64,000 nucleotides of DNA, taken from contig CAWHAA010000004.1 in the NCBI GenBank assembly GCA_963827275.1, positions 160,001 through 224,000 of the forward strand. Direction: 5' to 3'. The stretch is from an uncultured Spirochaetota bacterium (GTDB taxonomy: Bacteria; Spirochaetota; UBA4802; UBA5550). Under the pieces are notes generated by a model. That model was given only the letters and a program-made list of their open reading frames with translations. It was not told the origin of the DNA and made no database searches. A program made the position numbers and the translations under genes. Each line of letters opens with the position of its first letter. Position 1 is the stretch's first letter. Positions 1 to 64,000 of the stretch are shown in pieces.

Positions 1-1001
1 CCGGCAGCGATGATTTTACGGTACAGGGGGAGCGCATTCCCCTTTTTCCCCATATCCCATAGCTCGTCGGCGCAGGCCTTGGTAAGAGCGGCGGCAAGGG
101 CCGCGTCTCCCGACTGCCCGCTGATGATCTGTTCAGCGCCTGTTACCCGGTTGTCGTGCGCGAGGGAGCGCACCAGCAGTGAGAGTGTCTCGGCCCGGTC
201 GGCAGGCCCCGGCTTCAGCGTGCCAAGGAGCGCGGCCGCTTCCCCGTACCGGCCGGAAAAATAGAGCGCCCGTGCCAGGAGAAGGCCCTCGCCGAAATCA
301 AGCGCGCTCCCCCCCTTCTTCATGATGTCCTGTATGAGCCCGGCCGCCGATGACGACTGCCAGCCCCGCGGATTTTCCGCTATGACCGACAGGTAGCTCT
401 TCCGCGCGCCGGCCGGGTCCAGCTTTTTTTCAAGCACCGACCCGATCCGGAGATGAATGATCGACCGCGATGACGGGTCTCCGTATGCAGCGAGGAGCCG
501 GTTCAGCACGGCAAGGGACCCGTCGTATTTCTTCAGCGCGGCGAGCGAGCGCGCTTTTACAAGCTGGCCGTCCCGGTAGAGCGCGCCGCCGCTCCGCGGC
601 ATGAGGTCGATGAACTTCGGCACGTAGGCATGCTCCCCGTACTCCGAGAACAGCTCCGCAAGCTCGTACACGGCATCGCTGTAATAGGGCGATTTCAGGT
701 GGAAGCCCTTTACGAACTGATATACCGGCTGCGGGAAGAGCCGGAGCTTCGTGTCGAAGTGGCTCCTGAAACAGCTGTTGGCGAAATGGCGCATTGCGTC
801 TTTCAGCCTGGACTCCTTTTTGTACGCGACGCCGAGCATGAAATGCTCCGCGTACCCCTTCTCTCCGTCCGCGAGCGCTGCTATGACGCCGGCGGGGGGC
901 GAGGTGAATCCGAGGACCGGGAGTCCCCTGTCGCTCAATGCAGGCGTGCTGCAGGAGAAGAAAAGGATCGATGCGGCGATACATGCGTTGCGTGGGTTCA
1001 T
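1..1001 (-). CDS. TPR-like helical-repeat lipoprotein, partial (runs off left edge); possibly the N-terminus of a lytic transglycosylase
   Basis: Not in ORF track. Manual translation from ATG at 1001 gives MNPRNACIAASILFFSC-STPALS (lipobox-like FFSC), then helical repeats (LYRDGQLVKARSLAALKKYDGSLAVLNRLL; LLLARALYFSGRYGEAAALL). No stop seen in the portion read; lies just downstream of the 1009..1830 gene. Confidence 0.65.
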   Translation of the reverse strand, partial: MNPRNACIAASILFFSCSTPALSDRGLPVLGFTSPPAGVIAALADGEKGYAEHFMLGVAYKKESRLKDAMRHFANSCFRSHFDTKLRLFPQPVYQFVKGFHLKSPYYSDAVYELAELFSEYGEHAYVPKFIDLMPRSGGALYRDGQLVKARSLAALKKYDGSLAVLNRLLAAYGDPSSRSIIHLRIGSVLEKKLDPAGARKSYLSVIAENPRGWQSSSAAGLIQDIMKKGGSALDFGEGLLLARALYFSGRYGEAAALLGTLKPGPADRAETLSLLVRSLAHDNRVTGAEQIISGQSGDAALAAALTKACADELWDMGKKGNALPLYRKIIAA

Positions 1002-1008
1002 TGGCGTC

Positions 1009-1830
1009 TCATTGCATTTTCAGATATTCTTCGTATTCCTTGATCTCGAAAAGGTTGGGATTGTCCCAGGTCCTGTCAAAGAGGGATTTGTCGTCTTTTG
1101 ATTTGTAATAGTTGTCGGTATGCACGAGGAGATGGTACGCCCGGCGGTCGTCCGCCGAGGCGCGTCCGATGAGCTCGGCGAGCTCCTCGTAGCTTGAGCG
1201 GCCGAAGTCCTTTTTCTTCTCCTGCGAAAATTTTGTTTCGAGCAGCGAGAAGAGCGCGTAGCGCTTGCCGTGCTTGACTTTTTTTATCGCCTTTGAGTAG
1301 CGGTAGAGGCGCATCGAGTAGAGGCGCTCCTGGAAATTGTCAGCCATCACCATGTCGATCCGGGCGTCCTCTGTGTCCCGGTAGCCGAGGCGCAGGTAAT
1401 GGCGGGGGAGATACTGGTTCGATTTGACCACGCCGGGGGCGAACCCGTTGAGGAGCCGCTTTGCCTCACGGATGTCCCTGGCCAGGGTCGCCTGGTACAG
1501 GTCGATCAAAATTTTTTGCGCCTTGCGTATCTCTTCCCATGATTCGCCGAAGAGGAACTTCATGTACAGGGTCTGCGCGATCATGTCGCGTTGAACCGCC
1601 TCCTTGAAAAATTTTTTCTCCTCGTCCGAACCCATGTTGGTTATCGATGTGTTTATGAAGTAGAAAAAATAACGGTTGTCCTTGAGGCCCTTTTCCGCGT
1701 TCCTCTGCCTGCCGGCGTTCAGGCTTGACCTGGTCCTCTGCGCGTCCAGCTGCGGGGCGAACGCGATGATCGCGCATATGACGGCGGGGATCAGGATATG
1801 GCGGGATGGTCGTGATTTCATAGTTCTCAT
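1009..1830 (-). CDS. Secreted/surface protein resembling the Leptospira OmpL37 family
   Basis: Signal peptide (ILIPAVICAIIAFAPQLDA). Motifs FINTSITNMG..E.K..FKEA.Q.D, RHYLRLGYRD and KRYAL recalled from OmpL37-like proteins; recollection only, not searched. Confidence 0.55.
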   Translation of the reverse strand: MRTMKSRPSRHILIPAVICAIIAFAPQLDAQRTRSSLNAGRQRNAEKGLKDNRYFFYFINTSITNMGSDEEKKFFKEAVQRDMIAQTLYMKFLFGESWEEIRKAQKILIDLYQATLARDIREAKRLLNGFAPGVVKSNQYLPRHYLRLGYRDTEDARIDMVMADNFQERLYSMRLYRYSKAIKKVKHGKRYALFSLLETKFSQEKKKDFGRSSYEELAELIGRASADDRRAYHLLVHTDNYYKSKDDKSLFDRTWDNPNLFEIKEYEEYLKMQ

Positions 1831-1884
1831 ACGGTATGTGCAGGTGCGCGCGCTCGGTACGGCACGGCCGACCCGGGGCGGGCA

Positions 1885-2847
1885 TCAGAGTTTGAATAAC
1901 ATCCCCTCGGTGGCGATATGTATCTTTGTCGTTTCGTTTTTGCAATTTTCGCCATGCTCGATCGCGGCCAGATAGTTTTCATGGAGCTTCGAGTCAGGGT
2001 ACGCCGGCTCGTGGTGCGTCAGAACGAGGTTTTTCACTTTCCAGCGGAGGCCGCAGTTGACCGCCATGGTGTAACTGGTATGTCCCCAGTCGAATTTCGT
2101 GAATGACTCGTCGAGCGTATACTGGGCGTCGATCACGAGCAGGTCGGCGAGCTGGAAGAAATCGAGGACCGCGTCATGGCCGTTTTCGAATATCTCGCCG
2201 GTGAACTCCGCGTCGGTGGCGAATATAAAGGTTTTGCCCGCCTGCCTGAAGCGGTAGGCGAAACTGCCGCCGGGGTGCTTCAGGGGGAAGAAATCGACGA
2301 CGAGGTCCTCCTCCAGCTGGAGTGGCTTCCTCTCCCTGACGTCCAGCTGGACATATTCCTTTGTCGATTCGGTTCCCTCGAAGGTCGCGGGGAAATAGGG
2401 CGCCCTCATCTGGTCCGTCAGGTATTTTTTCTGGTCCTTGAAGGGCGAGTAAAACTTGAGGGTGTTCCCCTTGATGTAAAGGGGAGTGAAGAAGGGGAGC
2501 CCCTGGATATGGTCCCAGTGGTAATGGGTCATGAAGATATCGACCATGCCCTTGCCGCGGCCGCAGTCCCCCTTCATCAGTTAATAGCCGAGGAGCCTCA
2601 TGCCGGAACCGCAGTCTATGATGTATATCTTCCCGCTGTTCGATTTGACGCTGACGCAGGTGGTATTGCCGCCGTAAACGTATTTCAGGTCGCTGGGAAG
2701 GGCCTCGATGAATTCCTGGACATCTGACGTGCCGTTAAGGCCGGCCTGGATGGCGAGTTCAACGATCTTCTGGATTTTCTTTGAATATTCGCTGTTTGTC
2801 GTTGGAGATGGAAGAGATCCCCGCACCCCCCACAGTTTTATCTGCAT
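1885..2847 (-). pseudogene. MBL-fold metallo-hydrolase (RNase Z/phosphodiesterase-like), interrupted by an in-frame TAA at 2581-2583
   Basis: N-part has LWGVRGS, YGGNTTCV, IIDCGSG; C-part has THYHWDHIQG, HPGG, FATD, WGH, THHEP. Both parts are in one frame joined by GGC TAT TAA CTG ATG. May be an intact gene with a base-call error. Confidence 0.8.
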
Positions 2848-3098
2848 GAACTGGTCCCTTTTATCAGTTTTGTGCCGTAGTGTGAGGCCGCCCCTCCGCG
2901 GCCAGAGCCCTATAGTATTATTCGGATCTATGCGATTGATTCACGCGTATTTAACATGGTGAATATTAATAAAAAAATTTCAATCAAAATACTGGCGTAC
3001 CGGTTAAAAAGAGCCTGTTTCACGGCGCCGGGCGTGCAACCGCCCCGGCGGGGTGATTTCAGGCTCTTTCAGGGATGGTGCGGGGCAGGGCCCCTGTG

Positions 3099-4346
3099 TC
3101 ACTCGTACACCTTCTCTTCGGTCTCGTGCGCGTTCGCTGCGTCATCTTCGACGTCCCGCACCCGCTCTTTCGAAAGGACCTTCTCATACTCCTTGTACCA
3201 TTCGTTCTGTATGATCATCTCCATGATCTCGTTGGTCCCGACCCAGATCATGGACAGACGGATGTCGCGGACGATCCGCTCGAGGGGAAACACGCTGGTG
3301 TAACCGATCCCCCCCATTGCCTGCATGCACTGGTTCGCGATGTCCCAGGCCGCTTCGGTGACGAACTTTTTCGACTGGGAGACCATCCGCCGGATGCGTC
3401 CCGGGTGGACGCTCCCTGAATCGACGGCCAGGCATGTCGTGTACACCATCGAGCGGGCCGCGTCAAGCGACAGGACGCAGTCCGCCACCTTGAACCCGAC
3501 CGCCTGGAAGTTTTTGATCGGCTGGCCGAACGCCTTGCGGCGGGAGGTGTACCGGGTCGCGATCTCGATCGCGGGGCGCACTGACCCGATTGTCATCGCC
3601 GCGGTGCCGAGCCGCTCGGGGATCATCATCCTGATAAAGACGTCGAAGCCGCCGTTGATGCCGTTCAGGGCGTAGCGCTCGGGGACGCGCACGTCGTTGA
3701 AGATCACCCTGCCGGCGCCGCCGCCGCGCACGCCCATGAGGCCGTAGATGTATTTCGATTCGACGCCCGCGGTACGCGGCACCATGAAGGCGGTCATGCG
3801 GCGGTGTGGGGGGCCTGCCGGGTCGGTGACCGCATAGACCAGGAACCAGTCGGCCCCCTCAGCCCCGACGATGAAGCGCTTCTGACCGTTGATGATCCAG
3901 TCGCCGCCGTCCTTTTTCGCCACCGTGGCGGCGCCGAAGAAGTCGGACCCGCCGCGCGGCTCGGTGAGCCCCTCGGCGGCGTAGACCTCGCCCTTGAGGA
4001 GGGGGACCACGACTTCCTGCTTCAGCTCCTCCGATCCGAACAGCGTTATGGCCTCGCACACGATGTCGGCGCCGACGCCCCAGAGGCAGGCGAGCGAATA
4101 GCTCGCGACGCCGATTTCCTCGGCGACGATCGAGTCATCGACCCAGGAGAGCCCGCGGCCGCCGTACTCCTTCGGGAGGCGGATGCCGAGCAGGTTGCGC
4201 CTGCCGGCTTCCTGAAGGTACTCGTGCGGGAACTGAATCCGCTCCGCGTCCATGGCGAGGATCATTTCCTTGGGCACCCATCGGGTGAAATCGCGGGCCT
4301 CGTCGCGCAGTTTTTTCTGTTCCGGGGTCATCATAAAGTCAAACAT
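3099..4346 (-). CDS. Acyl-CoA dehydrogenase
   Basis: GLTEPRGGSD, WIINGQKRFI, RKAFGQPI..FQ, MGGIGY, IWVGTNEI. Start moved to MFDFMM (4346), which has an AGGAGG RBS upstream. Confidence 0.93.
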   Translation of the reverse strand: MFDFMMTPEQKKLRDEARDFTRWVPKEMILAMDAERIQFPHEYLQEAGRRNLLGIRLPKEYGGRGLSWVDDSIVAEEIGVASYSLACLWGVGADIVCEAITLFGSEELKQEVVVPLLKGEVYAAEGLTEPRGGSDFFGAATVAKKDGGDWIINGQKRFIVGAEGADWFLVYAVTDPAGPPHRRMTAFMVPRTAGVESKYIYGLMGVRGGGAGRVIFNDVRVPERYALNGINGGFDVFIRMMIPERLGTAAMTIGSVRPAIEIATRYTSRRKAFGQPIKNFQAVGFKVADCVLSLDAARSMVYTTCLAVDSGSVHPGRIRRMVSQSKKFVTEAAWDIANQCMQAMGGIGYTSVFPLERIVRDIRLSMIWVGTNEIMEMIIQNEWYKEYEKVLSKERVRDVEDDAANAHETEEKVYE

Positions 4347-4481
4347 GGCAGGCCTCCTTTGAAAAGTGAAATGCATGAAAGCGGCGGGGAAGTGCCGGTG
4401 CGGGGGCGCGTGGCTCGGCCGCACCCGTTTCCGGTGCCCCATGAACAGGGTCAACCCGCTCTTTTAAAATTCAAGTCTTTT

Positions 4482-6089
4482 TCATTCAAGGAGAAGCGTG
4501 GCCGACGCCTCGATGCGTGATTGTATGGAGCGCGTTCCGGAAAAGCGGTGCTCGTACCCGACGGTGATCCTGCTCCCGCGGCAGCGCGACGTGATCCGGC
4601 AGGCGACGCTGTCCGATGTCGTATCGATGCTGGCCATGCGGCTTATTGAGTCGCGGAACGCGGCGCGTGATGCGTAGACCGGGTTCCCGGGTGAAATATG
4701 GTAGCGCGCATAGCGCAGGTCAAGGCGGAAAAAATGGAAGGCGCGGAGAGAGAGCCCGGCCCCGATTGACCCGGAATAGCGTGACCGCCCCTTCTTCTGG
4801 AGCGTCCCCCTGAGGCGCAGGCTGACCGATTTCATGATAAGGACCTCCGCCGATGATTTCAGGCGCAGGCTCCTGTCAACGCCGCGGTTGCCGCCCTCTT
4901 CGAGGTGGCTGACCGTCGCGGTGAACGAGCCCTTCCCCGGCGCGCGGTAGCTGATGAACGCGTCCTCGCGCACCGCGTAGGGCCGGTACCTCTCGTATCC
5001 CGCGACAGCGGCTTTTTTCTCGGCGAAGGATGCGCACCCCAGCGTCAGGCCGCGCAGCGGCCGCACGCCGATCTCCGCCATCCAGGATGTTTCAGCGCGG
5101 CTGTCCCCCGAGCTGTACGACGCGTAGAAGCCGCTGTCGGTGTGCTTGCCCGTGAAGGAAAGGGTGCATCCCTGGTGGCGGAATTTCAGCCCGAACAGGA
5201 CCCCGGTCCCGGATCTCCTCCGGCGCCCGCCTGCCGCGGTTGAATGGACGGCGTTCGGGAACCCTAATTCCATGAACATCTCGATTGCGTCGTCGCGATA
5301 GCGCGCGAAAAAGCCGTACGAGTATACAGACAAAACTCCCTCCGGCATGCCCCGGTCCCCGTAGTCCCAGAGCAGGCGCCGGGAGCAGGAGCGGTCGATC
5401 GACGTGTGGATGAAATATGACTGGAGAAGCAGGTGTCCGCCGATGCGCAGCATGACAATGCCGCCTGCGTCGCTGATTTCAACCGGCTCGGAATAGCGGT
5501 AGTCCTTCCGCGTCCTCAGGAGTATCGACGTGAAGGAGCTTCCCGTCACATCCGGAAGCGACCGGTCATTTCGCACAAAGCGCTCCCGTGATGAATAGAA
5601 CCCCGTGAGGGATAGTGACAGGGGCCCGAACGAGCCGGCCGGCCCCGCGGCTATGCCCCGGAAGGCATGAAGCGGGCTGCCGGAGCCGCAGGGGGAGGAG
5701 GGAGCGCCGTCGCTGACGACCGTTTTGCGCGAAAATGGATCGGGCACGGGCGGCTTTTTTTTACCCACCAGGAGCCCCGCTCCGAAATTGAGGTAGTAGT
5801 TTCCGATGGTGCACTCAAAATGGGGAGAGATGCCGCGCATGTCGATATACCAGGTAAAGCGGTCCTCCTTCCTGTCGCCGATATGCACGTGGGTGAAGCC
5901 GGCGGCGCTTTCGCCGAACGTGACTGTCGCCGAGTCCCGTATGAAGCGCATCTCGTTGCCGTCGTAATCAAGCGCGTCCTGCCGGTATTCCGTTTTTGCC
6001 GTGAAGCGCGTGGCCGGGGCCCCCGGCTCTTTCGCCTGCGCCGGGAACGTGGGGATGAGCACGGCCATGATCAGAGCGGCGCGGCGCAT
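4482..6089 (-). CDS. Large predicted outer-membrane beta-barrel protein, like the barrel part of FCB-group HhH/ComEA-associated proteins but with no HhH domain
   Basis: Signal peptide (…FPAQA), IGNYYLNFGAGLL and FRGIAA motifs, many alternating amphipathic strands, ends in a beta strand. Confidence 0.6.
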   Translation of the reverse strand: MRRAALIMAVLIPTFPAQAKEPGAPATRFTAKTEYRQDALDYDGNEMRFIRDSATVTFGESAAGFTHVHIGDRKEDRFTWYIDMRGISPHFECTIGNYYLNFGAGLLVGKKKPPVPDPFSRKTVVSDGAPSSPCGSGSPLHAFRGIAAGPAGSFGPLSLSLTGFYSSRERFVRNDRSLPDVTGSSFTSILLRTRKDYRYSEPVEISDAGGIVMLRIGGHLLLQSYFIHTSIDRSCSRRLLWDYGDRGMPEGVLSVYSYGFFARYRDDAIEMFMELGFPNAVHSTAAGGRRRRSGTGVLFGLKFRHQGCTLSFTGKHTDSGFYASYSSGDSRAETSWMAEIGVRPLRGLTLGCASFAEKKAAVAGYERYRPYAVREDAFISYRAPGKGSFTATVSHLEEGGNRGVDRSLRLKSSAEVLIMKSVSLRLRGTLQKKGRSRYSGSIGAGLSLRAFHFFRLDLRYARYHISPGNPVYASRAAFRDSISRMASIDTTSDSVACRITSRCRGSRITVGYEHRFSGTRSIQSRIEASATLLLE

Positions 6090-7363
6090 AGATCACGTGC
6101 CTTTTTCTTTTTATCCGCGTCAGTCCACCGCAGCGCGTCAATCCTTCCGGCAAGGGCCTCGCGCTGTCCCTGCGACGCCAGGTCCGAGAGCTCCAGCGCG
6201 GTGGACGCGGGAATGCCGAGGGCGAGCAGCTTTTTAAAGAGTTCTTTCCGGGCTTTGTCGATACGCTCCCTGTCACGGTACGCATCCGCGGGGCTTGGGG
6301 CATCGGTAGCGAGCCCGGTGGTATGCTCAAGGAGGCGGTCGATCTCCTGCTCCGACAGGCCTATCTGTAAAAGGCCGTTCCGCGAGAGCGGGCCGATGGT
6401 CTTCCTGTATTTCATCATGCGCTCGGCCATTGCCCTGTCGAGGCCGGGGACGGACTCGAGGGACTCCATGCCGCAGGCGTTGAGGTCTGTTTTTACGGCG
6501 GTGCGCCCGCCGCGCAGGCGGGAGAAGAGGTCGCCGTACGCGAGGGATTCCACCGGTATCTCCGCGGCGGCGAGTGTCACCCCCACTGAATGGGTGAATC
6601 CCAGGTGGGGGTGATATTTAAGGCCATACGAGGCTGACAGGTATTTATAGATGAACAGGAGCGCGGCGGTAAAGGTCCCCGTCTCGCGGGCGTATCCCAC
6701 CCTGACGGAAAAATATTTTAAGACATTCGCTGACGCCGAGACGCAGTGGACGTATCCGTTCGCGGTGCTGTTGCAGTTGTAGGCGAGCACAAGGCCCCTG
6801 AAGGGCTTGAGCGCGGCGCCGGCGCTCCAGTCGGGGGGGAGCAGGTCCCTCCGCGTCGTGACGAAAAGGGACCCGAGGTTCTCCTGCTGGAAGGCCAGGT
6901 CGATCCAGGTGAAGGGCGACAGCACCACCGAGCATCCGCCGTCAACAAGGTGGATCGTTTTTGTGACCTCCGGCGTGTTAATGGCAAGGTTGTAGTAGCG
7001 GACGCAGGCCCCGATTGAGATATACCTGACCGGCATATACCCGATCTCCGCCCCGGCGATGTTCTCGGCGTATTCTTCAAGGCCGAACCGGCTCCAGAAG
7101 GCCCGTACCCCGCATCCCTTCCCTCCGTAGCCCGCCCGGAGGGCCGATGAATAGAGGCCGGACATCGAATAGGGCATGCCCCCTGATATCGCCAGGTAGG
7201 GATACCGTATGGCGGGCAGGTAGGCGGGATTTGAAACCGCGTCGGGCAGCGACGAGTCGCCGGCGGCCTGGATGAACGGGAAGAGCGCCGCGGGCGGGGC
7301 CTCCCGGTAGTCGAAGGCGCAGATGGCGGCCCGCGCGATGAACAGGATGAGGGCTATCTTCAT
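6071..7363 (-). CDS. PorV/FadL-like beta-barrel fused to a C-terminal ComEA-type helix-hairpin-helix DNA-binding domain
   Basis: Start at 7363 (MKIALILFIARAAICA) overlaps the upstream TAA. Barrel motifs NPAYL, FGLEEYAE, YHPHLGFTHSVGV, then DLNACGMESLESVPGLDRAMAERMMKYRKTIGP (HHH_3-like). Confidence 0.75.
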   Translation of the reverse strand: MKIALILFIARAAICAFDYREAPPAALFPFIQAAGDSSLPDAVSNPAYLPAIRYPYLAISGGMPYSMSGLYSSALRAGYGGKGCGVRAFWSRFGLEEYAENIAGAEIGYMPVRYISIGACVRYYNLAINTPEVTKTIHLVDGGCSVVLSPFTWIDLAFQQENLGSLFVTTRRDLLPPDWSAGAALKPFRGLVLAYNCNSTANGYVHCVSASANVLKYFSVRVGYARETGTFTAALLFIYKYLSASYGLKYHPHLGFTHSVGVTLAAAEIPVESLAYGDLFSRLRGGRTAVKTDLNACGMESLESVPGLDRAMAERMMKYRKTIGPLSRNGLLQIGLSEQEIDRLLEHTTGLATDAPSPADAYRDRERIDKARKELFKKLLALGIPASTALELSDLASQGQREALAGRIDALRWTDADKKKKARDLCAAPL

Positions 7364-8391
7364 TACCGGTACCGGCTCACAATGATGTAGATCGTCTCCT
7401 CGTCGGAAGCGCGCAGGGCCGGGGACACGGCCTCTATCTTGCACAGGTACAGGCCGGTGTGCGTGGCGCGGCGCTGAAGCAGCGGGTTCCAGAAAAGCTT
7501 CGCAAGGCCCGGGTTCATCGAGGGGAAGGGCGGGGACTCATGGATGAGCGCGCCTGTCATGGAGAACACGCGGAGCTTGATAAAGCAGGGAACGAACACG
7601 AATACCGGGACCATGCCGCTGCCGAACAGCATGTGCCCCGGGATGACGGTTATTTTTTTTCTGAGTGCCTTGAACAGCCGTTTTCCCATGAACAGCGGCA
7701 CGGTGATGTTGGGGCAGCCGGGGGTCTGTATCGACGAGATCACCCAGTCCGCGGCGCTGTCAGTGTCGGGGCCGCCCTGCCGCGACACGCTTGCGTAGGA
7801 GGCCAGGCCGTCCGGGCCGATATTCACCGCGCACTCCTGGATGTTATCCGAGGCACAGGTGTCCCACTGCGCCTGCGAGAAGGCGGAGGTAAGGTATGAT
7901 GCGACGGTGTCATTGGGCGAGCCGTCGCGGTTGGAATAATAGACAAAGTCGATGATCCCGCCGTTCGACGGGTCGTCGTCGGTGTCGATCGCGACAACGC
8001 CCTCGGTGTTCCAGAGGCTCGCCGAATAGTTGGCGCAGTACACGTCTATATGGCCGTTTCCGTCGGTGTCGCCGGTGATATCGGTCTCATCCGGGACGTC
8101 GGGACGGGCGCAGTGGACGACGATGAAGCGGTCGTCGTACGGGGTCTCCTCCCTGTCGTAGCTGTAGATGGTGACGGGGTCCGCGGAGAGGGGCTCGCTT
8201 GCCCCGTAATACATGGTCACGTACAGCGAGGAGATATCCCTCTTTTCCTTTACCGGGCCGGCCATGGCCAGCTCCACCCAGTCGTCCTGCGTGTTGGTGG
8301 CGAATTCATTGATCAGGAGCGAGGCGTGGAGCCGTGTCCCGGCGAACAGTAACATGACAGCAAGAGCTGCAGAAATGAATGGTCTGCGCAT
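7363..8391 (-). CDS. Secreted lamin-tail-domain protein with a C-terminal FlgD-Ig/T9SS-CTD-like domain
   Basis: Signal peptide, then LLINEFATNTQDDWVEL (LTD start) and …TPG (LTD end). Asp-rich DTDGNGHID Ca-binding-like loop. C-terminal IKLRVFSMTGALI…W…TGLYLCKIEA. Confidence 0.7.
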   Translation of the reverse strand: MRRPFISAALAVMLLFAGTRLHASLLINEFATNTQDDWVELAMAGPVKEKRDISSLYVTMYYGASEPLSADPVTIYSYDREETPYDDRFIVVHCARPDVPDETDITGDTDGNGHIDVYCANYSASLWNTEGVVAIDTDDDPSNGGIIDFVYYSNRDGSPNDTVASYLTSAFSQAQWDTCASDNIQECAVNIGPDGLASYASVSRQGGPDTDSAADWVISSIQTPGCPNITVPLFMGKRLFKALRKKITVIPGHMLFGSGMVPVFVFVPCFIKLRVFSMTGALIHESPPFPSMNPGLAKLFWNPLLQRRATHTGLYLCKIEAVSPALRASDEETIYIIVSRYR

Positions 8392-8498
8392 GGCGTCTCC
8401 TTTTCATGGTGAACGAACGGGAGACGCCGATCGGGAAAAATATTATCGGGGAAGGATAAAATTACTGCGCAGCGGCGGGGACCGGCCCCGCCCGGCTG

Positions 8499-9392
8499 TC
8501 AGGTGAAGCGCAGGGGGTACGGCTTCCTGAGGGCGTGCCGTTCGAAGCCGGCATCGGGATACCCGAGCGCGAGGACCGCATGGACCCTGTTGCCGCTACG
8601 GATGCCGAGATAACGCCGGATCGCGGCGCTCCTGTTGATCGATTCGACCGCATACCCGATATAGCAGGTGCCCAGGCCGAGGGCGTGGGCCAGGAGCGTG
8701 ATGTTATACGAGGCGTACTGCGCATCTTCGACAGGCGTGCTACCGCCCATTCCGCCGTGCACGATGATGAGGGCCGGGGCGGAATGAAAAAGGAGGTCGT
8801 TGCCCGCATCGGATTCGCGGATCGCCATCTCCACGCTTTCCATGTGGTCCCGGTAATACCGGAGAAGGGCGGTCCCCGCTACCGGCACAGAGAGGTAGCG
8901 GAGAGCGGGGTTCTTCGCGATCCGGTTCAGCCTGACAAAGAATTTTTTTATTTCCAGGGCCAGGTCCCACACTCTGTCGCGGCCGTTGACGGCGAGAAAC
9001 TCCCACTCCTGGCAGTTGCTCCCGGACGGCGCGGTGACGGCGAAGGCGACGAGGTCCGCGATGACATCGTCCTTCACGGGGTCCGGCCTGAATCTCCTCA
9101 CGCTCCTGCGGGAGCGGACGAAATTGACGAGGTCTGCGGGGCTGTCGGAGCCGGGAGAGCGCACCGTTTCGGTATACGCGAACGTTCGAAATACGGGGCG
9201 TGCGAGGAGCCCGGGGTCAAACCGGATCGCGTCGAACCGGCACACCGCATAGCAGTGGGAGCAGAGCATGCATTCCTCCCCGGTGGTGGCGATTGATCCG
9301 TCGCGTAATGCGAGGACCCGCTTCGGACATATCTCGACGCACCGTCCGCACAGGGTGCACCGCTCGTGGTCGATACTCGGAGCGTTGATCAT
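8499..9392 (-). CDS. Nitroreductase family protein with an N-terminal ferredoxin-type 4Fe-4S domain
   Basis: CTLCGRCVEICP and CMLCSHCYAVC; RRSVRRF, APSGSNCQEW, GLGTCYIG. Confidence 0.92.
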   Translation of the reverse strand: MINAPSIDHERCTLCGRCVEICPKRVLALRDGSIATTGEECMLCSHCYAVCRFDAIRFDPGLLARPVFRTFAYTETVRSPGSDSPADLVNFVRSRRSVRRFRPDPVKDDVIADLVAFAVTAPSGSNCQEWEFLAVNGRDRVWDLALEIKKFFVRLNRIAKNPALRYLSVPVAGTALLRYYRDHMESVEMAIRESDAGNDLLFHSAPALIIVHGGMGGSTPVEDAQYASYNITLLAHALGLGTCYIGYAVESINRSAAIRRYLGIRSGNRVHAVLALGYPDAGFERHALRKPYPLRFT

Positions 9393-9663
9393 ACGTGTTG
9401 TCCTTTTAATTGAAGCAGCCGATACTGGCCCGGCTCTCCAGTAATATTTTCCCGCCGACGATTAATGCGGGGGATGTTCACTAGTGTGGAGTGAAACGCC
9501 GGCGGGCGAATTCTGTCAATGTATATTATGCTGTCTACGCCGGAGGCTCCGGGTGCACGCCCGGTAATAAATTTATCTTCAGGTAAATAATCCTCGACAT
9601 AAAAATCCGTCGTATATCTTCTGGTACCAGTGTGCAGGGGGAAGATTCGGACCGGGGACAGCG

Positions 9664-10764
9664 ATGGAAAGCGGCCTTCAACTGCGTGCCGATTGGATCG
9701 GGGAGTTTGCGGATTCGTGCCTTTCTGAAATCGCATCGGCTTCTTCAAAAATTGAGGCGCTCGAACTGGTCGCCAGCCTGGTGTCGCCCAGCATCGACGA
9801 GTACCGCCGCGCAGTCCTTGCGGACCCTGATGAAATATCCCTGAATTTTGTCGATCTCCTCGATCAGGTCGTGTTCGAGCTTGCCGAAAATGACGGCTCC
9901 GATGCCTCGGTGCGGGAATATATCATCGACGACCTCTACGCCCGGCTCAGGGTGTATATTGATGTCTTCATCGGCCGCGAAACATATTCTGCGGGGCTTA
10001 AAAAGAGATACATTACCCGCGAGGACACGATTGTCATACGCCAGTGCGGCATGGATGAATTCATCCCGCTTTTAATGATCGAATATAATGAACAGCCGGC
10101 GTTGCAGCGCCCCATACTGCGCGCGCTCCTTTCTTTTGAACGGGACGAGCTGCTGAATTTTTACTATGATATTGCAAAGGAGTCCGATGCGTCCGAGATC
10201 AGGGCGCTGTCGCTTGTCGGGTTGAAGAAGTTCGGGACGAAGTTCCGGCACTGGCGGCAGCTTGCCTCGGACGACGAGGGGTACCTCCAAATGATTGCCT
10301 GCGCCGAATCATTTGACACCGCATCCGTGGAGGCGAACGGGCTCCCGCGCGATCTTCCGGCGTTCATGTTTGTCCTGCACTATATCGAAAGCCATATCGA
10401 TGCGATGCCGTCCCCTGCCTCCCTTGCCTGGGTGCTGGAGGCGCTCCACTCGCTCCTCCGGATCGGGTACTATAATTCGTCGCTCCCCGCCATATACTCT
10501 TCCGTCTGCCATATCCTCGTGTTCGCCCGAGCGGACGCGCTGCGGCAGGTCCTCCTTGACGACAACCGGGTAAAACAGCTGCTTGAGCTCGTTGACTTCC
10601 TCCCCAGGGAGATGTTTGAGCGCATTGTGCCGAAGCTTGCCCTGATGGGCGATTCTTTCATACACCGCGTGCACGGGATGGTGGGTGCGGGCAAGGTCAA
10701 GTTTGACGAACGGGAATCCAATACCCTGAGCTACATACTCTGGAAGACCGGGAGCGCCCTGTAG
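9664..10764 (+). CDS. Hypothetical all-alpha (HEAT-like) protein
   Basis: 366-aa ORF with protein-like composition and helical L/E-rich pattern; no recognised motif. Confidence 0.7.
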   Translation: MESGLQLRADWIGEFADSCLSEIASASSKIEALELVASLVSPSIDEYRRAVLADPDEISLNFVDLLDQVVFELAENDGSDASVREYIIDDLYARLRVYIDVFIGRETYSAGLKKRYITREDTIVIRQCGMDEFIPLLMIEYNEQPALQRPILRALLSFERDELLNFYYDIAKESDASEIRALSLVGLKKFGTKFRHWRQLASDDEGYLQMIACAESFDTASVEANGLPRDLPAFMFVLHYIESHIDAMPSPASLAWVLEALHSLLRIGYYNSSLPAIYSSVCHILVFARADALRQVLLDDNRVKQLLELVDFLPREMFERIVPKLALMGDSFIHRVHGMVGAGKVKFDERESNTLSYILWKTGSAL

Positions 10765-10792
10765 CGGTCACCGCGCGCAGGAAGGCCCGGGA

Positions 10793-11242
10793 TCAAAAGA
10801 GCTTCCCGCTGTCCAGCAGGATCGTCACCGGCCCGTCATTGACGAGCGAGACGCTCATGTCAGCCCCGAACACGCCGGATTTCGTTTTCGCGTGGAGCGA
10901 CCTGCACCGATCAACGAATGCGCTGAAAACATCACGCGCCTTTACGGGGTCCATGGCGGCGGAATACGACGGGCGCTTCCCCCTCCGCATGTCCCCGTAC
11001 AGGGTAAACTGGGAAATGAGCAGGACCTCTCCGCCGGTATCGGCAACTGAACGGTTCATCACGCCGTCGGCGTCATCGAATATGCGGGCGCCGAGGATCT
11101 TGTTGAGTATGTACTCAATGTCCTGTTCGGTGTCCGTGGCATGCAGCGCGGCGAGGACAAGGATGCCGCTCCCGATGGATGCGACCTCCTTCCCCCCGAC
11201 CCGGACGGAGGCCTCCAGGACCCGCTGGATAACCGCGCGCAT
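10793..11242 (-). CDS. dtd: D-aminoacyl-tRNA deacylase
   Basis: MRAVIQRV, SQFTL, G.RPSY, FGADM.V.L.NDGPVT. Confidence 0.97.
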   Translation of the reverse strand: MRAVIQRVLEASVRVGGKEVASIGSGILVLAALHATDTEQDIEYILNKILGARIFDDADGVMNRSVADTGGEVLLISQFTLYGDMRRGKRPSYSAAMDPVKARDVFSAFVDRCRSLHAKTKSGVFGADMSVSLVNDGPVTILLDSGKLF

Positions 11243-11252
11243 CGGACGGACC

Positions 11253-11570
11253 CTATTTTGCGAGCTTCTGTTTAAGCACCGCTTCCGGCTGCACCCCTAC
11301 CATGCGCTCGACCTCGGCCCCTCCCTTCATGAGGATGAGGGTGGGGATGGACGATATCCCGAATTTCTGCGCGATATCCGGGTTCTCGTCCGTGTTGATT
11401 TTTACGATCGACGCCTGGATCTCCGGGGACTGCGCCAGCTTCTCAAGAATCGGGGTCTGCATTTTGCAGGGGCCGCACCAGGGGGCCCAGAAATCTATCA
11501 AAACCGTCTTATCGGATTTTGTCACCACAGTGTCGAAATTGGAACCGTTGACCTCGATCAGCTTTCCCAT
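11253..11570 (-). CDS. trxA: Thioredoxin
   Basis: FWAPWCGPCK, SIPTL. Confidence 0.96.
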   Translation of the reverse strand: MGKLIEVNGSNFDTVVTKSDKTVLIDFWAPWCGPCKMQTPILEKLAQSPEIQASIVKINTDENPDIAQKFGISSIPTLILMKGGAEVERMVGVQPEAVLKQKLAK

Positions 11571-11773
11571 AGCTGCCTCCGTAGAATTTTCATTTGTTCA
11601 CGCATAGCATTAATATGTCACATCAGTCCACTATTTTTTTGATTATAGATCGTCAAAATTGCCGATACTGGAAATGGCGCGGTATCCGCGGCTCTTCCCG
11701 CCGCCGTAAGGCGGTGAAACGGCGGGAATGCCGCCCCGGGCGTCGCCGGTAATACTATTTTCGAGGTAACACT

Positions 11774-12427
11774 ATGAAGCGGCTGTTTTTTATCATGATT
11801 ATATGCATCTTCGTATCCGCGAACGGGCAGGAAAAGAAAGAGAGCAGGACCATTGCCGCAATCGCCAATGGATATGAGTCCATATCATGGGGCGCGAAGC
11901 TTTCTGACGCGAGGGACAAGATCAAGGGAAAGCTGGTTTTCTCGGATGACAAGAGCGTCATCATTTCAAAGGACGGCGACCTCGAATACTACTATGGCTT
12001 TTTTTATGTCGATCCCGCCCAGGCCGGCGCGTATGAAGCCGCTGAAGCGGCGAAGAAGGACGCGGAGAAAAAAGAAGCCGAAAAGAAGACCACCGGCGCG
12101 GCAGCGGCTGATGCGGAAAAAGTCGATGAGGGAACGCTCTTCTATGTCGCGCTGAAGTTCCCGTATCTCTCCATGGAGGAAGTGAGGAAGAAGATCGAGG
12201 ACAGGTATGGCGCGCCCACGAATGAAAATCTTCACAAGATGCAGGGCGCGGTTGCATGGAACGGGGAGAGCACCATCATCATCATGTGGGTCGATCGGTA
12301 CGAGGAACGGCCCTTTTGCAGAAGGATCACCTACGTTGACAAGAAAATAACCAAAGAGTTGAGCGATTACCAGTTCAAGGTTTTCAACAGGGTTGAGCTT
12401 GCCATTTTGAAGCAACTGGGATTATAG
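11774..12427 (+). CDS. Hypothetical exported protein
   Basis: Signal peptide MKRLFFIMIICIFVSANG; GAGG RBS; A/K/E-rich internal linker. Confidence 0.75.
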   Translation: MKRLFFIMIICIFVSANGQEKKESRTIAAIANGYESISWGAKLSDARDKIKGKLVFSDDKSVIISKDGDLEYYYGFFYVDPAQAGAYEAAEAAKKDAEKKEAEKKTTGAAAADAEKVDEGTLFYVALKFPYLSMEEVRKKIEDRYGAPTNENLHKMQGAVAWNGESTIIIMWVDRYEERPFCRRITYVDKKITKELSDYQFKVFNRVELAILKQLGL

Positions 12428-12454
12428 CGTGGGGCGGTCGTATAAGCTGTTTGA

Positions 12455-12515
12455 ATCCCCCAAAGGGGGACGGTATGAAGCAAAAATCGCTTACAAGCCC
12501 CCCTTCTGGGGGGTG
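12455..12515. repeat. Pair of REP-like G/C-run hairpins
   Basis: TCCCCC-AAA-GGGGGA (~12456-12470) and CCCCCC-TTCT-GGGGGG (~12498-12513) downstream of a stop codon. Confidence 0.45.
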
Positions 12516-12745
12516 CAATAGACATTCAGGTCGGCCCTGTTAAAGATATTCGTTTTTTTGATGCGTGTGCATCCCTTCCGATGTTTCCATTATTAAGAAT
12601 CCTGATAAGACCCTTGTTCCTGCTCTATTAAAAGTAGAGGGATCCATACTTACTGGAAGGAATTTGAGAATTATATAAAAAATTAATAATCTGAAACTTT
12701 ATCTCTTTTTCGAGTGTCCAATTAGTAGAATGAGGAGGAATAATC

Positions 12746-13054
12746 ATGAAAAAGATAGCACATATAACAGGTTTCTTAACCATGCTGCCGGCGCTTGCCA
12801 TGGCACGCCCCTGGAACGGAGGGCCCTGTGATTTTGGCATGCATGGATATTTCGGTTACGGAGGAGGAATTGTCATGTGGGTGCTTACGATAGCGGTCCT
12901 TGGATTTCTGGTCTTTTTTGGCATCAGGATGTATAAAAATCAGCAGGGTGCCGGCGTGGCGGGGGACGACCCCATGAAGGTATTGAAGACCCGGTACGCG
13001 AAAGGCGAAATAACCAGGGAAGAATTTGAGAGCATGAAGAAAGATATTCAGTAG
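12746..13054 (+). CDS. SHOCT-domain membrane protein
   Basis: One TM helix, then LKTRYAKGEITREEFESMKKDI; GAGGAGG RBS. Confidence 0.9.
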   Translation: MKKIAHITGFLTMLPALAMARPWNGGPCDFGMHGYFGYGGGIVMWVLTIAVLGFLVFFGIRMYKNQQGAGVAGDDPMKVLKTRYAKGEITREEFESMKKDIQ

Positions 13055-13091
13055 CAATATCTTCGCTGCTCAGCGGTTATGCTACGGCTGC

Positions 13092-16000
13092 CTAGCAATG
13101 GCTGATGAAGACCGGCACCAGGCCAATTCCATCAGAGAGGGAATCCAGCGCCTTCCCTACAACTGTCCCGATTTTATCCAGGGTATCGATGGTGCCCGGC
13201 ATGCCGCTCCCCGGCGTATCGGAGGTGACCACCAGGTCGCCGGGGCGTACCGGCCCCTTCCGCGCATCGAGCTTGCACAGGACAGTGCCTGCAAGGGCTA
13301 CCGGGTACACCTTCACCTCTTTCCCGCTGTTGTTGATCAGCAGCGCGGGATTGCCCGAAACGACGCCGATGACCGACCGGCTGTATTCGGTCCGCGAGCG
13401 TGATAGTATGGATTTACCCGCATCGCTGACCACGAGGAGGTCGCCCGGCATGACATATTCCGCGTCATCCACCTCAAACAATTCAACAAGGTTCGCGGGG
13501 AATTTTTCCTGGTCGCCCGTCGCGGTGTTCTGTACGATTATTTTTCCGTTAAACACCGATTTCCCGTTCACGAGGAGGGCATCGCCGTTGCCCGCAAGGT
13601 CGACCGAGCCGTCGTAGTGCTTGATCTTCCCGAAACCGTCTGCCACGAGCGAAAAATCATGCTCGCTGGCGAAGACACCCCCGGCGCCGAAGCGTGACAG
13701 GCCTATGACCCCGCACCCCCCGCCCGATTTTTTATCTCCGCCTGATGACTGGCCGCGCACGCCGATATGGGCGCTGTGCCCCAGCACGCCGTATGAATGG
13801 CTCCATCCCGCTGCCGATATTCCCGCGATGCCCGTGACCCCGACAGAGCCTGATTCGGAGGAGTCGTTTTTCGCGTATATGATCGCGGAATCGCCCGGCG
13901 GCGGGGTAATCTGAGAGAACGGCTCGTGCCTGCTGCCGTGAACCGAGATTGTCCCGGCGTGGCTGCTGAAATCATGCGTGACCGGGGCGTAGTCATGGGT
14001 GTGCGGGAGCGGCGTGCGCGCGTCGTCGAGACGGGGGTCGGTTGACTGCACCGCGCATCCGGGTTTTGCTTCGTTGTTCCGGGCCAGGGCCACGATTCCC
14101 GCCGCCGTTTCGGTCGCCGGTTTGAGCCGCCGGTCATTCCCCTGCACCGCGACACCCGGAGCGTCTTCGCCGTCCTCTGCGAGCTCGACGATGCCCTTGG
14201 CTGCGGTGGTGGCGTCCTTGAGGCGCTTGTCGCTGCCCTGGACGGCGACGCCGGCTTTTGTTTCGCCGTCTTCTGCGAGCTCGACGATGCCCTTTGCGGT
14301 GGTGGTGGCGTCCTTGAGTCGCTTGTCGTTGCCCTGGACCGCGACGCCGGCTTTTGTTTCGCCGTCCTCTGCGAGCTCGACGATGCCCTTGGCGGCGGTG
14401 GTGGCGTCCTTGAGGCGCTTGTCGCTGCCCTGGACGGCGACGCCGGCTTTTGTTTCGCCGTCCTCCGCGAGCTCGACGATGCCCTTGGCGGCGGTGGTGG
14501 CGTCCTTGAGGCGCTTGTCGTTGCCCTGCACGACGACGCCGGGGCTTACTTCGCCGTCCTCTGCGAGCTCGACGATGCCCTTTGCGGTGGTGGCGGCGTC
14601 CTTGAGTCGCCTGTCGCTGCCCTGGACGGCGACGCCGGCTTTTGTTTCGCCGTCCTCTGCGAGCTCGACGATGCCCTTGGCGGTGGTGGTGGCGTCCCTG
14701 AGGCGCTTGTCGCTGCCCTGGACGGCGACGCCGGCTTTTGTTTCGCCGTCCTCTGCGAGCTCGACGATGCCCTTTGCGGCGGTGGTGGCGTCCCTGAGGC
14801 GCTTGTCGCTGCCCTGGACGGCGACGCCGGCTTTTGTTTCGCCGTCCTCTGCGAGCTCGACGATGCCCTTTGCGGCGGTGGTGGCGTCCCTGAGGCGCTT
14901 GTCGCTGCCCTGGACGGCGACGCCGGCTTTTATTTCGCCGTCCTCTGCGAGCTCGACGATGCCCTTTGCGGCGGTGGTGGCGTCCCTGAGGCGCTTGTCG
15001 CTGCCCTGGACGGCGACGCCCGGCGCGTCTTCACCGTCCTCTGCGAGCTCGACGATGCCTTTATATACGGTAGCGGCCTCCCGAAGCCGCCGGTCGTTTG
15101 CCTGCACCACGGTGCCCGCGGTGTCCGTTCCGTCCGCGGCGAGCTTGCAGATGCCGAACGACTCAACGGTCGCCTTGTGGAGCCGGGGGTCATTACCGGT
15201 TACGGCGGCGTTCTCCTTGTACATCCCGTCGGGGCAGAGCTTGACGATGCCGAAATTATCGGTGCCTGCCTCCTTGAGGCGTGAATCGTTTCCCTGCACG
15301 GCGACGCCCGGCTTTGTCTCGCGGTTGTGCGCGAGCCGGACAATGCCCGGCTTCAGGTCAGTGGCGGCTTTCAGGCGGGTGTCGGACGCCTGGACGGCGA
15401 GTCCTTTGTCAGTCTCCCCGTCATCGGCCAGGCGGACGATGCCCTTGAAGACCGTGGTCGCGTCGCGGAGACGCCGGTCGTTGCCCTGCACGACGGTGCC
15501 GGGCGAATCGTCGCAGTCTTTGGCGAGGCGGACGATGCCTGCCTGGAAGATGGAGGAGTAGGGGGTCAGGTCGCCGATGTTATGGGTGTGAAAAGGATTG
15601 AAGGGCGCGGCCGATATCTCCAGGTCCGCGATTCTTATTGAATATTTGCCGTCCGTTTGCTTCAGCCCTTTTGTCTCGATGCGGATGAACCGCGCCGGCC
15701 TGATGTCGGTGTTCCAGAAATATTTTTTCGATACCTGCGACTTGAAGTTTTTCTCTTCAAGGAGCGGCAGCCACACGTTGTTGTCAGAGCTGGTCTCGAT
15801 AAAAAAGCTTTCGGGGAAGCCCTGCTGTGCCGACCCGAGTATGATCCGGTTCACGTGGAAGATCTTGCCCATGTCGATAAAGAGGGACTCCTTGGTCGCG
15901 TGTGTTTTCGGCTCCGATTCCCAGAACGAATCCACGCTCTCCGGAAAAAGGTTCTCCGGCCCGCGCGACGGCGACGACGCGCTGCTTGCCCTGATCTCGC

Positions 16001-16451
16001 TGACGCCGGCGATCCCGGTGCGCACGCGCCCGATCTCCGAGAAATATTTTCCCTCGTTCTGCTGCGAGGCGATGATGAGTATCTTCAGGTAGCGCAGGAG
16101 CGTCAGGGGTATGTCGAGCCGGTAGGTGTCGGTGTCGAGCACCAGCTTCCTTTCCAGATGGATGACCATCCAGTTGTCGCCGTCGAGGCTTCCCTCAAAG
16201 CGTATGTCGCGGGGGAAGGTCCTGGCCCCGTTGGGCGATGCCGCCATCTCAATATAGTCGACGGTCACCTCTTTGTGAAAATCAAGGACGATGTACTCGA
16301 CGATGTTTTCGTCGCTCTTCCTGCTGCACCAATGGCCCCCGTCGCGGAGGACATTGAAGACCGAAAAGGACTCATGCTGCTCGCTCGATACGGCGTGTAC
16401 CTTTGACGCGTGGTCCTGCTTGTGGCTGATGTTGATGTATTCCATTACCAT
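13092..16451 (-). CDS. Discoidin (F5/8 type C)-domain fibre protein with 16 tandem 32-aa repeats and a C-terminal chaperone-like domain
   Basis: Two discoidin-like modules (HWCS…YIVLDF…FP…SLDGDNW…RYLKI; FWES…IDMGKIFHVNRI…FPESF…ARFIRI). Repeats GIVELAEDGETKAGVAVQGSDKRLKDATTAAK. C-terminus VIGVVS.NP…VALAG.V..K.DA…GD..V.S…GTVVGKAL. Confidence 0.85.
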   Translation of the reverse strand: MVMEYINISHKQDHASKVHAVSSEQHESFSVFNVLRDGGHWCSRKSDENIVEYIVLDFHKEVTVDYIEMAASPNGARTFPRDIRFEGSLDGDNWMVIHLERKLVLDTDTYRLDIPLTLLRYLKILIIASQQNEGKYFSEIGRVRTGIAGVSEIRASSASSPSRGPENLFPESVDSFWESEPKTHATKESLFIDMGKIFHVNRIILGSAQQGFPESFFIETSSDNNVWLPLLEEKNFKSQVSKKYFWNTDIRPARFIRIETKGLKQTDGKYSIRIADLEISAAPFNPFHTHNIGDLTPYSSIFQAGIVRLAKDCDDSPGTVVQGNDRRLRDATTVFKGIVRLADDGETDKGLAVQASDTRLKAATDLKPGIVRLAHNRETKPGVAVQGNDSRLKEAGTDNFGIVKLCPDGMYKENAAVTGNDPRLHKATVESFGICKLAADGTDTAGTVVQANDRRLREAATVYKGIVELAEDGEDAPGVAVQGSDKRLRDATTAAKGIVELAEDGEIKAGVAVQGSDKRLRDATTAAKGIVELAEDGETKAGVAVQGSDKRLRDATTAAKGIVELAEDGETKAGVAVQGSDKRLRDATTTAKGIVELAEDGETKAGVAVQGSDRRLKDAATTAKGIVELAEDGEVSPGVVVQGNDKRLKDATTAAKGIVELAEDGETKAGVAVQGSDKRLKDATTAAKGIVELAEDGETKAGVAVQGNDKRLKDATTTAKGIVELAEDGETKAGVAVQGSDKRLKDATTAAKGIVELAEDGEDAPGVAVQGNDRRLKPATETAAGIVALARNNEAKPGCAVQSTDPRLDDARTPLPHTHDYAPVTHDFSSHAGTISVHGSRHEPFSQITPPPGDSAIIYAKNDSSESGSVGVTGIAGISAAGWSHSYGVLGHSAHIGVRGQSSGGDKKSGGGCGVIGLSRFGAGGVFASEHDFSLVADGFGKIKHYDGSVDLAGNGDALLVNGKSVFNGKIIVQNTATGDQEKFPANLVELFEVDDAEYVMPGDLLVVSDAGKSILSRSRTEYSRSVIGVVSGNPALLINNSGKEVKVYPVALAGTVLCKLDARKGPVRPGDLVVTSDTPGSGMPGTIDTLDKIGTVVGKALDSLSDGIGLVPVFISHC
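14004..15539 (-). repeat. Coding tandem repeat, 16 x 96 bp; ten near-identical units at ~14100-15059
   Basis: GCGAGCTCGACGATGCC recurs with a 96-bp period; the Gly codons of units 1 and 16 fall at 15539 and 14099. Confidence 0.95.
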
Positions 16452-16677
16452 ACCTGGCTGAAATTATAAAATATGCAGGGGCGGAGCGGGGCTCCCGCAT
16501 CCCCCGCCGGGAGATTCCCGGAAATTCATGAATGATGTTATAGTAAGCTGCAATGGCGGAGAGTCTGTCAAATATTTTATTCTTATCAAAAAATGTACGC
16601 GGCGGCAGGTTCAGGCAGAGGCCATCCCGCTCGCCGGGATAAGCCCCGCCTGTCCATACTCCCGGCGGGCCGCGTAC

Positions 16678-17040
16678 TCAATCCGGGTCATTGTAGCCGC
16701 ACCCTTCGTAGGGCGAGAGGGGCCCTTCCCGGTCAAGGTGCGTTACCTCGTCATAATAGGGAAAGTCGCGGCACATGCGCGGGCGGTACGGGTGGATCGA
16801 ACAGGTCGGCGTGCCCGCCGCGTCGACGGTATAATGGCTGCAGTGGTAGTGATAGGGAAGGTCCTCTTCCTGGTTCTCGTACTTGAATTTCAGCATCGGA
16901 AAGATCAGGTAGATTTCGGAAAAGTCGGGGTCCACCCTGGCGGATTTTTTCCAGAATTCATACGCCGTCCGGAGTAGTTCCGGCGATTCGGCAAGCCGCA
17001 CGTCCTGGCAGCAATAACCCCGCCTTTTGCACTGTCCCAT
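16678..17040 (-). CDS. YkgJ/CxxCxxCC-family cysteine-cluster protein
   Basis: MGQCKRRGYCC (second Cys replaced by Arg), YHC, CSIHPYRPRMCRDFPY, CGY. Start moved to the ATG at 17040, which has AAGGA upstream. Confidence 0.8.
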   Translation of the reverse strand: MGQCKRRGYCCQDVRLAESPELLRTAYEFWKKSARVDPDFSEIYLIFPMLKFKYENQEEDLPYHYHCSHYTVDAAGTPTCSIHPYRPRMCRDFPYYDEVTHLDREGPLSPYEGCGYNDPD

Positions 17041-17189
17041 GTATGTTTTCCTTTTTAAATTAATATCAAATCTGTAAATGCTTGACAAAATATGCAATTA
17101 AATAATTCAAATAAAGGAAGAAATCGGCACCCAGCCGTCGCCCCGGAGCGGGGCATCCAGCGAAAAAATAATAGGGAGTTGAACGATAT

Positions 17190-18677
17190 ATGGACGGATT
17201 TTCCGCAGAAGAGATATTTACCAAGGAAAACGGTTTCGCGTACAATGATTTCATCATACTTCCCGGCTACATCGATTTCGCGCCGGAAGAGGTCATCCTT
17301 GAATCGAGCCTGACCAGGAACATCCGCATCAAGAACCCGCTGGTATCGAGCCCCATGGACACGGTGACCGAATCGAAGATGGCCATCACGCTGGCGCTGC
17401 AGGGCGGCCTCGGCATCATCCATTACAACAACACCATCGAGGAACAGGCCGAACAGGTGCGGAAGGTGAAGCGCTTCGAAAACGGCTTCATCAACGATCC
17501 CATCGTCCTGTCGCCCGGCAACACCCTTGCAGACATCGACGCCATACATGACAAATACGGCTTTTCCGGCATCCCGATCACCGAGGACGGGAAGCTCAAT
17601 TCCCTGCTCCTTGGCATCGTGACCAACCGTGACATCGATTTTGAAACGGACCGGACAAAAAAGCTCGGCGAGGTCATGACCACGGACCTCGTCACGGCGA
17701 AAAAGGGGATCACCCTGGACCAGGCGAACCAGATCCTGAAGAACTCGAAGAAGGGGAAGCTCCCCATCGTTGATGACCGCGGCAGGCTCATCGCGCTCAT
17801 GTCGCGGAAAGACCTGCTGAAGAACAGGGAATACCCGCTGGCCTCGAAGGACCCGCGGAAGCAGCTGATGGTCGGCGCGGCCCTCTCGACCCGGGAAGAG
17901 TCGCGCGAACGGCTCGCCGCGCTCGTGGAGGCGGGCGTTGACATCGTCGTGGTGGACGCGGCGCAGGGCAATTCGGTCTACGAAGTGGAGATGATAAAAT
18001 ACATCAAGAAAAAATATCCCCATATAGAGGTCGTGGGCGGCAACGTGGTCACCGAGGAACAGTGCGAGGTCCTGATCAAGGCGGGGGCCGATGCGCTGCG
18101 GATCGGCATGGGCCCCGGCTCCATCTGCACCACCCAGACCACCATGGCGGTCGGGCGCGCGCAGGCCACCGCCGTATTCCGCACCGCGCGGTACGCGCGC
18201 CGGCATTCTGTCCCGGTGATCGCGGACGGCGGCATCTCGACCATCGGCCATATCGCCAAGGCGCTTTCGCTGGGCGCGTCGATGGTGATGATGGGCTCGA
18301 TGTTCGCGGGGACGAACGAGGCGCCGGGCGAATACTTCTACGAGAACGGCGTGCGGCTCAAGAAATACCGGGGCATGGCGTCGCAGGAGGCGCTGGAGGC
18401 CGGCGGCGCCAAGCGCTATTTTGCAGAGGACTCGAAGATAAAGGTCGTGCAGGGCGTTTCAGGAGCGGTCATGGACAAGGGCTCCATGTTCGAATACGTA
18501 CCCTACCTCATCCAGGGGCTCAAGCACTCCCTCCAGGACATGGGGTGCAGGGAGATCTCCACGCTGCATGAGAAGCTCCATTCCGGGAAGCTCCGGTTCG
18601 AGCTGCGGTCGCCGTCCGCGCAGCTCGAGGGCGGCGTGCACGACATGTATTCCTACAAGGAGCCGAAGTACATGTAG
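17190..18677 (+). CDS. guaB: IMP dehydrogenase (eukaryote-like clade) with CBS pair
   Basis: SSPMDTVTE, catalytic [27 protein letters not shown]. Confidence 0.98.
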
Positions 18678-18727
18678 AAGGCGCGGTCACCCGACCGCGC
18701 CCCCGCCCCCCGGCGTGCGTGTGTCAA

Positions 18728-19038
18728 GGGGCTGAACTCCCCCCTGTCCCCCACAGGGGGCACGAATGAAGGAGCTGAAAACCCCCCTGTCCCCCGAAGG
18801 GGGCACGAATGAGAGGGGCTGATTGTAAAGGAATATGATGAATACCGTGACGGTTTTATGAAAAGTCTGGGAATCAGAACATTAAGGTGCCATAATGAAG
18901 AAGTCATGAAAGATCTCGATTTAGTTATTGATAGGATCAAGAAAGAGTTATTAGTATAAGCATGATGAATCATGCCCCCAACGGGGGACAGGGGGGCGGT
19001 TGGCATGACCCCTCGTGCCCCCTACGGGGGCCAGGGGG
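18728..19038. repeat. Cluster of four REP-like palindromic repeats (two direct, two inverted) around a DUF559 remnant
   Basis: Core CCCCCTG(T/G)CCCCC-N3-GGGGGCA(C/T)GA at ~18739-18767 and ~18782-18810 (+), and at ~18969-18996 and ~19013-19038 (-). Confidence 0.85.
18822..18959 (+). pseudogene. C-terminal fragment of a DUF559/Vsr-like endonuclease
   Basis: Manual translation IVKEYDEYRDGFMKSLGIRTLRCHNEEVMKDLDLVIDRIKKELLV* matches the YD..RD..L...G...LR..N.EV…V...I tail of DUF559. Upstream in-frame TGA at 18810; AT-rich relative to flanks. Confidence 0.75.
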
Positions 19039-19078
19039 ATGTATAGCGGGTGATAGCTTGCTGAAAGGACATCTCTAA

Positions 19079-19655
19079 ATGGACTTCAAGAAACTCGTAA
19101 CAACAAGCCGCAGCTACCGGAGATTTTACCAGGACCAAGCGATCACGAGGGAGACGCTCCGCGACCTTGTCGGCCTGGCGCGGCTCGCGCCGTCCGCGGC
19201 GAACCGCCAGCCGCTCCGCTATATCCTCTCCTGCGACCCGGAAAAGAACGCGCGTATATTCCCGCACCTTGCCTGGGCCGCGTACCTGAAAGACTGGCCG
19301 GGCCCGTCCGAGGGGGAGCGTCCCTCGGCCTACATCATCATGCTGAACGATGCTGAGCATCTCGAAGGCCGTCGAGTGGGACCACGGCATCGCGGCGCAG
19401 ACGATCCTCCTCGGCGCTGCCTCCCTGGGACTGGGCGGGTGCATTATCGCCAGCATAAAGAAAGAGGCCCTCATGGCCACGCTCAATATCCCGGCGCGGT
19501 ACGGGGTCCTTCTCGTGCTGGCCCTGGGGAAGCCGAAGGAGACGGTCGTCATTGACCCGGTCGGCGCCGAAGGCGACATCCGGTATTTCCGTGACGGCGA
19601 CGGCGTCCACCATGTGCCGAAGCGCTCCCTTGACGAGCTGGTCCTGGACCTGTGA
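19079..19655 (+). pseudogene. Nitroreductase family protein, frameshifted near 19350
   Basis: RSYRRF and APSAANRQPL in the first frame; DHGIAAQTILLGA..LGLGGCII…LALGKP…HHVPKR in the second. One extra base at …GATGCTGAGCATC…. Confidence 0.85.
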
Positions 19656-19674
19656 TGCACCGGGGCGCCAGGCC

Positions 19675-20430
19675 ATGTTCCGCGTCACTATCCGCTTCTA
19701 CGAAGAGCTGAACGACTTTCTCCCGCCCGCGCGCAGGAAACGGGACGTTGAATTCGAGTTTTCCGGACGCCGGTCGGTCAAGGACCTGATAGAGTCGCTG
19801 GGTGTGCCGCACGTGGAAGTGGACCTGATACTGGTGAACGGGGAGTCGGTCGGGTTCGGCCGCATCGTCGCGGACGGCGACCGGATCAGCGTGTATCCGG
19901 TGTTCGAATCGCTTGACATCGGGACCGTGACGCGCCTGCGGCCCGATCCGCTCAGGGACCCGCGCTTCGTGCTGGACGTGCACCTCCGGAAGCTCGCGCG
20001 CCATCTCCGCCTGCTCGGCTTCGACGTTGACTGGCTGCCGGACCGCGACGACGGCGAGCTGGCGGACATCGCGGAGCGGGAAGGGCGCATCCTCCTGTCC
20101 CGCGACCTTCAGCTCATGATGCGGAAAAAGGTGTCGCGGGGCCTGTACGTGCGGAATACCGACCCGTCGAAGCAGGTCACGGAGGTGCTGGAGCGCCTGC
20201 AGCTGTTCGGTCTGTGCCGGCCCTTCACCCGCTGCGTGGAATGCAACGGGCTGATGCGGCCGCTCGACATCGCCGCGCCCGGCTCTGACGCTGCCGCGGC
20301 CATACCGCCGGGCGTGCTCGCCTGGTGCCGGGAATATTACCGGTGCGGGGAGTGCGGCCGCATCTACTGGAAAGGGAGCCATTACGACAAATTGAAGAAT
20401 AGGGTTGAAGGAATACTGAATGGCAGATGA
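19675..20430 (+). CDS. Mut7-C RNase (PIN-like) protein with N-terminal ubiquitin-like domain and C-terminal Zn ribbon
   Basis: RFYEELNDFL…SVKDLIESLGVPHVEVDLILVNG…GDRISVYP; FVLDVHLRKLARHLRLLGFD; RCVECN…CGECGRIYWKGSH. Confidence 0.92.
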   Translation: MFRVTIRFYEELNDFLPPARRKRDVEFEFSGRRSVKDLIESLGVPHVEVDLILVNGESVGFGRIVADGDRISVYPVFESLDIGTVTRLRPDPLRDPRFVLDVHLRKLARHLRLLGFDVDWLPDRDDGELADIAEREGRILLSRDLQLMMRKKVSRGLYVRNTDPSKQVTEVLERLQLFGLCRPFTRCVECNGLMRPLDIAAPGSDAAAAIPPGVLAWCREYYRCGECGRIYWKGSHYDKLKNRVEGILNGR

Positions 20431-20878
20431 CGGAGAATTCATGCGGCTGGCGCTCTCCCTTGCCCGCGAGGCTTCCGCCGCGGGCGAGGTCCCGGTGGGG
20501 GCGGTCGTGGTAAAGGACGGCGCGGTGCTTGCGTCGGCCCGCAACGACAACCGGGAGCGCAGCGACCCCGTTCGCCACGCGGAGATCAACGCCATCGAGC
20601 GGGCCTGCGCCGCGCTCGGCAACGAGCGCCTCACCGGGTGCGACCTGTACGTGACCAAGGAGCCGTGCGCCATGTGCGCCGGCGCGATCGTACATGCCCG
20701 GATCCGCAGGCTTGTGATCGGGACGCGCGATACGCGCTACGGTGCCTGCGGCACGGTGCTCACCGTGTGCGGAAACCGCGCGCTGAACCACGTGCCCGAT
20801 ATAGAGTTCGGGCTGTATGAAGATGAGGCGGCCGGTCTTTTGAAAGTGTTTTTCCAGATGAAGAGAAACGGCGGATGA
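20420..20878 (+). CDS. tadA: tRNA adenosine(34) deaminase
   Basis: GEVPVGAV, HAE, EPCAMCAGAIVHARI, LNH. Confidence 0.92.
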   Translation: MADDGEFMRLALSLAREASAAGEVPVGAVVVKDGAVLASARNDNRERSDPVRHAEINAIERACAALGNERLTGCDLYVTKEPCAMCAGAIVHARIRRLVIGTRDTRYGACGTVLTVCGNRALNHVPDIEFGLYEDEAAGLLKVFFQMKRNGG

Positions 20879-20984
20879 AAGGAGCCGCGGGTTGCCTGGC
20901 AATTAAATAAAAAAGCATTGCTTTTTTTTATATTTTCTATATCATCATGTATATTACCGAATAAAAAATAATGGAGGCCTGTCT

Positions 20985-21347
20985 ATGAATGATGGAAACA
21001 GCTTTATCGGTACGTTGATCTATCTGGCGATCATCGCTCTCATACTTGCCGGGATGTGGAAGGTCTTCGAGAAAGCGGGAAAACCCGGGTGGGCCGCGAT
21101 CATACCAATTTATAATATTATCGTTTTACTCCAGATCCTTGGCAAACCGCTCTGGTGGATAGTACTGTTCCTTATTCCTATCGTTAACCTGGTGGTTTTC
21201 ATCATGGTTTCAATGGACCTCGCTGTTTGTTTCGGTAAAAGCAAGGCCTGGGGATTCGGTTTGTTATGCATCCTGCCATTCATAGGATACCCAATGCTGG
21301 GCTTTGGACCGGAGAAGTTTTCAGCCCCGGCGAAGTCCGCATCATAA
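20985..21347 (+). CDS. DUF5684-like membrane protein
   Basis: WKVFEKAGKPGWAAIIPIYN…FGK…. Confidence 0.85.
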   Translation: MNDGNSFIGTLIYLAIIALILAGMWKVFEKAGKPGWAAIIPIYNIIVLLQILGKPLWWIVLFLIPIVNLVVFIMVSMDLAVCFGKSKAWGFGLLCILPFIGYPMLGFGPEKFSAPAKSAS

Positions 21348-21359
21348 TGTGATGATGTG

Positions 21360-21405
21360 CGGCATGTGCCGCTGATATGCGGGACATGCCGTAATCTGTT
21401 TTTTA
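21360..21405 (+). terminator. Probable intrinsic terminator
   Basis: CGGCATGT…ACATGCCG stem followed shortly by a T run. Confidence 0.5.
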
Positions 21406-21479
21406 AATGATAAATGCAAGCGATCTAGAGTAGTAAAAAACCTGTTGTGTGTATTATCTGAAAATATTGGAGGCCCTCG

Positions 21480-21896
21480 ATGTCTGATATCCAGAGACCG
21501 CCCGTGCTGACGCTCCTCGCCGTCCTTGCCGTCGTCACCGGCGCCTTTTCGCTGATCCGCGGGGGGCTTTTGATATTCGGCGGCATCAGCCAGCTGATGG
21601 ACGGCTACGGCGGGGCCCCGGAAATCGTTATCGGCGTGCTCGCCCTGGGGGTAGGCCTCCTCGCCGTCATCAGCGGGGCGATGGTGCTGCTGAACAGGAA
21701 GGAGGGGGTCCCGCTGCTGTGGAAATTCGGGATCGCGCTCATCGTTTATTCCCTGGTCTGGGTCGTGTACGCGAATGTAACCGGCGGCAAGGTGAGCTGG
21801 GTGAGCGTGCTTACCGAGCTGGCGATAGGCGCCATGACCCTCGGTATGATCAAGACCGGCAAGGAGATACAGGCGTACCTGGCATCGATGCAGTAA
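21480..21896 (+). CDS. Hypothetical 4-TM membrane protein
   Basis: Four hydrophobic segments; GGAGG RBS. Confidence 0.75.
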   Translation: MSDIQRPPVLTLLAVLAVVTGAFSLIRGGLLIFGGISQLMDGYGGAPEIVIGVLALGVGLLAVISGAMVLLNRKEGVPLLWKFGIALIVYSLVWVVYANVTGGKVSWVSVLTELAIGAMTLGMIKTGKEIQAYLASMQ

Positions 21897-21914
21897 TACC
21901 CTGGAGGTCACAGC

Positions 21915-22274
21915 ATGGCAATAGCGTCCCTTGTCCTTGGAATATTTTCTATCCTCTTCGCCCTGACCGGGCCGATCAGCTTCATCGGCATTTTCCTGGG
22001 CGCCGCCGGGATTGTCCTCGGGGTGCTGGCGCGCAAGCAGGAGCCCTCCGATGTCGCCACCGGCGGGCTTGTCACCTCGATTATCGGCACCGTGGTGGCG
22101 CTGGTCTTCAACATAGCCTGCGCCGCGTGCCTGTACGGCGGCTTCAAAATGTTCGAAGACGCGTCAAAAAACCCCCAGTCACAGGTACCCGTTATCACCA
22201 AGTCGCTTGAGGACCTGGCAAAGGGGCTCAAGGACCTTGAAAAAGAGGCGAACAAGCAGGCGGAGAAGAAATAA
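21915..22274 (+). CDS. DUF4190-like membrane protein
   Basis: MAIASLVLGI…GIVLG…ATGGLVTSIIG; GGAGG RBS. Confidence 0.8.
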   Translation: MAIASLVLGIFSILFALTGPISFIGIFLGAAGIVLGVLARKQEPSDVATGGLVTSIIGTVVALVFNIACAACLYGGFKMFEDASKNPQSQVPVITKSLEDLAKGLKDLEKEANKQAEKK

Positions 22275-22292
22275 ATAATCTGCAATGTCAAG

Positions 22293-22331
22293 CCCCCCTG
22301 ACCCCCGCAGGGGGCACGAATCAGAGGGCTG
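22293..22331 (+). repeat. Solo copy of the REP-like palindrome found at 18.7-19.0 kb
   Basis: CCCCCCTGACCCCC-GCA-GGGGGCACGAATCAGAGGGCTG. Confidence 0.85.
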
Positions 22332-22361
22332 GTCTTTGGACAATGATGAAATTTGGTTACC

Positions 22362-23132
22362 ATGCACCCCATCCTCATACAATTTACCTTTTTAAACAAG
22401 CAGACCGTCATCGGCGCCTACGGCGTCATGATGGTCGTTGCCCTTGCGGCCGCCACCGGGCTGTCGCTTTTCATCGCCCGGCGATACGGGTACCGGCCGG
22501 GCGATTTCATCAATCACTGCATACTCGGGTCAGCCGCGGTGGTGATGGGGGCATACATCGCCGGCTTCCTCGTGTTCCTTCCTGAACGTATCGGAAAAGA
22601 ATTTATCGATTATCCGCCGGCGCTGGTGAGCTGGGGAGGCATCACCGGCGGCCTCGCGGCCCTTGCGTTCATGAAATATAAATGGCACGAGCCCCTCCCG
22701 CTTCTCGCCGACATATTCACCCCGGGATACCTCGTCGGGCTGGGGATCGGCAGGATCGGGTGCTTCTTCGCAGGGTGCTGCTACGGCGTGCGTTCAGCGG
22801 CCCGCGTCGCCGTCACCTTTACCGATCCGGCCGCGCCGGCGTCGGCGATGCAGCAGCCGCTCGTGCCGGTGCAGCTCATCAGCGCGGCGTTCCTGGTCTG
22901 CGCCGGGCTGGTCTTTGTTCCTGTCGTGCTCCGGAAGAAACATGCCGGCGCCGCCTTCGCAGCGTCCGCGGTCGTGTACTCTATCTTCCGGTTCGTCATC
23001 GAATTCTGGAGAGACGATCCGCGGCTGTTCCTGCTCGGGTTATCGGACGGGCAGATTTTTTCAATACTATACTTTCTGCTGGGGGCGGGGGTGGCGGGGC
23101 ATGCGTATTACAAGTCCCGCACGTTACCCTGA
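22362..23132 (+). CDS. lgt: Prolipoprotein diacylglyceryl transferase family protein (divergent)
   Basis: MHPIL, YG, WGG, GRIGCFFAGCCYG, PVQL, FRFVIEFWRDD. Confidence 0.8.
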   Translation: MHPILIQFTFLNKQTVIGAYGVMMVVALAAATGLSLFIARRYGYRPGDFINHCILGSAAVVMGAYIAGFLVFLPERIGKEFIDYPPALVSWGGITGGLAALAFMKYKWHEPLPLLADIFTPGYLVGLGIGRIGCFFAGCCYGVRSAARVAVTFTDPAAPASAMQQPLVPVQLISAAFLVCAGLVFVPVVLRKKHAGAAFAASAVVYSIFRFVIEFWRDDPRLFLLGLSDGQIFSILYFLLGAGVAGHAYYKSRTLP

Positions 23133-23336
23133 AGCGCGCGCTTCAGGCCTATTCCTTCAAAGCCAGCTCCATTGATCCCATCAGTGACTGTCTTCCGAAG
23201 TCCTGCCATCATGACGGGGATGCCTCTTGTTTTTCAATCCACCTGCCGTAATTAATAATATATTTCAGTATAATAGGATAGGTCTCGATAATATATACGG
23301 CAAACTGCGCCCACATTGCGCTAAATGAGGTAAAAG

Positions 23337-24731
23337 ATGGCCGGCATACTGGATCGATTGACCGCTCGTCTTAAAACGTCGGACTATATCATCAGGCTCA
23401 AGGCGGCCTTTGTCCTGCGCATCTGCATCGGCGGCGTTATCGTGACACCCGTCAGCATCGGGTATACCATATATATTAATCTCAACAATCCCGTATATGG
23501 ATACAGTATCTACTGGGAAGGGCTTGCGCCCCTCATAGTGCTGACAGGGGTCTTCGCCATCTGCATACTGGCGTTGAACCGCGGTTACTTTTCGGTCGCC
23601 GCGCATACCCTCTTCATCGTCGCCCTGTCCGTCGTATGGGTTGTCATACTGATCGACAAGAGCTCCCCGGTGGGCCGCCTCGACACCATCGTGGTGATGA
23701 TTGCCCTCCTTTCAATGGGCCCGCTGATAGTCGCCAGGAATGGCATTCTCATTCCCCTCTATTCGGCTGTTACTGTCGCGCTGGTCATCCTGTTCGGGTA
23801 CACCCAGGGGCCCGGCATGGGAATCAGCTACAGCAACATGGTCGATTTCATCATGGACACGGGGGCCGCCGCGATTATCATCGCGATAATATCCTACAAC
23901 CTGTTTTCCACCAACCGGCAGGCGCTGGAGCATTCCGAGGACAGCAAGCTCAAGCTCTCGGCGAGTAATAAGGAGCTCGCGGCGACCAATGAGGAGCTCG
24001 CGGCGACCAATGAGGAGCTCGAGGCCGCCATGGAGGAGCTGACCGCGACCAACGAGGAGTTCGAGGCGCAGAATCTTGAGCTCATCAAGTCCCAGGAGGC
24101 CATAAGTGACTCCCTCGAGGAAAAAATAGTCATGCTCAAGGAGATCCATCACCGCGTAAAGAACAACATGCAGATCGTGTCCAGCCTGCTCAATCTCCAG
24201 TCCCTGAACATCGAGAACCCGGCCGTCAGGCAGATCATACAGGACGCGGTCGGCAGGATCCATTCCATGGCGCTTATCCACGAGAAAATATACCGGGCCG
24301 ACAACTTCTCGCAGTTCAACATGGCAGCCTACCTGAACGATCTGGCCGACGAGGTCATTTCGCTCTATTCCAGCATACCGAATGCGATCAGGGTGGATTC
24401 GGATATGGAGCAGATCTACCTGCCGGTCGATCAGGCGGTGCCCTGCGGCATCCTGATAAACGAGGTCCTCACGAATGCCATGAAACACGGGTGCAGGGAC
24501 GCCGGCGACTGCCGGATAGAGCTGTCCATGAGCAGAAAGGACGGGATGGTCACCATCAGCATCGCTGACTCGGGCCCCGGCATGGACCCGGAGCTCTACG
24601 GGAGCGAGAAGAAGAAGACCATGGGTCTCCAGATCATCGAGGCGCTGGCGCAGCAGCTGAACGCGGAGCTACGGCTCGAGGTCGATGAGGGAACCAGGTT
24701 CACCATACGCTTCATGGAAAAGGCAGTATGA
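23337..24731 (+). CDS. Membrane sensor histidine kinase, HisKA_2/HWE type
   Basis: About 6 TM helices; heptad coiled coil ELAATNEELAATNEEL; EIHHRVKNN; NEVLTNAMKH; DSGPG. Confidence 0.93.
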   Translation: MAGILDRLTARLKTSDYIIRLKAAFVLRICIGGVIVTPVSIGYTIYINLNNPVYGYSIYWEGLAPLIVLTGVFAICILALNRGYFSVAAHTLFIVALSVVWVVILIDKSSPVGRLDTIVVMIALLSMGPLIVARNGILIPLYSAVTVALVILFGYTQGPGMGISYSNMVDFIMDTGAAAIIIAIISYNLFSTNRQALEHSEDSKLKLSASNKELAATNEELAATNEELEAAMEELTATNEEFEAQNLELIKSQEAISDSLEEKIVMLKEIHHRVKNNMQIVSSLLNLQSLNIENPAVRQIIQDAVGRIHSMALIHEKIYRADNFSQFNMAAYLNDLADEVISLYSSIPNAIRVDSDMEQIYLPVDQAVPCGILINEVLTNAMKHGCRDAGDCRIELSMSRKDGMVTISIADSGPGMDPELYGSEKKKTMGLQIIEALAQQLNAELRLEVDEGTRFTIRFMEKAV

Positions 24732-24845
24732 CGGAAAGACCGCCCCTCCTCGAAAGTGCCAGATGCGCCGGACCTTTCGATGCATCTACCCTTCCCTGAA
24801 TTTCTCACGGGACCACTTCCGGCAGAAAAGAGCCGGGCAGTTGGA

Positions 24846-26285
24846 TTAACATCTTCTCCTCCATTCCGCGTAGCGGCACAGCGCCCGTGCGGCCCTGACC
24901 GCTCGTTCCGGGGTCGGCAGGAAGGGGATGCCGGATCCGTGCAGGTGCGCGATAAGGGACTCGTCGAGGTTAAGGAACGTTGAGCATATGATCGGGACCG
25001 GCAGGCCGAGCAGCGTCTCGGCGATCCGGTGTTTAAGCACGTCGCCGAGCTTCATGGCGGCGTCGATCATGTTCCTGTCGAGGCCCGGGGCCACGGCGGG
25101 ATGGTCGCGATAATGGAGGAAGGTCTCCACGCCGAAAAATCCGTAGAAGAGGACCAGGTCTACCTCGCCCGATTCGGCGATGAGGCGGGGCACCGTGCTG
25201 AAATACGCCTCCCAGTTATTGATGAAAGTAAAATCGACGGGATTGGAGAGCGACGCCGTCGGCGGTGCGTACTGCGCGATCGCTTTCTGGAGCGACGGCG
25301 AAAACCGGTGGAGCTCCATGCCGGTGCGGGCGACGGCATCGGCCATGACGGCGCCCGGACCCCCGCTGTTGGTGAGTATGCCCACACGCTTTCCGGCGGG
25401 CAGGCTGCAGCGGGAGAGGACGCACGCGAAATCGAACATCTCTTCGACAGACATGGCGCGGATAATGCCGGTCTGCCGGAACACGCCGTCCACGATTCCC
25501 TCGGGCGAGGCCATCGCCGCCGTGTGTGATGCCGTCGCGCGGGCGCCCGCGTCGGTGCCGCTCGCGTACAGCGCCACGATGGGCTTGAGCCGGGAGACCG
25601 ATGCCGCTTTCTCCATGAACGCGCGGCCCCGCCTGATGGCCTCGATGTAGCAGGTGATGGTCCGGATGGTGTCGCGGCCGGCCATGTAGTCCAGGCCGTC
25701 GACGATGTCGAGGTCGCCCTCGTTCCCCAGGCTGATCGCTTCCGCGTAATTAAGCCCGCGCGCGGAGAGGTAGGGCATGAGGTGGGTCACGAACGTTCCC
25801 GAATGGGAAAGCATCCCGATGAGGCCCGGCTTCCCGGAAAAGGGGAATATGGTGAAGTTGTAGCTCGCGTGGAGATTGGCCACGCCGATGCAGTTGGGGC
25901 CTACGTAGCGGAGGCCGTGCTTTTTCGCGGCCGCGTTCAGCTCCCGCTGCAGATCAGAGCCGCCGACTTCGTCGAAGCCTGCCGTGACGATGACGGCCCG
26001 CCTGATGCCGGCGGCCCCCAGCTCATCGATCAGCGGCGGCACGGATTTTGCCGGCAGGATGACGACCGCCAGATCGGGCCTTTCTTTGATCTCCGAAACG
26101 CTCCGGTAGGCGCGGAGGCCGAAAATCTCGCTTTCCCGCGGATGGATGGGGTAAATCGTGCCGGGATAGTGGTTGGTGAGCAGGGTCACGAGCAGGCCCG
26201 ATCCCATTTTTGCCGGATTGCCCGATGCCCCGTAAAAAACGATCGACCGGGCGTTCATTATTTCGTTGAGGGGATTCCCATCCAT
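24846..26285 (-). CDS. ADP-forming acyl-CoA synthetase alpha-subunit-like CoA-binding protein
   Basis: GASGNPAKMG, GPNCIG, SLGNEGDL, phospho-His motif ASHTAA, NSGG, NPVD. Confidence 0.9.
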   Translation of the reverse strand: MDGNPLNEIMNARSIVFYGASGNPAKMGSGLLVTLLTNHYPGTIYPIHPRESEIFGLRAYRSVSEIKERPDLAVVILPAKSVPPLIDELGAAGIRRAVIVTAGFDEVGGSDLQRELNAAAKKHGLRYVGPNCIGVANLHASYNFTIFPFSGKPGLIGMLSHSGTFVTHLMPYLSARGLNYAEAISLGNEGDLDIVDGLDYMAGRDTIRTITCYIEAIRRGRAFMEKAASVSRLKPIVALYASGTDAGARATASHTAAMASPEGIVDGVFRQTGIIRAMSVEEMFDFACVLSRCSLPAGKRVGILTNSGGPGAVMADAVARTGMELHRFSPSLQKAIAQYAPPTASLSNPVDFTFINNWEAYFSTVPRLIAESGEVDLVLFYGFFGVETFLHYRDHPAVAPGLDRNMIDAAMKLGDVLKHRIAETLLGLPVPIICSTFLNLDESLIAHLHGSGIPFLPTPERAVRAARALCRYAEWRRRC

Positions 26286-26471
26286 GTTGGCCTGCCTTGC
26301 TGCGTTCTATGATGCAATCATCATAAAAACGCGGGCCATACTGTCCACAATTTTTACTGTCGGGCCCCGGGGCATCTCGACACGATTAAATCTCCGGAAG
26401 AGAAGTCCGGAGAAATGTATTGTTATTGACAACACGCCTTTCTTTCCATAAATATGCGACATAATACATCT

Positions 26472-27458
26472 ATGAAAAAAGTCCTCCTTGCCACATCGAA
26501 GAATTCCCTCTACCGCGCGCCGCTAGAAGCGGGCGGGTATGCGGTGTCGGAATTCCCGCTTACGGCCGCTCCTGCCGCGCTCGATGAGGTGCGGCGCCTT
26601 CCGCTCCACGATTTTGTCCTGGCGGACGCGGCAGGGTGCACGGGCGAGACCTGCGGCCTCTACCGCGCGCTCCGGGAGAAGGGGAGGCTTATCTGCGTCG
26701 CCGACGGCATGAGGAAAGAGCTGAAGGAGCGGCTCCTCGACTGCGGCATATCCGATCTCCTCGTGAAATCCGAGCCGGCGTCGCTGGTCCCGCTGCTCCC
26801 GGTCATCGGCGAGGAGCGGGCCGGGGACGCCGGCTCGTTCATTATACTGGACGATGAGAACCCGGCGAGGGAGGTCCTCGGCGCCATCACCGCGCGGTTC
26901 AATTACAGCACGGTGCTTATCTCGACCACCGACGAGCTGTTCGACGGTGTCATCGGTCCCGGCGTGCGCTTCATCCTGGTAAACCTCGGGACGCGCGCAC
27001 TTGACCTGAACGGGCTGGTGAGGAAATTCTACGCGAGCGTCCCCGCCCGGGGCATCCCCGTGCTGGCGTACAAGGACATGCGCGAGGGGATGTTCGTCCA
27101 CGAGTTCGTGGGCGGACTGAACCGGCTCACCAGGTACATACTGGGGCTCGACGAGCTGTACGGGCTGCTGGTCGACCTGCTCTTCAGGAGGGAAGTCGTA
27201 CCGCTGGTCGCGCGATTGAACCGGGAGTCGCAGGCCGACGCGAACACGGCCTTCAACGCGGACACCCTGAACCAGGTCTTTTACATGTGCGAGAAGCGGC
27301 TGTTCGAAGGGACTGACCTGCTCGGCGACGACGCCCTGTCGTCAATGGCGCAGACGCTGCGCGCGCTGGAGCGGGCGGTCCGGAACGTGGAAACCCTGAA
27401 ATGGCTGAAGACCGGTATAGATCAGAACAGCATCAGTACTGCGGGAACGGGGGGATGA
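26472..27458 (+). CDS. Hypothetical protein with degenerate receiver-like folds
   Basis: Two (beta/alpha) segments starting KKVLLA and FIILDDE; no canonical phospho-Asp recognised. Confidence 0.6.
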   Translation: MKKVLLATSKNSLYRAPLEAGGYAVSEFPLTAAPAALDEVRRLPLHDFVLADAAGCTGETCGLYRALREKGRLICVADGMRKELKERLLDCGISDLLVKSEPASLVPLLPVIGEERAGDAGSFIILDDENPAREVLGAITARFNYSTVLISTTDELFDGVIGPGVRFILVNLGTRALDLNGLVRKFYASVPARGIPVLAYKDMREGMFVHEFVGGLNRLTRYILGLDELYGLLVDLLFRREVVPLVARLNRESQADANTAFNADTLNQVFYMCEKRLFEGTDLLGDDALSSMAQTLRALERAVRNVETLKWLKTGIDQNSISTAGTGG

Positions 27459-28074
27459 GCTTGTGTTCGAGCACCAGCTCCCCTTTCTTCATGTCGGTTA
27501 CCACCTGGAGTGAGATGGACTGACGGTATATCTCCTTCGGATCTGCGGGGTAGCAGGGCCGCCGCGCGTCATGGCAGCGAAGGCAGAGCTTTTCGCGCTT
27601 CTTGATGTTCTTGATGCCCAGGACCGGGTACATGCCGTTTTTCAGGGCGATATTGTAGGCGCCGAGCCGGTCCACCGTGTCAACATGGCCCGCGAACTCG
27701 GAGTAGCCGCTCCCCGGGCCGTGGCACGCCTCGCAGCCGACCCCTTCCTCGATCGTCTGCTGATGTTTGCCGCCCCCGGTCGTGTGACAGGAGAGGCACC
27801 GGCGGTCATTCGCCGGGGAGGCGATCGACAGCCTCTTTGCCAGGTCGATCGCCGGCGCGGTTTTCAGTATGAGCACCGCCTTGGCGTGGGGGGAGCGGAG
27901 CCACTTGTCATACTGGTTCCCAATCGAATCCGCGTCGTGGCACCTGCCGCACGACGCGCTCCCCAGGTAGGTGTGCTTCTTTTTTTCCGGCAGGGCGCGG
28001 ACCGAGAAGGCGAAGATAAGCAGCAGCGCGGCGCCGGCGGCCAGCGGTATGTTGATATGCATTCTGTGTTTCAT
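27433..28074 (-). CDS. Periplasmic tetraheme cytochrome c (c554-like)
   Basis: Four CxxCH motifs (CGRCH, CLSCH, CEACH, CLRCH); YLGS..C, W..SPHA, VGCEACHGPGS; signal peptide. Start uncertain. Confidence 0.9.
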   Translation of the reverse strand: MKHRMHINIPLAAGAALLLIFAFSVRALPEKKKHTYLGSASCGRCHDADSIGNQYDKWLRSPHAKAVLILKTAPAIDLAKRLSIASPANDRRCLSCHTTGGGKHQQTIEEGVGCEACHGPGSGYSEFAGHVDTVDRLGAYNIALKNGMYPVLGIKNIKKREKLCLRCHDARRPCYPADPKEIYRQSISLQVVTDMKKGELVLEHKLIPPFPQY

Positions 28075-28251
28075 CGGAATTCCCGCGTGTTGCATCTCCA
28101 CTATCCTATTGTTTTTATACCGTCAAGCAGTTAATGCGCCCGGCGTGCGGCCCCTGTGTCACGGGGATGCGGGGTATGCCGGCGTATCTTTAGTAAAATA
28201 GTATTGACATTCTGACCGGCGTGCTATGGAATCCTGTCACGGAGGGGGCCT

Positions 28252-28539
28252 GTGGCATCAACCGGACCAAATAACAGGAAGAAGCGGGTAGGTGAATTTC
28301 TTGTCGAAAACAGGATCATCACCCAGTCCTTGCTCAATGACGCCCTGGAATTGCAGAAGGACAATCCCGGGCGACTCATCGGCGAGATCCTGGTGACCCT
28401 CGGCGCCCTGTCGAAGGAACAGCTTGTCATGGCCCTTGAGATGTATCTCATGGAGACAGACGTCTCCCCCGCCCACGTGGATGAATGGCTCGATCAGGAC
28501 GAGGTGGACCTGATCATGAAAAAGATGAAGGAAAAGTAA
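28252..28539 (+). CDS. Stand-alone MshEN-like (T2SSE_N) domain protein
   Basis: RVGEFLVENRIITQSLLNDALELQ followed by LIGEILVTLGALSKEQLVMAL. Confidence 0.7.
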   Translation: MASTGPNNRKKRVGEFLVENRIITQSLLNDALELQKDNPGRLIGEILVTLGALSKEQLVMALEMYLMETDVSPAHVDEWLDQDEVDLIMKKMKEK

Positions 28540-28599
28540 CCCCCATTCGGTTCAATTTAGTTCTTGACAAACGGGCTGTAATATCCAACATATGCCCCC

Positions 28600-29016
28600 A
28601 TGATTGAATTCGAAGATAAAATATGTTTCGGCTGTGGCCCGGACAACGAGAAAGGACTCCAGCTGAAGCTGGAATTTGACGACGATACGAAAACAGCCTT
28701 TGGACAATATACCGCTCACGAGCTTCTGGAAGGGCCGCCCAACATCATACACGCCGGGGTGGTCGCCGCGATTCTCGATGAAACGATGATAACCGTCAAC
28801 AAGTACCTCGAGACAATCGCGCTTACGAGCGAATTGACGGTGCGGTATCTCCAGCCGGCCTACGTCGGCGAAAACCTCTATATACGCGGCTGGTATGTGA
28901 AAAAGAGCAAGCGGGTCATTGAAAACAGGGCCGAGATCGAAAATGAGATGGGCAAGATCGTGGCCAGGGCCAAGGGCAAGTATATAGAGTACGACGAAAT
29001 TCCCCAGCCAGATTAA
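28600..29016 (+). CDS. PaaI-family hotdog thioesterase
   Basis: CFGCGPDN..GL, HAGVVAAILDE, LTVRYLQP. Confidence 0.9.
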   Translation: MIEFEDKICFGCGPDNEKGLQLKLEFDDDTKTAFGQYTAHELLEGPPNIIHAGVVAAILDETMITVNKYLETIALTSELTVRYLQPAYVGENLYIRGWYVKKSKRVIENRAEIENEMGKIVARAKGKYIEYDEIPQPD

Positions 29017-29039
29017 TAATTCCGAAATCGAAACAACAA

Positions 29040-29123
29040 GCCGAAGTGGTGAAACTGGTAGACGCAGCGGACTCAAAATCCGCCGGTGGCAACACCATGA
29101 GGGTTCGATTCCCTCCTTCGGCA
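29040..29123 (+). tRNA. tRNA-Leu(CAA), CCA not encoded
   Basis: GCCGAAG/CTTCGGC acceptor stem; D-loop TGGTAGA; anticodon stem GCGGA-CT-CAA-AA-TCCGC; long variable arm; GGTTCGATTCC. Confidence 0.97.
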
Positions 29124-29129
29124 CACGGC

Positions 29130-29152
29130 AGCCCCGTTCACGGGGCTTTTTG
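29130..29152 (+). terminator. Intrinsic terminator after the tRNA
   Basis: AGCCCCG-TTCA-CGGGGCT followed by TTTT. Confidence 0.85.
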
Positions 29153-29346
29153 TTTTATGACGCCGGGGTATAAAAAAAATAAAAGAGAACAGAGCCGATA
29201 GTGAGGAGTGTGTGGGAATCGGTTTTGTTGCGGTGTTTTTTAATATGGGGCAGCTCTGTTCCTTTTATTAATAGGCAAATAGTAGTTGTGATCCGAACCG
29301 TGGGATTACGATTTTCATTATGGCCGTTTCAGCGGGGGTGCGTTAG

Positions 29347-29583
29347 TTACAGCGTCCCCCATTCAATGCCGGAAGCGTCCCTGTTCACGATGGTGCCCCT
29401 GAAGAATGCAAGGATAGAATCAACGGCCGGGCCGGCAGCTCCGGTTCCGGCGCCTCTGGTGCCGCAGCCGGTCGCTTCAGTATTTTTATAAATCCTTTTT
29501 GGTGAAGCCTGATATGGATTTCTTTTTTTAATCCCGGGATTCTTATATAAAGAAAGGCCTGTTCTCTTTGCATATGTATTCAT
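29347..29583 (-). CDS. Small hypothetical protein (78 aa)
   Basis: AAGGGA RBS-like sequence; lies directly after the zinc-ribbon microprotein on the same strand. Confidence 0.4.
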   Translation of the reverse strand: MNTYAKRTGLSLYKNPGIKKRNPYQASPKRIYKNTEATGCGTRGAGTGAAGPAVDSILAFFRGTIVNRDASGIEWGTL

Positions 29584-29602
29584 AGCTTCCCTTTTTGAAA
29601 TT

Positions 29603-29725
29603 TTATTGAATCGCGCATAAAGAATAACCGCAGAAACGGCAGAAAAAACAGCCGGATTCGGGAATGAGAATATGCCCGCAATCAGGGCACGTTTTTTTTG
29701 CTATTTTGATCATCTGTAGTTTCAT
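29603..29725 (-). CDS. 40-aa zinc-ribbon microprotein resembling the C-terminal tail of class II ribonucleotide reductase
   Basis: Not in ORF track. MKLQMIKIAKKTCPDCGHILIPESGCFFCRFCGYSLCAIQ*; GAGG RBS. Confidence 0.7.
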   Translation of the reverse strand: MKLQMIKIAKKTCPDCGHILIPESGCFFCRFCGYSLCAIQ

Positions 29726-30033
29726 ATATGCCTCGCTGAATACATTTGTATAGTACATATATGTATAGTATTTTATCAAGCTTTTTTTCTGTTCTTTTTT
29801 ATTTTTTTTATTTTATCGAGTATATTTCATAACAAGAGGACGGCGACGGCATAGAAAAGGGCTGTTTTTACCCATGCGTATAAAAAAATATTGTATTAAT
29901 TGGTCCATCCGCGAATAAGGGTGAAATAGTATGGATGTAACTATATAGAAATTACCGCATCTTACTTTAGGTGGCGGCGTGAGACACTGGAACGGCCGCA
30001 GAATGATGATACTATTTACTATGAGGATATAGC

Positions 30034-31516
30034 ATGACAAAACCGGCATTTGATCCTGAAAAGAGCATCGAGGAGATTCTGAACCTGGAGTCCGAGGAGG
30101 TGCAGCCGCAATCGGAGCCCGTCGGTGAAAAGCCCGGCGTATCCGGCAAGAAATCCTCGGAATTCAATTTTGATATAAAACCTGAAGAGCTTGAAAGCTT
30201 TCTCAACCAGTATGTGGTGGGCCAGGAAGAGACGATAGAGGTCATCGCCACCAAGGTGTGCACCCATTTTAACCGCATGAACCTGGAGAACAAGGTCCCG
30301 CAGAAGGACGGGATCATCGGCGCCATCAAGAGCAACATGCTTCTCATCGGCCCGACGGGGGTCGGCAAGACGTACATCGTCAAGCTCATCGCGAAGAAGA
30401 TCGGCGTCCCCTTTGTAAAGGCGGACGCGACCAAGTTCAGCGAGACCGGCTACGTCGGGGGCGATGTCGAGGACCTGGTGCGCGACCTGGTGCACGAGGC
30501 TGACGGCGACATCAGGAGGGCCGAGTACGGCATCATCTACCTTGACGAGATAGACAAGATCGCGTCGACGGGGCACCATGTACGGGCCGGACGTATCGCG
30601 CGGCGGTGTGCAGCGCAATTTACTGAAGCTCATGGAGGAGGCGGAGGTCGACCTGAAGACGCCGCATGACCTGGCGTCGCAGGTGGAAGCCGCCATGGAG
30701 GCGCAGAGGACCGGCAAGGTGTCGCGGCAGAAGATAAACACCAGGAACATCCTCTTCATCGTTTCGGGCGCCTTCAGCGGGCTCGAGGAGATGATCAACA
30801 AGCGGCTCAACAAGCAGTCGATCGGCTTTGAAAAGACGAAGATGGCCGGCGAGGCGCGCCAGGAGATACTCAAGAAGGTCAAGACCGAGGACCTGATCGA
30901 ATTCGGCTTCGAATCGGAATTCGTGGGGCGCCTCCCCGTCTACGTGGTGCTGAACGAACTGGACGAAGAGGGCCTGTACAAGATATTGAAAAACAAGCAC
31001 AGCACCGTCGTGCTGGGCAAGAAGCTGGACTTCAGGTCCTACGGCATCGACCTGGGCTTCACCGACGAGGCGCTCAGGCTGCTGGCGAAGAAGGCGCACA
31101 GCGAGAAGACCGGGGCGCGGGGCCTCCTGAGCGTGTTCGAGAAGGTGCTGATAAAATTCGAAAAGAGCCTCCCCTCCACGAACATCAAGAAGCTGACGGT
31201 GGACCGGCAGGTGATCGAGAGCCCCGGCGAGGTGCTCAGGGAGCTCCTCATCGAGGAGGGGATCCAGAGCTTTCAGAAGGAATTCCTCGTGGAGCACGGC
31301 ATCTACCTCGATTTCAACAAGGACGCGGTGGAAAAGCTAAAGGAGATGGCGGGGGAAAAGCTGAAGAGCATCAAGCAGCTCTGCAACGACCTTTTCCGCG
31401 ATTATTACCACGGACTGCGGCTGATGAAGCTTGACCACTTCACCGTACCGCGGGAGGCGGTCGATAACCCTGATGAATATCTCAATACCTTCATCAAGGA
31501 AAATTACAGCAAGTAG
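30034..31516 (+). CDS. clpX: ClpX-like AAA+ ATPase without the N-terminal Zn finger; frameshift near 30570
   Basis: GPTGVGKT, DATKFSETGYVG.DVE, IIYLDEIDKI | GPDVSRGGVQ..LLK, SIGF, EFVGRLP, TGARGL. Removing one G from ACGGGGCACC restores the frame. Confidence 0.8.
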
Positions 31517-31545
31517 GGGAGCGCACTACTGCGCCCCCGGATAAT

Positions 31546-31588
31546 AAAAAGCCCGTCCCTGCTTCCGCGGAGACGGGCCCTGTTTTTC
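31546..31588. terminator. Bidirectional terminator between the clpX-like gene and ferredoxin
   Basis: AAAAA-GCCCGTC…GACGGGC followed by a T run. Confidence 0.7.
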
Positions 31589-31602
31589 TATGGTATGCCG
31601 GT

Positions 31603-31773
31603 TTATGCCGGTGAGATCGCGTCAACCGGGCAGACAGCCGCGCACGCGCCGCAGTCTGTGCACTCGTTGGCGTCAATCTTTCTCTTGTCCCCTTTCTCGC
31701 TTATGGCTTCAACGGGGCATTCGGGTTCACAGGCGCCGCAGTTTGTGCATTCATCGCTAATTACATGAGCCAT
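31603..31773 (-). CDS. Clostridial-type 2x[4Fe-4S] ferredoxin (56 aa)
   Basis: Not in ORF track. MAHVISDECTNCGACEPECPVEAISEKGDKRKIDANECTDCGACAAVCPVDAISPA; AGGAGG RBS. Confidence 0.96.
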   Translation of the reverse strand: MAHVISDECTNCGACEPECPVEAISEKGDKRKIDANECTDCGACAAVCPVDAISPA

Positions 31774-31958
31774 TGAACAGCCTCCTATATTGTACGTGTG
31801 GATCGTTAGATTAATTGCCCCCTCTCTCCTGTCAATTTTTTTATACCGGGCGAATTTATTTTTTTGCCTTTCGGAAAATTTCAGCGGCGGATTGTATACC
31901 CGATGATTTTTATTGATGTCATGGCGGGCCCTGCCGATTTATTAATGAGAGGACAGAC

Positions 31959-33020
31959 ATGAAGAGAAAGAGCCCCCGCATCACCGCGATAGCTGCCGTA
32001 TCAATGCTTGCCGCATTGTGCATGCTCTCCCCCACGGCGCTGACCGGCGGGAGGCAGGCGGAGGAGCCGGGTCCGCCGGCACGGCATCCGGCGACGGTGA
32101 AGCTCCCCGCCGGGTACCGGGCGCCTTCCCCCGCCATGGTACGGTTCACCGGGGCTGATATAGCCGTCGACTGCTATGCCCCCCGGTTTGCCCAGGGCGC
32201 GGCGGTATACGCCGAGATCTACCCTGCTGCTCCTTCCGGGCGGGACATCTCCTTTGAGTTGAAACGCTTCTCGTTTGACGGCAAAGATATCCCCGTGTCG
32301 AAAAGGAGATGGGGCTACCGCGCGCTCTTCGGGATCCATCCGGAAGCGGCGCCCGGGAAGAAACCTATCCGGGTCGTGTACGAGGCCGGCGGCACAGAGC
32401 GCGCCGAAGATTTCATTCTTGAAATCTCGGGGAGCGGGTTCCCGTTCTTCAAAAAGCCCCTGGACCTCGGGAAGTATTCCGACGTGGACTATACGCCGAC
32501 GCCGGAGGAAATCGCCTTCATCAACGCCTGCGCGGAGAAGAAAAAGAAGGCCTTCGGCAGGGTGGGCGGCGACCTTCCGGGAGAGCACCTGTCGCATCCG
32601 CGGAACAGGCACTTTGTCACGTCGCCGTTCTGGTCAAAGCGGCTTGTCATGCGATACCGCGTCAAAAACGGGAAAAAGACCTGGCTGAAGGAAAAGCTGA
32701 ATATACACCGGGGGATCGATCTGCGCGGCAGCACCGGCGACCCGGTGCTCGCCATGGCGGACGGCGAGGTCGTGATCGCGGAGCCGATGTATTACGAGGG
32801 TAATTTCATCGTGCTCTACCATGGTAGCGGCGTTTTTTCTTCATACATGCATCTCGACGGGGTGATGGTGAAAGAGGGCGACACTGTCCGCGCCGGGAGC
32901 CGTATCGGCACGGTGGGATCAACGGGCCAGTCCACCGGCGCCCATCTTCATGTCTCCCTCCTGCTCCAGGGAGTGAGCGTCGATCCCCTGGGCCTGCTCT
33001 CCCTGCCGATCAGAAAGTGA
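31959..33020 (+). CDS. M23 family peptidoglycan metallopeptidase
   Basis: HRGID, YMHL, VGSTGQSTGAHLH, VDP; signal peptide. Confidence 0.93.
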   Translation: MKRKSPRITAIAAVSMLAALCMLSPTALTGGRQAEEPGPPARHPATVKLPAGYRAPSPAMVRFTGADIAVDCYAPRFAQGAAVYAEIYPAAPSGRDISFELKRFSFDGKDIPVSKRRWGYRALFGIHPEAAPGKKPIRVVYEAGGTERAEDFILEISGSGFPFFKKPLDLGKYSDVDYTPTPEEIAFINACAEKKKKAFGRVGGDLPGEHLSHPRNRHFVTSPFWSKRLVMRYRVKNGKKTWLKEKLNIHRGIDLRGSTGDPVLAMADGEVVIAEPMYYEGNFIVLYHGSGVFSSYMHLDGVMVKEGDTVRAGSRIGTVGSTGQSTGAHLHVSLLLQGVSVDPLGLLSLPIRK

Positions 33021-33174
33021 CGCGCCCGGGCCCGCCTTCATCGCAGGCCCTTGCGCGTCTGCGCCGCGGCGCCAGGGGGCATCCATATTTTTTAATATAA
33101 ATGTCTTGAAAAGAAGATCGCCTGATAGTTTACTGCAAAAAAATGTTCGCTATGTACAGGCAGGCAGTCAATCA

Positions 33175-34660
33175 ATGAAGGACCTCCACACGCTTTTTAA
33201 CCCCCGGAGCATTGCCGTAGTCGGGGCCACCGAAGCCCGGCTGAAATGGGGCTCGTTTATCATGTCTAACATCCTCGACGGCGGCTACGGAGGGCCGGTC
33301 TACCCGGTCTCGGCCAGCAGCAACACCGTGTTCGGGCTGCAGGCCCATGCGTCGCTTCGCGACATCCCCGGACCGGTCGATCTTGTGTTTATCGCGACTC
33401 CCGCAAAGACCATCATGTCCATCCTCGGCGAGTGCGTTGAGAAAGACGTGCGCAATGTCGTCGTCATATCTTCCGGCTTCAGCGAAACGGGCGCGGAGGG
33501 CGCCGCCCTGGAAGCGCGCATGGCGGATTTCGCCCGGGAGCATTCCATCAATCTCGCGGGGCCGAACACCATGGGTATCGCGAACGTGGGCGCGCGCCTC
33601 TTCGCGACAGGAGGCCACCCGCGGCCGAAGAGCGGCGGAATATCCATCATCGCCCAGAGCGGGAACGTGGGCAACCAGATCATGCTCTGGGCCGAGCTGG
33701 AAGGGTTCGGCATCGGCAAGTTCGTCGGCTCGGGGAACGAGGCGGTATTGAAGGTCGAGGACTACCTCGAATATTTCGACAATGACCCCGAGACCACGGT
33801 TATCCTCATGTACCTCGAAGGGGTTGACGATGGCAGGAAGTTCCTGGAGACAGCGAAGGGCGTTTCCCTGAAGAAGCCGGTGATCGCCCTGAAGGCGGGA
33901 CGGACCGAGGGCGGGAGCAGGGCCGCGGCGTCGCATACCGGCGCGATGGCGGGCTCGTTCCGCGTCTTTGAAGGCGTGCTGAAGCAGACCGGCGTGATGA
34001 CGGCGATGAACCCGACCGAGCTGCTGGAGCTTTCCGCCGCCTTTGACAGCTTTCCCCTGCCCCGGGGGAACAGGGTGGGCATCGTCACCCTGGGCGGCGG
34101 CTGGGGGGTCATCACCGCGGATGAATGCGAGGAGAACGGCCTGGTGCTGCCGCCCCTGCCGGATGAGATCAGGAAGCGGTTCGACCAGAAGCTGCCCCCC
34201 TTCTGGAGCAGGGCAAACCCGGTCGACATTGTCGGCCACCCGGACGTCTTCCTCTTCGCGGAATCGATCGATATCATGGCCTCGTCAGACGCGTTTGACG
34301 CGATCATCGTCCTGGGGCTCCTCGGGTCCGCGCGGTACGGCATCCGTCCCATACAGGCCGCGCACCGGCTCGGCCATGTGCCCGATGAATGAGATGGAGA
34401 TGTTTGAAAAGGGGGTCGTCGCGGTGGAGGGCGCCATCCTCGATACGATCCTCATGATGATGAATAAGTATGACAAGCCGATCTACCCGGTCACCCTCGC
34501 GGCATTCCCCGATGACAACATCATCCACGCTAAAGAAGGGAGCAGGTACAAGGCGATCGTGTACCGGACGCCGGAGATGGCGGTGTTCTGCCTTTCCAAG
34601 CAGTACCAGTACAGCGAGTACCTGCGAAAGCGCGGCGGGACGTCTCCCGATCTTAAATAA
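33175..34660 (+). CDS. Second ADP-forming acyl-CoA synthetase alpha-like protein; frameshift near 34385
   Basis: FNPRSIAVVGA, GPNTMG, SGNEA, ASHTGAMAG, GGGWGV, NPVD. The C-terminus (…VYRTPEMAV…) continues in another frame after GTGCCCGATGAATGA. Confidence 0.85.
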
Positions 34661-34751
34661 ATTCTCCCTGCCATATTCAACTCGGGAAATCATTAATATG
34701 TTGACCTTCATCGCATGGGGTGGTAGTGTTATCGGCGCAGGGGAGTAATCA

Positions 34752-35945
34752 TTGAATGAAATAATGCTCATGGGGGCGATGGTCCTGCTGATTGTCGTTC
34801 TCGGCGCAGCCGAGTACGCGAACCACGTGAAGAACCTCCGGTCCATCCCCATCCGGGTGCACGTGAACGGCACGCGGGGCAAATCCTCCGTGACCAGGCT
34901 TGTCGCGGCCGGCCTGCGCGAGGGGGGGATCAGGACCTTCGCGAAGACCACCGGGACGCTCCCGCGCATGATCATTCATGACGGCACCGAATATCCCGTC
35001 TACCGGCAGTCGAAGGCGAACATCATCGAGCAGGTGCGTATCGTCGCCTTCGCGGCGCGCAACGGCGCCGAGGCGCTGGTCATCGAGTGCATGGCGATAC
35101 AGCCCTATCTGCAGAGCCTGTGCGAGCTGAAGCTGGTGCGCGCGACCCACGGGGTCATCACCAATGCGCGCGAGGACCATCTTGATGTCATGGGGCCGTC
35201 GGAGCGGGACGTGGCCATGGCCCTGCTGGGAACGGTGCCGCCCGGGAAAAAGCTCTTCACCTGCGAGCGCGACTATCCGGATGAATTCATGGCGGCGTGC
35301 GTGGAGCGGGGCGCCGAGCTCATCGTGGTCCCGGAGGACGAGGCCGCGAACATCGACGACGCGGCGCTGCGCGAGTTCCCGTACGTTGAGCACCGGGACA
35401 ACATCGCGCTGTCCCTCAGGGTGTGCGAGGCCCTCGGCGTGGCGCGCGACGTGGCGCTGCGCGGCATGAAAAAGGCCGCGCCGGACATGGGCGCCATGAG
35501 CGACCTCTCCCTCAATTTTTTCGGCCGTAACATACACTTCGTGAACGGCTTTGCCGCCAACGACCCGGAATCGACCGGGATGATATGGGCGATGGCGCTG
35601 GGCAGGCACCCGGACGTCAGTTCCCGGATCATGATCGTGAACAGCCGCATCGACCGGCCGGACCGGTCGCGCCAGATCGGGGAGGCGCTCGCGCGGTGGA
35701 CGCGGGCGGACCGCTACATACTGGTCGGCTCGGGCTCATACTTCCTCGTGCGGTACGCGGTCAGGGCGGGCATAGACGCCCGTCACTTCATCAACGCCGA
35801 GGACCTCGACATCGAGACCATGTTCGAGGAGATACTGAAGTATTGCACGAAAAACACCCTTGTCATGGGCGTTGGAAACATCGCCGGCCCCGGACTGGAA
35901 CTGGTGACCTATTTCAAAAACAGGTCCGATAACGTTCCGGCCTGA
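34752..35945 (+). CDS. pgsB: Poly-gamma-glutamate synthase subunit B (CapB)
   Basis: RVHVNGTRGKSSVTRL, AKTTGT, NIIEQ, ECMA, ITN.R.DH.DVMG, NGFAANDPES. Confidence 0.97.
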   Translation: MNEIMLMGAMVLLIVVLGAAEYANHVKNLRSIPIRVHVNGTRGKSSVTRLVAAGLREGGIRTFAKTTGTLPRMIIHDGTEYPVYRQSKANIIEQVRIVAFAARNGAEALVIECMAIQPYLQSLCELKLVRATHGVITNAREDHLDVMGPSERDVAMALLGTVPPGKKLFTCERDYPDEFMAACVERGAELIVVPEDEAANIDDAALREFPYVEHRDNIALSLRVCEALGVARDVALRGMKKAAPDMGAMSDLSLNFFGRNIHFVNGFAANDPESTGMIWAMALGRHPDVSSRIMIVNSRIDRPDRSRQIGEALARWTRADRYILVGSGSYFLVRYAVRAGIDARHFINAEDLDIETMFEEILKYCTKNTLVMGVGNIAGPGLELVTYFKNRSDNVPA

Positions 35946-36015
35946 CGGGCCGCAGCGGGATACAGGGAAAGGATTCTACAATCAGCCCCCGCGGGGGGCG
36001 TATGGCGGCACTGGT

Positions 36016-36474
36016 ATGGAAAACATAATTACGCTTTCGATCGGGCTGGGCCTGTGCGTAAGCCTCCTCTTTTCAGAGTTCTTCGGGATCGCCGCGGGCG
36101 GCATGGTGGTGCCCGGGTATATCGCCCTTTACCTGGACCGGCCGCTGGTCATCATCGCCACGGTGGCGGTGAGCCTGCTTACCTATTTTATCGTCAATTC
36201 CCTCGGCGTATTTATGATTATCTACGGCCGGCGGCGCACGGTCCTCATGATCCTGCTCGGCTTCCTTCTCGGGTGGCTCGTGCGCACGCTCGGGGCCGTT
36301 CCCCTGGGGCCGCAGGCCCTGGAGCTGTCCATCGTCGGCTACATCATCCCCGGCCTCATCGCCATATGGATGGACCGGCAGGGCATCCTCGAGACCGTGG
36401 CCGCGCTGGTGACGTCGAGCGCCATCGTGCGGCTGGTCCTTATCCTCTTCTTCGGCAGGGACATCACGTTATGA
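36016..36474 (+). CDS. pgsC: Poly-gamma-glutamate biosynthesis protein C (CapC)
   Basis: E.FG..AGG.VVPGYIAL, IYGRRR, GYIIPGLIA..M.RQG. Confidence 0.96.
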   Translation: MENIITLSIGLGLCVSLLFSEFFGIAAGGMVVPGYIALYLDRPLVIIATVAVSLLTYFIVNSLGVFMIIYGRRRTVLMILLGFLLGWLVRTLGAVPLGPQALELSIVGYIIPGLIAIWMDRQGILETVAALVTSSAIVRLVLILFFGRDITL

Positions 36475-37616
36475 AAAAGCTCATCTGGAAACCGACCACA
36501 GTCTCCTGGCAGATCCACGTGGTGATCGCCATCATGGCGATCATCGGCATGATGATAGTGGAATCGTTCAAGGTCAACGTCAAGCAGCCCTTTTACAATG
36601 AAAAGGTGCAGGCGGCGCGGTACATGCTCCAGGGGATCGAGATCATCAAGCAGCACCGCCTCAGGAACATCGGCCCCATCAACAAGGTCATCGACCCGAT
36701 GCGGACCGGCCTGATCGGCGTGCTCTCGACCCCGATCACCAGCACGACAGTCGACATCGATTCGAAGCTGACCAGCATCAACCCGAACTGGGCGGCCGCC
36801 ATCGTGTCCATGCTGAAGGAGGCGAAGGTAAAAAAGGGCAGCACCGTGGCGGTGTCGCTCACCGGCTCGTTCCCGGCCATGAACCTCGCGGTCATGTCGG
36901 CGGCAAAGGCGCTGAAGCTCCGCCTCATCATTGTCACCAGCGTGTCCGCCTCCACCTGGGGGGCCAATATTCCCGGCCTGACCTGGCTCGACATGGAGAA
37001 CGAGCTGTATGAGAAGAAATTTTCTCAATACCGGTCGGTCGCGGCCTCGCTCGGCGGTGTCCAGGACAGCGCCCTGGGCATGTCGGAGGAGGGGAAAAAA
37101 ATCCTGCGCGACACGATCATGAAATACAACATCACGCCCCTTGAATTCAGCGACATGAAGACCCGGATCAACGCCCGCATGGAACTCTACCATGACCAGG
37201 CCCGGGACACCCAGATCGCCGCGTACATCAACGTCGGCGGCGGCACTGTTGCCATCGGGTCGTTCATAGGGAAGAGGAGATACCGGGCCGGCCTGAACCT
37301 CAAGCCGTCACAGCGGGCGATGCGCGTTGACAGCGTCATGTCCAGGTTCGCGCGCACCGACGTGCCCATCGTCAATATCAATTACCTGAAGACCCTCGCG
37401 CAAAAATTCAGCTTTCCCATCGCGCCGAAAAAGATCCCCACGATAGGGCAGGGAGAGATCTACAACCGCCTTGAATACAATAAGGCGCTGGTGGCTCTCG
37501 TGCTTGTGTCGCTGATCGTGTTCCTGTTCCTGTTCATGAAGATGGGGATCGGGTACCGGATCTTCATCCCGCAGAAAAAATCCGTAAAAGCCAGGCCGCC
37601 CGAGCACATGGTGTAA
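36471..37616 (+). CDS. pgsW: Poly-gamma-glutamate system protein (PgsW-type)
   Basis: ATGA overlap with pgsC; DP..TGLIG…ITST…K.TS.NP, TGSFP.MNLA, S..ASTWGAN, YINVGGG; two flanking TM helices. Confidence 0.85.
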   Translation: MKKLIWKPTTVSWQIHVVIAIMAIIGMMIVESFKVNVKQPFYNEKVQAARYMLQGIEIIKQHRLRNIGPINKVIDPMRTGLIGVLSTPITSTTVDIDSKLTSINPNWAAAIVSMLKEAKVKKGSTVAVSLTGSFPAMNLAVMSAAKALKLRLIIVTSVSASTWGANIPGLTWLDMENELYEKKFSQYRSVAASLGGVQDSALGMSEEGKKILRDTIMKYNITPLEFSDMKTRINARMELYHDQARDTQIAAYINVGGGTVAIGSFIGKRRYRAGLNLKPSQRAMRVDSVMSRFARTDVPIVNINYLKTLAQKFSFPIAPKKIPTIGQGEIYNRLEYNKALVALVLVSLIVFLFLFMKMGIGYRIFIPQKKSVKARPPEHMV

Positions 37617-37870
37617 ACAATGGGCCGCCGCTGCCGGGCGGGCCCGGGTTCCCGGACGGTATCCATTGCTGTCCAGTCATGCCCTTCGGCGTGAATGGCG
37701 GTGATGGAATGGCCATCGGGGCCTTGCGAAAAAGTCATAATCTGATTAATCTGATATTGGCGAGACAGGTTATGGCTATAATGATATAGAAGGATGTCGG
37801 TCAGGTATTCACGATTTCCCGTCGTTGAAGCTTTCTCTATATAAAAAAATAAAAATCTCATATTGAGGCT

Positions 37871-40045
37871 ATGGAAGGTATGGTCCTGATCAGGGTGTGC
37901 TTGTCGGTTATTTTTGTTCTTGCGGTGTTTTTATCCGGTCTGTCTGCGCGCTCTGTGCCGGTCATTTCATCAGTCAATGCGAGGACGTCGCTGGCCGGGG
38001 AGTGGAAGCTCGGTTTCGGGGACGAAAAAAAATACGCCTCCCGCGATTATGATGATTCAGGCTGGAAGACCATTTCGATGCCGGGAAGCATTACCCGGTA
38101 TATTATAAAGGGGGAAATCCCCGGCGTGACGCTTGACTCGCTCGGAAAGATTGAAGGAATATGCTGGCTCCGGAAAAAAATTATCTTCGATAAAGACCTC
38201 CCGCGGGAAAGCCTCGGCCTGATGCTTGGCCAGATCGCCAATGCGGACGAAACCTACTTTAACGGGGTAAAGATCGGGGGCATGGGGGGCTTCCCGCCCC
38301 GCGATTTTTCCATGTGGAACCATCCGCGCCATTACGTGGTGCCCCGGAGCCTGATAAAATACGGCGGGGAGAACGTCATCAGCATCAGGGTGTCCTATTT
38401 CGTGTACTGCGAAATGATCGGCACCCTTGCGATAGCCAATTACGATGACTGGTCCTTCGACCGCTCGCTCCAGAATTTTTTCAGGATCACCATGAATTTC
38501 GTCATCATATTCATGGGCTTTCCGCTCCTCCTCATGTTCCTGCTGTTCTTTATACGGAAGAGGGATCAGGAATACCTCTTTTACATCCTTCAGCTGTTGG
38601 CAGGCCTCTTTATCGTTATCGATGCCTGTGACTATTTTTTCTGGCGTTCGTTCGGGAGCACGCTGCTGCGGCTCAAGGTGCTTGGTTTCAGCTGGGCGGC
38701 CCTGAATGTCGTGCATCCCATATTCCTCCACCGCATCTACGGCCTCAGCAGGAAAAAGACGGAGATCGGCCTCTGGATCTTTCTGCTGTTCATCGTCCTT
38801 CTGCTCACTACCGTCACCGGAAAGCCCGCTGACCGCCTGCAGGCCGTGGTGTTGATAGCCCTGACCACGCCGATAGGGCTCTATAACCTGTCCTGCCACA
38901 TATCGGCCCTGGTGAAGAAGCGGCCCTACGCGCCGCTGTTCAGCGTGTTTGGCGCCATCGTCATCCTCGGCGCCATCCATGACGCGTTTGTATATTTTCC
39001 CAAGTTCGGCGGTTTCGCGCTGAATATTTTCGGCTATACGCCGGAGAACCTTCTTTTCGGCTACAGCGCGGCGGCCCTTTATACCGGCACCGCCCTTTTG
39101 CTCATACAGCGGCTGATAAACACGATGAATAACCTCGATGAGCTGAATGTCAAACTTGAGGACAAGGTCAGGCAACGGACCGAACAGCTCACGCGCGCGA
39201 ATAGCGATCTCCACCAGGCGATGGAGGAGGTGGAGCTGATAAATGACAACCTGACGGACGCCAACCGCAGCCTGAAGATCGCAGAGCACATGCACGAGCG
39301 GGACCTGGCAATGGCCGTGAACGTGCAGTCTTCGTTCCTCCCTGGCGGTCCGCCGGTGTCCGGGCAGTACGATATCGCGTATCTCTTCAAGCCCATGGCG
39401 GGGATATCAGGGGATTTTTTTGATTTCTATCTGGATGGCAAAGAGCTGGCCGGGGCCGGGATCTTTGACGTATCGGGCCACGGGATATCGTCAGGGCTCT
39501 TAACCCTCATCGCCAAGTCGATCATATACGAAACCTTCATGGACATGAGGAGCGAGAGACTGAACGCGGTCTTTGACCGGATCAACAAAAAGCTGATAAA
39601 GGAGATAGGCCATATAGACAATTACCTGACCGGCATACTGATCCGCATGAACGACGATTCGCTCGAATACGTAAACGGCGGCCACCATGACATGGCGTAC
39701 CGGCTGGGCCGGTCAGGAAAGGTGGGCAAGGTGCTCGGCAGGGACGGGAACACGCTGGCCGGCCCTTTCATGGGAATAAGGGAGATGGAGGAGCCGTACC
39801 GGTCGGTTACCATAAAAATCGGCGCCGGCGACTGTTTCCTCCTGTATACGGATTGCCTTGATGAAACCTGGGACACTTCCAAAAGAAGCTACGGGGAATT
39901 GCGAATAATGGAATCGCTGAAAAAAGCGCCGGACGGCAGCGCCAGGGACATTCTTCGCTGCGTCATGAATGACTTTTATTCATTTGCGGGCAAAGAGGAT
40001 AATTTCAAGGATGACCTGACGGTCATGGTAATAAAGAGAAAGTGA
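37871..40045 (+). CDS. Membrane SpoIIE/PP2C phosphatase with extracellular galactose-binding-like domain and 7TM region
   Basis: LAGEW…DDSGW, WLRK, ADETYFNG.KIG; about 7 TM helices; coiled coil; SGDFFD, DVSGHG, NGGH, YTDC, DDLT. Confidence 0.92.
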   Translation: MEGMVLIRVCLSVIFVLAVFLSGLSARSVPVISSVNARTSLAGEWKLGFGDEKKYASRDYDDSGWKTISMPGSITRYIIKGEIPGVTLDSLGKIEGICWLRKKIIFDKDLPRESLGLMLGQIANADETYFNGVKIGGMGGFPPRDFSMWNHPRHYVVPRSLIKYGGENVISIRVSYFVYCEMIGTLAIANYDDWSFDRSLQNFFRITMNFVIIFMGFPLLLMFLLFFIRKRDQEYLFYILQLLAGLFIVIDACDYFFWRSFGSTLLRLKVLGFSWAALNVVHPIFLHRIYGLSRKKTEIGLWIFLLFIVLLLTTVTGKPADRLQAVVLIALTTPIGLYNLSCHISALVKKRPYAPLFSVFGAIVILGAIHDAFVYFPKFGGFALNIFGYTPENLLFGYSAAALYTGTALLLIQRLINTMNNLDELNVKLEDKVRQRTEQLTRANSDLHQAMEEVELINDNLTDANRSLKIAEHMHERDLAMAVNVQSSFLPGGPPVSGQYDIAYLFKPMAGISGDFFDFYLDGKELAGAGIFDVSGHGISSGLLTLIAKSIIYETFMDMRSERLNAVFDRINKKLIKEIGHIDNYLTGILIRMNDDSLEYVNGGHHDMAYRLGRSGKVGKVLGRDGNTLAGPFMGIREMEEPYRSVTIKIGAGDCFLLYTDCLDETWDTSKRSYGELRIMESLKKAPDGSARDILRCVMNDFYSFAGKEDNFKDDLTVMVIKRK

Positions 40046-40121
40046 TGCGTTCCGCCAGGGGCCCTGTCCGGGCCCCTGAGGAACCTCCGCCGCGCTGACG
40101 GGATATACCGCCGCCTGTTGC

Positions 40122-41354
40122 CTACCTGCACTTCTGAAGGCACCCGACCTGCGCCAGTCCCGACAGCCCTTTGCACGTTTCAATGCATTTTATGAGTGAT
40201 TGTTTGTCGTCGGGACCGCCGGTGCCCATCTGCTTTTTGTGGCGCTCGTCTTCAAGCTTCCAGCGGTCGCGCTCGGTTTTCCAGCGCTCTTCTTCAATCT
40301 TCCTGCGCTCCTGCTCGAGCTGTTTCTGCCGCTGCTCCTCGGCCCGTTTCTCCTGGTCCCGCTTCTGGAGCTCCCTGCGCTGCTCGTCGAGCGCGCGGCG
40401 CTCATCTTCCGCTTTGCGGCGCTGTTCTTCAAGCTTCATGTTCCGTTCGGCTTCAAGCTCCTTCCTGCGCCCATCTTCCAGCCGTTTCCGGCGTTCTTCC
40501 TCGATCCTGGCCTGGCGCTCCTGCTCGATTTTCAAGAGGCGTTCTTCTTCAATCTTCTTCTGCCGCTCTCGCTCGTGTTTCTGGCGCTCCTCTTCTATCG
40601 TTCTCTTCTGCTCCTCTTCGCGCCGCCGCTGCCTGTCTTCTTCGGCCTTTCTCCCGCGCTCTTCCTCAAACCTGCGGCGCTCGTCCTCGCGCCGCCGCTG
40701 CGCATCAATTTCAGCGGCCCTTCTTCGCTCCTCCTCGATCTTCTTCCGCCGCTCTTCCTCTTCCTTTTTCAGGCGCTCCTGGTGTTTTCGAGCTTCCTCC
40801 TCCCTGAGGTGCCTCAGGCGCTCCTGTTCGAGCCTGCGCTTTTCTTCTTCAATCTTACGTTTTTCTTCCTCTATCTTTCTCTTGCGTTCTTCATCGATCT
40901 TGCGCAGGCGATCACGCTCCGCCTTCCAGAGGCGTTCCTGCTCCAGCTTTTTCAGGCGCTCCTGCTCGATCCTTTTCAGGCGCTCCTGCTCTATCTTCCG
41001 GAGGCGCTCCTGCTCGATCCTTTTCTGCCGCTCTTCCTCCAGTTTGCGCTGACGCTCTTCCTCAAACCTGCGCTGCCGCTCATGTTCTATCCTGCGCTGC
41101 CGCTCTTCCTCGAGCCTTCTCTGGCGCTCCTGCTCGATTTTCCAGAGGCGCTCTTCCTCGACCCTTCTCTGTCGTTCTTCCGCAATCCTTCTCTGGCGCT
41201 CCTGCTCGATGCGCCGCAGCTCCTCTTCGCGGTGCCGGTCGTATTCGTCGTGTCCCCTGCGGTCGACGGGACCGGTCTCGTCAGTTATGATGAATAATGT
41301 GCCGCATGAACAGGTGAACATCACCAGAAGAGATATTAATAATCTACCAAGCAT
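40122..41354 (-). CDS. Putative lipoprotein with a long E/R/K/Q charged helix and a C-terminal Cys hairpin
   Basis: AGGAGG RBS; MLGRLLISLLVMFTCSC lipobox; roughly 330 aa of EEERQRRIEQER-type repeats; CIETC…CLQKC at the C-terminus. Confidence 0.8.
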   Translation of the reverse strand: MLGRLLISLLVMFTCSCGTLFIITDETGPVDRRGHDEYDRHREEELRRIEQERQRRIAEERQRRVEEERLWKIEQERQRRLEEERQRRIEHERQRRFEEERQRKLEEERQKRIEQERLRKIEQERLKRIEQERLKKLEQERLWKAERDRLRKIDEERKRKIEEEKRKIEEEKRRLEQERLRHLREEEARKHQERLKKEEEERRKKIEEERRRAAEIDAQRRREDERRRFEEERGRKAEEDRQRRREEEQKRTIEEERQKHERERQKKIEEERLLKIEQERQARIEEERRKRLEDGRRKELEAERNMKLEEQRRKAEDERRALDEQRRELQKRDQEKRAEEQRQKQLEQERRKIEEERWKTERDRWKLEDERHKKQMGTGGPDDKQSLIKCIETCKGLSGLAQVGCLQKCR

Positions 41355-41458
41355 CACAGGCCTCCTCGCGGGCATGATGAAAGACCGTATCCGATAATTA
41401 ATGCGTTAGACCCATATTATCGCTGAAAAGTTCGGCGCTGTCAATAAAAATTACCGGC

Positions 41459-42661
41459 TCAAGGTTTTATGTAATTGTCCACGATCCACCTGCTGAACGG
41501 GAAGCTGCTGGTGAAGGCGGGGCTGACGGCGTTCAGGATGTGGACGGAACGGCCGTCCCCTTCCACCTTGAAGTCCTGCACGAGCCTGTTCGTCCGCACG
41601 TCGAGGAGCTGGGCGCGGATGCCCGGTCTGCTCCATTCGCTGAAGCGGGCGCGGTCCACGTTGTGGACCATGCCGGCGGCCAGGCCGATGAAATATTTTT
41701 TGTAATATTTTTTCATCTCGTCGAGGGCGAGCGTCCTGAACCCGAAAGAATTTAGCATGAACAGCTTCGCTTCGCGCAGCGTGACCTGCGCAAATTCATC
41801 GAGCCTGAAATTCTCAAGGGCCCGGTAGTTCTCCCGCCACATCGCGGGGATCGCCGTCGGCCCGATCTTTACGGTCCTGTCAACGGTGACGGTATAGTGC
41901 ACCCCAAGGAAGGGGTTTTTCATGTCGGGCACCGGGTACACGTTGGTGCTCACGGGCCTGTCCGGCCCCGTGTATTTCAGATAGATCCCCTTGAAGGGGA
42001 GTATGATATAGTCCCTCGCGTACCCGAAATCCTTCGCGATCTTGTCAGCGTACAGTCCGGCGGCGTTGATGATCACGCCCGCTTCATGGACGCCCGCCGT
42101 GGTGGCGGCCGCGTTTGTCCCTGCGCGGCGCAGGTAGGCGCACCCGAACCGGAGATCCACTCCGCCCGCGAGCAGCTCGTCCCTGAGGGACGCGCATACC
42201 TCGACCGGGTCAACGGTTGAGGTCGTGGGGGAATAGAGGGCGTACCCGCACGTCTTCACGTTCGGGTCCAGCTCGGCCACCTCCTTCTCGTCGATGATGC
42301 TCACGGTGACGCCGTTGGCCTTCCCGCGCTGTTCAAGCTCGAGCAGGGAACGGGCCTCGGCTTCATTTTTCGCGACGACCACCTTTTTGCACCGGTTGAT
42401 TTTCAGGTTTTTTTCCGCGCAGTACGCGGTCATCTCCCTGTTGCCGTCTTTTGTGAACTTCGCCTTGAGGGAATCCGCCGAGTAATAGAAGCCGGCGTGA
42501 AGGACCCCGCTGTTCCTCCCGCTGGCGTGGCGGCCGGTATCGGGCTCCTTTTCAATGAGGGTGATAGTGCGGGCGGGATATTTTTCTTTAAGATACCGGG
42601 CGACCGCGAGCCCGATTATGCCCGCCCCTATGATTAAAAAGTCCGATTGCCCGCTCTTCAT
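41459..42661 (-). CDS. lhgO: L-2-hydroxyglutarate oxidase family FAD oxidoreductase
   Basis: IIGAGIIG, SGRNSGVLHAGFYY, NAAGLYAD, YPVPD…PFLGVH, GIRAQ, NAVSPAFTSS. Confidence 0.9.
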   Translation of the reverse strand: MKSGQSDFLIIGAGIIGLAVARYLKEKYPARTITLIEKEPDTGRHASGRNSGVLHAGFYYSADSLKAKFTKDGNREMTAYCAEKNLKINRCKKVVVAKNEAEARSLLELEQRGKANGVTVSIIDEKEVAELDPNVKTCGYALYSPTTSTVDPVEVCASLRDELLAGGVDLRFGCAYLRRAGTNAAATTAGVHEAGVIINAAGLYADKIAKDFGYARDYIILPFKGIYLKYTGPDRPVSTNVYPVPDMKNPFLGVHYTVTVDRTVKIGPTAIPAMWRENYRALENFRLDEFAQVTLREAKLFMLNSFGFRTLALDEMKKYYKKYFIGLAAGMVHNVDRARFSEWSRPGIRAQLLDVRTNRLVQDFKVEGDGRSVHILNAVSPAFTSSFPFSRWIVDNYIKP

Positions 42662-42894
42662 GGATACCTGTCTCCCGTTGCAGGATGGTGCGGCCCGCCG
42701 GCCCATTAACGGTAGCGGGGCCGGTCCGGATTTTTGTCAATAGCTATTTTTTCCGCGCGCGGGGGCATGCACCGGGACCTGGCAGCGCCTGATTGCTGAA
42801 AATGTATTGAAAATATACCGGGCATGCCGTTGCCTGTAATCGCGGGGAAAATCCGCGCGTACCGGGGAAATTCATTGCACGGGTGGATACAGAC

Positions 42895-43893
42895 ATGGGA
42901 AATAACGCAACAATCCTGATCGCCGGCGGCGCCGGCTATATCGGCTCACAGGTCAACAAAGAGCTCTCTGAAAAGGGGTATGGCACGGTCATCGTCGATA
43001 ACCTGAGCACCGGGCACGGGGAATTTGCGAACTGGGGCACCTTCCGGCACTGCGATCTGGCCGACCCCGACGGCCTTCGGGCGGTGTTCGCGAAGCACCG
43101 CGTATCAACGGTCATGCATTTTTCCGCGTTCACCTACGTGGGGGAATCGGTCGAGGACCCGGAAAAATATTACGTGAACAATGTGAAAAACACGCTCAAC
43201 CTTCTGCAGATAATGCGTGAATTCGGCGTCAATCAATTCATCTTCTCGTCGTCGGCCGCGGTCTTCGGCGAACCGACCGAGGTCCCGATACCGGAATCGC
43301 ACGGCACCCTGCCCATCAATCCCTACGGACGAACGAAGCTGATGATAGAGAACATCCTTGCCGATTATTCCCGGGCGTATGATTTCCGGTATGTCGCGCT
43401 CCGGTATTTCAACGCGGCGGGGGCGGACCCGGGCGGCGAAATCGGCGAGTGGCACGAGCCGGAGACCCACCTGATCCCGCTGGTCCTGGATGCGGCGATC
43501 GGCGCGCGCGGCGATATCGCCATCTACGGCGTCGATTACGACACCCCTGACGGCACCTGCGTCAGGGACTATATCCATGTCGCCGACCTGGCGGGCGCGC
43601 ACATCGCCGCGCTCGAGCACCTGGCGCGGGGGGGGGCGTCGGACGTCTTCAATCTCGGGAACGGGAAGGGATTTTCGGTGCGGGAGATCATCGATGCGGC
43701 GCGCACGGTAACCGGGAAGGAGATCAGGGTGCGGGAAACGGCCCGGCGGGCCGGGGACCCCGCGTCGCTGGTCGCCGATGCCGGCAGGGCGTCATCGGTG
43801 CTCTCGTGGCGGCCGCGGTACGCGCGCGTCGATGAGATCATTGAGACCGCGTGGCGGTGGCACCGGAACCTGTACGCAAAGCACAAGAAGTGA
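42895..43893 (+). CDS. galE: UDP-glucose 4-epimerase
   Basis: GGAGYIGS, VGESV, YGRTK, LRYFNAAGA, ETHLIP, DGTCVRDYIHV. Confidence 0.95.
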   Translation: MGNNATILIAGGAGYIGSQVNKELSEKGYGTVIVDNLSTGHGEFANWGTFRHCDLADPDGLRAVFAKHRVSTVMHFSAFTYVGESVEDPEKYYVNNVKNTLNLLQIMREFGVNQFIFSSSAAVFGEPTEVPIPESHGTLPINPYGRTKLMIENILADYSRAYDFRYVALRYFNAAGADPGGEIGEWHEPETHLIPLVLDAAIGARGDIAIYGVDYDTPDGTCVRDYIHVADLAGAHIAALEHLARGGASDVFNLGNGKGFSVREIIDAARTVTGKEIRVRETARRAGDPASLVADAGRASSVLSWRPRYARVDEIIETAWRWHRNLYAKHKK

Positions 43894-43907
43894 CGGGGCC
43901 CGTTGCC

Positions 43908-44993
43908 TCATTTGCCGGTATGATACACCAGCCTTCTCCCGATGAAATTCCAGATGAACGTCGCCGCCAGCGCGAAGAGCTTCGCGTACAGGGGCGGGAT
44001 TGAAAACCATTCCACGGACGCGTAGAGCGCAAGCTGGTGAAACGCGATCGCCATGAGCTGGATCACCAGTATCGCCGTAAACTCCGACTTCGAGTTTTTG
44101 AACACCGAGCCTTTCGTAAAAACGAACTTTCTCCCTGCGAAAAAATTCACCAGGAAGCCGAAGCAGAAGCTGATGAACCCCGCAACGAGGTAATGGACAC
44201 CGGCTATCTTCAGTAAAAAGATATAGATCCCGTAATCGACGACCAGCCCGGCGAGTGCCACCAGGAAATATTTAAGCATCAGGATGAAATTGAGCTTGCC
44301 CACCACGAGCTTCACCAGGGTCATCGCGAAGGTCAGGATGAACGCCGCCAGGTTGCGCTTGGTTTCGCCGAACATCCGTTTTTTGAACGAGTAGGGTATC
44401 TCGATAACCTTCAGGCCCGGGTTCGCGCGGTCCAGCTTGTAGAGGATCTCCTCGACGATGTCAAAATTATCGCACTCAAGCGGAATGCTCTTTAACAGGT
44501 CCGCCCGGTACAGCTTGAAGCTGTTCGATATGTCCCGGTAGCGGATATTCAGGGCCTTCGAATAGATGATGTTCAGCACCTTGGACATCGCCACGAGCGC
44601 CCTGTTGTTGTCGGTGAACCCGCCTGATACATAGCGCGATGCGATGACGACGTCGTGGTTGTTGCGGTGGCCGAACATGCTCGGTATGAACTCCGGGGTG
44701 TGCGACCCGTCCGCGTCCATGAACAGGATATATGCGCCGCGCGCCTTCTGAATCCCGGTCCTGATTGCATCGCCGTACGAGTTGCTGTTCTCCCTGTTGA
44801 AATAGAGCACCTTCTCTTTCTTGCAGATATCGCGTGTGTCGTCAAGGGGCGTCATGGTGTCGATGATGATGATCTCGTGCGGGCACCCCAGCCCTTTCAG
44901 GGTGCCCTTGAGGCGCGGGAGGAGCAGCCGGAGGTTTTCGGCCTCCAGGTAGCAGGGGAGCACGACGCTGAGATGCATGCCGTTATTTTTCAT
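43908..44993 (-). CDS. GT2 polyprenyl-phosphate glycosyltransferase fused to a GtrA flippase-like domain
   Basis: [27 protein letters not shown]-terminal 4-TM GtrA (KYFLVAL…NFF…FVF…AKL…WNF). Confidence 0.9.
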
Positions 44994-46008
44994 TGGCTGA
45001 AACCCATTCCAGCATTTTGCGGATCCCGGTCACCGAGTCGATTTTCGGCGACCAGCCGAGGATTTTTTTCACCCTGGCCGTATCTGCCACGAAGACCTTC
45101 TGGTCGCTCTCGCGGGGAGGGAGCTTCGTGTACGTCAGCGTGGTCCCGAGCTCCCGGTCAAGGATGCCGAACAGCTCAAGGAGGGACAGGCTGTTCTTCA
45201 TGCCGCCCCCTATGTTGAACGCATGGCCCTTCGCCTCCTCGATCCGCTCGACAGTGTTCAGGTACAGGGCGATCATGTCGTCGGCGAAAAGAACGTCGCG
45301 CACCTGCTTGCCGTTGCCTGAGATGGTGAAGGGCGTGTCCAGCTTCCCGGCCTTCGCCCTGAGCGCCTGTCCGCAGAACCAGCCGATCCACCCCTGGTCG
45401 AACGTGGCAAACTGCCGCGTGCCGAACATCGAGGAGTGGCGGTAAACGACGGTCCTGAGGCCGAATATGCGGTGATAGTCCAGCATGTACTGGTCAGCGG
45501 CGCCCTTGGAGCAGCCGTAGGGCGAATGAAAATCAAGGGGTATCGTTTCAGGAAACCCGTCGGGAAACAGCGGCGCTACATACCTCGTTTCGGTTTCCCG
45601 GTATTCCGTCCACTCGAGGTCGCCGTACACCTTGTTCGTTGACGAATAGATGACGATCGATTCTGGGGAACAGAGCCTCACGGATTCGAGAATATTGAGC
45701 GTGCCCAGGGCGTTGGTCTCGAAGTCGAGGCGCGGGCTCTCTATCGAAGTGGTCATGGCGACCTGTCCCGCCAGGTGAAAGATGGCGTCCGGCAGCGTCT
45801 TTTTGATTATCCGCTCGACGTCCTCGCGGTTCCTGACGTCGCAATGCATGAAATCGAAGGGGCCGCATCCGCGGAGCCATTCGAGGTTTTTTTCGGCGCC
45901 GACCCGGTACAGGTTGTCTATGACGGTCACGCGGTCGCCCCGCAGGATTACTTCCCTCGCGAGGTTTGATCCGAGAAAGCCGCAACCGCCGGTGATAAGA
46001 AATTTCAT
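44983..46008 (-). CDS. rfbE: CDP-paratose 2-epimerase (tyvelose epimerase)
   Basis: [67 protein letters not shown]. Confidence 0.93.
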
Positions 46009-46032
46009 CCTCTATGCTCCTTGCGTGGCATT

Positions 46033-46722
46033 CTATTCCCAGTCGTCGGTGATGATTTCCCGCTCCGGGACCCCGTTCCGGGACAAATAATTCCTGAAGT
46101 CCTTTATCATTGCCGGCGGCCCGGAGATGAAAAAGGTAGAACCGCCGCCGGCCTCTGCAAGCATGCCGGCTATGTCAAGCTTGCCGCGCTCGTCCTCGGC
46201 TATCACCGACACGATGAATGAAGGGTTTACCTCCCTTGCCCGGGCCAGGTATGTTCCGTAGATGTTGTGCGCGCTGTCGCGCACGCCAAAGTAGAGCCGG
46301 GGCGCGTCGTAGGCGCGGAACTGCCCGTCCGTGAACAGGGAAAGGAACGGGGTGATGCCGGTGCCGCCCGCGATGAACACGCACCGGTCCGTGGGGTGCT
46401 GCCTGCCGAACAGGTCGCCGTAGGGCAGCTTCAGGGTGACCGGCCTCCCCGGCGCCAGCTCCGCCGCCATGCGGCCGGTAAAGCGGCCTTTCACGGAAAA
46501 GGTGATGGTGATCTCGTCGTCGAGAGGCGCGGACTGCATGGAGAAACAGCGGGAATCGGGCCACTGGGCCGATGGATCATACTCGTCAAGGGCCAGGTGC
46601 AGGTATTGCCCCGGCCGGTACGAGAACTTCCGGTCACGGGACTTGAAGGAAACGACGTGAATCCCCTCGATCGGCATGGCAATGCGCGTGACCTCGGCGC
46701 GGTATTTCTTGACGATCGCCAT
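46033..46722 (-). CDS. FAD/NAD(P)-binding reductase (FNR-like), probable partner of RfbH
   Basis: PGQY, RCFS, PYG, IAGGTGITPF, SGPPAM. Start MAIVKKY overlaps the rfbH stop; no 2Fe-2S domain. Confidence 0.85.
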   Translation of the reverse strand: MAIVKKYRAEVTRIAMPIEGIHVVSFKSRDRKFSYRPGQYLHLALDEYDPSAQWPDSRCFSMQSAPLDDEITITFSVKGRFTGRMAAELAPGRPVTLKLPYGDLFGRQHPTDRCVFIAGGTGITPFLSLFTDGQFRAYDAPRLYFGVRDSAHNIYGTYLARAREVNPSFIVSVIAEDERGKLDIAGMLAEAGGGSTFFISGPPAMIKDFRNYLSRNGVPEREIITDDWE

Positions 46723-48020
46723 CAGCGCTCCCCGATAAACGCGTCGATGACATCGGCGGTGTAGCGGATCATATCGTCCGTCATGCCGGGGTAGGTCCCG
46801 AGAAAGAAGGTGCTGTTCATCACCCGGTCCGTGTTCGCGAGGTCTCCGGCGATCCTGCACGGCTGGTTGATGAAGGCGGGCTGCCGTGTTATGTTTCCGG
46901 CGAAGATATTGCGCGTCTCTATGCGGTTGTCATTGAGGTGCTGGACGAGCTCATTCCGCGTGAAGGGCGCGCCGTCCCTCACCGTGAGAATATAGCTGAA
47001 CCACGCGGGGTCCGCGCCCGCGGTGGCCTCGGGCAGGAGGAAGTATTTTTCGTGGCGCGCGAACAGCTCCTGGTACAGGGCGAAGTTTTCACGCCGCCGG
47101 TCGCAGAACCGCTCCAGCTTGTCCATCTGGGCGCTGCCGATGGCCGCCTGCATATCGGTCATTTTCAGGTTATAGCCGAGCTCCGAATACACGTACTTGT
47201 GGTCATACCCGGGCGGCAGGGTGCCGAACTGCTGGGTGAACCGCTTGCCGCAGGTGTTGTTTTCGCCGCCGGCGCAGTAGCAGTCGCGGCCCCAGTCGCG
47301 TATGGACCTGGCGATCTGCGCGAGCTGCTCGTCGTTCGTGACGACCGCGCCGCCCTCGCCGGTGGTGATATGGTGCGCGGGGTAGAATGATGACGTGGCG
47401 ATATGGCCGAACGTCCCGGTGTAGCGGCCGCGGTAGCGGCTCCCCAGCGCGTCGCAGTTGTCCTCGATCACCCACAGGTCGTGCTCCCGCGCGACCGCCA
47501 TGACCGCGTCGATGTCGAAGGGGTTCCCCAGGGTGTGGGCGAGGAATATGGCGCCGGTCCTGTCCGAGACGGCGCGCTTCATCATCTCGATGTTGATGTT
47601 GTACGTGGGGAGGTCAATGTCAACGAAGACCGGGACCAGGCCGTACTGGAGGACGGGGGACACGGTCGAGGGAAACCCCGCCGCGACCGATATGACCTCG
47701 TCCCCTTTTTTCAGCCGCCGCTCGCCGAGCTTCTCGGAGGTGAGCGCTCCCAGCGCGATGAGATTTGAAGAGGAGCCCGAGTTGGTGAGAATGACATTTT
47801 CCGTGCCAAGGAACTCCGCGATCTTCTCGGAGAATTCCTCCGCGAACCGGCCCTCGGTAAGCCAGAAGTCGAGGCTGGCGTCAACAAGCTTGACGAGCTC
47901 CTCCTCGTCGAAGACCCGCCCCGCGTAGCGGACCGTGTCCTTGTCGCGGGAAAAGGGCCGCCGCTGAAACCGGTCCCGGTAGTACTCGCGCACCCTGCCC
48001 AGTATCTCTTCCCGGTCCAT
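46722..48020 (-). CDS. rfbH: CDP-4-keto-6-deoxyglucose 3-dehydrase (E1)
   Basis: NSGSSSNL, AHTLGNPF, EDNCDALG, SFYPAHHITTGEGG, RDWGRDCYC…NTC, YDHKY. Confidence 0.96.
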   Translation of the reverse strand: MDREEILGRVREYYRDRFQRRPFSRDKDTVRYAGRVFDEEELVKLVDASLDFWLTEGRFAEEFSEKIAEFLGTENVILTNSGSSSNLIALGALTSEKLGERRLKKGDEVISVAAGFPSTVSPVLQYGLVPVFVDIDLPTYNINIEMMKRAVSDRTGAIFLAHTLGNPFDIDAVMAVAREHDLWVIEDNCDALGSRYRGRYTGTFGHIATSSFYPAHHITTGEGGAVVTNDEQLAQIARSIRDWGRDCYCAGGENNTCGKRFTQQFGTLPPGYDHKYVYSELGYNLKMTDMQAAIGSAQMDKLERFCDRRRENFALYQELFARHEKYFLLPEATAGADPAWFSYILTVRDGAPFTRNELVQHLNDNRIETRNIFAGNITRQPAFINQPCRIAGDLANTDRVMNSTFFLGTYPGMTDDMIRYTADVIDAFIGER

Positions 48021-48021
48021 G

Positions 48022-49134
48022 CTATTTCACGCTCCAGGGGATTTTGCGCTCGGCCGCCGCTGCGGCGTAGTCGTGTATCTGACGCCTGGTGAAATCGATC
48101 ATTTTTTTCCTGTCATAAAATTCCCGGTACCATGAAACCGTTTTTTCGAGGGCGGCGGCGGCCGAATAGACGGGGCGCCACCCGAGGAACGTGCGGGCCT
48201 TGCTGATGTCAAGCTTGAGCAGCTTTGCTTCGTGCGGCCCGCCCTCGTCCTGCACCGAGTAATTTCCGGAGCCCCACGTATTGATGGTCTCCTTCACGAT
48301 CTCCTCGACCGTGACGATGTCGTCGTTCTCGGGGCCGAAATTCCAGCCCGAGGCGTGGTCCGCGGGCGACTCGATGAGCCGTGCGCCGAGCCAGAGGTAG
48401 CCGGAGAGGGGCTCCAGCACGTGCTGCCAGGGGCGCGTCGCGCGGGGACTGCGGATGATGATCGTCTCTTTTTTCGCCAGCGACCGCACGCAGTCGGGGA
48501 TCAGCCGGTCCGCGGCCCAGTCGCCCCCGCCGATGACATTGCCGGCCCGTACCGAGGCGACCGCGGTGTTGTGCGCGGTGCCGAGCGCGGCCGGGGGGAA
48601 GAATGAATTCCGGTACGCCGCCACAATGAGCTCCGCGCAGCCCTTGCTGGAGCTGTACGGATCAAAGCCGCCCATGGGATCGTTTTCGCGGTACCCGTAC
48701 ACCCATTCCCTGTTTTCGTAGCATTTATCGCTGGTGATGATCAGCGCGGCCCGCACGGTGCCGGCGGCGCGCAGCGCCTCGAACAGGTTCACCGTGCCCA
48801 TGAGGTTCGTTTCATAGGTCTCCCGGGGCTCGCGGTAGGAGAGGCGGACGAGGGGCTGGGCGGCGAGGTGGAAGACGATCTCCGGTTTTTCGGCGCGCAG
48901 CGTCTCTGCGAGATGGCGCGCATCGCGGACATCGCCGACCAGGTGCTTCATTGATGATTCCAGCCCGAGCGCGGCGAAGAGCGACGGGTCGGTCGGCGGC
49001 TCAAGGGAATATCCGACGACGCGGGCGCCGAGCTCGTTGAGCCACAGGGAAAGCCATGATCCCTTGAAGCCGGTGTGGCCGGTCACGAGAACGGTTGTGC
49101 CGCTGTAGCGGCCGTTAAAAAGCGATTTCATCAT
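48022..49134 (-). CDS. rfbG: CDP-glucose 4,6-dehydratase
   Basis: TGHTGFKGSWL, HLAAQPLV, TSDKCY, DPYSSSK, RAGNVIGGGDW, RPWQHVLEPL. Confidence 0.97.
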   Translation of the reverse strand: MMKSLFNGRYSGTTVLVTGHTGFKGSWLSLWLNELGARVVGYSLEPPTDPSLFAALGLESSMKHLVGDVRDARHLAETLRAEKPEIVFHLAAQPLVRLSYREPRETYETNLMGTVNLFEALRAAGTVRAALIITSDKCYENREWVYGYRENDPMGGFDPYSSSKGCAELIVAAYRNSFFPPAALGTAHNTAVASVRAGNVIGGGDWAADRLIPDCVRSLAKKETIIIRSPRATRPWQHVLEPLSGYLWLGARLIESPADHASGWNFGPENDDIVTVEEIVKETINTWGSGNYSVQDEGGPHEAKLLKLDISKARTFLGWRPVYSAAAALEKTVSWYREFYDRKKMIDFTRRQIHDYAAAAAERKIPWSVK

Positions 49135-50009
49135 AGGTGTGTCCTGTACCATTCCAGTGTCCTTTGAATTCCCTCCGCGAAGGGGACCGGTTCCCGTACC
49201 TGGAAGTCGCGGAAGAAGCGCCCCACATCAGGCCTTGATTCCAGGAGCTCGTTCTCCCGGTAGGGCAGGGCCCCGAAATTCAGCCGGGAGGCGGTATTGC
49301 CGGTCGCTTTCTGCAGCAGCTCCACGACGGCGCGGATGCTCATCGGCCTGCCGGTGCCGACGTCGTATTCGTAGATCCCCGGTCCGAATGCCTGGCCGCG
49401 CTCCACGACAGCGGCGTATGCCCCGGCGACGTCATCGATGTGGATAAAATCGCGCACCTGTTCGCCTTTTGTCAATTTAATTTCCGGCACATTCGTGAGG
49501 AGCTCTCGTATGATGAAAGGGATGAATTTGGAGTAATCATCCATCTCCCCGTACATGTGTTCCAGCCTGAGATTGATGAAGGCCATGGAGCGGCTGAATT
49601 CGGGGAACCATTCGGCAAATTGCTTTTTAGAGCGGGCATACGCGTTCGTGTTTTTATCAAGCACGGTGTCGGTGTTGATGAAGAGGGGCGTCCCGTGCCG
49701 GTGGGCGCTTTCAAGCACGCGCAGGGGGAACAGGCAGTTCGCGTCGAGGACCTGGGCGCGGGTTTCATTGTTTCTCCCGTAGAGGGTCGCGGTATGGATC
49801 ACGGCGGATACCGGATGTTTTGAAAACGCTTCGTCGATGTCGTCCTCGGCGTAACATACGCCGATGCGTTCCAGGTACCCGCGCAGGCGCCACGGGTCCG
49901 CCGCTTTCTGGGCGACGACGACCACGGACCTGCCGAGATCGGCGAACTGGCGGACCAGCCTGCTGCCGAGAAATCCGGTGGGCCCGGTAATTAATATCGA
50001 ATCAGTCAT
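49131..50009 (-). CDS. CDP-paratose/abequose synthase-like NAD-dependent 4-reductase
   Basis: ILITGPTGFLG, HTATLYGR, FINTDT, YARSK, RLEHMYG..D, RDFIHI.D; position within the rfb operon. Confidence 0.8.
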   Translation of the reverse strand: MTDSILITGPTGFLGSRLVRQFADLGRSVVVVAQKAADPWRLRGYLERIGVCYAEDDIDEAFSKHPVSAVIHTATLYGRNNETRAQVLDANCLFPLRVLESAHRHGTPLFINTDTVLDKNTNAYARSKKQFAEWFPEFSRSMAFINLRLEHMYGEMDDYSKFIPFIIRELLTNVPEIKLTKGEQVRDFIHIDDVAGAYAAVVERGQAFGPGIYEYDVGTGRPMSIRAVVELLQKATGNTASRLNFGALPYRENELLESRPDVGRFFRDFQVREPVPFAEGIQRTLEWYRTHL

Positions 50010-50778
50010 GCCAGAGTTTCCATGGCGCCTTCGGGGAGTTCCACATTGCTTCCAGGTCGACCTTGTCGCGGAGCGTGTCCATCGGCTTCCAGAACCCGTA
50101 GTGCTTGTATGATCCCAGCTGGCCGTCGGACGCGAGCTTTTCCATCGGCTCGCGTTCCCACATGGTGGCGTCGCCGGGGATATAATCGAAGATGCCCGGC
50201 TCAAGGACAAAAAAGCCGCCGTTGATCCACGCCCCGTCGCCGCGCGGTTTTTCCTTGAAGGAATGGACGGTGGTGTCATCGCCTATGTCCATGGCGCCGA
50301 AGCGGCCGCTGGGCTGCACCGCGGTGACCGTCGCGAGCTTTCCGTGCGCCCTGTGGGTGTCGAGCAGTTTCGCGATGTCAACATCGCCGACGCCGTCGCC
50401 GTACGTCATCATGAACGGGCCATTCCCGACGTACTCCCGTATCCGCTTTATCCGGCCGCCGGTCATGGTGCCGGCGCCGGTATCGATCAGGGTCACCTGC
50501 CACGGCTCCGCTTTCGAGGCGTGATATTTCACGGCGTTTTTCTTCATGTCGAAGGTGACGTCGGATTGGTGAAGGAAGTAGTTCTGGAAATATTCTTTTA
50601 TGACGTACCCCTTGTACCCCAGGCAGATGATGAACTCATTGTACCCGAACGAAGAATAAATTTTCATGATATGCCAGAGGATGGGCCTGCCGCCGATCTC
50701 TATCATGGGCTTCGGCTTGAGATCGGTTTCTTCGCTGAAGCGCGTGCCGAAACCGCCTGCCAGGATGACAACTTTCAT
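50002..50778 (-). CDS. rfbF: Glucose-1-phosphate cytidylyltransferase
   Basis: LAGGFGTRFSEET..KPKPM, TMTGGR, TYGDG, INGGFF, FWKPMDTLRD. Confidence 0.97.
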   Translation of the reverse strand: MKVVILAGGFGTRFSEETDLKPKPMIEIGGRPILWHIMKIYSSFGYNEFIICLGYKGYVIKEYFQNYFLHQSDVTFDMKKNAVKYHASKAEPWQVTLIDTGAGTMTGGRIKRIREYVGNGPFMMTYGDGVGDVDIAKLLDTHRAHGKLATVTAVQPSGRFGAMDIGDDTTVHSFKEKPRGDGAWINGGFFVLEPGIFDYIPGDATMWEREPMEKLASDGQLGSYKHYGFWKPMDTLRDKVDLEAMWNSPKAPWKLWHD

Positions 50779-51417
50779 AACACCTTCACTTTCTGTAGAT
50801 TATTGTATGCGGACCAATGGATTTTCATGTATATGAAAACGCGAATCTGCTGATTTAGCTTTCTGAAGAAATGATGTATTTGTCAATGAAATTTTATGGG
50901 CGTGGCGTTTTTGAATGACCAAATAATCGGCGGTTCGGTGCTGGCTGCCTACAGGCAGCTATGGCATGCGGACGATGTGCTTTTTCATATATATATCCTT
51001 ACCAGATGCATGGGGATGCATGCAGGTATAATCGATACCCAGATGGTAATTGTTGCCATACATTGAGCATAAATATGACATGGGGGGTTTTGGAATCCCG
51101 GCAAAAATACATATGATCCGGCAGTAAAAAATTATTGATTATTATTTGACAATGTAATGTTATATTCCAGTTTGTGGTGATTATTTTTAAACACTTTCAT
51201 GACTAATCTACAATCCAAACAGGTTGATCCATATCCGGTGTTCGATCAATTTGAGGGTCTGTTGTTGCTTGGATACCAATGAAGACACCGACTGTGGCCT
51301 GGTCCACTGATAATGGTTATGGGCAGAAAAACAGGAAGATTGGGTATGTAAGATTCGAGCGCGTGATATATATTCAGCTTTTATATTTATGAAAATCACC
51401 TATAGGAGCGGCGTGCA

Positions 51418-53331
51418 TTGAAAGCAGCAATTATTGCCGGCGGGAAGGGAACCCGGATCAGGGAACTCACTAGTGATGCCATCCCCAAAGCGATGCTACC
51501 TGTTGCCGGTGTCCCGATAATTGTCTGGCAGCTACGCTTGCTTGCGCGATACAATGTGAAGCATGTAGCGATCATGACCGGACACCTTGCGGATATTTTG
51601 GAACAGCAGGTGCCGGCAGAATCGCAGAAACTGGGTATTGAAGTTTCATTTTTCCGTGAACATGAGCCGCTCGGCACTGCGGGTGGCTTTCCAGCGGCAA
51701 AATGTTTTTTTGGTGACATCTTTTTTGTATTTTACTGCGATGTCGCTATTGAAATGGACCTTGAAAAGCTGGCGCATTTTCATAAAAGCAGGAACGCCGA
51801 TGTCACGATAGTGAGTCATCCGAATGACCATCCATATGAATCCGACCTGTTACTAACGGATGATGACGGCAGAATAGAAAAAGTAATTTATAAGAAAGAT
51901 CGTATCGATGGGTATTATCCGAATCTTGTCCCTGCTGGCGTATACTGTTTTTCTGAACGGGTGTTTGCATATATCCGCCAGGGTGCCAGGCAGGACTTTA
52001 TCAAGGATGTCTTTCCCAGTATGATCGAAGAAGGAGCCCGGGTGTATGCGTATTCAACTCCGGAATATCTTCGAGACATGGGAACATATGAACGCTTTCA
52101 AATGACTGAAAAAGATATAAAAAGCGGTTTATTTTTCAGAATGAATTCTTTATATAAAAAACCTACGATTTTTTTCGACAGGGACGGGGTTCTTTGCAAA
52201 CATACTCCCGGATCAGATGTATTGCGTCCGGATGAGCTTGAGCTTGAGCCGGTGGCCTCTGCCGCAGTGAAAAGAGCGAATGACTCCGGTGTCCTCTCCG
52301 TGGTTATTACCAACCAGCCCGTTATATCAAAGGGATTTATCACCTTCGCCGATCTCAAATTGATCCATGCAAAAATGGAAACACTGCTGGGGAAAGAACA
52401 TGCAAAAATTGATAAAATCTACTTCTGTCCGCACCACCCGGAGGAGGGTCATGTCAACGAGGTCCCGGAGCTGAAAATCGATTGTGAATGCAGAAAACCG
52501 AAGCCGGGAATGATCTTCAGGGCCTGTGAAGAACTTCCGGTCTCGCTGGATGATTCATGTGTGATCGGTGATTCGTTTCGGGACATCGGGGCGGCACGGG
52601 CCGCAGGAATAGATGCCTTCGGAGTCCGCACCGGCGCGGGTTCAAAAGACTGCATTGGAAAATATAGGCCCGATGTTGTGTTCGGAAATGTGCTTGAAGC
52701 TGTAGATTATTTTATCATAGGAGTTGCCGGTATCGATGAAATCGCGGATGCGATAATCCGAAGGCTAGATATGGATGCGCCTTGTGTGGTCGGGGTATGT
52801 GGATTTGCGAGGGCAGGGAAAACGGCGTACTGCTATGCCTTGATAAAAGCATTAAAGAAAAGAAGCATGGATGTCCTGACAGTCCGGCTTGATGATTGGA
52901 TTGTCCCGAAGAGCAAACGGCATCCCGGGCTCACTTCCGAAGAGCGATCACAAACCAGCAAGTACCCGGCGCTTTTCAATGCTATCCTGAATGGCGAGAA
53001 AGTGGAAGCCGGCGGCTATGAACAGTTTACGCGGGAGTCCTCCTCGCCGGTTTTTTACGAACTCAGAAATGAACGCATTGTCATCTTTGATGGCCTATAT
53101 GCATGCCATGATTCAATCAGAAAAAATATCGATGTTGCAATTTTTATCGATGCAGATGAAGATATACTCTCCCGGCGATTCCGGGAATTTTATGCATGGA
53201 AGGGAGAGTCGGAAGAAGGGATCGAGGCCCTTCTTGGGAAGCGTAAGAAAGATGAATGGCCTTCTGTCCGCAGGCAGAAGGATTATTGTGATAGAATAAT
53301 AAAAATAACGGATAAGGATCGGAATGTATGA
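51418..53331 (+). CDS. Triple fusion: HddC-like nucleotidyltransferase, GmhB-like HAD phosphatase and P-loop kinase-like domain
   Basis: IIAGGKGTR…PK; FFDRDGV, TNQ, CPHHP…CECRKPKPG, IGD; VVGVCGFARAGKT. TTG start with AGGAG RBS. Confidence 0.88.
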   Translation: MKAAIIAGGKGTRIRELTSDAIPKAMLPVAGVPIIVWQLRLLARYNVKHVAIMTGHLADILEQQVPAESQKLGIEVSFFREHEPLGTAGGFPAAKCFFGDIFFVFYCDVAIEMDLEKLAHFHKSRNADVTIVSHPNDHPYESDLLLTDDDGRIEKVIYKKDRIDGYYPNLVPAGVYCFSERVFAYIRQGARQDFIKDVFPSMIEEGARVYAYSTPEYLRDMGTYERFQMTEKDIKSGLFFRMNSLYKKPTIFFDRDGVLCKHTPGSDVLRPDELELEPVASAAVKRANDSGVLSVVITNQPVISKGFITFADLKLIHAKMETLLGKEHAKIDKIYFCPHHPEEGHVNEVPELKIDCECRKPKPGMIFRACEELPVSLDDSCVIGDSFRDIGAARAAGIDAFGVRTGAGSKDCIGKYRPDVVFGNVLEAVDYFIIGVAGIDEIADAIIRRLDMDAPCVVGVCGFARAGKTAYCYALIKALKKRSMDVLTVRLDDWIVPKSKRHPGLTSEERSQTSKYPALFNAILNGEKVEAGGYEQFTRESSSPVFYELRNERIVIFDGLYACHDSIRKNIDVAIFIDADEDILSRRFREFYAWKGESEEGIEALLGKRKKDEWPSVRRQKDYCDRIIKITDKDRNV

Positions 53332-54341
53332 TAATTTCCCAGGCCCCGTTTCGAATTAGCTTTGCTGGCGGCGGTTCCGATATCGCCGCGTACTACAGAA
53401 AACGGAAAGGAGCGGTCCTCTCTACGACCATAAATAAATATGTGTATATTTCAATACACCCATATTTTGACAGGTCGCAGACGCTTTTGAAATACTCAAG
53501 CAATGAACTCATCAAAGATATTAATGACATTAAGCATCCGATTTTTCGCGAAGTGATCAAGGATTTGTGGCCCCAGGGCGGACTGGAAATCGTCTCCACA
53601 TCGGATATCCCGTCAGGTACAGGGCTTGGTTCGTCCAGCACGTTTACGGCGGCGCTGCTGATCGCCATGTATGCCAAAAAAGGTGTTTATATTTCCAAAG
53701 AGGATCTTTCGATAAAAGTCTGTAAGCTTGAGATTGATACACTTCGAGAACCAATAGGGAAACAGGACCAGTATGCCGCGAGTTATGGAGGATTGAATTT
53801 TATAGAGTTCAATCCGGATGAAAAGGTAGTAGTCACTCCGCTGATTCTTCCTAAAGAAACCCTCCTCACGCTGGAGAACAATCTGATGCTGTTTTACACC
53901 GGTGAACAGAGGAAGACCAGTGATATTTTGAATGATCAGGTGCAGCAGATAACATATAACAGTCAAAAGATTGATTATCTTGCAAGGATGGTGGAGCTGG
54001 CGTATGAAATGCGGGAACAGTTGCTGACCGGTGATCTTAACGGATTTGCACAAAACATGCACAGAGGGTGGGAATATAAAAGGCAGTTGTCTGAAAAAAT
54101 CTCGAATCCGAAGATTGACAAATATTACGAAAGGGCCCTTGAATATGGGGCGATCGGCGGCAAGCTCCTCGGTGCCGGCGGCGGTGGGTTTCTTCTTCTC
54201 TATTGCGAAAATAAAGACCAGGAAAGACTTCGTAAGGCTCTATTTGATTGCCACGAACTGTCATTCAGTTTCGATTGGCATGGTGCGGGCATTATCTATG
54301 TGGGTGACAGGTATATAGAGCATGGATTCTTTTCGAGTTAA
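53328..54341 (+). CDS. hddA: GHMP kinase, D-glycero-alpha-D-manno-heptose-7-phosphate kinase-like
   Basis: PFRISFAGGGSD, PSGTGLGSSS, GKQDQY, KLLGAGGGGF. Confidence 0.88.
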   Translation: MIISQAPFRISFAGGGSDIAAYYRKRKGAVLSTTINKYVYISIHPYFDRSQTLLKYSSNELIKDINDIKHPIFREVIKDLWPQGGLEIVSTSDIPSGTGLGSSSTFTAALLIAMYAKKGVYISKEDLSIKVCKLEIDTLREPIGKQDQYAASYGGLNFIEFNPDEKVVVTPLILPKETLLTLENNLMLFYTGEQRKTSDILNDQVQQITYNSQKIDYLARMVELAYEMREQLLTGDLNGFAQNMHRGWEYKRQLSEKISNPKIDKYYERALEYGAIGGKLLGAGGGGFLLLYCENKDQERLRKALFDCHELSFSFDWHGAGIIYVGDRYIEHGFFSS

Positions 54342-54356
54342 AACAAGGAGATAGAC

Positions 54357-54917
54357 ATGGATATAAAGCCGATGATTACTGAATATATTGATGGATTATG
54401 CAATTTACTTAAAAGTATGGACGTGGAGCGGATCGATGCCTTTTTAAAGGCGATAAGGAAAACGAGAGAGGAGGGTAAACAGATTATCCTCTTCGGCAAC
54501 GGGGGGGCCGCAGCCTCCGCATCGCATATGACCTCCGACTTCAACAAAGGATTGAGTTATGGCAAGGAGAAGAGATATCGTGCCATCTGTCTCAATGATA
54601 ATATTGCAATTATGCTCGCGTATGCGAATGACGTAGGGTATGATGATATTTTCGTTGAGCAACTGAAGAATTTTTTAAATCCCGGGGATGTCGTAATTGG
54701 CATTTCCGGGAGTGGTAATTCTGAAAATGTCTTGCGCGCAATTGATTATGCCAATAAAAACGGCGGCTTCACGATGTGTATTTGCGGTTTCAATGGCGGG
54801 AAGTTGATCAACATGGTTAAAGTGGCGGTTCATGCGAATATCAATGACATGCAGAAGACTGAAGATATATTTCCAATGCTTGGTCATCTTGCGTATCAGC
54901 TTCTTGCAGATAACTAA
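54357..54917 (+). CDS. gmhA: Sedoheptulose-7-phosphate isomerase (SIS)
   Basis: GNGG…ASH, ANDVGY..IF..Q, ISGSGNSEN. Confidence 0.88.
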   Translation: MDIKPMITEYIDGLCNLLKSMDVERIDAFLKAIRKTREEGKQIILFGNGGAAASASHMTSDFNKGLSYGKEKRYRAICLNDNIAIMLAYANDVGYDDIFVEQLKNFLNPGDVVIGISGSGNSENVLRAIDYANKNGGFTMCICGFNGGKLINMVKVAVHANINDMQKTEDIFPMLGHLAYQLLADN

Positions 54918-54970
54918 TTGCTCCTGAAAGTTATTGATTTTAAAATTATATATACAAAGAAGGCAGATCG

Positions 54971-56272
54971 ATGAAGGACAAACGTATATGTGTGCTCGGT
55001 GGCGGACTTGCGGGAATCTCGTTCGCATACTTTTCGGGCTTACAGGCCACGATAATAGAAAAAGAGGAACGACTCGGAGGATTGTGCAGGTCTTTTAATT
55101 TTAATGGTGCATATTACGATATTGGCCCTCACATATTTTTTTCAAAGAATAAAGAGATCCTTGATTTCATAACATCGCTGGTCGAGATGAATCAACGAAA
55201 ACGATCAAACAAGATTTATTATAAGGGCAATTTTGTTAAATATCCATTTGAAAATGAACTCTCCGCGTTGCCGGAAAAAGACCGCGATTATTGCCTCAAT
55301 TCCTTCATTGAAAATCCCTATTCACCGTATGATGCAAATAACATGCTCATGTTTTTCTATAAGACCTTTGGTGAGGGAATAACCCGCTGTTATCTTGAGC
55401 CGTATAATAGAAAAATCTGGAAATACGAGCCGTCATTCATGGACACGCAGATGGTCGAGCGCATTCCAAAGCCGCCTGCCGAGGATGTGATCAAGTCGGC
55501 GAAGGGTGTCCCGACGGAAGGCTATTTGCATCAGCTGTATTTTTCTTATCCGAAAGAATTCGGCACGGAATCCATAATAAAGAAACTTGTTGGATTATGC
55601 GGGTCTCGCATCAACCCCGTGTTGTCTTCTCCAATCGAAAAGGTCGTCATCAATGATGATAAAACGTTTGATGTCACCGCAGGCGGTAAGAAGTATCAAT
55701 TTGATCATTTGATCAATAGCATCCCGCCGCAGGAACTCCTGAAAAGGATCGAGCCCCTGCCACCGAAAGAAGTGCTTGATGCGTGTGAGATGCTGCGGTT
55801 CAATGGAATTCATATTACTATCGTGAACGTCAATGAAGATGCAATTGGCGATAACTTTGCGGTGATGGTGCCCCAGCCTGACATAAGCTTTCACCGGCTG
55901 TCGAAAATCGATTTTCTCGGCGATTCGTACCATAAGGAAAAAACTTCAAATCTCATGGTCGAGATTACCTACCGCCCCGGCGATCCTTTCGACATGCCGG
56001 ATGACGATGTGAGCAGAATGGTTGTCGCTGATCTTGAAAGAGTGGGGTTTATTAAAGCATCGATGGTGAATCATGTTGAAACAAGGTCTTTCCCCTATGC
56101 CTATGTGATTTATGATCTCCATCACAGGGAGAATATTGACACAATTCTGGCATGGCTCCGGATCAAGGGAATTACCTGTATTGGAAGGTTCGGACTGTTT
56201 GAATACCATAACATGGATACGATTGTCGAGAAAACAAAAGAGATCGCCCAAAAATATTCCAAGGTGCAATAA
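54971..56272 (+). CDS. FAD-dependent pyranose-furanose mutase-like oxidoreductase (UGM-like)
   Basis: VLGGGLAG, EK…GGLCRS, DIGPHIFF, YN.KIW, AYVIYD, GRFGLFEYHNMD. Confidence 0.7.
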   Translation: MKDKRICVLGGGLAGISFAYFSGLQATIIEKEERLGGLCRSFNFNGAYYDIGPHIFFSKNKEILDFITSLVEMNQRKRSNKIYYKGNFVKYPFENELSALPEKDRDYCLNSFIENPYSPYDANNMLMFFYKTFGEGITRCYLEPYNRKIWKYEPSFMDTQMVERIPKPPAEDVIKSAKGVPTEGYLHQLYFSYPKEFGTESIIKKLVGLCGSRINPVLSSPIEKVVINDDKTFDVTAGGKKYQFDHLINSIPPQELLKRIEPLPPKEVLDACEMLRFNGIHITIVNVNEDAIGDNFAVMVPQPDISFHRLSKIDFLGDSYHKEKTSNLMVEITYRPGDPFDMPDDDVSRMVVADLERVGFIKASMVNHVETRSFPYAYVIYDLHHRENIDTILAWLRIKGITCIGRFGLFEYHNMDTIVEKTKEIAQKYSKVQ

Positions 56273-56411
56273 ATGCGGGTGCCGGTATTGTACAAATGAA
56301 ACCAACAATCAAGTTTTCCTGCTTTCCTTAAAACTTGATTGACAAAAAGTGCGGAAATGAACCAATAAATCATTCCGTCAAATTACAAAATAGTCATTAA
56401 GAAAGGAAAAA

Positions 56412-57113
56412 ATGAGTACTAAGTATAAAATCTCAGTTGTAATGCCTACATTTAATGAAGAAAAGGCCCTTCCCATCGTTGTCAGCGATATCCGGAAGTT
56501 CGCTTCGGATTGGAATACCGAGATTCTTATTGTTGACTCAAGTAGCGACGATACGCCGAAAATCGCAAAAGGCCTCGGGGTCAAGGTCATAAGTCAGCCT
56601 CCCAGAGGGCATGGCATTGCATTGCGGACGTGTATACAGGAGGCTTCCGGAGACTATATTTTTACAACGGACTGTGACAATACCTATCCAATGGACATGC
56701 TCCCCCAATTTCTGGAAGCCCTTACGAAAGGAGGCTGTGATCTCGTTTCCGGCAACCGCATGTATTACCCGGACGTCCGAAAGGCAATGCCCTTTTCCAA
56801 TCTTCTTGCAAATCGCGGGTTCGCGTTATTTGTTCGCCTGTTATACGGCATTAAAACCCATGATGTTACAACCGGGATGTTCGGCTTTAGAAGGGACGTT
56901 GTCCATGCAATAGAGTGGGAAACAAATTATTCATTTCCTTCTGAAATTATTATCAGATCGAACTTGGCCGGTTATAAGTATAAAGAGATTCCGATTAATT
57001 ACAAGCTTCGTCTTGGGGAAGTAACACTCAATAAGTGGAGAAGCGGGAAGGCATATATGCGATGCTTCTTCAAATATCGGTTTAACCTCTCCACGCCGAA
57101 AGAAAAGCTGTAA
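56412..57113 (+). CDS. GT2 glycosyltransferase (Dol-P-Man synthase-like)
   Basis: ISVVMPTFNEE, DCDNTYP, GNR, D..TG…R, EIPI.Y..R.G. Confidence 0.9.
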   Translation: MSTKYKISVVMPTFNEEKALPIVVSDIRKFASDWNTEILIVDSSSDDTPKIAKGLGVKVISQPPRGHGIALRTCIQEASGDYIFTTDCDNTYPMDMLPQFLEALTKGGCDLVSGNRMYYPDVRKAMPFSNLLANRGFALFVRLLYGIKTHDVTTGMFGFRRDVVHAIEWETNYSFPSEIIIRSNLAGYKYKEIPINYKLRLGEVTLNKWRSGKAYMRCFFKYRFNLSTPKEKL

Positions 57114-57116
57114 ACT

Positions 57117-58058
57117 ATGAATGTTTTAGTTACAGGCGGAGCGGGTTTTATCGGAAGCCATCTCTGTGCTTCCCTCCTTGATATGAACCATAACGTATAT
57201 TGCCTTGATAGCCTTTACCTGGGCAGAATGGAAAATATCAATGAGCTCCTCGGCAATGGCAGATTTCATTTTGTTGAACTCGACCTGCTGAAAAAAAAGA
57301 AGCTTTCAAGGTTGTTCGGCAAGAACAGGTTCGACATGGTCTTCCATCTTGCGGCTAATTCGGATATTCAGGCCGGGAGCTCAAACCACCTGATCGATCT
57401 GGACCATAATTTCATGACCACCTACACCCTCCTCGAGGTGATGCTCGAGCATGATGTTAAAAATATTTTTTTTGCGAGTACTTCTGCCGTATTCGGCGAA
57501 ACGCGCACCATGCTGCATGAGAACTTTGGCCCGCTTGCACCTATTTCGTTCTACGGCGCGAGCAAGCTTTCCGCGGAGGCGTATATATCGGTATTCGTCA
57601 ATAATTACGGGTTCAAGGCATGGGTCCTCCGTTTTCCGAACGTGATAGGCGAGCATGCGACACATGGCGCATTATTTGATTTTATTGAAAAGCTTAAGAA
57701 AGATCCTTCCCGCCTTGTTGTGCTAGGCAACGGGAAACAAACGAAGCCCTATATGTATGTTAAGGATCTCATTGCGGCAATCCTCCTCGTGTGGAAAAAA
57801 TCGGATGAACCTTTAAATATATTCCATGTCGGCAATGTTGATCTCACTTCAGTCAAGGAAATAGCCGAGATTGTCGTGGAAGAGATGGGACTGGCCGGGA
57901 TCCCGATAGAATACACCGGTGGAGAGAAGGGATGGGTGGGGGATGTCCCGTATTTTAATTATGATATAACGAAAATAAAGGCGCTTGGCTGGACCCCGAA
58001 ATATAATTCTACTGAAGCGGTTCGGGTCTCTACGAAAAAAATATTAGGCAAGGTGTAA
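57117..58058 (+). CDS. NAD-dependent sugar epimerase/dehydratase
   Basis: TGGAGFIGSH, HLAANSD, YGASK, GWVGD. Confidence 0.92.
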   Translation: MNVLVTGGAGFIGSHLCASLLDMNHNVYCLDSLYLGRMENINELLGNGRFHFVELDLLKKKKLSRLFGKNRFDMVFHLAANSDIQAGSSNHLIDLDHNFMTTYTLLEVMLEHDVKNIFFASTSAVFGETRTMLHENFGPLAPISFYGASKLSAEAYISVFVNNYGFKAWVLRFPNVIGEHATHGALFDFIEKLKKDPSRLVVLGNGKQTKPYMYVKDLIAAILLVWKKSDEPLNIFHVGNVDLTSVKEIAEIVVEEMGLAGIPIEYTGGEKGWVGDVPYFNYDITKIKALGWTPKYNSTEAVRVSTKKILGKV

Positions 58059-58122
58059 GTTTAAGGCAACAATGCTGCACCGTGACCGGGGCGCAACGTA
58101 TTAAAGAAATCCTGCTATTGAT

Positions 58123-58605
58123 ATGCAAAAAAATATTTTATACAAAGTTCACAACCTTTTCTTCTCGGTTCAGTTTGGCAAATTTCTCGCAGTCGGCGGA
58201 ACCGCTGCCATTGCTAACTATTGTTCAGGATGGATGATGCGATCCCTGTATCCTTCGCTGTTGAACGAAGTGAGCGTCGTTATAGGATATACTGTCGGAA
58301 CGATCATCAGCTTTATCTTTAATAAGTTGTTTACTTTTAAAGCCGTTGATGAAAAGACCTCGGTTCAGGCCTTGAAATTTCTTGTTGTCGCTTTTACCGC
58401 CGCCCTGCTCGGTGCCGGGATTTCGAGGCTCGTTTTGATTATTTTCGATGGCATTGATATTTCGGTCATTGACAGGCAAATCGAGAAAAATATAAGCCAT
58501 ATTTTCGCAATAGGTATTACGACCATATATAATTTCCTCGCCATGAAATATTTTTCATTTAAGAAAATCACAATAACGAATCGTAACATCAGACCACTCG
58601 TGTGA
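58123..58605 (+). CDS. GtrA-family flippase-like protein
   Basis: KFLAVGG…N, SF..NK.FTF, YNF…KYF.F; four TM helices. Confidence 0.88.
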   Translation: MQKNILYKVHNLFFSVQFGKFLAVGGTAAIANYCSGWMMRSLYPSLLNEVSVVIGYTVGTIISFIFNKLFTFKAVDEKTSVQALKFLVVAFTAALLGAGISRLVLIIFDGIDISVIDRQIEKNISHIFAIGITTIYNFLAMKYFSFKKITITNRNIRPLV

Positions 58606-58844
58606 ATATTACTATACGCGCACAATCGCCCACGGGTGCTGCACGGCGCATGGGTCCCGGCAGGCACGGATACCTGACGTCCTATTAAAGACCCTGGTAG
58701 CTTTGAGGGCTTTAGCCTTGATCGATGAGCGCCGGCTTGTGTCTGCCTGAGGAAGGCTTGGGTCCGGCCATCTGGAAAAAGCCGGAATATTGCACAGGAA
58801 GTCATTGAACTCTTCATCTGTGGCTAAACACGGAGTGTGTATAA

Positions 58845-60962
58845 ATGCAAAAATCAAATGTGTATTCAATTGTGCTGATTGCAGCGTTGCTGTTCCTCGG
58901 CATGCTGCTGGCGCCCTTCCATATAATGCAGCATGATCTTTCCATGATCCCCGGGGATTTCATCGATACCCGCTTCAACAACTACATGCTTGAGCACGGG
59001 TACCGGTGGCTTACCGGCCAGGTGGCGCATTTCTGGGACGCGCAGTACTGCTACCCGGTGCCGGATGTTACCGCCTTTTCCGACAGCCACCTCGGGCTCT
59101 TCTGGCTCTACTCGCTGTTTCGCTTTGCGGATTTCGACAGGGAAACATCGCTGCAGCTCTGGATTATCGTCATGTTCGCGTTAAATTACCTCTCCTCCGC
59201 GTACGCCCTCCGGAAAATGGAGATCAATGCCCTCGGGGTCGCGGTCGGCTCGTTTATCTTTGCTTTTTCCATGCCGGTCATGGGGCAGATGATCCACATT
59301 CAGCTCCTGCCGCGGTTCCTGGTGCCCCTGATAGTCCTTTTCACGGTGCGGTTTCTTGACCGCCCGGGCGTCTTCGTGTTATTCAAACTGTGCCTTGCCA
59401 TCGTGGCGCAGTTTTACTGCACGTTCTATATCGGGTATCTCTCCGTCCTGGCGGTGATCGCCCTCGTGATCGGGTATGTGCTGCTAAATTTCAGGGATCG
59501 CAGGGAGCTGCCGTTTTTCACGGATTTCACGCGGGACATCTGGAAAAAGCTCGGCGTGGCCGCCGGGTCGGCCCTGCTGCTCCTGCCGGCCATGCTCCCG
59601 TATCTTCCTGTCGTCGCAAAGTACGGTTACCGGAGGTGGGAGGAGATTGCGCTTATGCTGCCACGGTTCTCCTCGTATTTTTTCCCCCCTGACGGGACCC
59701 TCCTCTGGGACTGGCTCAAGCCGCTGGGCCACGGATTGCCGATGCCGTGGGATCATTATCTTTTTGTCGGCGCCTTCCCTATTGCGGCGGTGATCGTTCT
59801 GATCATAATGTATCTGCGCTCGTCCGATCGTGACTCCCTTCTGAAATGGGGGTTCGTAGCGGTCATCACCCTGGCTATTCTGACGGTCATCACCCTGTCG
59901 GTGCGCAACGTGTCTTTATATCGATTGGTCTATAAGCTAATTCCCGGTCTTTCATCCGTGCGCTCGCTTGCCAGGATTATTCTCGTTGACCTGTTTTTCT
60001 TGTCCATGATTTCCGGGATCGTTATCACGAGGTGCTCAAGGCTGCTGTCAGGGAAATCGCCTGTTATAAAGGGCGTCGTTGCCCTGATTGTTATATCTGT
60101 CTTTGCTGTTGATCAGTATGTTGTAATCCCTGACAGTTTTTCAAAAAAGGAGGCGCAGGAACGTTCGCGTAATGTTGAGGATCTCATGATGAAGCAAAAT
60201 CCCAGCGCCATAATTTATGCTTATATTCCGCAAGCGAAGAAATGGTCATTGCGAACGGTATTTGCCGATCACATCGATGCAATGATGGCGGCGCAGAGCC
60301 TTAACAAGTATACCGTGAATGCCTATAGCGGACAACTGACAACGGAACTCCAGAATATGCTTGTGCTGCCGCTCTATCCGCGTGAAGTCCGCTGTCTGGC
60401 GCTGCGCAGGTGGGGAAGGGCGACGGAGCTGTTGTATAACAAGAAAGACTGGTACAGGAAGATATCGATCGTTGATCCTGGCGATACGGCCCCCTGTCCG
60501 GCATCCAGATTCACAGAGTTAGACTTCAGCGGTATTGATCATCCACTGGACGATGCCGCCTGCAATGCGGAAATCACCTTTGACAGGCCCGTCCACACCA
60601 TCGACCGGTATGACGTGTATGTGATGGAGGTCAAGGTCAAAAACAGGAGCGCTGTCACGTGGCCGGTCCTGGGTGACGGCACCGGGAAATACGCGGTCGG
60701 CCTTACGTATCGCTGGCTCGGGTCCGACCGTAAACCGTTGACAGGGTATGACCAGAAGGTATATTTCCTGTACGATCTGAAGCCGCGGGAAACGATGCGC
60801 GTGTCAGTGCCGGTCTATCGCCCCTTCGACACGGGGGAATATCACCTTGAATTCGACGTGTTCCAGGACTCGGTGCTGAGATTTCAGGATAAAGGGTCTC
60901 GGACTTCAATGGTAAAAATTGTCGCGACAGGCCTTGGCGATTCAGGGTTCACATGGAAATGA
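58845..60962 (+). CDS. Polytopic GT-C-like glycosyltransferase with C-terminal Ig-like domain
   Basis: First loop DFIDTRFN…FWDA…YP…AFSD; many TM helices; C-terminal VKN…TWP…YRW…GEYHLEFD. Confidence 0.7.
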   Translation: MQKSNVYSIVLIAALLFLGMLLAPFHIMQHDLSMIPGDFIDTRFNNYMLEHGYRWLTGQVAHFWDAQYCYPVPDVTAFSDSHLGLFWLYSLFRFADFDRETSLQLWIIVMFALNYLSSAYALRKMEINALGVAVGSFIFAFSMPVMGQMIHIQLLPRFLVPLIVLFTVRFLDRPGVFVLFKLCLAIVAQFYCTFYIGYLSVLAVIALVIGYVLLNFRDRRELPFFTDFTRDIWKKLGVAAGSALLLLPAMLPYLPVVAKYGYRRWEEIALMLPRFSSYFFPPDGTLLWDWLKPLGHGLPMPWDHYLFVGAFPIAAVIVLIIMYLRSSDRDSLLKWGFVAVITLAILTVITLSVRNVSLYRLVYKLIPGLSSVRSLARIILVDLFFLSMISGIVITRCSRLLSGKSPVIKGVVALIVISVFAVDQYVVIPDSFSKKEAQERSRNVEDLMMKQNPSAIIYAYIPQAKKWSLRTVFADHIDAMMAAQSLNKYTVNAYSGQLTTELQNMLVLPLYPREVRCLALRRWGRATELLYNKKDWYRKISIVDPGDTAPCPASRFTELDFSGIDHPLDDAACNAEITFDRPVHTIDRYDVYVMEVKVKNRSAVTWPVLGDGTGKYAVGLTYRWLGSDRKPLTGYDQKVYFLYDLKPRETMRVSVPVYRPFDTGEYHLEFDVFQDSVLRFQDKGSRTSMVKIVATGLGDSGFTWK

Positions 60963-61020
60963 CCGCGCGCATGCAGCCGTTTGCGCGATGAAACAATCAT
61001 GGTATGGAGGATGCGGTCCG

Positions 61021-62844
61021 ATGAATGACAGTAACAGGTCCCGGAAGTTCATTGCGGCGGCGGTCCTGTATGCGGGGATCGCCCTCTCGTGCCTCGTTCT
61101 TCTCGCACTGGTGATGAAGCTGTGGAGGGCGGACCTTGCCGTTCCCTTCAGCTACCGCGGCGACGGCATCATGTGCGCCGAATGGGTCAAGTCCGTCGTC
61201 GATAACGGATGGTATATACGGAACGATCATGTCGGCATGCCGGGGGGGAAACATCTCGGCGATTTTCCCATGTCGGACAATCTCCATTATCTTCTCATCA
61301 AGCTGCTGTCCCTGTTCACGAACGACTGGGCCGTTGTCATAAACGTATTCTTCCTGCTCATGTTCCCGCTCATAGCAATGTCGGCCTATTGTGTCCTCCG
61401 GCGCTTCAGGATTTCGGCGCCGGGCGCGTACGCCGGGGCGGTCCTGTTCGCGTTCCTCCATTATCATTTCGTGCGGGGGATGGACCACATCTTCCTTTCG
61501 GCGTATTACCTTGTCCCCCCCGCGGTGCTGGTGGCAGTATGGCTGGCCTCGGGCGAGCTTACCGCGGTGGCCGCCGCCCCTGCCGGGGAGGGGGCGGGGA
61601 CGCCGAAGAAAAAAATGCTGGCGGCGGGCATCATCTGCTTTCTCGTCTCGGGCGCCGGCATCTACTACGCGTTTTTTACCTGCTTCTTCGTCATGCTCGC
61701 GGGGGCCCTCCGCTCCGTCCGGGAAAGGGGCCTGCGCCCCGCCATCGCCGCTGCCGCGCTGACGGCGGTCGTGGCGGTCGGCGGGATCATCAACCTCTCG
61801 CCGCACATCGCGTACCGGCTCGCCCATGGCAAAAACCCGGTGGCCACGGCCAGGGTGTATCACGAGGTGGAGCTGTACGCGCTCAAGGTGACGAGCCTGC
61901 TGATGCCGGCCTCCGATCACCGTATACCGGTGCTGGCCGCGCTGAAAGACCAGTATGTCCGCGAGTCAAGCTTCGTGCACCGGTTCACGGGCGAGGCGGA
62001 GAGCGCAAGCCTCGGCGTCATTGCCGGCGCCGGCTTTCTCTTCCTCGTTATCTTTCTCCTTATTAACAGGGGCAGGGACGACTTCGCCGACCCGGAACAG
62101 GGATACCGTTATTCGCTGCTGCGCATCCTGGCCATCTTCAACGCGGCCGCCCTGCTGCTTGCCGGCGTCGGCGGCTTCAACTCTTTCGTGGCCATCCTGC
62201 TGCGGTACATGATCCGCGTGTATGCCCGCATCAGCATTTTTATCGCCTTCTTCTCCATCGCGGCCGTGCTCCTGGTTGCCGAGCATGCGTTCGCCCGGTA
62301 CACTGCGTGCCGGCGGGACCGCGGGACTGCGGCGGTGATCGCCTCCGGCGTACTGGCGTTGCTCCTGGTGGCTGTGGGGCTGTTTGACCAGACCGCGCGG
62401 AGTTCCATGCCGAAGTATGAGGCGATTAATAAAAGCTTCCATGACGACCGGTCGTTTGTCGCAGCAATAGAAAAAATCATGCCGGAAAAGGCGATGATAT
62501 TCCAGCTTCCCTACATCGCGTATCCTGAGTCGCCGCATCCCGGCCGCATGGTCGTGTATGACCATTTCCGGGGCTATCTTCATTCCCGTGATCTGCGGTG
62601 GAGCTACGGCGCCATGAAGGGACGGGAAACGGACGCATGGCAGAAGTCGGTCGCCTCCCTTCCCGCGCCCGGGCTGCTGCGCCGGCTGAAGGCCAGCGGT
62701 TTTTCCGGGGTCTTTATTAACCGCCGGGGATATCAGGACAACGGCGCGGGGATCATCGGCGAGATCGGCAGGCTGACGGGGTCTCGCGCCGTCGAAAGCG
62801 CGAACGGGGAGCTCGTCTTTTTCGATATCCGCTCATCGCGGTAA
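61021..62844 (+). CDS. Polytopic GT-C-like membrane protein
   Basis: GGAGG RBS; YRGDG…N…G.P.G…DFP; GIYYAFF; IRVYAR; FQLPY..YPE, WSYGAMKGR. Confidence 0.7.
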   Translation: MNDSNRSRKFIAAAVLYAGIALSCLVLLALVMKLWRADLAVPFSYRGDGIMCAEWVKSVVDNGWYIRNDHVGMPGGKHLGDFPMSDNLHYLLIKLLSLFTNDWAVVINVFFLLMFPLIAMSAYCVLRRFRISAPGAYAGAVLFAFLHYHFVRGMDHIFLSAYYLVPPAVLVAVWLASGELTAVAAAPAGEGAGTPKKKMLAAGIICFLVSGAGIYYAFFTCFFVMLAGALRSVRERGLRPAIAAAALTAVVAVGGIINLSPHIAYRLAHGKNPVATARVYHEVELYALKVTSLLMPASDHRIPVLAALKDQYVRESSFVHRFTGEAESASLGVIAGAGFLFLVIFLLINRGRDDFADPEQGYRYSLLRILAIFNAAALLLAGVGGFNSFVAILLRYMIRVYARISIFIAFFSIAAVLLVAEHAFARYTACRRDRGTAAVIASGVLALLLVAVGLFDQTARSSMPKYEAINKSFHDDRSFVAAIEKIMPEKAMIFQLPYIAYPESPHPGRMVVYDHFRGYLHSRDLRWSYGAMKGRETDAWQKSVASLPAPGLLRRLKASGFSGVFINRRGYQDNGAGIIGEIGRLTGSRAVESANGELVFFDIRSSR

Positions 62845-62893
62845 GGCCGCGCCCCGCTGCCGGGCCCGCCGCGCGGGAGAAGCCGCCGCAAAT

Positions 62894-62923
62894 AAAAAAC
62901 GCCGGGCTCCCGCCCGGCGTTTT
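62894..62923. terminator. Bidirectional intrinsic terminator
   Basis: AAAAAACGCCGGGC-TCCC-GCCCGGCGTTTT between convergent genes. Confidence 0.85.
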
Positions 62924-62980
62924 GAATGACACTGTCCCGTTTCAATATTGATTAAGAAAGGATACGGGACTGGCTCAAAC

Positions 62981-63829
62981 TTATCTCAACAGCTCGAGGA
63001 TGGTCTGCGACTTCGCGTTCGCCTGCGCGAGCATCGACGTCGCCGCCTGCGTCAGGATCTGGTACCGCACGTAGGAGGTCATCTGCTCCGCCATGTCGGT
63101 ATCGCGGATCCGTGATTCGGACGCCTGCACGTTCTCGTACGCGTTCATGAGGCCCTTTGCCGCGTGCTCGAGACGGTTGTAGTACGCGCCCAGGTCCGCC
63201 CGCTGCTTGGAGATGATCCGCAGCGCCTCGTCCGCGAGGCCGATGACCGAGTTGGCCTTGCCCGGCGTCGAAATGGAAATGAAGGTGAGCACTGTCGGAT
63301 TCCTGAGGCCCAGCGCCGACGTGGACATGGTCTCGATGAAGACCCGCTCGCGCTGGTGCATGTTCGGCCCCATGTGGAACCACATCGACGCGGTCGGGTG
63401 GAGCCGCGCGAACGACCCGGTCAACAGCTTCATCTTGTTGAATTCGGCCTGTGAGGCGATCCGGTCGATTTCATCGACCAGCTCGGAGACCTCGACCTGG
63501 ATCAGCTGACGGTCTTCATGGGTGTAGATGCCGTTGGCCGCCTGGACGGCGAGCACGCGGACCCGCTGGATGATGCTGTGCACCTCTTCGAGGTACCCTT
63601 CGGCCGTCTGTATCATGGACATGCCGTCCTCGGTGTTCCGCTCGGCCTGCCTGAGGCCCTGGATCTGCGAGCGCATTTTTTCTGAAACCGCGAGACCGGA
63701 CGCGTCATCGCCGGCCTTGTTGATCCTCATGCCGGACGAGAGTTTTTCTATGTCTTTGGTGATGCTCCAGTCGTGAAACTTGAGGGTGCGGTGGGAGAAA
63801 ATTGCCGCAATGTTGTGGTTTATAATCAT
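62981..63829 (-). CDS. flaB: Spirochaete periplasmic flagellar core protein FlaB
   Basis: [65 protein letters not shown]; 282 aa. Confidence 0.97.
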
Positions 63830-63832
63830 ATT

Positions 63833-63871
63833 TTCCTCCTTGAAATTCCCCGTCATCATCCGTGATGACGG
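63833..63871 (-). promoter_or_regulatory. CsrA-type binding hairpin plus GGA-containing Shine-Dalgarno in the flaB leader
   Basis: mRNA reads CCGUCAUCA-CGGA-UGAUGACGG (ANGGA in loop), then CAAGGAGGA 4 nt before the AUG. Confidence 0.75.
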
Positions 63872-64000
63872 TGTTACATCTATATTTCTGATCTGAAATT
63901 CGTCATTGCCCGATCCTTTGGTGAATTTGAATATAGCCGTTTATAGTCATTTATAGTAAAATATATCAATATAACGCCAAATATCGACCTGTTGTTATTA

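Follow-up and report, generated by a model that had tools for sequence, protein, structure and literature searches.

Organisation of the locus

The window, meaning the whole 64,000-nucleotide stretch of DNA that was analysed, comes from an uncultured Spirochaetota bacterium and contains three open reading frames on the minus strand, at 8391-7363 (342 aa), 7363-6071 (430 aa) and 6089-4482 (535 aa), referred to here as genes 1, 2 and 3. Their features are listed below, with the evidence in brackets.

8397..8402, minus strand: ribosome-binding site AAGGAG of gene 1, 5 nt ahead of the gene (sequence)
7363..8391, minus strand: gene 1, 342 aa, with a signal peptide, an acidic LTD-like domain and a tail resembling FlgD-Ig/T9SS-CTD; presumed to be surface cargo (Pfam assigns LTD and FlgD_ig to the syntenic counterparts)
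7702..8322, minus strand: LTD-like domain, gene 1 residues 24-230, with an Asp-rich insert holding DxDGNG (invariant residues; motifs)
7366..7686, minus strand: FlgD-Ig/CTD-like tail, gene 1 residues 236-342 (weak domain matches; profile match to syntenic LTD tails)
6071..7363, minus strand: gene 2, 430 aa, small barrel with a predicted periplasmic HhH tail, starting at the TAATG junction (sequence, model)
6560..7315, minus strand: 14-strand barrel with N-terminal hatch, gene 2 residues 17-268, FadL/PorV/PorP fold (model and fold match)
6314..6499, minus strand: ComEA-type (HhH)2, gene 2 residues 289-350, hairpin 1 degenerate, hairpin 2 retaining its Gly (PF12836; profile matches)
6083..6292, minus strand: basic helical domain, a worn second HhH-like unit, gene 2 residues 358-427 (alignment to small-barrel tails)
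4482..6089, minus strand: gene 3, 535 aa, 24-strand outer-membrane barrel with no plug domain or HhH (model pLDDT 93.8)
5655..5804, minus strand: GNY..NFG.GL strand and the long extracellular loop after it, gene 3 residues 96-145 (conservation, 113 rows)

The overlaps given in the preliminary description are present in the sequence: genes 1 and 2 meet at a TAATG (7365-7361), and genes 2 and 3 share 19 nt (6071-6089). The signal peptides it assigned to all three genes agree with our own reading, made by eye from the sequence and from an N-terminal helix in the models. The linkage and synteny extend to all 36 related loci, which were chosen by gene 3: the order gene 1, gene 2, gene 3 is kept in 36/36, genes 1 and 2 overlap in 36/36 and genes 2 and 3 in 32/36, indicating that the arrangement is not due to chance.

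Gene 1, a putative surface cargo

Gene 1, present as one copy in the host genome, has no Pfam or NCBIfam match of its own (PF00932 included), none over cut-off to TIGR04183, TIGR04131 or PF13585 (the search for type A CTDs in the host genome was run without a positive control), and found nothing in a PDB sequence search. Its LTD-like domain opens with INE...DWVEL and closes with TPG..N, and residues E29, W38, E40, D104, G107, D108, N112, G113, T223, P224, G225 and N228 are invariant in 31/31 homologues. Residues 76-160 hold 19 acidic and 4 basic residues, with DTDGNG at 108; the DxDGNG motif we take to be probably Ca-binding. Matches among the 31 homologues to LTD (one, E 0.02), CHU_C (three, best 7e-4) and FlgD_ig (two) are all weak. 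Clear LTD proteins occupy the gene 1 position in other spirochaetes, most of them matching PF00932 over cut-off, and the C-terminal profile of gene 1 matches their FlgD-Ig tails (E down to 3e-8; 11-sequence set). Of the anatomy first proposed, the Asp-rich loop is upheld, and the LTD-like domain and CTD-like tail are weakly supported on the host protein and clear in its syntenic counterparts. The gene 1 profile gave no match in genome G311 and none at 41 Bacteroidota large-barrel loci.

Gene 2, a small barrel with a helix-hairpin-helix tail

The proposal that gene 2 is a PorV/FadL-like barrel ending in a ComEA-type HhH is borne out by the models and profiles. The model is a plugged 14-strand barrel (pLDDT 83) that superposes on FadL and PorV at Z 26.4-26.9 and rmsd 2.4-2.5 A over about 245 residues (PorV 8gl6_F: Z 26.4, rmsd 2.4 A, 244 aligned), and its Atlas neighbours bear the names PorV/PorQ and PorP/SprF. 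There was no match over cut-off to NF033709, PF11751 or PF19572; four homologues match NF033709 at 44-68 bits, under the cut-off of 90. By profile comparison (hhalign 99.6%), the gene 2 barrel is the counterpart of the Bacteroidota small barrels. A CTD-like cargo gene adjoins the gene 2 homologue in 36/36 loci, the CTD call on gene 1 itself being weak.

The tail matches HHH_3 (PF12836) at E 6.7e-7 and 29.8 bits (cut-off 27), as well as ComEA 8dss/8dfk and EEPD1 by profile, and HHH_3 was found in 32/32 aligned homologues. Since it comes after the last strand of an even-stranded model barrel, it is predicted to be periplasmic. In hairpin 1, the position of Vibrio ComEA G60 is Gly in 0/32 homologues, and those of K62/K63 are Lys in 0/32 (Arg in 1/32 at each). 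The Vibrio substitutions G60E and K62/63A abolish transformation (PMC3879209); the ComEA-related 2DUY keeps the Gly and also lacks both lysines. The structural Arg R320 (Vibrio R71) and the hairpin 2 Gly are invariant. The basic helical domain that follows (mean net charge +4.3) aligns to the second unit of the small-barrel tails in 7/11 other spirochaetes. With hairpin 1 worn, any DNA binding in the host lineage looks eroded; it would probably be less strong or have shifted to hairpin 2 and the basic tail.

The preliminary description had the HhH moving between the two barrels. We rejected this, along with a shift of the gene boundary: in other spirochaetes and in Chlorobia-like genomes the small and the large barrel each carry an HhH, and the tail of gene 2 is built of two units, as other small-barrel tails are. 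Thus, the host lineage has more simply lost the HhH of the large barrel. The first HhH unit of gene 2 does not by itself discriminate small- from large-barrel origin, scoring a mean of 28.4 bits with the small-barrel profile and 30.3 with the large-barrel profile, with the small-barrel score higher in only 9/32.

Gene 3, a large barrel

Gene 3 had been described as a large barrel with a GNY.LNFG.GL motif, and both elements stand: the model has 24 strands, and GNYYLNFGAGL occupies residues 96-106. Across the 113 aligned rows G96, G105 and G145 are invariant, and G103, L106, G109, D117 and P139 are kept at >=90%. Long conserved extracellular loops lie at 101-142, 173-200 and 465-491. Inward-facing strand positions are K/R in 18% and D/E in 10% (6% and 7% in the gene 2 control), and the mean net charge of the family is +14.6 (113 rows). 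Fold searches with the model found no close relative among solved structures, the best match being FimD/PapC (Z 17.9, rmsd 4.9 A, 372 residues, 9% identity), and a PDB sequence search returned designed repeat proteins and porins only. Gene 3 aligns with an HhH-barrel of about 690 aa from Bacteroidota (hhalign 99.8%, E 1e-29), which on profile evidence makes the two homologues. The family to which this large barrel belongs is an undescribed one. A predicted complex of gene 2 (17-430) with gene 3 (20-535) scored 0.00 in both runs, which weighs neither way.

Distribution among spirochaetes and competence genes of the host

The gene 3 profile matched 43/45 genomes of the host's order and 2/255 other spirochaetes. 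A restriction to this order was nevertheless rejected, as the Bacteroidota profile gave barrel-covering matches in 29/255 other spirochaetes, a count that leaves out seven more genomes with HhH-only matches. At loci of the same gene order in these other spirochaetes, the HhH retains the ComEA Gly and a Lys in 7/11 small barrels, and 20 loci included LTD cargo (six), PLD-family genes (two) and an endo/exonuclease-phosphatase gene (one). Among the conserved neighbours at 40 loci of the host's order, only some of which were scanned, we saw no nuclease.

The competence genes found in the host, together with its SprA-like ORFs, support the preliminary description. The host encodes ComEC and DprA, which are no proof of competence because they are near-universal. 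Its single secretin is GspD, over cut-off and in a T2SS operon (the full gsp operon is present); no PilT or PilQ was found in this 92% complete genome, the only PilT-family match being GspE. Gene 2 is the sole ComEA-like protein besides GspK and DnaE, and there was no TIGR01259 match. Two SprA-like ORFs of about 1800 aa match TIGR04189 at 80-90 bits, under the cut-off of 200. GldM was found in 0/3 genomes of the host's family (92-98% complete) and in 2/2 Bacteroidota controls, in a search that could miss a divergent homologue.

ComEC and a secretin occur in 41/41 genomes of the host's order and SprA-like ORFs in 37/41; genome G021 has neither SprA-like ORFs nor gene 3 and the rest of the trio. 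Free-standing ComEA candidates were found in only 2/41, one of them G021, a count that leaves out weak matches to gene 2, to DnaE-sized ORFs and to others. Eight relatives have ComEA-model matches of about 700-790 aa; these resemble Tex, on a scan of one and by likeness for the others, and were dropped.

Distribution in Bacteroidota

We identified the large barrel in 175/201 sampled Bacteroidota genomes, and HHH_3 in 13/16 long matches, in keeping with the preliminary description, which places the HhH of FCB genomes on their large barrel; the large-barrel HhHs inspected were degenerate as well. The two barrels are co-inherited across Bacteroidota, and their coupling across phyla is supported: the small barrel occurs in 142/175 genomes with the large barrel and 4/26 without, and lies upstream of it in 29/41 loci. 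The large barrel is independent of SprA, being present in 39/39 genomes without SprA_N, and the 26 genomes in which it was not detected all have SprA. Among large-barrel genomes, the small barrel occurs in 12/39 without SprA and 130/136 with it. Riemerella cannot be transformed without a gene of the DUF5689 type, which is also related to DdbD (PMC8459023; 10.1101/2025.03.18.642099). A strong match to this type was found in 18/26 barrel-less and 10/175 barrel-bearing genomes; most of the Bacteroidota that lack the large barrel thus have the uptake gene of Riemerella type, and ten genomes have both. In all of these contingency tables few lineages underlie the counts and thresholds were chosen after the data were seen.

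At the 41 Bacteroidota loci, the T9SS gene porD is divergently adjacent to the module in 14 and comEC directly follows the large barrel in one. Five SprA-less genomes were tested; all have a separate, stronger ComEA-like gene and four a secretin. The module is thus not an invention specific to spirochaetes, being widespread in Bacteroidota and several spirochaete families. No description of the two-barrel module was found in the literature, and in the passages covered the Riemerella screen and P. gingivalis knock-outs do not implicate the large barrel.

Comparison with known systems

The trio resembles the T9SS pairs of type B CTD cargo and PorP/SprF, and PorV (6H3I_F, 8GL6_F), in that a CTD-like cargo gene immediately precedes the gene for a plugged 14-strand barrel of FadL fold, as in type B pairs, where the cargo gene comes first and the shuttle gene next (PMC12618676), and in that the host genome encodes a candidate SprA-like translocon. 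However, that SprA match is under cut-off, GldM was not found, gene 2 matches no PorV/PorP model and has an HhH tail, and a 24-strand barrel follows as the third gene. With ComEA/ComE (PF12836, TIGR01259; 8DSS, 8DFK) the gene 2 tail shares the (HhH)2 fold, the structural Arg and the hairpin 2 Gly, and its position too is predicted to be periplasmic; unlike these, it is fused to an outer-membrane barrel and lacks the hairpin 1 Gly and the K62/K63 lysines in 32/32.

The Bacteroidota barrel pair has homologues of genes 3 and 2 in the same order, whereas in the host the HhH lies on the small barrel, none on the large, and the pair is joined by an LTD-CTD gene. Riemerella RA0C_RS04915/RS04920 and Bacteroides DdbCD are likewise proposed to provide pilus-free surface DNA capture and outer-membrane transport, for transformation or feeding, but consist of a TonB-dependent transporter and a DUF5689 protein with no homology seen to the module, and their distribution is largely complementary to it. 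The fimbrial ushers FimD/PapC have 24 strands and are the top structural match of gene 3; the gene 3 model has no plug or periplasmic usher domains, and no chaperone or pilin genes lie nearby, so the likeness appears to be one of barrel size only.

Possible functions of the module

The three-gene module is old and widespread and probably aids the entry of outside DNA without pili, with a putative DNA binding that looks eroded in the host lineage. The anatomy, modelled folds, synteny, co-inheritance and SprA-independence of the large barrel are what this analysis shows. We read the operon, with about even confidence, as the host lineage's version of an old pilus-free outer-membrane module that captures and imports extracellular DNA, for transformation, feeding or both. 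Gene 1 would pass the inner membrane by way of Sec and then, by its CTD-like tail, leave through the SprA-like translocon of the outer membrane; the gene 2 barrel may retain it at the cell surface, by analogy with type B CTD proteins held by adjacently encoded PorP/SprF shuttles. Its acidic, probably Ca-loaded LTD domain might act as a surface receptor or nuclease partner, the weakest step. Gene 3, modelled as an unplugged barrel with a basic lining, would be the conduit for DNA or fragments, and HhH domains below the barrels would hold incoming DNA in the periplasm for ComEC. In the host's order only the gene 2 HhH tail remains.

In favour of DNA entry we count barrel co-inheritance, SprA-independence, complementarity with DUF5689, ComEA-like hairpins and nuclease-like neighbours in other spirochaetes, ComEC and DprA alongside missing PilT, gene 2 as sole ComEA candidate, the basic gene 3 lining and the single comEC adjacency. 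Against it stand the worn hairpin 1, the degenerate large-barrel HhHs, the porD adjacency, the fact that no nuclease was seen among the conserved neighbours scanned in the host's order, the separate ComEA-like gene and frequent secretin of the five SprA-less genomes tested, the ten genomes with both barrel and DUF5689, and the Riemerella and P. gingivalis results that do not point to the large barrel.

The main rival, possible though on balance improbable, is a T9SS-type accessory of surface display or outer-membrane biogenesis, with gene 1 as cargo, gene 2 as dedicated shuttle and anchor and gene 3 as docking barrel, in the manner of PorV on SprA or BamG on BamA; the HhHs would be worn protein scaffolds like those of GspK/PsbU, with no DNA role here. 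The PorV/FadL/BamG fold of gene 2, the cargo-then-shuttle order, the SprA-like ORFs throughout most of the order and their joint absence with gene 3 in G021, porD, the scarcity of the small barrel in SprA-less large-barrel genomes and the degenerate hairpin 1 all suit this reading. It accords poorly with a large barrel that is kept in all 39 SprA-less genomes and not found in 26 with SprA, with a small barrel that follows the large barrel rather than SprA, with canonical ComEA hairpins and nuclease-like genes within the module of other spirochaetes, and with the negative GldM search.

We consider it unlikely that DNA is handled with gene 3 not being the entry pore, entry running instead through the T2SS secretin or pseudopilus, with gene 2 as a membrane-anchored ComEA substitute and gene 3 passing only small breakdown products or serving as scaffold. 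The universal secretin of the order and the host's gsp operon would allow this, and the three long loops of gene 3 could narrow its lumen; but the host has no PilT-type retraction ATPase, in Bacteroidota it is the large barrel that bears the HhH as a fusion, and the distribution of that barrel complements a known outer-membrane DNA transporter system. Export or tethering of nucleic acid (surface or biofilm DNA), or transport of another polyanion, seems very unlikely. The basic inward residues and charge of gene 3 tell neither direction nor substrate, and its closest folds, albeit distant, are export ushers; against this, no biosynthesis or export genes were seen among the conserved neighbours of the module, and ComEA-like and nuclease-like neighbours occur in other lineages.

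Implications

The P. gingivalis competence paper explicitly calls it an open question how DNA gets across the outer membrane of diderms that lack type IV pili (PMC11532111). A candidate family for this step can now be named: its 24-strand model is confident, its partner barrel is inherited along with it, and its distribution is complementary to that of the single DNA transporter known from Bacteroidota. Tentatively, it may be an undescribed dedicated outer-membrane DNA channel which, combined with a shuttle barrel of T9SS type and with ComEA domains tethered to barrels, would form the ancestral way for DNA to enter Bacteroidota and deep-branching spirochaetes without pili; in some Bacteroidota the TonB-dependent RS04915/DdbC system would later have taken its place. 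The question of DNA entry is now approachable by single knock-outs in cultured hosts. Even if surface display were the correct reading, spirochaetes with no detected GldM motor would be seen to combine a translocon resembling SprA with a shuttle and a CTD cargo.

Conservation of a three-gene unit

The three open reading frames, the TAATG junction and the 19-nt overlap reported in the preliminary description are present in the sequence:

8391-7363, minus strand: gene 1 (342 aa), LTD-like with a CTD-like tail
7363-6071, minus strand: gene 2 (430 aa), small barrel with an HhH tail
6089-4482, minus strand: gene 3 (535 aa), large barrel

Each gene occurs once in the host genome, and their named homologues come from Spirochaetota. 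A single-query search with gene 3 matched 38 of 41 genomes, and its profile matched 43 of 45 from the host's order. In 36/36 loci fetched around gene 3 matches (36 of the 37 relatives matched by the single query), genes 1 and 2 precede gene 3 with their order kept; one gene 1 is truncated by a contig end, and one gene 3 is matched at marginal strength (E 0.004). The surrounding genes differ from genus to genus, indicating that the conserved unit is the trio. A single relative has gene 3 split over two frames (L064:4941-6577, genome G002), with genes 1 and 2 intact.

Other genes were noted in the window:

13092-16451, minus strand: 1119-aa protein, its middle composed of many near-identical tandem repeats of ~27 residues; we take it to be fibre- or adhesin-like, with carbohydrate-binding-like N-terminal domains
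1885-2847, minus strand: gene split into 88-aa and 230-aa ORFs, presumably of metallo-beta-lactamase-like fold
1009-1830, minus strand: signal-peptide protein resembling L055:9691-10563, which itself scores above the threshold of the OmpL37 adhesin family from Leptospira

A relative of the split gene (L060:8514-9473) is a single 320-aa ORF with an identical start; the split is probably a frameshift or assembly error.

A large barrel shared with Bacteroidota

Gene 3 had been described as a large barrel, and a confident model from 113 sequences (pLDDT 93.8, pTM 0.88) upholds this, showing 24 strands by a count of its listed elements; turns on the periplasmic side are short, the outer loops are long, and a plug domain is absent. 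Of 48,161 chains compared, FimD came closest in structure (Z 17.9, rmsd 4.9 A), a likeness of barrel size only. At inward-facing strand positions, assigned by strand alternation and not from coordinates, gene 3 has 18% K/R vs 10% D/E, and gene 2 has 6% vs 7%; a basic lining is common to many porins.

The gene 3 profile gave 185 matches in 1.84 billion proteins. Among the 150 matches listed, 13 of 16 weak matches of 570-820 aa carried an N-terminal HHH_3 domain, and the named members of these HhH-barrel proteins are from Bacteroidota and WOR-3, in line with the preliminary description, which places the HhH of FCB-group genomes on the large barrel. Gene 3 and the profile of these proteins align at 99.8% across 445 columns.

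The HhH-barrel profile matched at E < 1e-20, a cut picked after viewing the data and with two borderline cases scored as present, in 175 of 201 Bacteroidota genomes; the remaining 26 gave weak matches or none. A gene 2 homologue lies upstream of the large barrel in 29 of 41 loci, directly so in 28 (one locus came from a single-protein locus scan, 40 were taken down the profile ranking). Genome-wide, the small barrel occurs in 142/175 genomes with the large barrel vs 4/26 without. No SprA_N was detected in 39 of the genomes, which retain the large barrel in 39/39 and the small barrel in 12/39 cases, and which, since they look like a single lineage by their small genomes and shared neighbours (green sulfur bacteria, we presume), form one contrast rather than 39. 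All 26 barrel-less genomes have SprA. Strong DUF5689 matches (E < 1e-25, a threshold set post hoc) were found in 18/26 barrel-less vs 10/175 barrel-bearing genomes; transformation of Riemerella is reported to require the DUF5689 protein RA0C_RS04920 (PMC8459023), a homologue of DdbD from a Bacteroides DNA-use locus (10.1101/2025.03.18.642099).

Gene 2 and gene 1

The gene 2 model (pLDDT 83) places 14 strands in residues 56-265 and also has a hatch at the N-terminus and a pair of helical domains. Its barrel aligned to FadL/PorV at Z 26-27, to BAM-complex chains at Z ~22-23 and to OmpG at Z 18, and residues 289-350 form a ComEA-type HhH, in agreement with the fusion originally proposed. The counterpart of residues 358-427, in 7 of 11 tails of small barrels from other spirochaetes, is a worn second HhH unit to which they align. 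As the bore of a plugged 14-strand barrel is insufficient for dsDNA, gene 2 is predicted from its model to be an anchor or shuttle rather than a DNA pore.

Vibrio ComEA requires G60 and K62/K63 (PMC3879209). At the respective positions, sequences of the gene 2 family show Gly in 0/32 and Lys in 0/32, and Gly plus Lys occur in 7/11 small barrels of other spirochaetes. R315, R320 and G335 are invariant in the family, position 339 is K or R in 18/32, and the tail has a mean net charge of +8 (+3 in the host's own protein). With the G60/K62/K63 equivalents missing, DNA binding by the gene 2 tail is doubtful, though possible, under the ComEA rule, and this is the main weakness of the preliminary model at this locus.

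Gene 1 itself matched no Pfam or NCBIfam family, and its homologues gave weak CHU_C, FlgD_ig and LTD matches. Its N-domain is acidic and strongly conserved, with a DxDGNG motif. In other spirochaetes Pfam identifies the protein in the gene 1 slot as LTD, and its tail is usually FlgD-Ig-like and matched by the profile of the gene 1 tail; the LTD and CTD labels are weak on gene 1 itself and clear in these syntenic proteins. PMC8289736 mentions LTD in a figure legend.

Two barrels and two HhHs in other spirochaetes

Outside the host's order, the Bacteroidota profile gave barrel-covering matches in 29/255 spirochaete genomes, and loci were fetched for 20 of the 29, plus G094 and G238. Directly upstream of the large barrel, 10/20 loci have an HhH-bearing small-barrel gene (one assigned by position and HhH only) and 1/20 an HhH-less one. 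LTD cargo genes are found in 6/20 loci, PLD-family genes in 2/20 and an endo/exonuclease-phosphatase gene in 1/20. Seven loci (L201-L207) have a lone large barrel of ~600-640 aa with no HhH detected and no adjacent small barrel, which a DNA-capture role leaves unexplained.

Most large barrels in these spirochaetes retain their own degenerate HhH, and two Chlorobia-like genomes carry HhHs on large and on small barrels. The HhH had been proposed to have moved between the partners; because both barrels bear one elsewhere, there was no hand-over from one to the other. Judging from these sequences, the host's order retained the small-barrel tail HhH alone. The coupling of the barrels is based on synteny and co-inheritance, with no domain move.

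Where the locus includes a cargo-type gene (non-LTD in L095 and L197), 7/8 genomes have a SprA-like match; where both barrels were seen but no cargo, 1/4 do. The numbers are small, but they fit cargo export through SprA. After the large barrel of G094 come two BamG-like barrels (L095:2726-5463; NF053685, scores under the cut-off), and L188-L190 have further weak small-barrel matches after it. At L187:5675-7410 (G454), where the two barrels are not linked, the small-barrel gene is oriented divergently to a gene for a DNA/RNA non-specific endonuclease.

Competence and T9SS genes

We identified ComEC in 41/41 genomes of the order and DprA in the host, both among the genes the preliminary description had proposed searching for. 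The stronger of two host ComEC matches (L123, G000:C7:333000-341019) lies in pieces at a contig end, with neighbours proteobacterial by eye, and is possibly contamination; G000:C5:252517-253305 is the probable native gene. HHH_3 matches in the host are limited to gene 2, GspK and DnaE. Free-standing ComEA candidates occur in 2/41 genomes, one being G021 (89% complete), where neither gene 3 nor SprA was detected; G026 is without gene 3 and free ComEA, and has SprA.

Of the T9SS genes listed for the same search, SprA-like ORFs are present in 37/41 genomes of the order and 79/301 spirochaete genomes; GldM (PorM) was not found in 3/3 genomes of the host's family, and 2/2 Bacteroidota positive controls matched. 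One possibility is a T9SS-like translocon that lacks the known motor. The host's SprA-like genes (G000:C4 ~66995-72640, L121:8996-14636; and G000:C11, L122:7475-13075) share M23 peptidase, DHH and PP2C-like neighbours; in the C4 copy the reading frame is broken close to the C-terminus. Two more PorV-like barrels are fused to FlgD-Ig/CTD-like domains (L126:6485-9113 and L127:5999-7291); one of them, which is divided between two ORFs, has OmpA at its end as well, and the other has its CTD-like part N-terminal.

A predicted role in DNA capture

The most probable reading, to which we give an even chance, is a module for capturing extracellular DNA, with the 24-strand barrel as its conduit and periplasmic HhHs to retain what has entered. 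The LTD cargo, held on the small barrel, would capture DNA at the surface; DNA or its fragments would go through the large barrel; and the HhH domains may hold it until ComEC or nucleases take over. Type B CTD/PorP pairs (PMC12618676) are the analogy for the step from cargo to shuttle. In P. gingivalis, ComEA/ComEC knock-outs are reported to leave the outer-membrane step unknown (PMC11532111).

T9SS-type display, with the HhHs as scaffolds, is a less probable but serious alternative. A porD family, identified by scanning two members, divergently adjoins the module in 14/41 Bacteroidota loci and counts against the DNA reading, PorD being a T9SS translocon partner (PMC10994853); the large barrel persists where SprA_N was not found. 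A DNA role with entry through a secretin is unlikely. The single host secretin is GspD, within a gspC-N operon, and GspE is the sole PilT-family match. Export, or transport of another polyanion, is the least probable.

No published description of the module was found in a search of the main texts of open-access papers. The module is real, widespread, undescribed and built partly from known parts, and its predicted role in DNA capture is plausible and testable.
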